Positions 1-17,194 of a DNA stretch of 17,194 nt are shown here, piece after piece. The notes beneath the pieces were generated by a model. That model did no database searches, was not told the DNA's origin, and saw nothing but the letters and a program-made list of their open reading frames with translations. The number at the start of each line of letters is the position of its first letter. Positions within the stretch are counted from its first letter, which is position 1. The DNA is taken from UHGV virus genome UHGV-0072086. The stretch is one strand, 5' to 3'. Made by a program: the position numbers and the translations under genes. The DNA comes from a virus.

Positions 1-53
1 CAGACGATGATGCAGATAACCAGAGCAGAGATAATCGCGGTGACTCTGCTCAT
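1..53 (-). CDS. Rz: Spanin Rz, N-terminal 17 codons only (continues past window start)
   Basis: Minus-strand ATG at 51-53 overlaps the R stop (ATGA); translation [17 protein letters not shown] matches the lambda Rz N-terminus as I recall it. Confidence 0.8.
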   Translation of the reverse strand, partial: MSRVTAIISALVICIIV

Positions 54-526
54 ACCTCAATCTCTCTGACCGTTCCGCCAGCTTCTTTGAATTTTGCAAT
101 CAGGCTGTCAACCTTATGCTCGAACTGACCGTAACCAGCCCCCGGCAGTGAAGCCCAGATATTGCTGCAACGGTCGATTGCCTGACGGATATCACCGCGA
201 TCAATCATCGGTAAAGCGCCACGTTCCTTAATCTGTTGCAGTGCCACAGCGTCCTGGCTTTTCGGAGAGAAGTCTTTCAGGCCAAGCTGCTTACGATAGG
301 CATCCCACCAACGGGAAAGAAGCTGGTAACGTCCGGCTGCTGTTGATTTGAGTTTGGGGTTTAGCGTGACAAGTTTGCGAGGGTGATCGGAGTAATCAGT
401 GAATAGCTCTCCGCCAACAATGACGTCATAACCATGATTTCTGGTTTTCTGACGTCCGTTATCAGTTCCCTCCGACCACGCCAGCATATCGAGGAACGCC
501 TTACGTTGATTATTGATTTCCACCAT
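50..526 (-). CDS. R: Endolysin R (lambda-type lytic transglycosylase), 158 aa
   Basis: ORF translation [39 protein letters not shown]... is near-identical to lambda R from memory; start overlaps the S 3' end as in lambda. Confidence 0.95.
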
Positions 527-833
527 CTTCTACTCCGGCTTTTTTAGCAGCGAAGCGTTTGATAAGCGAACCAATCGAGTCAGTGCCGATATAGCCGATG
601 AACACGCTCGTTATATAAGCGAGATTGCTACTTAGTCCGGCGAAGTCGAGAAGGTCACGAATGAACCAGGCGATAATGGCGCACATCGTTGCGTCGATTA
701 CTGTTTTTGTAAACGCACCGCCATTATATCTGCCGCGAAGGTACGCCATTGCAAACGCAAGGATTGCCCCGATGCCTTGTTCCTTTGCCGCGAGAATGGC
801 GGCTAACAGGTCATGTTTTTCTGGCATCTTCAT
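510..833 (-). CDS. S: Holin S (S107; S105 would start at the second Met, codon 3)
   Basis: Translation [39 protein letters not shown]... matches lambda S including the dual-start MKM motif. Confidence 0.95.
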
Positions 834-1274
834 GTCTTACCCCCAATAAGGGGATTTGCTCTATTTAATTAGGAATAAGGTCGATTACTGATAGAACAAA
901 TCCAGGCTACTGTGTTTAGTAATCAGATTTGTTCGTGACCGATATGCACGGGCAAAACGGCATGAGGTTGTTAGCGCAACCTCCCGCCACCCGCTTTCAC
1001 GAAGGTCATGTGTAGAAGGCCGCAGCGTAACTATCACTAATGAATTCAGGACAGCCAGTGGCTACGGCTCAGTTTGGATTGTGGCGACCGGTGCTGATCT
1101 CCGGTTTGCTGCAACTGCCTACAGCGGGCTACGTGGCCACACCGAATCCAGCGAAAGATTCTTGCCCTTACACATCAGCCTGTGCATTCACCACAACGGA
1201 AAGAGCACTGGCTAACCAGGCTCGCCGACTCTTCACGATTATCGACTCAATGCTCTTACCTGTTGTGCAGATAT

Positions 1275-1332
1275 AAAAAATCCCGAAACCGTTATGCATG
1301 CTCTAACTATTACCTGCGAACTGTTTCGGGAT
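1275..1332 (-). terminator. tR'-like intrinsic terminator of the late-leader (6S) transcript
   Basis: Inverted repeat atcccgaaac (1280-1289) / gtttcgggat (1323-1332) with A6 at 1275-1280 on + strand, i.e. hairpin plus U-tract on the minus strand; matches the lambda tR' sequence as recalled. Confidence 0.8.
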
Positions 1333-1467
1333 TGCATTTTGCAGACCTCTCAGCCTGCGATGGTTGGAGTTCCAGACGATACGTCGAAGTGACCAACTAG
1401 GCGGAATCGGTAGTAAGCGCCGCCTCTTTTTATCTCACTACCACAACGAGCGAATTAACCCATCGTT
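1275..1467 (-). ncRNA. Late leader transcript (lambda 6S RNA equivalent), about 190 nt from pR' to tR'
   Basis: Inferred from the positions of the pR'-like promoter and tR'-like terminator; the length matches the lambda 6S RNA. Exact 5' end not determined. Confidence 0.55.
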
Positions 1468-1502
1468 GGGTCAAATTTACCCAACTTTATTCAAAAAGTC
1501 AA
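1468..1502 (-). promoter_or_regulatory. Late promoter pR' with overlapping Q-utilisation (qut) region
   Basis: Minus-strand TTGACT (-35, revcomp of 1497-1502), 17-bp spacer, TAAATT (-10, revcomp of 1474-1479), directly downstream of Q; closely resembles lambda pR'. Confidence 0.75.
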
Positions 1503-1544
1503 TATCATGCCGTTAATATGTTGCCATCCGTGGCAATCATGCTG

Positions 1545-2168
1545 CTAACGTGTGACCGCATTCAAAATGTTGTCTGCGATTGACTCTTCTTTGTGGCATT
1601 GCACCACCAGAGCGTCATACAGCGGCTTAACAGTGCGTGACCAGGTGGGTTGGGTAAGGTTTGGGATTAGCATCGTCACAGCGCGATATGCTGCGCTTGC
1701 TGGCATCCTTGAATAGCCGACGCCTTTGCATCTTCCGCACTCTTTCTCGACAACTCTCCCCCACTGCTCTGTTTTTGCTATATCAACCGCACGGCCTGTA
1801 CCGTGACAATCTCTGCATCTTGCGCCCGGCGTCGCGGCACTACGGCAATAATCCGCATAAGCGAATGTTGCGAGCACTTGCAGTACCTTTACCTTAGTAT
1901 TTCCTTCAAGCTTTGCCACACCACGGTATTTCCCCGATACCTTGTGTGCAAATTGCATCAGATAGTTGATAGCCTTTTGTTTGTCGTTCTGGCTGAGTTC
2001 ATGCTTACCGCAGAATGCAGCCATTCCGAATCCGGCTTGTGATTGCGCCATCCCCATAGCAGCCATCACATCAGTACCGGAAAGAGAGTCAGAAGCCGTG
2101 GCCCGTGGTGAGTCGCTCATCATCGGGCTTTTTGGCGAATGAAATTTAGCTACGCTTTCGAGTCTCAT
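1545..2168 (-). CDS. Q: Late antiterminator Q (lambda-type), 207 aa
   Basis: Translation MRLESVAKFHSPKSPMMSDSPRATASDSLSGTDVMAAMG... with the Cys-rich zinc-binding C-terminus matches lambda Q; sits immediately upstream of pR'. Confidence 0.95.
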   Translation of the reverse strand: MRLESVAKFHSPKSPMMSDSPRATASDSLSGTDVMAAMGMAQSQAGFGMAAFCGKHELSQNDKQKAINYLMQFAHKVSGKYRGVAKLEGNTKVKVLQVLATFAYADYCRSAATPGARCRDCHGTGRAVDIAKTEQWGRVVEKECGRCKGVGYSRMPASAAYRAVTMLIPNLTQPTWSRTVKPLYDALVVQCHKEESIADNILNAVTR

Positions 2169-2353
2169 GATCTTCCCCTTTTGCCCTGTTTGACCATCAG
2201 GACGCCGTTAACTATTACGTGACGCTCGCCTTTGCTGTCTCGGTTGTACTTGAGCACTGTTCCTCTTGCGCAGGAAAGCATCCTCGCCACTTCGGTCTGA
2301 TTGCCTCGTGTCTGGATAAGAAGCTCTGGTATCGTTTGAATTGTGGCGTTCAT
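2165..2353 (-). CDS. ninH: NinH-like small DNA-binding protein (Fis-like HTH), 62 aa
   Basis: Motif GNQTEVARMLSCARGTVLKY resembles NinH/Fis-type HTH; ATGA overlap with Q start and with RusA stop; position between rusA and Q as in lambdoid nin regions. Confidence 0.7.
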   Translation of the reverse strand: MNATIQTIPELLIQTRGNQTEVARMLSCARGTVLKYNRDSKGERHVIVNGVLMVKQGKRGRS

Positions 2354-2712
2354 ACGTTCTCCAGTTCGGTGATTTTTATTCCAAGCCTTCCGCCTGGTAC
2401 TTTCACACCACGAATTACGCGAATGTCATCGAATTGCTCGTCGTCTTCCGCAAATCCGGCGTGGATAAGGGAGTCGAGTAAACCCTTCAGGATGTTATCG
2501 AGGTCGCGGCGGCGGGAGTCTGGAACGTCTGCGATGACTTTGATGCGGAGTCTTGATTTGGTGAAAATGTCTAACTTGAGTTGGCGGATGATTTGCTGAA
2601 CGTCTTTTCGGTATTTCTGGCCTTTATCGCTTATGTAATATTGGCTTCCCCGTCTTCGCCAGTAGGTATTCACCGACGGCGGGTATGGAAGCACAAACTG
2701 ATATTCGTTCAT
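2350..2712 (-). CDS. rusA: RusA-family Holliday junction resolvase, 120 aa
   Basis: Translation has the RusA-like core (PDSRRRDLDNILKGLLDSL, GGRLGIKITE) and similar length to E. coli DLP12 RusA; occupies the ninG position. Confidence 0.85.
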   Translation of the reverse strand: MNEYQFVLPYPPSVNTYWRRRGSQYYISDKGQKYRKDVQQIIRQLKLDIFTKSRLRIKVIADVPDSRRRDLDNILKGLLDSLIHAGFAEDDEQFDDIRVIRGVKVPGGRLGIKITELENV

Positions 2713-2999
2713 GACTTAATCTTCCCCTCCTTCAGCAGTATCGCCTGCGTCCTGATCACGCCTTCGAGGTGGTAAAGTCTGGCGTCTTTGTTGTCGAGGT
2801 TATGGGTGCGTCGGTCGATTTCATCGTGACACGCGCTACAAGCCCATGCGCCGATCAGGTCGTCAGGCTTCATTCCCGTTCCGCAAATTCCAGCCATCCG
2901 GTAATGTGCCAGAACTGTAGTTTCAGGGTTGCCATTGCATACTCCGTAAATACGTACCTGGCATTCTCTGCCGCGTGCTTCTTTGCGTAGGTTAGCCAT
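2709..2999 (-). CDS. YbcO-like (DUF1364) putative nuclease, 96 aa
   Basis: Cys-rich translation (RGRECQVRIYGVCNGNPETTVLAH... CSACHDEIDRR) resembles E. coli DLP12 YbcO as recalled; ATGA overlap with rusA. Confidence 0.7.
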   Translation of the reverse strand: MANLRKEARGRECQVRIYGVCNGNPETTVLAHYRMAGICGTGMKPDDLIGAWACSACHDEIDRRTHNLDNKDARLYHLEGVIRTQAILLKEGKIKS

Positions 3000-3218
3000 T
3001 TAATACTCCAGTTCAGGGTCATTTTTTAGGTCATGTTTTTTGCAGAATTGCTGCCACTCTCTTTCCAGCCGCTTACCTGTAAATTTCACTCTGCATTTTG
3101 AGTAAGTGCTAATGGCATTAAATGGTGCTGAGCCTTCAGGAAATCGAGAGCGGAATACTTCTGCCACAGGTACTAAAACCAAATACAAATAATCAGAGCT
3201 ACTAAACGAATCACTCAT
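3000..3218 (-). CDS. Hypothetical protein, 72 aa
   Basis: ORF tightly packed between NinF and the YbcO-like gene (its stop abuts the ybcO-like ATG; its start overlaps the NinF 3' end). No family recognised. Confidence 0.5.
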   Translation of the reverse strand: MSDSFSSSDYLYLVLVPVAEVFRSRFPEGSAPFNAISTYSKCRVKFTGKRLEREWQQFCKKHDLKNDPELEY

Positions 3219-3387
3219 CGTCTTCTTCCTCGTACATTGAGCTATTCGGATCGCTCATCAGTTCTGCGCAGCAGTACTCACACACGTGAACTTCCAGCAC
3301 ATGCAGCTTCTGACCGCAGTTAGCGCACGTTAAAGCCCGCTCGACGCTTTCTTTCTGGTATTGAAGGGATTGGGATGGGCTAAGCAT
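3211..3387 (-). CDS. ninF: NinF, 58 aa
   Basis: Translation from the internal ATG at 3385-3387: MLSPSQSLQYQKESVERALTCANCGQKLHVLEVHVCEYCCAELMSDPNSSMYEEEDDE, near-identical to lambda NinF as recalled. Confidence 0.85.
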   Translation of the reverse strand: MLSPSQSLQYQKESVERALTCANCGQKLHVLEVHVCEYCCAELMSDPNSSMYEEEDDE

Positions 3388-3781
3388 GGCTTTCACCATT
3401 AAAAAGTCGCTTGTAAGCATCAATGTCTCGTTTTGCTTCACCAAGCTTTCGTCTTAATTCCATGTTTTCTGATTCAAGCTTTTCCATGTCTTGTTGGTAT
3501 CGATCGCGGTGTTCTTTCCATGCTTTTCGATACGCCTTCATGTATGTCGTTTTGGCCTTTCTCTTTGCCTGACGAACAGCGTGATGGTTTTCTACAAACC
3601 ACTCAGGGTCGTTAAATGCTGCTCTGGCGCATGTAGACAAATAATTTGCTGCCTCCCTGTTTGGCCAACAAATACTGATAAATGGCAACTTGATAAGCAC
3701 CATTTTTCGTTGAGACTCTTTCTCGCCAAACATGTGCCATTTTTTGATGCTAAGGCCAAATCCAGGTTGAATTAAAAGCAT
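3380..3781 (-). CDS. Hypothetical protein (133 aa from MLLIQPGFGL...), inserted between ninE and ninF
   Basis: ORF with GAGGAA RBS 6 nt upstream of the ATG at 3779-3781 (an alternative ATG lies at 3785-3787); C-terminal coiled-coil-like segment; no lambda counterpart at this position. Confidence 0.55.
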   Translation of the reverse strand: MLLIQPGFGLSIKKWHMFGEKESQRKMVLIKLPFISICWPNREAANYLSTCARAAFNDPEWFVENHHAVRQAKRKAKTTYMKAYRKAWKEHRDRYQQDMEKLESENMELRRKLGEAKRDIDAYKRLFNGESHA

Positions 3782-3783
3782 TG

Positions 3784-3960
3784 TCATTTCCTCGCACGAT
3801 GTCTTAGCCACCGGATATCCCACAGGTGAGCCGTGTAGTTGAAGGTTTTTACGTCAGATTCTTTTGGGATTGGCTTGCGTTTATTTCTGGAGCGTTTCGT
3901 TGGAAGGTATTTGCAGTTTTCGCAGATGATGTCGGTGAAACTTCGTCGCTGTCGTCTCAT
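3784..3960 (-). CDS. ninE: NinE, 58 aa
   Basis: Not in the ORF track (under 60 aa). Manual translation of the minus strand from the ATG at 3958-3960: [58 protein letters not shown], matching lambda NinE as recalled; ATGA overlap with NinB stop. Confidence 0.8.
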
Positions 3961-4367
3961 TCGTACCTCCTGTCGGTAAATCTGACACCCTTACCAATAG
4001 CCCATGCTGTCGTGTACTCAATCAGACTTGCCATACGCTTCACGCTCATCTGTGCGCTGCTCTCACGAATGTTGACGTATTCGCCTTCAAGCCCGGGCAA
4101 AACATCAGCTTCCTGCTTTGTCGCCACTGCATGACCGCTTATCAACAAAACCTTCCATTGTTCTGGTTTTAACCATTTATCGCACCATTGAACCTGACGT
4201 GCGATATCCGCCAGCATCGCGTGAAATTTTGCGTTCTGGTCAAGGTTGCGCTTGTAGTCAGTAATGCGGATTGTGACTGGCTTGTCTTTATCGAGTGGTG
4301 TTGCGAGGATGGCATTTATTGCAGCTTGCTGTTGTTGCTTAGTTCGGAGGAAGATTGTTTGCTTCAC
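3957..4367 (-). CDS. ninB: NinB-family recombination protein (Orf family), 136 aa
   Basis: Translation resembles lambda NinB (e.g. [22 protein letters not shown] versus lambda RSLDQNRKLWACLGDVSRQVEW); GTG start with AAGGAG RBS. Confidence 0.75.
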
Positions 4368-4378
4368 TGAATACTCCT

Positions 4379-4564
4379 TTATTTTTTATGCCTGTAACCC
4401 CATTCTTCCAGCAACCTTGCGGCGTACCACCCAAGAAACAAAGGAAAGAACATTACAATGAGATATTCCCCGCCACGGTCAATGTTCGAAATTGACCAGA
4501 TTACGATGTAACCAGTGCAGGACAGGAATATTACAAACCCCAAAAAGCTACTTCGTCGACTCAT
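4379..4564 (-). CDS. Small predicted membrane protein (about 61 aa, two hydrophobic segments)
   Basis: ORF with AAGGAG RBS 6 nt upstream of the ATG at 4562-4564 (the track's GTG at 4570 is the alternative); hydrophobic stretches FLGFVIFLSCTGYIVIW and LIVMFFPLFLGWYAA. Confidence 0.45.
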   Translation of the reverse strand: MSRRSSFLGFVIFLSCTGYIVIWSISNIDRGGEYLIVMFFPLFLGWYAARLLEEWGYRHKK

Positions 4565-4566
4565 GC

Positions 4567-4881
4567 TCACTCCTTCACTTTGATTCCAGCAGCGCGGATG
4601 TTTTCCTCATAAGCATCCATTGCATCACCGAAGCCATTGGAATAATCAACAGTAAACCCTTTGGCTAATGCTTCTCTGCTGTCGATAAACTTTGGCGCGG
4701 TTATTTCAATATCTGCTCGCGATGCCTGCCATAAAGTCCACCACTCATTTAAGGAGTGACGAATATCCATGCTTGAAAATGCGAAGTACCTATCACCATT
4801 TCTTGCCTCGGTTATCATCTCGAATGGTAATCTCAATTTTTTGGCAACGTATTCCTCAAACTGCTTTCTTGATTCGTCCAT
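4567..4881 (-). CDS. Hypothetical soluble protein, 104 aa
   Basis: ORF with GAGGG RBS, flanked by two small membrane-protein genes, in the ren position downstream of the replication genes. No family recognised. Confidence 0.55.
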   Translation of the reverse strand: MDESRKQFEEYVAKKLRLPFEMITEARNGDRYFAFSSMDIRHSLNEWWTLWQASRADIEITAPKFIDSREALAKGFTVDYSNGFGDAMDAYEENIRAAGIKVKE

Positions 4882-4898
4882 CGGTACTTACCCTCAGT

Positions 4899-5105
4899 TC
4901 AACTCACAAAACGCCACGCCACTTTTGCAACGACAACAGGCATAACACCGATAATCACCCACAGGAAAATGCTACCGAAAAGCACACCCACCAGGTCTTT
5001 ACCTTCGCCTACCAACCGGACAAAACTTCCGACAACCACAATGAACGTCGACACCATCCACATAGCACCGAGAATCCTCAATGCAGAGAAAATTAACTCA
5101 GCCAC
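4899..5105 (-). CDS. Small predicted membrane protein, 68 aa, two hydrophobic segments
   Basis: GTG start preceded by GGGGGAGAG RBS immediately after a terminator hairpin; hydrophobic stretches MWMVSTFIVVVGSFV and VLFGSIFLWVIIGVMPVVV. Confidence 0.45.
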   Translation of the reverse strand: MAELIFSALRILGAMWMVSTFIVVVGSFVRLVGEGKDLVGVLFGSIFLWVIIGVMPVVVAKVAWRFVS

Positions 5106-5118
5106 GATTTACTCTCCC

Positions 5119-5152
5119 CCAAATAAAAAGGCCTGCGATTACCAGCAGGCCT
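5119..5152 (-). terminator. tR2-like intrinsic terminator between the helicase gene and the nin region
   Basis: 8-bp stem aggcctgc (5129-5136) / gcaggcct (5145-5152) with 8-nt loop; A-tract on the + strand at 5121-5129 gives a U-tract after the hairpin on the minus strand. Confidence 0.6.
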
Positions 5153-5180
5153 GTTATTAGCTCAGTGATGTAGATGGTCA

Positions 5181-6617
5181 TCAGAATCCTCCTTTCTTCT
5201 TGGACTGCGGTTCCTCTCGTTCACGTCGGCGCATTTCAGCAGACTGTTGGTCTGTGTCATAAATAGCGCCATTTGCCTGAATGCAATACACCGTGCCGGT
5301 ATTGCCATGACGATTGAGACGAAGGATTAGTTCGGTTTCACCAGGTGGAACACTGTCATCAAAAGCGCCTTCACGATGGATCCCAACCCAATAATCGCAA
5401 TCCTGTTCAATCTGCCCTGTATCTCGTGAGTCACTTGGTAATGGGCGTTTATTGGTTCGGCTTTCCAGTGCGCGGTTAAGCTGTGTCAGAAGCACAACAA
5501 CGCAATCAAGCTCTTTGGCAAGGTTCTTCAGTCCTTTGGTGATCATGCCGTAAGCAAGGTCGTTGCGATCGGCCTTCTCAGCGGTCATTAGTGTCAGGTA
5601 ATCGACCAGAATCATGCCAACATATCCTTTTTCTCGCTTGATTCGACGGCTTTCGCTGACGATTTGAGCCAGAGATAATCCCGGCGTGTCGTCGATGTAA
5701 AGCATGTCGATTTCACTCAAGCGATTGGCTGTTTCGATCGCCCTGTTGAAGTCACCATCGTAATCACCCTGATAGCCGTCATCAGCGTCATTTGTCGCCG
5801 GAAGGTAAAAAATATTCGGGTTAACACCAGACTTCTGCCCTACCAGTTTTTCCAGTATCTGGTCACCGGGCATTTCAAGGCTGAACATCAGAGCGGGCTT
5901 TTTCTCATGCACTGCGCAGTTGATTGCCATCTGGCTGTATAGCGTCGTTTTCCCCATCTTAGGGCGAGCGCCAATGACAAACAGAGAGCCTTTCACCAGA
6001 CCTTTCGGTGACAGCATCCTGTCCAGCGATGGGATCCCTGTGCTCATTCCTCGTTGTTCGCCTGACGGGTCAAATCGCTTCTCAAGGTCGCTAACCCAGT
6101 CTTCCATGACCTCACCAAATGAGCGAAGGCCGCGACGCGATCCGGTTTTTGCATGGTCTGTCAGTTGCGTGAAAATCGCCTGAATAGCTTCGTACTTCTG
6201 CGTTGCAGTCATTCCGTTGCGGGAATAGAGCAATTCCGTCGCTTCAGTCATGCGGTTGATGGCGTAGCGTTCCATTGCGGTTTCACGAACCTGCATTGCA
6301 TAGGCAACGATGTTTGCTGCGCTTGGCGTGTTCTTTGCGATCTCAGCGATATAAGCAAAACCGCCAACAGACGCCGTTAACGATTTACGCTCCAGTTCAT
6401 CGAAAAGCGTCAGGCCATCTACTGGCTTTTGCTCCCGGTGCATTCTGGTTATTTCTTCGAAAAGGATTTTGTGTGGCCGGCTGTAAAATGAGTCAGGCTT
6501 CAGCATCGCCAGAACTTTCTGGACGCGCTCACTGCTGTCATCATCCAGAAGCAATCCACCAATCACCGCCTGCTCTGCCTCGATGCTATGGTGCGGCGCA
6601 TAAAAATTATCGGTCAT
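5181..6617 (-). CDS. DnaB-family replicative DNA helicase (phage-encoded), about 478 aa
   Basis: Translation has the DnaB N-terminal motif HSIEAEQAVIGGLLLDD, Walker A GARPKMGKTT, and DnaB-like C-terminal motifs (LTQLNR, SDSRDTGQIEQDCD). ATG at 6615-6617 with GAGGG RBS; the track's upstream GTG at 6632 is an alternative. Confidence 0.9.
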   Translation of the reverse strand: MTDNFYAPHHSIEAEQAVIGGLLLDDDSSERVQKVLAMLKPDSFYSRPHKILFEEITRMHREQKPVDGLTLFDELERKSLTASVGGFAYIAEIAKNTPSAANIVAYAMQVRETAMERYAINRMTEATELLYSRNGMTATQKYEAIQAIFTQLTDHAKTGSRRGLRSFGEVMEDWVSDLEKRFDPSGEQRGMSTGIPSLDRMLSPKGLVKGSLFVIGARPKMGKTTLYSQMAINCAVHEKKPALMFSLEMPGDQILEKLVGQKSGVNPNIFYLPATNDADDGYQGDYDGDFNRAIETANRLSEIDMLYIDDTPGLSLAQIVSESRRIKREKGYVGMILVDYLTLMTAEKADRNDLAYGMITKGLKNLAKELDCVVVLLTQLNRALESRTNKRPLPSDSRDTGQIEQDCDYWVGIHREGAFDDSVPPGETELILRLNRHGNTGTVYCIQANGAIYDTDQQSAEMRRREREEPQSKKKGGF

Positions 6618-7506
6618 CGTGTTCACCCTCACGAACTTTCAGGTAGGTATTATCGTTAAGCAGGAAATCAAATCCCTTTTTGTGCCAGACGGTTCCGCGT
6701 TGATGGTTTGGGCGCTCTTCGAACATCCATCGGCAATTTTCGCCAACGTAGCTCAAATAATTTCTCCAGTCCTGCATCGTGAACCCATGCCCGTCAAGCT
6801 GGCGGGTTATCACTCCGGCTTTGCGCCAGAACGTTCGGATCTGGTTTTTACGCTTGTCATTCAGTGCGCGGATTCTTGGAGCTTCAGGAAGGATTTCGTG
6901 GTAAGCATCGACAACATCCTGACAGCTGACGGAAGGTTTTTTCTTGTCAGACTTTTTGTCTGCTGCGGTACTCTCTAATACGTCAGTATTAGAGATAATA
7001 TTATTATATTCTTTATCTGTGGTAATTTGCTGGTAATCTGCTGGTACAGTATTGCTTGCAGGCATTGGTATTGCTGGCTTTGAGGTGGTAATTTGCTGGT
7101 AATCTGCTGGTACAAAATTTGACTGATAATCGTCATATTTCTCTACCGAGAAAACTGAGAATTTACCGTGTGAAACCCAGTCAATCATGCCGAGTTTTTT
7201 GAACTTTCTAAGCAGGTACTGAACGCGATCTGGTTTGAGTCCTGTTTCAAACGCCAGAGAGTTTCTACCGCCAAGTAGCTTCCCTCTGCCTACCAGAATT
7301 TCTCCTGCGTCAGTCATTACATACTCAGGCGTATGCTTTGCTTTGAGGATTAAGTGAACCCACAGATGCGCAGCTTCTGCGTCCTTGTAAAACGGCACAT
7401 CCATAATTTTACGGTGCAGCAAGGCATACCCCTTACCGCTGCTTTGATGCGGTTGTTGTAGCCTTCTGGCCTCTCTGGCTTCGGCTAGATTAGATATGTT
7501 ACTCAT
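6607..7506 (-). CDS. Replication initiator, lambda O-like (origin-binding; ori embedded in the gene), 299 aa
   Basis: Position between cII and the helicase gene, AAGGAG RBS, and iteron repeats plus an AT-rich block inside the coding sequence as in lambda O; the protein shows an in-frame PADYQQITT duplication encoded by the iterons. Confidence 0.75.
6973..7114. other. Candidate origin of replication: iterons, AT-rich block and palindrome inside the O-like gene
   Basis: Perfect 30-bp direct repeat gtggtaatttgctggtaatctgctggtaca at 7019-7048 and 7085-7114 (period 66 bp), each containing 11-bp sub-repeats TGGTAATYTGC; AT-rich block 6991-7016; 10-bp perfect inverted repeat tctctaatac/gtattagaga at 6973-6996. 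Confidence 0.6.
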
Positions 7507-7679
7507 GACCTTTCTCCTTCTGCATCAGCTTCACTTTTTCCAACTCAGCCCGGAATCGACCAGGCTGCTTGAAGCTGGACAGGAAGCGATCACGTAGTAT
7601 GTGTTTGTGAATTTTGTCCTGGTAAGGACTGAGTTGTTTTGTCATAATTACTCCCGTGGATTGATCCAGTCTTTCTACA

Positions 7680-7958
7680 TTAGGCCTCGAAGAATTCGCC
7701 GTTCTTCGGGGCTTTTTCTTTTGTCAGCATTCTGGCTACTTTCTTAGCCAGTTCCGCCAACTCCTCGTCTTCAACACCCCATTCAAGAACAGCCAGAAGC
7801 ATTCCCATTTTTGGGATGAAGCTGTCTTTCCATCGCGAAATTTGCGATTCATTAATCCCTAACGCGTCGGCAACATTTCGCTGGCCACGTACAGCAATTC
7901 GATTCAGGATGTTGCTTGTAATTGCATTCGCTTTCTTGCGAGTACTTGTAAGTTGCAT
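7680..7958 (-). CDS. cII: Transcriptional activator CII, 92 aa
   Basis: From the internal ATG at 7956-7958 (AAGGA RBS): [23 protein letters not shown]...SQISRWK...[10 protein letters not shown]..., clearly homologous to lambda CII; the leader catatgtaagtatttccttagataac matches lambda. Confidence 0.85.
7684..7722 (+). terminator. Intrinsic terminator on the strand antisense to cII (OOP-RNA-like terminator)
   Basis: Stem 7684-7694 / 7702-7712 (11 bp, one G-U) with a 7-nt loop, followed by tttttctttt at 7713-7722 on the + strand; overlaps the cII 3' end, as the lambda OOP terminator does. Confidence 0.6.
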
Positions 7959-7968
7959 ATGTAAGTAT
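7936..7968 (+). promoter_or_regulatory. Candidate PRE (CII-activated establishment promoter), antisense to the cII 5' end
   Basis: TTGC-N6-TTGT at 7936-7949 and -10-like AAGTAT at 7963-7968, arranged as in lambda PRE; a perfect TTGC-N6-TTGC also occurs at 7912-7925. Confidence 0.45.
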
Positions 7969-8037
7969 TTCCTTAGATAACAATTGATTGAATGTATGCA
8001 AATAAATGCATACACCATAGGTGTGGTTTAATTTGAT

Positions 8038-8069
8038 GCCCTTTTTCAGGGCTGGGATGTGTAAGAGCG
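8038..8069 (-). promoter_or_regulatory. nutR (boxA and boxB) N-utilisation site
   Basis: Minus-strand boxA CGCTCTTAC (revcomp of 8061-8069) and boxB GCCCTGAAAAAGGGC (revcomp of 8038-8052) immediately downstream of the cro stop, as in lambda. Confidence 0.8.
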
Positions 8070-8077
8070 GGAATGTC

Positions 8078-9430
<1,353 letters not shown>

Positions 9431-9479
9431 TCCCCACCTCAATCTCGATAACCAAAAACAAACTATTTTTCATTTAAAA

Positions 9480-9560
9480 ACAATGGAGTTTGTTTTTCAC
9501 GCCCCTTTTTACAATATTTCTTGTTTACAACATACAATCTTTCTTGTAATTTTAAGCCAT
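9480..9560 (+). promoter_or_regulatory. Left operator OL (three 434-type sites) and pL promoter region
   Basis: Three ACAA-N6-TTGT sites: acaatggagtttgt (9480-9493), acaatatttcttgt (9511-9524), acaatctttcttgt (9534-9547), upstream of nutL and N; exact -35/-10 not resolved. Confidence 0.7.
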
Positions 9561-9592
9561 CAGCAGGACGCACTGACCACCATGAAGGTGAG

Positions 9593-9622
9593 GCTCTTAA
9601 AAATTAAGCCCTGAAGAAGGGC
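9593..9622 (+). promoter_or_regulatory. nutL (boxA and boxB)
   Basis: boxA-like GCTCTTAAA at 9593-9601 and boxB GCCCTGAAGAAGGGC at 9608-9622, matching lambda nutL as recalled. Confidence 0.8.
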
Positions 9623-9890
9623 AGCATTCAAAGCAGAAGGCTTTGGGGTGTGGTGAAGCCAGCTAGTCACTGGCAAGTGCTTACCTACTGTTGAGCGGTG
9701 AAGCGCTCCCAACGCTAGCAATAGCGTGGACGAGATGGGGAGCCGCGGGCGATAAGGCCGCCATAACGCGCACGTTGTCGCATGGAAAAATCGCTGGGGT
9801 GCCGGTTATACCCCTCCGAATGAGACTCAACAAGCTGGAGCTAGACTACCAGCCACCACACCACCAAAGCTAACTGACAGGAGAATCCAG

Positions 9891-10223
9891 ATGGATGCAC
9901 AAACACGCCGCCGCGAACGTCGCGCAGAGAAACAGGCTCAATGGAAAGCAGCAAATCCCCTGTTGGTTGGGGTAAGCGCAAAACCAGTTAACCGCCCTAT
10001 TCTCTCGCTGAATCGCAAACCGAAATCACGAGTAGAAAGCGCACTGAATCCGATAGACCTTACGGTGCTGGCTGAATACCACGAACAGATTGAAAGCAAC
10101 CTGCAACGTATTGAGCGCAAGAATCAGCGCACATGGTACAGCAAGCCACGCAGTGAAATGGGTGTGACCTGCTCAGGCCGCCAGAAGCAACGCGGAAAAT
10201 CAATTCCAGCTTATTACGATTGA
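9891..10223 (+). CDS. N: Antiterminator N (lambda-type), 110 aa
   Basis: Translation MDAQTRRRERRAEKQAQWKAANPLLVGVSAKPVNRPILSLNRKPKSRVESALNPIDLTVLAEYH... matches lambda N (arginine-rich boxB-binding motif at the N-terminus); AGGAGA RBS. Confidence 0.95.
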   Translation: MDAQTRRRERRAEKQAQWKAANPLLVGVSAKPVNRPILSLNRKPKSRVESALNPIDLTVLAEYHEQIESNLQRIERKNQRTWYSKPRSEMGVTCSGRQKQRGKSIPAYYD

Positions 10224-10231
10224 GGTGAGCC

Positions 10232-10369
10232 ATGCTCAAGAAAGTCAAACGCCGACTTTACAAAGAAGGTAGATATTCATGCCAGTTGCCAAAATGCGAC
10301 ACAACAAAATGGAGTGTCGACGATTGGTGTAACTGGATAGATAGATACGGAACTTGGTGGGATAAATAA
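10232..10369 (+). CDS. Possible small Cys/Trp-rich protein, 45 aa
   Basis: Not in the ORF track. ATG at 10232 with GAGGTG RBS 9 nt after the N stop; translation MLKKVKRRLYKEGRYSCQLPKCDTTKWSVDDWCNWIDRYGTWWDK. Speculative. Confidence 0.3.
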   Translation: MLKKVKRRLYKEGRYSCQLPKCDTTKWSVDDWCNWIDRYGTWWDK

Positions 10370-10426
10370 CAGGTAACTTAAGCGTATTTACTTTCGCAGC
10401 AAACCACTTATTTGAGAGGAATTAAT

Positions 10427-11050
10427 ATGTCATCAATCCGCTTAACTACGAGAATGAAAGAGGAAATCGCTCGTAACGCTTTAATTAAGTCTGGGGTCTT
10501 CACTGAACTTGAAGAAGTAACAAAGTTAAAGAACCAGCTTGCACTTGACGCCAGAGTTATTGCGTTTGGCGGTAAAAAGAAAACTGAGGAAGTGGATCAG
10601 TTATCATCCAAGTTGGTAGCTATAAGTGAAGAACTTGAAAAGATGGGATGTTCATTTTACTCATACGATGTTAGTTCTACTTCAATTTATCTGACTGTAT
10701 CTGGCAGAAGGGTTGGATGGCATTCATATGGGAAAGACGGCAACGGCGAAGATATATTGCTCCCTACTCCGACCAAAGATAAATGCATGTTTAGCGCAGA
10801 ACACGAAATAACAAAAAGGTTTGATGAAATCTGCGCATTGCAACAAAAACTTGAAGCCAAGAAAAAGGATATCGAATCAAATGTATGGGCTGCTTTGAAC
10901 TCAGTCACAACAGTTAAGCGACTTATTGAAGTTTGGCCTGAAAGCAAAGAATTGCTACCAAAAGAAGCAGATAAAGCAAGTACAGCACTTCCTGCTTTAC
11001 GGGTAGAAGATTTGAATAAGATGATTGGACTTCCTTCCGAGGCCGCATAG
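10427..11050 (+). CDS. Hypothetical protein, 207 aa, first substantial gene downstream of N
   Basis: ATG at 10427 with GAGAGGA RBS (track ORF begins 15 nt upstream at a weaker start); hydrophilic, coiled-coil-like; followed by an intrinsic terminator. No family recognised. Confidence 0.7.
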   Translation: MSSIRLTTRMKEEIARNALIKSGVFTELEEVTKLKNQLALDARVIAFGGKKKTEEVDQLSSKLVAISEELEKMGCSFYSYDVSSTSIYLTVSGRRVGWHSYGKDGNGEDILLPTPTKDKCMFSAEHEITKRFDEICALQQKLEAKKKDIESNVWAALNSVTTVKRLIEVWPESKELLPKEADKASTALPALRVEDLNKMIGLPSEAA

Positions 11051-11066
11051 TCGGCCTTTATTTTTG
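11040..11066 (+). terminator. Intrinsic terminator at the 3' end of the 207-aa gene
   Basis: Stem aggccg (11040-11045) / cggcct (11052-11057) with 6-nt loop, followed by ttatttttgg. Confidence 0.55.
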
Positions 11067-11184
11067 GCATAAACAACAGAATAAACACTGCACTGTGTAT
11101 TCATTCCAACGAGTGAATACACGGAGCAATGTCGCTCGTAACTAAACAGGAGCCGACTTGTTCTGATTATTGGAAATCTTCTTT

Positions 11185-11210
11185 GCCCTCCAGTGTGAGG
11201 GCCTTTTTAT
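11185..11210 (+). terminator. Intrinsic terminator upstream of the cIII-like gene (tL2-like)
   Basis: Stem gccctc (11185-11190) / gagggc (11197-11202) with 6-nt loop, followed by ctttttat. Confidence 0.55.
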
Positions 11211-11274
11211 ATGCATACCAATAACGCTTCATTCGAGGCGTTTTCGTTATGCAATCAAATATAAGGAGTTACCC

Positions 11275-11409
11275 ATGATGCACTTTCAGCTCGCGGGTAG
11301 CGGCGTCATGTCCGCTTTCTACCCGCACGAATCTGAATTATCACGCCGAGTTAAACAATTAATCAGAGCAGCAAAGAAACAACTGGAGGCGTTATGCGCA
11401 ATGAAATAG
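11275..11409 (+). CDS. cIII: CIII-like protein (putative FtsH inhibitor), 44 aa
   Basis: ATG at 11275 with AAGGAG RBS; translation MMHFQLAGSGVMSAFYPHESELSRRVKQLIRAAKKQLEALCAMK has a central amphipathic helix resembling lambda CIII (ESLLERITRKLRDGWKRL); position as in the lambda pL operon. Confidence 0.5.
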   Translation: MMHFQLAGSGVMSAFYPHESELSRRVKQLIRAAKKQLEALCAMK

Positions 11410-11546
11410 CCATCAATCACCAGATGCTTCGTGCTGCACAAAACAAAGCAGTAATAGCCAGATTTATTGGTGATTCCAAAATGTGGCTTGAAGCAAATAA
11501 AGCGATGAAATCAGCTATCAACCTTCCGTGGTATCGCAGGAAATGA
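11394..11546 (+). CDS. kil: Kil-like small protein, 50 aa
   Basis: Not in the ORF track. ATG at 11394 with GGAGG RBS, overlapping the cIII-like 3' end in another frame; translation MRNEIAINHQMLRAAQNKAVIARFIGDSKMWLEANKAMKSAINLPWYRRK resembles lambda Kil as I remember it (around FIGDEKMF). Confidence 0.4.
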   Translation: MRNEIAINHQMLRAAQNKAVIARFIGDSKMWLEANKAMKSAINLPWYRRK

Positions 11547-11701
11547 GTTTTACAGATAACTGGTCAGACGAAGAATTCATTCGTCAGATGAAAGAATTAA
11601 TCGGTAACGAAGGAGATATTCATGTCACTTGCAACCACAGTGAAGGAGAGCAAGTTACAGAGACGCATGTACACGCAGAAAGCTCTCTGGTATCGCCATA
11701 A
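11543..11701 (+). CDS. Possible small His/Cys-containing protein, 52 aa (alternative A in the gam position)
   Basis: ATG at 11543 overlaps the Kil-like stop (ATGA); translation MSFTDNWSDEEFIRQMKELIGNEGDIHVTCNHSEGEQVTETHVHAESSLVSP. Overlaps alternative B by about 80 nt in another frame. Confidence 0.25.
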   Translation: MSFTDNWSDEEFIRQMKELIGNEGDIHVTCNHSEGEQVTETHVHAESSLVSP

Positions 11702-11792
11702 TGGCGACCGCGAAGGAATGCGGGTATGCCTTAATTTGTCTCGAGTCGAAGTATTAAATCAGCGTTATTTCCTTGGGCCGTGTCCATTCTGA
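11622..11792 (+). CDS. Possible small protein, 56 aa (alternative B in the gam position)
   Basis: ATG at 11622 with GAAGGAG RBS; translation MSLATTVKESKLQRRMYTQKALWYRHNGDREGMRVCLNLSRVEVLNQRYFLGPCPF; stop 8 nt before the annealing-protein start. Confidence 0.25.
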   Translation: MSLATTVKESKLQRRMYTQKALWYRHNGDREGMRVCLNLSRVEVLNQRYFLGPCPF

Positions 11793-11800
11793 GGTGAATT

Positions 11801-12508
11801 ATGGATTTGAATAAATTCGATGAGCCATTCAGCCCTGAAGATATCGAATGGCGAATACAGCAAAGCGGTAAAACACGCGATGGCAAAGTGTGGGCTATGG
11901 TGCTGGCTTATGTCACGAACCGGGCAATCATGAAACGCCTGGACGATGTTTGCGGCAAAGCAGGATGGCGCAATGAATACCGCGATATTCCCAACAACGG
12001 AGGCGTTGAATGCGGCATATCAATCAGGATTGATTCCGAATGGGTAACCAAATGGGATGCTGCTGAAAACACGCAGGTAGAAGCCGTCAAAGGTGGTCGT
12101 TCAGGTGCAATGAAGCGTGCTGCCGTTCAGTGGGGAATCGGTCGGTATCTGTATAACCTTGAGGAAGGTTTCGCACAAACATCTCTCGATAAAAAGCAGG
12201 GATGGCACAGGGCAAAACTCAAGGATGGAACAGGATTTTACTGGCTCCCTCCATCGCTGCCGGGATGGGCAATCCCAGCATCAGATAACAAACCATCACC
12301 AGAAAATACCAACCAGAAATCTCCATCGGTTGACTGCGAGCAAATCCTGAAAGACTTCAGCGATTATGCGTCAACAGAAACTGACAAGAAAAAACTCATC
12401 GAGCGTTATCAGCGTGACTGGCAATTAATGGCTGGCAACGAGGAGGCGCAGGCTAAATGCGTTCAGGTAATGAACATCAGAGTTAACGAACTAAAACAGG
12501 CGGCATAA
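11801..12508 (+). CDS. Rad52/22-family single-strand annealing protein (phage recombinase), 235 aa
   Basis: Signature segment GGRSGAMKRAAVQWGIGRYLYNLEEG resembles the conserved Rad52/22 annealing-protein motif; GAGGTG RBS; occupies the bet position of the pL operon. Confidence 0.8.
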   Translation: MDLNKFDEPFSPEDIEWRIQQSGKTRDGKVWAMVLAYVTNRAIMKRLDDVCGKAGWRNEYRDIPNNGGVECGISIRIDSEWVTKWDAAENTQVEAVKGGRSGAMKRAAVQWGIGRYLYNLEEGFAQTSLDKKQGWHRAKLKDGTGFYWLPPSLPGWAIPASDNKPSPENTNQKSPSVDCEQILKDFSDYASTETDKKKLIERYQRDWQLMAGNEEAQAKCVQVMNIRVNELKQAA

Positions 12509-12976
12509 ATGTCTCACTTGGACGGAATTATTAAAAGATTCGAGTCCAGCTACAAAGTTAATGAAACAACAGGTTGCTGGGAGTCTACCTATTCAAAAAA
12601 CAAAGGAGGATACACAAAATTTGTAGCCTTTGGCGTAACAATGCTTTCTCATCGGGTTGCTTTTGAGCTTTATCACTCCCCCATTCCATCTGGGAAGATG
12701 GTTTGCCACAAATGCGATAACCCATGCTGCGTTAATCCTGAACATCTCTTTTTAGGTAGCGCGCAAGAAAACATGGACGACAAGATAGCAAAAGGAAGGC
12801 ATCGTGGAGCCAAAAAAGGTCATGCTCATCATGGTGCAAAATTAACAGAGTGGCAGGTTATAGAAATTAGGAAAAGACTCTCTGAAAAAGAGAGTCAGTA
12901 CAAGATAGCAAAAGACATGGGTGTATCTCAATCAATTATAAGCAACATAAAAATTGGCAAGAGGTGGAGCAAATGA
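12509..12976 (+). CDS. HNH endonuclease (HNH_3-like with AP2-type DNA-binding domain), 155 aa
   Basis: Motifs HRVAFELYH and [27 protein letters not shown] are typical of phage HNH endonucleases; starts directly after the annealing-protein stop and overlaps the SSB start (ATGA). Confidence 0.8.
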
Positions 12977-13488
12977 GTTCTCGCGGGATAAATAAGGTGA
13001 TCATTATTGGTCGCCTTGGGCATGATCCAGAAATCAGATATTCACCATCAGGAACGGCATTTGCAAACCTTACAGTTGCTACGTCAGAACAATGGCGTGA
13101 TAAGCAAACTGGAGAGCAAAAGGAGCATACGGAGTGGCACCGTGTGGTAATGAGCGGGAAACTGGCAGAAATTGCCAGCGAGTATCTGCGGAAAGGCTCA
13201 GAGGTTTATCTTGAAGGCAAATTGCGGACAAGAAAATGGCAGGATCAAAGTGGACAGGATCGGTTCACTACCGAAGTCATCGTAGGCGTTGGTGGAACCA
13301 TGCAAATGCTTGGTGGCAAGCAAGGAGGAAATGAACAGTCTTCTCCTCAGCGAAATAACGGTCAGCAACAAAGACAGCAACCTCAGCAGCAGGGAAATCA
13401 CAGCGAACCACCTATGGAGTTTGACGACGATATACCATTTGCGCCAGTAACTCTCCCCTTCCCTCGTCACGCTATTCACGCAATTTAA
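12973..13488 (+). CDS. ssb: Single-stranded DNA-binding protein SSB, about 171 aa
   Basis: From the ATG at 12973: [48 protein letters not shown]..., a clear OB-fold SSB (compare E. coli SSB MASRGVNKVILVGNLG), with Gln/Gly-rich tail and acidic C-terminus DDDIPF. Confidence 0.9.
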
Positions 13489-13501
13489 TCAGGAGAAAAT
13501 C

Positions 13502-13795
13502 ATGCCAGCGCCTCTGTATGGTGCGGACGACGTGCGCCGCTGTTCCGGCAATTCCGTATCGGAGGTGCTGGATAAATTCAGAAAAAACTACGACCTGATA
13601 ATGTCGCTACCGCAGGAAACGAAAGAGGAAAAGGAATTTCGTCATTGTATATGGCTTGCAGAGAAAGAAGAACGCGAGCGAATTTACCAGACATCAATCC
13701 GACCATTCCGCAAAGCCACATATACCCACTTCCCTGAAATTGACCCGCGCCTGCGTAATTACCGCTCACGCTATGGCGCTATCAGTAATGACTGA
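13502..13795 (+). CDS. Hypothetical protein, 97 aa
   Basis: ORF with AGGAG RBS immediately after ssb; no family recognised. Confidence 0.55.
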
Positions 13796-13805
13796 GGAAT
13801 TTACC

Positions 13806-13970
13806 ATGAGAGGACTTGCATACAATCCCGGCATTCTTCCGGCAGAAATGATTATTCGCCAACGCGTAAAGCCAATGCCATCGAGAGAGGAATTGCTTAA
13901 AAGGAAGAGTTTCGGTTCTGTTAATGACAACAAATATCTTAATGCGATGTGGCGGAGTGGGAAGAAATGA
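13806..13970 (+). CDS. Possible small protein, 54 aa
   Basis: ATG at 13806 with GAGGAA RBS (the track's longer ORF from 13656 overlaps the preceding gene and is unlikely); stop overlaps the next gene's start (ATGA). Confidence 0.35.
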
Positions 13971-14449
13971 AACAAATGTCACTAATTGAGATGGATGGTT
14001 TTCTGAAAGGTAAATGCATCCCGCGAGATTTAAAGGTTAACGAAACAAACGCTGAATATCTGGTGCGTAAATTTGCTGAAGCGGAGGCCAAGATTTCGGC
14101 TCTGTACGAAGACCAGCAGAGAGCGATTGAGTCAATTAAGCAAGCTGATTCGGCTGTTAAGTTGGCACACGAGAAGTTTTCAGCGCTGGCGGCGGAGAAT
14201 GCGGGGCTGAAACATGCAATGGCTGTAACTCTTGAGCATGTGTCGGTCACGGATGCAGGGCAGGCCGGAGTTGCTGCAATGATTATCAACGATGCCCTGC
14301 ACCACAGCGAAACTCCAGCCACCGACGCCTTCCTGGCTGAAGTGCGGGCTCAGGGTGTGGAGATGTTTGCGGAGTGTGCATACACACTTGAACATCATGA
14401 TCACGCAGTAGCTTTTGCCGCCGAGCTACGCAAAGGAGGCAACCAGTGA
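13967..14449 (+). CDS. Hypothetical coiled-coil protein, 160 aa
   Basis: ATG at 13967 (ATGA overlap with upstream ORF); Ala/Glu-rich helical N-terminus; stop overlaps the next gene's start (GTGA). Confidence 0.55.
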
Positions 14450-15039
14450 GCAAGATTGACTATCAGGCACTGCGTGAGGCAGCAGAAGCAATAAAAGTCG
14501 TGGCAACGCCGCAAAAATTGCTTGCGTTTCGTATGAAGGTCACACCGCAGGTTGTGCTGGCGCTACTGGATGAACGGGAAAGAAACCAGCAATACATCAA
14601 ACGCCGCGACCAGGAGAACGAGGATATTGCGCTTACGGTTGGGAAGCTGCGCGTTGAGCTGGAAGGCAAAGACAGCAAAATAGCCAATCTTACCGCCGAA
14701 CGCGATGCTCTTCGTGAAGGTGAGATGGGCGACGCTAGGCATAGCAACACACGGGCCGCAGCTGATATCTACTTCCAACTGGTCGAGGAATGCGAAATTC
14801 CTGCTGGCGGATCTCTGGTCGAGTACGTTGACGATATGCGCGAGAAGCTGGAAGCCGCAGAGAAGCGCATTGCAGAACTGTCTGCTAGCCACAGCAAATT
14901 GCGCGACACAATGGCTGGCATCCACAACACAATCCGAATGGATGGCGGCTATACGCCACTGGCAGCAATCCTTAACGCTGCTAAACGCGCATATGAAGAA
15001 TCAGCAAGCGCAGCTGGCATTCGCATCAAAGGAGAGTGA
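14446..15039 (+). CDS. Ead/Ea22-like family protein (coiled-coil), 197 aa
   Basis: GTG start with AAGGAGG RBS; N-terminus [17 protein letters not shown] and coiled-coil body resemble the ead/Ea22-like proteins common in lambdoid prophage early-left regions (from memory). Confidence 0.55.
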   Translation: MSKIDYQALREAAEAIKVVATPQKLLAFRMKVTPQVVLALLDERERNQQYIKRRDQENEDIALTVGKLRVELEGKDSKIANLTAERDALREGEMGDARHSNTRAAADIYFQLVEECEIPAGGSLVEYVDDMREKLEAAEKRIAELSASHSKLRDTMAGIHNTIRMDGGYTPLAAILNAAKRAYEESASAAGIRIKGE

Positions 15040-15040
15040 T

Positions 15041-15250
15041 ATGGCTATTGCCGCAAGTTACACCATGCATCTCTATTGTGACTGCCGCCAGTGTACGGAA
15101 GGTGTATATCCAGTGCCAGACTTCGGTGAGTATATCGGTACGTCATGGTCTGGTTGTGCAAAAGAGGCGCGCAAGGATGGCTGGCGAATAAGCAAAGACA
15201 AAACGCGTGCTTTTGCGCCCGGGCATAAAGTTTTGAGGATTAACAAATGA
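15041..15250 (+). CDS. Possible small Cys-rich protein, 69 aa
   Basis: ATG at 15041 with AAAGGAGAG RBS, 1 nt after the upstream stop; translation MAIAASYTMHLYCDCRQCTEGVYPVPDFGEYIGTSWSGCAKEARKDGW... (C-x-C-x2-C...C); stop overlaps the next gene's start (ATGA). Confidence 0.4.
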   Translation: MAIAASYTMHLYCDCRQCTEGVYPVPDFGEYIGTSWSGCAKEARKDGWRISKDKTRAFAPGHKVLRINK

Positions 15251-16536
15251 CCACTATTACCAGAGAACAAGCTCTGAAAATTATTGAGGCAGCCGATGAG
15301 GTTATTAGTGCGCTTGCCGGAACTAACGAGGATGTTCACCCTGGTAGCGATAACATGCTACGCCTGTGGGATGACCTGAATGACCGTTACGCGCCGCCGG
15401 AAGTTGTGCGTGAGCTGGCACGGATTGCACTGGCCTCGCTTGAGGCAGAGCCAGTTGGTGCATTCCACATTGCTGAACAGCAAGTTGACGGCACAAGTGA
15501 CTATCTCAAGGATGGAGAATGGCCTATTGATAATGGGATTATTGAAGCCTACGCCGCTCCGCCAGTACCGGTAGTACCTGCTGCATTACCTGAGAACGAC
15601 GATGAGGACGGGCATGACATTGATTATCTTGAGCCATCTGAAGTTTACGCGCTTGGGCGAACAGCTGGCTGGAACGCCTGCCGCGCCGCCATGCTTCAGT
15701 CCGGAAACTTTCGGGAAAATAAGAATTCGTCAACCAATAATTTTCGGGAAATCGCGGAAACGTCAACCAACTATCCGGTAATTCCTAGTGAGGTGTTGTC
15801 CGCAATCCTGAAGGTTGCCAAGATTCGTGCCGATTTCGATGATTTTGACGGCGACAGACGAGGTATCGGTGATTGTCTGGATGAGGCTGAGCAAGAGCTT
15901 ATCGTTACCATTAACAAATATGCCAGTCAGTTGGCAGCAGAACCGATAGCGACTAATGACGTTCGAGAGCAGCAGACAGCCGTTCCGCCAGTTCCGGAAA
16001 TACAGGCTGATGTCGGGCAGTCAATTGAAAAACTCAAACGGAAATTAGTGGAATGCAATCGCTATAACTACTGCGCAGATGCAGTTAAGGGCGTTGAGTA
16101 TGCCTGCCACGCTGCCATGCTTCAGGGTAGCCAACCTGTAAGCCAAACTTACAAGTTTCCAGTTAATACACCTTGCCAGGATGCGCCAGCCCATATCTGG
16201 CTGCAAACAGCTGGAGTATGGCCAGAAGATGGCGAGTTAAGCGAATTAACGTGGTGCAGCCACAATCAGCACCATGATGACACGCTATATGTTCGAGCTG
16301 ACTTGGTAAATGGCAATTCTCCGGTAACTCCGGATGGTTGGATAAGCTGTAGTGATCGAATGCCGGAAGACACCAAAATGTTACTGGCATTTAGTCAAGG
16401 TGAAATCGTGGCAGCATATTGGAACTGGGTTGTAAATCCAATTGATTACAAAAAATATAGAGCTTTCACGTATTTATCAGGAAATATCTTGGATGACGTA
16501 ACTCACTGGATGCCGCTACCAGAGCCTCCACTTTGA
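15247..16536 (+). CDS. DUF551-domain protein with Ea22-like N-terminal region, 429 aa
   Basis: C-terminal segment WISCSDRMPEDTKMLLAFSQGEIVAAYWNW...THWMPLPEPP is typical of DUF551 phage proteins as recalled; acidic and Pro-rich linkers; internal 33-bp tandem repeat at 15708-15770. Confidence 0.7.
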   Translation: MTTITREQALKIIEAADEVISALAGTNEDVHPGSDNMLRLWDDLNDRYAPPEVVRELARIALASLEAEPVGAFHIAEQQVDGTSDYLKDGEWPIDNGIIEAYAAPPVPVVPAALPENDDEDGHDIDYLEPSEVYALGRTAGWNACRAAMLQSGNFRENKNSSTNNFREIAETSTNYPVIPSEVLSAILKVAKIRADFDDFDGDRRGIGDCLDEAEQELIVTINKYASQLAAEPIATNDVREQQTAVPPVPEIQADVGQSIEKLKRKLVECNRYNYCADAVKGVEYACHAAMLQGSQPVSQTYKFPVNTPCQDAPAHIWLQTAGVWPEDGELSELTWCSHNQHHDDTLYVRADLVNGNSPVTPDGWISCSDRMPEDTKMLLAFSQGEIVAAYWNWVVNPIDYKKYRAFTYLSGNILDDVTHWMPLPEPPL

Positions 16537-16632
16537 AAGCGAAGCTTATACATATCTTTTACATCAGCAATCTATTGTTAATCTCCAATCAATGTTACGT
16601 TGTCATCTCACTCATGCTTTGGAGGTAGTGAT

Positions 16633-16812
16633 ATGTCTTGTCCAAAATGCGGTTCTGGAAATATTGCAAAAGAAAAAACAATGCGTGGATGGTCTGATGA
16701 TTATGTGTGCTGCGATTGCGGATACAACGACTCTAAAGACGCATTTGGAGAGCGTGGTAAAAACGAGTTTGTTAAAATTAATAAAGAACGCGAAGGTAAC
16801 GAAAAAAGCTAA
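16633..16812 (+). CDS. Small zinc-ribbon protein, 59 aa
   Basis: ATG at 16633 with GGAGGT RBS; two CxxC pairs (CPKCGSG ... CCDCGY); followed by a terminator. Confidence 0.45.
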   Translation: MSCPKCGSGNIAKEKTMRGWSDDYVCCDCGYNDSKDAFGERGKNEFVKINKEREGNEKS

Positions 16813-16875
16813 TTTATTTATTCATATATGAAAACAATGTAACCAATATTCGAATTGAAGAACTGAAAGAACACC

Positions 16876-16899
16876 AAGCCGCCTGATGGCGGTTTTTTA
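16876..16899 (+). terminator. Intrinsic terminator downstream of the zinc-ribbon gene
   Basis: Stem gccgcc (16878-16883) / ggcgg (16888-16892) with tgat loop, followed by T6 at 16893-16898. Confidence 0.6.
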
Positions 16900-16943
16900 T
16901 TACCTGATTTGCAGGTTCGATTCCCTATTCGGAGATAGCACTC

Positions 16944-17144
16944 ATGCAACACGAACTACAGCCTGATTCCCTGGTTGATTTGAAATTCATCATGGCCGAT
17001 ACTGGCTTCGGTAAAACCTTCATCTATGACCGGATTAAGTCCGGAGACCTGCCTAAAGCCAAAGTTATCCACGGGCGAGCAAGATGGTTATATCGTGACC
17101 ATTGTGAATTCAAAAATAAGCTCTTAAGCCGCGCCAATGGGTAA
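16944..17144 (+). CDS. AlpA-family / excisionase-like DNA-binding protein, 66 aa
   Basis: Translation ...LKFIMADTGFGKTFIYDRIKSGDLPKAKVIHGRARWLYRDHCEF... has the AlpA/Xis-type winged-helix pattern; sits at the distal end of the pL operon where xis lies in lambda. Confidence 0.65.
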   Translation: MQHELQPDSLVDLKFIMADTGFGKTFIYDRIKSGDLPKAKVIHGRARWLYRDHCEFKNKLLSRANG

Positions 17145-17194
17145 AATAGCGGGTAAAATATTTCTCACATCTAAAAAACATCATTCCAATCAAT

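Follow-up and report, generated by a model that had tools for sequence, protein, structure and literature searches.

Three small genes between tR2 and ninB of a lambdoid E. coli prophage are probably separate accessory modules of the nin region

Three small genes, here called p68, p104 and p61 after the lengths of their products, stand at the head of the nin region in a lambdoid E. coli prophage, where they fill the slot that runs from ninA/tR2 to ninB. The results presented below suggest that they are three separate single-gene accessory modules, a reading to which we give a probability of roughly 0.7. Each is a real gene, as shown by purifying selection on p61 and p68 and by the large family to which p104 belongs, and what they make up is ordinary mosaic nin-region cargo.

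Position of the genes in the nin region

The window (the whole 17,194-nt stretch of virus genome UHGV-0072086 that was analysed) carries the three ORFs tightly packed on the minus strand, with p68 at 4899..5105, p104 at 4567..4881 and p61 at 4379..4564. Upstream lies a DnaB-type replicative helicase gene of the P22 gene 12 type (5181..6632, minus strand; Pfam DnaB, E 2e-30; DnaB_C, E 2e-60). Its TGA stop overlaps the ATG of ninA (ATGA), a 27-aa hydrophobic ORF (MTIYITELITGLLVIAGLFIWGRVNRG; 5098..5181, minus strand) recognised from its translation and a match to phrog_5907 (E 1e-18), and the ninA stop in turn overlaps the GTG start of p68. Spacers of 17 nt separate p68 from p104, 2 nt (or a GTGA overlap) p104 from p61, and 11 nt p61 from ninB. 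The latter encodes an Orf-type recombination mediator (3957..4367, minus strand; Pfam NinB, E 6e-54) and forms the downstream edge of the variable slot; the ninB/ninE junction is ATGA. All three genes of the original prediction are therefore present, but it had overlooked ninA as a fourth tiny hydrophobic ORF.

ninA encloses an intrinsic, tR2-like terminator (5120..5152, minus strand), identified by a terminator scan, RNA folding and alignment. It consists of the stem-loop AGGCCTGC-TGGTAATC-GCAGGCCT followed by TTTTTATTT (5152..5129 in the scan, with an 8-bp stem that includes 6 G-C pairs), and the RNA fold has a minimum free energy of -16.8 kcal/mol. In an alignment with lambda, HK630 and mEp235, the hairpin and T-run (5129..5152) were base-for-base identical to the lambda ren-ninB intergenic sequence. 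The lambda record tested has no terminator feature, and we take lambda tR2 to be located between ren and ninB; in the P22 record the equivalent site is annotated as a terminator similar to lambda's. The enclosing ORF is annotated ninA in both P22 and HK630. The ORFs, the terminator scan and the identity to lambda together confirm that three packed minus-strand genes follow a helicase gene and a tR2-like terminator.

The genes had also been assigned to the ren position. This is wrong, because lambda ren sits upstream of tR2, whereas p68, p104 and p61 lie downstream of it. The gene order is ren - tR2 - ninB in lambda and gene 12 - ninA (with the terminator) - ninB in P22, where nothing lies between. 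Like the three genes, ren is a small non-essential early gene just after the replication genes. However, it overlaps the stop of P, is not hydrophobic and has no sequence similarity to any of the three; BLASTP against lambda Ren gave no match at E <= 10.

N, Q, NinB, RusA and YbcO were all found in the window, with ninB, RusA, YbcO and Q downstream on the same strand. As expected of nin modules, p68, p104 and p61 lie within the part of the pR operon that runs from tR2 to Q, have tight junctions and vary in presence among lambdoid phages. All three are absent from lambda and P22, and are therefore dispensable, and their presence varies across IMG/VR loci and across E. coli genomes. The contents of the slot differ among loci, which bears out the expectation of variable cargo at this place in lambdoid phages. 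The nin region is non-essential and typically mosaic, with genes packed by ATGA overlaps (PMC8022706; PMC2629481). Papers found in searches on ninA/ninB, the nin region, phage accessory genes and small membrane proteins described the nin region in general terms only, and the GC content of the locus showed no anomaly of the kind that would point to recent acquisition from a foreign source.

The accessory nin genes of lambda and P22 (ninA to ninH, ninX/Y/Z) share with our three genes the operon, the place (tR2 to Q), the packing, dispensability and mosaicism. However, p68, p104 and p61 are not among them, and two of the three encode membrane-type proteins; to our knowledge, no nin gene of lambda or P22 has a characterised membrane function. 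Several small hydrophobic proteins are housed in the slot, namely ninA, p68, p61, a 60-aa and a 108-aa protein. Their gathering there hints at a shared theme.

Features and conservation of the three proteins

p68 starts at GTG, with the Shine-Dalgarno sequence GGGGGAGAG, which serves ninB in lambda. Its hydropathy (GRAVY 1.56; two Kyte-Doolittle windows >1.6) bears out the two hydrophobic segments foreseen for the 68-aa protein. The match to phrog_1165 is full length (residues 1-68 on profile positions 1-68; E 6.9e-35), and 179 homologue clusters were found. PHROG 1165, a family without an assigned function, includes HK022 gp58, Stx2-86 gp69 and mEp235 gp46; the place right after ninA/tR2 is common to HK022 and mEp235, and the mEp235 record gives a shorter 52-aa version that begins at an internal ATG. 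The alleles fall into two types (about 90% identical and about 57% identical), both of which keep the GTG start. Comparison with the 57% allele gave a dN/dS of 0.32 at a dS of about 1.09, and p68 is under purifying selection. The gene occurs in 451 of 5,426 complete E. coli genomes.

p61 starts at an ATG five bases 3' of AAGGAG. A GTG at 4570 is an alternative start, which would lengthen the product to 63 aa and overlap the stop of p104; a homologue with 72% identity keeps the ATG, and its GTG falls at a different codon offset. Two Kyte-Doolittle windows exceed 1.6, and the AlphaFold2 model has helices at 3-26 and 31-60 separated by a 4-residue turn (pLDDT 71), in agreement with the anticipated protein of about 61 aa with two hydrophobic segments. 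The charges of p61 (N-terminal RR, C-terminal RHKK, short loop NIDRGGE) suggest that both ends would face the cytoplasm. Taken with the hydropathy of p68, we infer that each of the two proteins probably inserts in the inner membrane as a two-helix hairpin. No similarity was found when p68, p61 and the 60-aa protein were compared as mutual distant homologues.

p61 is an orphan with four homologue clusters only. Since an HMMER search with its profile against 1.84 billion representatives gave a single marginal match (E 9.5e-4), we treat it as a narrow orphan; the same search returned no self-match at E <= 1e-10 and was not used as a measure of abundance. A sub-threshold match to Acyl_transf_3 in the Pfam, NCBIfam and PADLOC scans was rejected as hydrophobic noise. 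Complete E. coli genomes with p61 number 195 of the 5,426, and the 72% homologue apart, its identity is 95-100% everywhere.

Could p61, and perhaps p68, be a chance ORF? In the RefSeq E. coli genomes among the matches listed, PGAP places no feature over p61, as would be expected of a chance ORF, and the near-identical p61 alleles, with 11 non-synonymous versus 5 synonymous codon changes, are uninformative. However, p61 is annotated in two phage records, and comparison with the 72% homologue (75% nucleotide identity) gave a dN/dS of 0.19 at a dS of about 1.0, with the 61-aa length, the ATG and the Shine-Dalgarno sequence all kept. p61 is thus under purifying selection. For p68, the dN/dS value and the full-length PHROG match likewise argue against a chance origin, which we regard as extremely improbable.

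The middle protein, p104, was expected to be soluble, and its hydropathy agrees: no Kyte-Doolittle window exceeds 1.6, the GRAVY is -0.61 and the protein is net acidic. Its AlphaFold2 model is mostly helical (pLDDT 77). The match to phrog_343 is full length (E 1.6e-26), and there are 339 database relatives, with precomputed Pfam PF26207 on nearly all of those listed. Shigella phage Sf6 gp48 is 70% identical to p104 over its full length, in a family without an assigned function. PGAP names the relatives 'phiTE_015 family protein', a term for which a literature search found no paper. p104 and five relatives gave no match in a copy of Pfam that lacks the PF26207 model, and the p104 profile found nothing below E 0.1 among PDB sequences. 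The last 38 residues bear a short and weak resemblance to the C-terminus of P22 EaD (42% identity, pairwise E 2e-4), itself a 197-aa protein of the early-left ea region with no assigned function, and the p104 homologue in the Gally record is named 'similar to P22 EaD'.

The p104 family has three near-invariant anchors (24-30 nt) around two hypervariable cassettes, a pattern of intragenic mosaicism. The cassettes come in at least 26 x 11 types and at least 43 N-/C-terminal combinations, of which the window allele is one. Judging from its sequence, p104 is probably a helical scaffold in the cytoplasm, with two acidic cassettes on its surface that can be swapped.

Co-occurrence of the genes and exchange at linkers

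If the three genes worked as a system, they might be expected to travel together. In a ninB-anchored sample of 66 distinct slots, which is small and phylogenetically non-independent, p68 was present in 31, the p104 family in 58 (88%) and p61 in 15. All three were found in 8 of the 66, against about 6.3 expected by chance, and no pair was significantly associated (Fisher p = 0.18 for p61/p104, and 0.77 and 1.0 for the other two pairs). The trio is present in only 39 of the 5,426 complete E. coli genomes, and conservation of the three-gene linkage across prophages, put forward earlier as a check, was not observed. ninB comes straight after p68 in 25 of the 80 p68-anchored loci, and only 8 of the 80 have p61. 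Phage mEp235 has p68 and p104 without p61, and a p61 homologue is found directly after a helicase with neither partner upstream. With presences that are statistically independent and loci in which the genes stand apart, a three-gene cassette or system is not supported. The original prediction had named, as evidence against itself, independent occurrence with annotated unrelated functions in other genomes; the former was found, at loci and in slots, and the latter was not.

The junctions show how the genes move. AAGGAGT forms a 7-nt direct repeat flanking p61. The left copy (4569..4575, minus strand) serves both as the final codons of p104 and as the Shine-Dalgarno sequence for p61, and is the left edge of the p61 module; the right copy (4373..4379, minus strand) overlaps the p61 stop, is the Shine-Dalgarno sequence of ninB, and is the right edge. 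Both edges were defined by comparison with mEp235, in which the same p104 is followed directly by ninB. A relocated p61 (locus L012) has brought along 21 nt from the end of p104 and 11 nt from the start of ninB, and GAGGGTAAGTACCGATG precedes both p104 and the unrelated 60-aa membrane gene. These results show that the genes come and go independently, via recombination at short shared linkers that coincide with gene boundaries.

The company kept by p61 raises the question of whether p104 and p61 form a two-gene unit, in which p104 would be the hypervariable soluble specificity or sensor part and p61 the hairpin that serves as membrane partner or effector. In p61-anchored loci a p104-family gene lies somewhere in the slot in 61 of 62, and the one other locus is truncated where its contig stops. 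p61 adjoins such a gene in 52 of the 62, with a five-base spacer or GTGA overlap, and the p104 alleles concerned span 34 to 99% identity; at the other 10 such a gene is found a short way downstream, and the p61 module retains 21 nt from the end of p104. p104 is also present in all 15 of the p61-positive slots of the ninB-anchored sample. However, 88% of slots have a p104-family gene regardless, which is why this last figure is not significant, and p61 is missing from 43 of the 58 slots that have one. The 72% homologue lies directly after a helicase with no p104 upstream. Moreover, since p61 is otherwise so uniform, the adjacency may merely reflect a recent single origin beside p104. Finally, the membrane-soluble-membrane arrangement was sought around p104 relatives in other genera, where neighbours were heterogeneous and no consistent membrane neighbour appeared. 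We therefore think a two-gene unit rather unlikely, even if the constant company of p61 and p104 could reflect a dependence below the detection of this sample.

Expression and possible roles

A scan of 4200..5400 for sigma-70 consensus-like sites, which may miss weak promoters, found none on the coding strand, and no convincing terminator was found 3' of the three genes. Since there appears to be no internal promoter, the genes should be expressed from pR by N antitermination during lytic growth, and a repressed prophage would be expected to express them weakly at most. Judging from their position, the genes would be transcribed only within the pR delayed-early operon, after N carries RNA polymerase past tR2, and would act during lytic growth or induction but not in the quiescent lysogen. 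Translation would probably be coupled to the upstream gene in each case.

This mode of expression bears on the suggestion that the trio acts at the membrane in defence or exclusion, by abortive infection or superinfection exclusion, or is a toxin with its partners. A soluble protein does lie between two small membrane-type proteins, in a hot spot for variable cargo. T4 Imm and P22 SieA, both phage exclusion proteins, are likewise small and located in the inner membrane; Imm is made early in lytic infection, and HK97 gp15 is expressed from the prophage. The likeness to these three is that of small phage-encoded membrane proteins. In the P22 record, however, SieA is annotated with a promoter of its own, whereas p68, p104 and p61 sit behind tR2 inside the repressed pR operon. 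That little or no expression is expected from a repressed prophage argues against an abortive-infection or exclusion module in lysogens, and p61 is found in the same early operon of the free-living phages Gally, HZ41, 611R6 and phiv205-1. Comparison with known proteins points the same way: none of the three proteins matched Pfam or NCBIfam above threshold, the PADLOC defence models yielded 0 families at E <= 1, and BLASTP found nothing meaningful against P22 SieA, SieB, gp17, holin, Kil and C3. Together with the independent assortment of the genes, these results make such a module very unlikely, and the proposal finds no support.

The original prediction had also offered a holin-like pair, and p68 or p61 or both might in principle modulate lysis timing as holin- or antiholin-like proteins. 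Their size and two-helix topology resemble those of class II holins, but this is resemblance only; neither matched a Pfam holin family or showed any likeness to the P22 holin. Moreover, the phage already has a lambda S-type holin of its own (510..833), within a complete late-operon lysis cassette, whereas p68 and p61 belong to the early operon, distant from the lysis genes. This reading is not supported either, and we hold it to be highly improbable.

We return to the preferred reading of three separate modules, and ask what each might do. Tentatively, and with the odds against it, each protein alone might be a non-essential fitness factor in infection, the hairpins acting on an envelope process and p104 binding a polymorphic target of the host or of a rival phage. 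For the hairpins one might guess at the entry of a second phage genome or at a membrane-bound host defence. A more specific version, which we consider doubtful, would make p104 an arms-race specificity protein, its cassettes swapped at the anchors against a polymorphic host defence or rival-phage target, with the hairpins (p61, p68 and the 60-aa protein) as optional partners or parallel countermeasures. If this were true, lambdoid phages would have a hot spot for counter-defence or competition at the head of their nin region.

For now, p68, p104 and p61 should not be treated as a system; they are three additions to the catalogue of nin cargo, and p61 is a conserved gene for a small, predicted membrane protein that annotation has missed in the RefSeq matches listed. 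The slot between tR2 and ninB cleanly illustrates how single-gene modules are exchanged in nature at short linkers, and the p104 family, with its striking shuffling of cassettes within the gene, is a reasonable candidate when lambdoid early genes are screened for counter-defence or competition functions.

Position of the three genes behind tR2

The window is the early region of a lambdoid prophage. Its rightward early operon lies on the minus strand and contains an O-like initiator (6607..7506), a DnaB-type helicase (5181..6632), NinB (3957..4367), NinE, YbcO, RusA and Q beyond NinB, and the phage's own lambda S-type holin (510..833), with a lambda-type N protein and a CI-like repressor on the other side. 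The whole window finds a match of at least 80% in no complete E. coli genome (best coverage 64%, at about 96-98% identity), and the prophage is a unique mosaic assembled from common parts. Among the downstream ORFs, one of 147 aa (3380..3823, minus strand) matches phrog_1511 from residue 15 and overlaps the next ORF by 65 nt, while the latter (3211..3444, minus strand) matches phrog_672 only from residue 20; in both cases the mechanically assigned start codon probably lies too far upstream. Three of the contigs compared (L154, L155 and L159) are almost identical to E. coli lambdoid phage DNA and come from MAGs labelled Bacillota, Collinsella and Cellvibrionaceae, labels that most likely reflect binning contamination.

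A terminator scan identified a GC-rich 8-bp stem at 5152..5129, followed by TTTTTATTT. The tR2-like terminator claimed in the original prediction was borne out by alignment, since both hairpin and T-run have exactly the lambda sequence found between ren and ninB, which we take to be the location of lambda tR2. In the P22 record the equivalent site is annotated as a terminator 'similar to phage lambda' and lies inside the 26-aa ninA, with ninB directly next. The hairpin in the window likewise falls within the reading frame of a 27-aa hydrophobic ninA ORF (5098..5181, minus strand; MTIYITELITGLLVIAGLFIWGRVNRG; phrog_5907), whose start overlaps the helicase stop (ATGA) and whose stop overlaps the GTG of the first of the three genes, p68. 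This ORF had been overlooked in the original prediction. The ninA region is near-invariant, too much so for a selection test, and may be either a translated gene or a mere ORF over a conserved terminator. Because lambda ren is upstream of tR2 and the trio is downstream, the proposed 'ren position' was incorrect. With a P22-type ninA and terminator in front of them, the three genes are inserted at the start of the nin region, ninA/tR2 lying on one side and ninB on the other. The Shine-Dalgarno sequence of p68, GGGGGAGAG, is the one that serves ninB in lambda.

Three genuine genes

The three minus-strand ORFs between helicase and ninB were found as originally described: p68 (4899..5105; GTG start, 68 aa), p104 (4567..4881; 104 aa) and p61 (4379..4564; 61 aa, with an ATG start five bases past AAGGAG). 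An alternative GTG two codons upstream would give p61 63 aa and overlaps the p104 stop. Hydropathy agrees with the description of a soluble protein flanked by two membrane proteins, in that p68 has two strongly hydrophobic stretches (GRAVY 1.56), p61 also has two, and the acidic p104 has none. An AlphaFold2 model of p61 (pLDDT 71) consists of helices 3-26 and 31-60 separated by a four-residue turn, and its charges, with RR and RHKK at the N- and C-terminal ends and NIDRGGE as the short loop, suggest a hairpin whose two ends are both cytoplasmic.

All three are real genes. An equally long, 72%-identical homologue of p61 is present on a metagenomic contig, with a dN/dS of 0.19 (dS ~1.0) at 75% nucleotide identity. 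For p68, which has two allele types, comparison with the 57% allele gave a dN/dS of 0.32 (dS ~1.09), and that allele keeps both the GTG start and the sequence upstream of it. For p104, 339 relatives were found across Enterobacterales (E <= 0.001). On the antisense strand, an ORF of 134 aa that begins with TTG (4692..5096, plus strand) runs across p104 and p68; it is probably spurious because the sense frames are under purifying selection. PGAP calls p68 and p104 but not p61, even in a 100%-identical genome. p61 occurs in 195 of 5,426 complete E. coli genomes, with no annotated feature over it in any match listed; it appears to be a small membrane-protein gene that annotation misses systematically. 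Unannotated in RefSeq, it is one of only two mildly novel elements here, the other being the cassette-shuffled p104 family.

p68 matches PHROG 1165 from end to end (E 7e-35) and p104 matches PHROG 343 (E 1.6e-26). Relatives of p104 bear Pfam PF26207 and the PGAP name 'phiTE_015 family protein'; the protein itself is 70% identical to that of Sf6 gene 48, and over its C-terminal 38 residues it shows weak similarity to the end of P22 EaD. No PHROG match was obtained for p61, which forms only four 90% clusters among 5.8 billion proteins, and an exhaustive profile search added nothing. It is present in 4 of 50,697 phage records, all of E. coli phages, with Lederbergvirus given in the three that show a taxonomy. 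None of the three proteins matched Pfam, NCBIfam or PADLOC models, or resembled Ren, SieA, SieB, gp17, Kil, C3 or the P22 holin.

Independent assortment and module junctions

The original prediction regarded the trio as a cassette and proposed that its linkage be checked across prophages. Among 80 IMG/VR loci anchored on p68, a p104-family gene was present in 51 and p61 in only eight, and in 25 ninB followed 11 bases past p68. Phage mEp235 has p68, a 98%-identical p104 and then ninB, without p61. In 62 loci anchored on p61, the upstream neighbour was a p104-family allele (52 loci) or an unrelated 71-aa basic protein (10 loci), and p68 was often missing or of the other allele type. A divergent p61 homologue lies directly after a DnaB helicase. 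This, the only divergent homologue, is on a Logan contig (L151, SRR19355472_1058301; 2267..2587; 72% identity), where a NinA-like ORF, MTAYLTECIVGL..., starts about 100 nt downstream; on this contig p61 lies ahead of the tR2 position, in the true ren position. p104 relatives in other genera had mixed neighbours, and the membrane-soluble-membrane pattern was not found among them.

Sampling by ninB is unbiased toward any of the three genes. In 66 distinct slots anchored in this way, p68 was present in 31, the p104 family in 58 and p61 in 15, and all three together in eight, compared with about 6.3 expected if they were independent (Fisher's test: p61 versus p104, p = 0.18; p61 versus p68, p = 0.77; p68 versus p104, p = 1.0). 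At least 80% of the 951-bp stretch is found in 39 of the 5,426 complete E. coli genomes, and p68 in 451. What had been read as a 'three-gene cassette' is a set of nin-region modules that assort independently and have come together by chance; the original observation was accurate and its genes are real, but the cassette reading and the analogy with ren do not hold.

Short linkers are shared between junctions. The direct repeat AAGGAGT stands on both sides of p61: the copy at 4569..4575 (minus strand) comprises the p104 end and the p61 Shine-Dalgarno, and that at 4373..4379 (minus strand) overlaps the p61 stop and is the Shine-Dalgarno of ninB. mEp235 has one copy. Where p61 is found elsewhere, in locus L012 (3960..4470), it has brought along 21 nt from the 3' end of p104, which are joined there to the 71-aa gene, together with 11 nt from the 5' end of ninB. 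A second linker, GAGGGTAAGTACCGATG, stands in front of p104 and also in front of an unrelated membrane gene (60 aa, two helices). What the junctions show is the module-and-linker scheme put forward long ago for the nin regions of lambdoid phages (Clark et al. 2001, as cited in PMC2327257), and it agrees with published accounts of the region as non-essential, tightly packed and 'typically mosaic' (PMC8022706; PMC2629481). Other modules occupy the tR2-ninB slot in L012 (3775..4428) and further IMG/VR loci: the 60-aa two-helix membrane protein (MVNAFICSLF...), the basic protein of 71 aa (MSTIAELVRANF...), one of 108 aa with a single helix, and one of 66 aa. Small hydrophobic proteins seem to be over-represented in this slot.

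Mosaicism within p104, expression and possible function

The p104 family is also mosaic within the gene. Three near-invariant 24-30-nt stretches, encoding the anchors MDESRKQFEE, WQASRAAIEI and IRAAGIKVKE, flank two hypervariable cassettes. In 135 distinct proteins, a sample biased toward the query's types, 43 combinations were counted of at least 26 N-segment types with at least 11 C-segment types; the N type of the window was seen with 10 different C types, and the window's C type with 24 N types. Against E. coli genomes, each half of the window's allele matches on its own (nt 1-177 or 151-315), and at least 80% of the gene is present in just 35 of 363 genomes. The anchors are almost invariant in nucleotides, third codon positions included, within the E. 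coli phage pool, and are kept as amino acids in other genera. The p104 model (pLDDT 77) contains helices and two short strands, the strands being formed by the conserved motifs IEI (second anchor) and KVK (third anchor), with the first anchor in the N-terminal helix; it gave no informative structural neighbour. Relatives of 138-140 aa in four of the homologous loci (L024, L035, L064 and L159) are extended at the N-terminus by a Cys-rich stretch, MSKCQKCNNTGMCDSGGSTPWGEPIFIECDC, which may be a small zinc-binding module joined in frame.

The trio lies behind tR2 within the pR operon of a phage that has an N gene. A promoter scan found no consensus promoter on its coding strand, its GC content is not anomalous, and its gene junctions are close or overlapping. 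The three proteins would be delayed-early products, translated by coupling and made only when N antiterminates through tR2, on infection or induction, and not in the repressed prophage. p68 and p61 would form inner-membrane hairpins, with p104 remaining cytoplasmic. An abortive-infection or exclusion system expressed in the lysogen, as originally suggested, is disfavoured because of this position and the independent assortment of the three genes, and a holin pair is disfavoured by the lysis cassette that the phage already carries. Our best guess, of low confidence, is that each of the three contributes to fitness in lytic growth independently of the others. Tentatively, the hairpins may act on an envelope process, for instance a second phage genome entering the cell or a host defence bound to the membrane. 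The mosaic pattern of p104 would suit a protein under diversifying pressure, and we speculate that it may bind a variable target of the host or of a rival phage.

Follow-up and report, generated by a model that had tools for sequence, protein, structure and literature searches.

The window (the whole 17,194-nt stretch of virus genome UHGV-0072086) contained an imm434-type lambdoid pL operon, in which two ORFs of 45 aa (10232–10369) and 207 aa (10427–11050) were located directly downstream of the antiterminator gene N; both were confirmed at the coordinates that an earlier note on this DNA had given, on the plus strand and with good ribosome-binding sites (RBSs). All operon features described here were on the plus strand. 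Upstream of N were found (i) three 434-type OL operators ACAA-N6-TTGT at 9480–9493, 9511–9524, and 9534–9547 (pattern search and sequence reading; five sites found by the pattern search versus 0.46 expected by chance), (ii) an inferred pL promoter at about 9525–9553 (TTTACA, 17 nt, TAATTT; hexamers read by eye, no tool match) overlapped by the OL operators, and (iii) a boxA-like sequence GGCTCTTA at 9592–9599, found by sequence reading, and a boxB hairpin GCCCTGAAGAAGGGC at 9608–9622, detected as a stem in the terminator scan; by the known lambda nutL sequence, we take boxA/boxB (9592–9622) to be nutL. The N ORF itself (9891–10223; stop codon TGA at 10221–10223) was named "antitermination protein N" in the matching E. 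coli genomes and HK542, and the N-terminus of its product was near-identical to that of lambda N. Downstream of the two ORFs, a variable spacer with two terminator-like hairpins (11185–11202 and 11223–11242; terminator scan) preceded the next pL genes cIII (11275–11409; Pfam cIII, E 7.8e-30) and kil (11394–11546; Pfam Lambda_Kil, E 1.7e-20). Rfam and tRNA scans of the 17-kb window were empty.

The 45-aa ORF started with ATG at 10232, 8 nt past the N stop codon, with Shine–Dalgarno sequence GAGGTG at 10222–10227. It matched Pfam DUF5484 (PF17583, the T4 gene 55.4 family; E 2.6e-12, 46.7 bits versus a gathering cutoff of 27) and phrog_1871 (E 1.4e-22), and tblastn located homologues of about 40–50% protein identity in 1037 phage records, T-even gene 55.4 among them. 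Its product equaled the RB32 gene 55.4 product in length, was about 50% identical to it, and shared with it the pattern K-R...G-x-Y...P...T...W...W...I-D...G-x-W; the two differed in that the 45-aa ORF lay in a temperate lambdoid pL operon and encoded three nonconserved cysteines, whereas the T-even gene belonged to the nrd/gene 55 small-early-ORF cluster. In the alignment with the RB32 55.4, phiEt88, KMI11, and SonariX homologues, none of the 13 invariant positions was Cys: Trp, Lys, Arg, and Gly positions were conserved in the family, while C17, C22, and C33 were T/I, G/R, and I, respectively, in the homologues. The product had been described earlier as Cys/Trp-rich; its tryptophans were conserved but its cysteines were not, and a zinc-ribbon or zinc-binding Cys-cluster reading was rejected because the cysteines varied among homologues. 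A PADLOC-DB search with this ORF returned no match at E up to 0.1. DUF5484 and Nmad5 (the family of the 207-aa protein; see below) occurred together in only 6/84 Nmad5 loci, and most E. coli DUF5484 copies were followed by sequence other than Nmad5; a functional pairing of the two was rejected on these grounds, and the 45-aa gene stands on its own as a small early gene, with no functional tie to Nmad5.

The 207-aa ORF started with ATG at 10427 and had the good RBS ascribed to it before, GAGAGG at 10414–10419 with a 7-nt spacing; this ATG was preferred over the upstream TTG at 10412 because homologues start with MSSIRLT or MSxxRLT. The protein hit Pfam PF18757 Nmad5 (E 1.2e-71, 241.5 bits versus a cutoff of 27), its residues 4–203 aligning to profile positions 1–206 of 206, and matched phrog_1965 (E 5.9e-84); it shared 97–100% identity with E. 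coli prophage proteins already in the databases, for which the RefSeq/PGAP name was "Nmad5 family putative nucleotide modification protein." It displayed the family's N-terminal R-L-T...N-A-x-x-K-x-G and G-G loop as well as the W-P-E-x-x-E-L-x-P and C-terminal L-N-x-M-I-G-L-P motifs and differed from the family in no sequence feature, only the interpretation being different (replication/recombination context in this phage and most of its relatives rather than nucleotide modification). Both genes are thus already catalogued, Nmad5 in Pfam and under its own RefSeq product name and the 45-aa ORF as Pfam DUF5484, so that the earlier statement that neither resembled anything recognizable failed for family and held for function only. 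The Pfam and PHROG matches, the median dN/dS of 0.30 of the 207-aa ORF (66 alleles), and the homologues of the 45-aa ORF put both ORFs beyond chance. The Nmad5 family comprised 2301 clusters at 50% identity, the best 150 of which were about 200 aa; all 102 Nmad5 profile hits were single-domain proteins (full-length ones 190–251 aa), and no domain fusion that might give a functional clue was found among them. Beyond Nmad5, the protein had no significant match in Pfam and none in NCBIfam and PADLOC (E up to 0.1), and no HTH, regulator, DNA-binding, or protein-binding domain was recognized in it; weak Pfam co-hits to YfjL_C, P4Ha_N, and SKA2 were discarded as coiled-coil noise because they were not reproducible across 53 family members. 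A literature search on PF18757, phrog_1965, DUF5484, mEp235, HK542, HK244, and PhiR12 found nothing relevant.

The 207-aa protein was hydrophilic, as described before (GRAVY −0.35, pI 6.2), with no predicted membrane segments. Its AF2 models (pLDDT 84.7 and 87.4) predicted a single-domain alpha/beta protein with long helices 8–72 and 127–158 flanking a small beta-meander; the two independent runs agreed on the body (>90), and both gave residues 183–191 a pLDDT of <50 and the terminal helix about 60. Two elements were conserved in the family: the strictly conserved basic/acidic motif T162-x-K164-R165-L-I-E-x-W170-P-E172-x-K-E-L-x-P178 and the C-terminal peptide L-P-A-L-x-V-x-D-L-N-x-M-I-G-L-P. 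Across 47 diverse Nmad5 sequences, the conserved polar residues were Arg, Lys, and Glu, no His, Cys, or Ser was conserved above about 60%, and Asp125 reached about 70%. Near-identical alleles displayed high amino-acid variation, site 116 being T, N, I, E, or K. The earlier note had proposed a fold search; when run, it gave no match in PDB and none in BFVD outside the Nmad5 family. A PDB sequence search with the single protein and a 53-sequence profile gave nothing below E 0.4, and no similarity by sequence or fold was seen to a characterized anti-restriction inhibitor with a Pfam model or a solved or predicted structure.

Lambdoid Nmad5 was a mobile, sharply bounded RBS–ORF–terminator cassette, and in every case it was the first large gene to follow N. 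Its left junction lay at 10396, at the head of a segment (10396–10426) with the Shine–Dalgarno sequence, and homology started exactly at 10396 in 60/81 related E. coli loci; the right-hand homology ends were scattered over 11080–11268, the shortest common segment ending at 11080. All related E. coli copies, whose sequence continued to 11080 or beyond, kept a terminator-like hairpin (11039–11058), which overlapped the Nmad5 stop codon and consisted of a 7-bp stem with five GC pairs and a 6-nt loop, followed by TATTTTTGG; hairpin and T-run, the sequence after the hairpin being TTATTTTTGG, lay at 11039–11068. This combination of GC-rich stem-loop and U-run makes it a predicted rho-independent terminator, as the earlier note had placed at the 3′ end of this gene, with a folding energy of −11 kcal/mol and a modest z-score of −1.74. 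Near-identical Nmad5 proteins (96–100% aa identity) followed N alleles of 33–100% identity, with variable downstream content; Nmad5 was named by RefSeq in 211/5426 complete E. coli genomes (3.9%) and was missing from most N-bearing prophages, and phi458, like other phages, had a different gene in the post-N slot. These distributions support the post-N slot as a polymorphic accessory position, in line with the hotspot suggested before. In lambda, the genes after N are those of the ral, sieB, and ea10 region; Nmad5 had the same pL-operon map position and was likewise accessory and mosaic, but it shared no sequence or family similarity with them, Pfam and PHROG giving only Nmad5 and DUF5484.

As for expression, no sigma-70-like promoter was found before the Nmad5 gene, so its transcription would come via pL only. 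The terminator scan, which started from 9400 and so covered the inferred pL as well, found no terminator-like site from nutL (about 9590–9622) up to the 3′ end of Nmad5, and the 11039–11068 hairpin was the first such site downstream of pL. Nmad5 is therefore probably immediate-early, on the primary transcript of N, and from the order of these signals it is more likely N-independent; its earlier description as N-antiterminated is accordingly doubtful.

The neighborhoods of distant relatives were compared in 80 divergent viral contigs plus 10 prophage/phage loci, a redundant sample from one peptide-pattern scan; a scan of a genome collection gave only four Nmad5 loci. The recurrent gene order was cI, a 300-aa protein (phrog_6784), DUF2800 PD-(D/E)XK nuclease, Enc34-type SSB, Nmad5, family-A DNA polymerase, VRR-NUC, and SNF2, with an SSB-to-Nmad5 gap of mostly about 20–50 nt and a tight SSB–Nmad5–polymerase arrangement in about 40 loci. 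By tblastn, polymerase neighbored Nmad5 in 47/90 loci, DUF2800 in 42/90, and SSB in 39/90, while a thymidylate-synthase-like gene, counted within 7 kb, did so in only 3/90; after dereplication at 70% identity, polymerase was nearby in only 10/33 Nmad5 lineages. The same gene order was found in separate E. coli and Salmonella Nmad5 lineages. Other contexts likewise belonged to DNA metabolism and included ParB-like and ResIII helicase genes next after Nmad5, phage Athena1 with Nmad5 preceding replication protein O, and N4-like and YuA-like phages with Nmad5 adjoining polymerase and thymidylate synthase. In several prophages, Nmad5 was the first gene after the repressor, and strictly lytic phages often had homologues. 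In the family at large, the predominant Nmad5 neighborhood is a DNA replication module, not a cargo island.

The Enc34-like replication module has been described with four hypothetical proteins (PMC5686142). The gene intervening between its SSB and polymerase genes was PF18757, of equal size, and an early gene running in the same direction as those for SSB, nuclease, and polymerase; its product was about 30% identical to the 207-aa protein. The lambdoid phage differed in having no phage polymerase, DUF2800 nuclease, or Enc34-type SSB; in their place it used a recombinase of Rad52-like type, an SSB of bacterial type, and a DnaB-like helicase. Besides Rad52/Erf recombinases and SSB, the lambdoid operon headed by Nmad5 carried Abc2, which was encoded both in the window and in HK542; because of this, Nmad5 is unlikely to be the RecBCD inhibitor of this phage.

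The only experimental link for the family was Tmn escape in a Dhillonvirus: K296E in SM_S22 Nmad5 (CDS6) escaped Tmn, deletion of nmad5 neither sensitized the phage nor rescued it from Tmn, and nmad5 reportedly resisted cloning, apparently owing to its toxicity (PMC11846954). The Dhillonvirus protein harbored an Nmad5 domain at residues 81–333 (E 1e-55), its C-terminal 100 residues were 31% identical to the 207-aa protein, and K296 aligned with R165 in the most conserved motif, so that the escape mutation argues for the importance of the R165 motif. It differed in being longer (the annotated N-terminal 80 residues are probably untranslated) and in being encoded by a lone opposite-strand gene among the head genes of a lytic siphovirus, and the Tmn data came from this homologue alone.

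A role as a component of a DNA base hypermodification pathway, to which the name of the family ("nucleotide modification associated domain 5") alludes, was considered, and it is very unlikely. In YuA/M6-like Pseudomonas phages, the homologue adjoined a thymidylate-synthase-like gene and 5′-deoxynucleotidase upstream of polymerase, and an Nmad5 homologue has been listed for SN1 and M6 as part of their thymidine hypermodification cassette (PMC9476957); the name traces, as far as the citation in PMC11846954 indicates, to a comparative-genomic study cited there. Domain searches of the window, however, found no hydroxymethylase, kinase, pyrophosphorylase, glycosyltransferase, or methylase gene; the modification-enzyme neighborhood that was the rationale for the name, and not a sequence criterion, was thus absent here, while the family membership stands. 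The thymidylate-synthase count was far below that of polymerase (3/90 versus 47/90), catalytic-type residues were not conserved, and insertion of a modification cassette beside a replication module already holding Nmad5 would explain the association. Nmad5 is probably not a base-modifying enzyme, and the counts suggest that a minority context underlies the name it has in databases; in general, the family is associated with replication/recombination modules. Even less credible is a superinfection-exclusion or abortive-infection gene shielding the lysogen by analogy with lambda sieB: Nmad5 occupied the genome position of lambda sieB and ral, but pL, its sole transcription route, is repressed in the lysogen, the protein was hydrophilic with no predicted membrane segments, it had no PADLOC match, and its homologues were common in strictly lytic phages.

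An anti-defense role, with Nmad5 as an immediate-early inhibitor or decoy that disarms an immune system or nuclease of the host directed at phage DNA on entry or during replication, is rather unlikely without being far-fetched. Replication-module synteny is compatible with it, because known anti-nuclease genes sit in such modules (T7 gp5.9, lambda Gam, and P22 Abc2 lie within replication/recombination modules). It would also suit the earliest possible synthesis given by a place first after N and before the first terminator-like site, the accessory and sharply bounded cassette in 3.9% of complete E. coli genomes, the elevated nonsynonymous variation with multiallelic sites, and the altered Tmn sensitivity and apparently toxic cloning failure of the Dhillonvirus homologue (PMC11846954). 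Nevertheless, Nmad5 had no similarity to a known anti-defense protein or fold, deletion of the Dhillonvirus gene had no effect in either direction on Tmn (PMC11846954), the window already had Abc2 against RecBCD, and the Nmad5 gene order was fixed in replication modules across many genera, while anti-defense cargo usually turns over faster. The anti-restriction, inhibitor, or abortive-infection function put forward in the earlier note thus drew no support from Pfam, PADLOC, NCBIfam, and fold searches or from the replication-module context, although the Tmn link of a homologue exists; that note had named a confident match to a known replication/recombination accessory protein as what would speak against it, and the context leans that way, but no known accessory protein was matched. 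A role in early regulation or host shutoff, in which Nmad5, like the neighboring Kil, would redirect the host by binding to RNA polymerase, the nucleoid, or the division apparatus, would fit the immediate-early place beside N, cIII, and kil, the position as first gene after the repressor in several prophages, and the reported toxicity of the Dhillonvirus homologue (PMC11846954); it is improbable, given that the searches revealed neither an HTH nor any other regulator domain and that the tight SSB–Nmad5–polymerase linkage at about 40 loci speaks for DNA metabolism and not for transcription.

The reading we tentatively prefer, at somewhat less than even confidence, is that Nmad5 is a nonenzymatic, very early DNA replication/recombination accessory protein or host-directed adaptor. 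The full-length PF18757 match, the synteny, the lambdoid operon context, the nonenzymatic pattern of conservation, and the tethered peptide support it. Against it, the functional evidence is all by association, polymerase was found in only 10/33 dereplicated lineages, and the sole homologue experiment concerned a defense system and not replication; lambdoid Nmad5 was dispensable, being absent from most N-bearing prophages, and traveled as a promoterless cassette like cargo genes; the Dhillonvirus copy was alone among head genes; and the allele variation (site 116, dN/dS 0.30) would equally suit an arms-race protein. On the accessory-or-adaptor reading, Nmad5 would be made as soon as infection or induction begins, from the pL transcript that it shares with N and before the first terminator-like hairpin; its predicted helical-bundle/beta-meander body would bear the conserved basic/acidic motif, followed by a flexibly tethered C-terminal peptide. 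The protein would act by binding and not by catalysis, its target being either DNA intermediates of replication/recombination or some partner that every Nmad5 context has in common. The likeliest such partner would be a conserved replisome or repair protein of the host, because lambdoids have no phage polymerase of the kind that accompanies Nmad5 elsewhere, and the reported toxicity of the Dhillonvirus homologue fits such a host-directed binding activity. The outcome would be that phage DNA synthesis or recombination is favored.

A more specific and bolder version, unlikely to hold in full, is that Nmad5 is a misnamed, structurally new, and widespread (>2000 clusters at 50% identity) immediate-early protein whose tethered C-terminal peptide docks on a conserved bacterial replisome or repair protein, so that host DNA metabolism is diverted to phage replication/recombination or host surveillance is blinded, with the R165 surface being what Tmn-like systems respond to. 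The Nmad5 family is very large, is found across many Proteobacteria in both temperate and lytic phages, is probably expressed very early, and has no known fold, and a lambdoid copy in a genetically tractable phage (such as HK542, mEp235, or the imm434 phage of the window) would be a convenient place to learn its role. As one homologue modulates Tmn sensitivity, the answer could bear on phage-engineering strategies.

The two ORFs behind N were both found on the + strand at the positions noted before; the earlier note had recognised neither product, but both were already catalogued, as Nmad5 (207-aa ORF, 10427-11050) and DUF5484 (45-aa ORF, 10232-10369), and the two genes, though real, thus represent no novel class of element. 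The 207-aa ORF started at ATG 10427, seven bases after GAGAGG, rather than at TTG 10412, because homologue N-termini read MSSIRLT or MSxxRLT. Its product was hydrophilic, as had been described (GRAVY -0.35, pI 6.2), gave a full-length match to Pfam PF18757 'nucleotide modification associated domain 5' (E 1.2e-71), belonged to PHROG 1965 (labelled function unknown), and bore the RefSeq product name 'Nmad5 family putative nucleotide modification protein'. Among 5426 complete E. coli genomes, 211 carried an annotated near-identical gene, and Nmad5 was also present in HK542, mEp235, Kapi1, and many Stx-converting phages. At 50% identity and E up to 1e-3, the family resolved into 2301 clusters, of which the best 150 were ~200 aa long, and no domain fusions occurred among 102 hits. 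In many Stx2a-converting phages (e.g., LC616058.1, 11132-11653), a single-piece match covered residues 34-207 only, with a second match elsewhere in the same record; this copy may lack its N-terminal part or have undergone rearrangement.

The 45-aa ORF started at 10232, eight bases past the N stop codon, which its ribosome-binding site GAGGTG overlapped; profile searches assigned it to Pfam DUF5484 and PHROG 1871. Its relatives were detected by tblastn in 1037 phage records, most of them <60% identical and mainly from T-even-like phages, where the gene is named 55.4; the temperate Erwinia phage phiEt88 carried it too, likewise downstream of the repressor. An alignment of five distant members displayed 13 invariant positions (Lys, Arg, Gly, Tyr, Pro, Thr, Trp, Ile, and Asp) and none of the three cysteines conserved, so that of the Cys/Trp-rich character ascribed to this ORF only the Trp part held: a Cys-cluster identity was rejected, and the product was a Trp-rich mini-protein. 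The ORF was carried by 157 complete E. coli genomes and had no PGAP annotation in any of the 30 listed among these; it was likewise unannotated in phage phi458, and in phiEt88 an antisense ORF was annotated over it instead.

The window represented an imm434-type lambdoid early region, with the pL operon reading on the + strand as written: 434-like repressor (8397-9029), 434-type operators ACAA-N6-TTGT (8307-8342 and 9480-9547; five sites versus 0.46 expected by chance in a pattern search), nutL-like boxA/boxB (~9592-9622), N (9891-10223, + strand, by ORF call), the two ORFs, and then cIII, kil, a small ORF, Rad52-family recombinase, HNH endonuclease, SSB, Abc2, and an Ea22-like gene; the other arm held DnaB-like helicase, NinB, YbcO, RusA, Q, and holin. 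The terminator-like hairpin expected at the 3' end of the 207-aa gene was present on the + strand at 11039-11068 (7-bp GC-rich stem plus T-run, overlapping the stop codon), with a folding energy of -11 kcal/mol and a modest gain over shuffled sequence (z -1.74). Since a simple pattern scan of the + strand from nutL to this hairpin returned no further terminator-like site, N, the 45-aa ORF, and the 207-aa gene may share a primary N-independent transcript. Nmad5 and cIII were separated by a 224-nt spacer (11051-11274), which contained two more terminator-like hairpins (11185-11202 and 11223-11242) and matched no Rfam family; homology among related phages broke there at several alternative points.

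Other genes of the window also drew attention. Where lambda has rexAB, just behind the 434-type repressor, lay an ORF (8954-9430, + strand; at most 158 aa). It overlapped the repressor end if an upstream start was used, had no Pfam match but hit phrog_2651 (unknown function; E 2e-58), and in related loci recurred alongside the 434 immunity region; an internal start would give an N-terminus like a signal peptide, making the product a candidate envelope protein expressed in lysogens. The HNH endonuclease between the Rad52-family recombinase and SSB (12509-12976, + strand) carried an HTH tail and was found in only 3/84 related loci plus one 35% match, Rad52 and SSB being adjacent elsewhere; it had the appearance of a mobile homing-endonuclease insertion. 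Immediately before the Rad52-family gene, a 57-aa ORF (11528-11701, + strand) matched phrog_2123 (labelled 'recombinase', E 9e-42); in related loci it co-occurred both with recombinase genes of the Rad52 type (97-100% identical) and with more distant ones (~29% identical), and it may be a small recombination cofactor.

The lambdoid comparison drew on 84 loci, four of them from genomes and the other 80 from near-identical viral contigs. Nmad5 was 96-100% identical within E. coli, yet was preceded, usually ~11 nt after the N stop codon, by N alleles of 33-100% identity and followed by varying genes, which bore out the view of the slot after N as a mosaic accessory position. DUF5484 accompanied Nmad5 in only 6/84 loci, and most E. 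coli DUF5484 copies had something other than Nmad5 after them; the two genes were thus independent. The left homology edge around Nmad5 was sharp (at 10396 in 60 of 81 loci) and the right one scattered (11080 to 11268), delimiting a mobile unit composed of RBS, ORF, and terminator hairpin without its own promoter. Pairwise dN/dS had a median of 0.30 over 66 distinct alleles, with amino-acid changes clustered in residues 50-125 and C-terminal motifs almost invariant; E. coli alleles at least 95% identical had T/N/I/E/K at site 116, E/K/V/D/G at site 13, and unvarying C-terminal motifs, and codons 13 and 116 may, judging from these alleles, be under site-specific diversifying selection.

The gene neighbourhoods of distant relatives were compared, after gene calling and clustering, in 80 divergent viral contigs (a redundant sample drawn with one peptide pattern), several GenBank phages, and several prophages. 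The commonest setting was an early operon adjoining a cI-like repressor, in the order 300-aa protein (phrog_6784), DUF2800 PD-(D/E)XK nuclease, Enc34-type SSB, Nmad5 (mostly ~20-50 nt after SSB), family-A DNA polymerase (preceded by an opposite-strand insert in some loci), VRR-NUC nuclease, and SNF2 helicase, with a VapE-like primase-helicase on the other arm; in some prophages, Nmad5 came first in this operon, directly behind the repressor. By tblastn, the polymerase was within the locus in 47 of 90 cases, the DUF2800 nuclease in 42/90, the SSB in 39/90, the SNF2 helicase in 33/90, and a thymidylate-synthase-like gene in 3/90; after dereplication at 70%, the polymerase was near Nmad5 in 10 of 33 lineages. 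Separate E. coli and Salmonella lineages (~30% identical to the window protein) kept the same SSB-Nmad5-polymerase order. Elsewhere, a ParB-like gene and ResIII helicase came after Nmad5 in some loci, and replication protein O did so in phage Athena1; in an N4-like phage its neighbours were thymidylate synthase and polymerase, and in YuA-like phage PAE1 it adjoined a thymidylate-synthase-like gene. In Dhillonvirus, it was a lone opposite-strand gene among head genes. The proteins in these settings were all full-length Nmad5 domains. The Enc34 module has been described as holding four hypothetical proteins (PMC5686142). The polymerase-type E. coli prophages L180, L181, and L184 contained variable opposite-strand inserts (~7640-8330 and 10800-13200): (i) UCP028583-family gene or small ORFs between Nmad5 and polymerase and (ii) BstA_C-domain protein or DNA methylase between polymerase and SNF2; these look like defence-gene hotspots within the replication operon.

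Two AlphaFold2 runs (28 and 47 aligned sequences; pLDDT 84.7 and 87.4) gave agreeing models of Nmad5: an N-terminal strand, three helices (residues 8-72), a beta-meander (83-122), a 32-residue helix (127-158), and a small helical C-terminal part, with a predicted disordered linker (183-191; pLDDT <50) and a short terminal helix (193-200; pLDDT ~60). No solved structure resembled the model (best Foldseek E-value 0.63), and a viral structure library returned only Nmad5 relatives and unnamed proteins. Conserved residues in 47 diverse members were hydrophobic, Gly, Pro, Arg, Lys, or Glu (e.g., R5, K21, R43, K164, R165, K174, E172, and E175); because no His, Cys, or Ser was conserved above ~60% (Asp125 reached ~70%), this alignment pattern makes an enzyme less likely.

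Spontaneous Tmn-escape mutants of Dhillonvirus carried K216E or K296E in nmad5; reverting the mutation restored Tmn sensitivity, deletion of nmad5 gave no escape, and cloning of the gene failed, apparently from toxicity (PMC11846954). By alignment, K296 corresponded to R165 in the window protein, a residue within the most conserved family motif T-x-K-[KR]-L-I-E-x-W-P-E. According to a later preprint, Tmn recognises T2 RIIB (PMC13001434). The annotated 334-aa nmad5 of Dhillonvirus phage SM_S22 (CDS0006; 4296-5300 of locus L006) overlapped an opposite-strand scaffolding gene by ~200 nt, and its Nmad5 domain began at residue 81; the true start probably lies 80 codons downstream of the annotated one, in agreement with the 80-residue offset between K296 (SM_S22) and K216 (SMA8) (PMC11846954).

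The genetic interaction of one homologue with Tmn, the accessory status of Nmad5 in lambdoid phages, its protein-level allele variation, and the residence of early anti-nuclease genes likewise in replication/recombination modules favour an anti-defence protein, as the earlier note had proposed; no finding here showed such activity for either gene, and this explanation is considered unlikely. A regulator or host-shutoff role appears distinctly improbable. As to base modification, Nmad5 is listed in the thymidine hypermodification cassette of SN1/M6-like phages (PMC9476957), but no base-modification enzymes were found in the whole window, and such a function is very hard to credit, superinfection exclusion being slighter still; these last three roles were ranked less likely. 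The family owes its name to a single context, that of the hypermodifying YuA/M6-like phages, where the modification cassette adjoins the replication module in which Nmad5 already resides; the general association of Nmad5 is with phage replication and recombination genes, and the database name is probably misleading.

Tentatively, Nmad5 is best read as an early, non-enzymatic accessory factor that would assist phage DNA replication or recombination by binding. It would act through a partner shared by every context, and so probably through a host protein or DNA, because the C-terminal peptide is conserved yet flexibly tethered and Nmad5 occurs in lambdoid phages without a phage polymerase; the reported toxicity of the Dhillonvirus homologue would fit such a partner. 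The locus offers a tractable entry point to this phage protein family, which is very large, has no structural match, and is experimentally unstudied.
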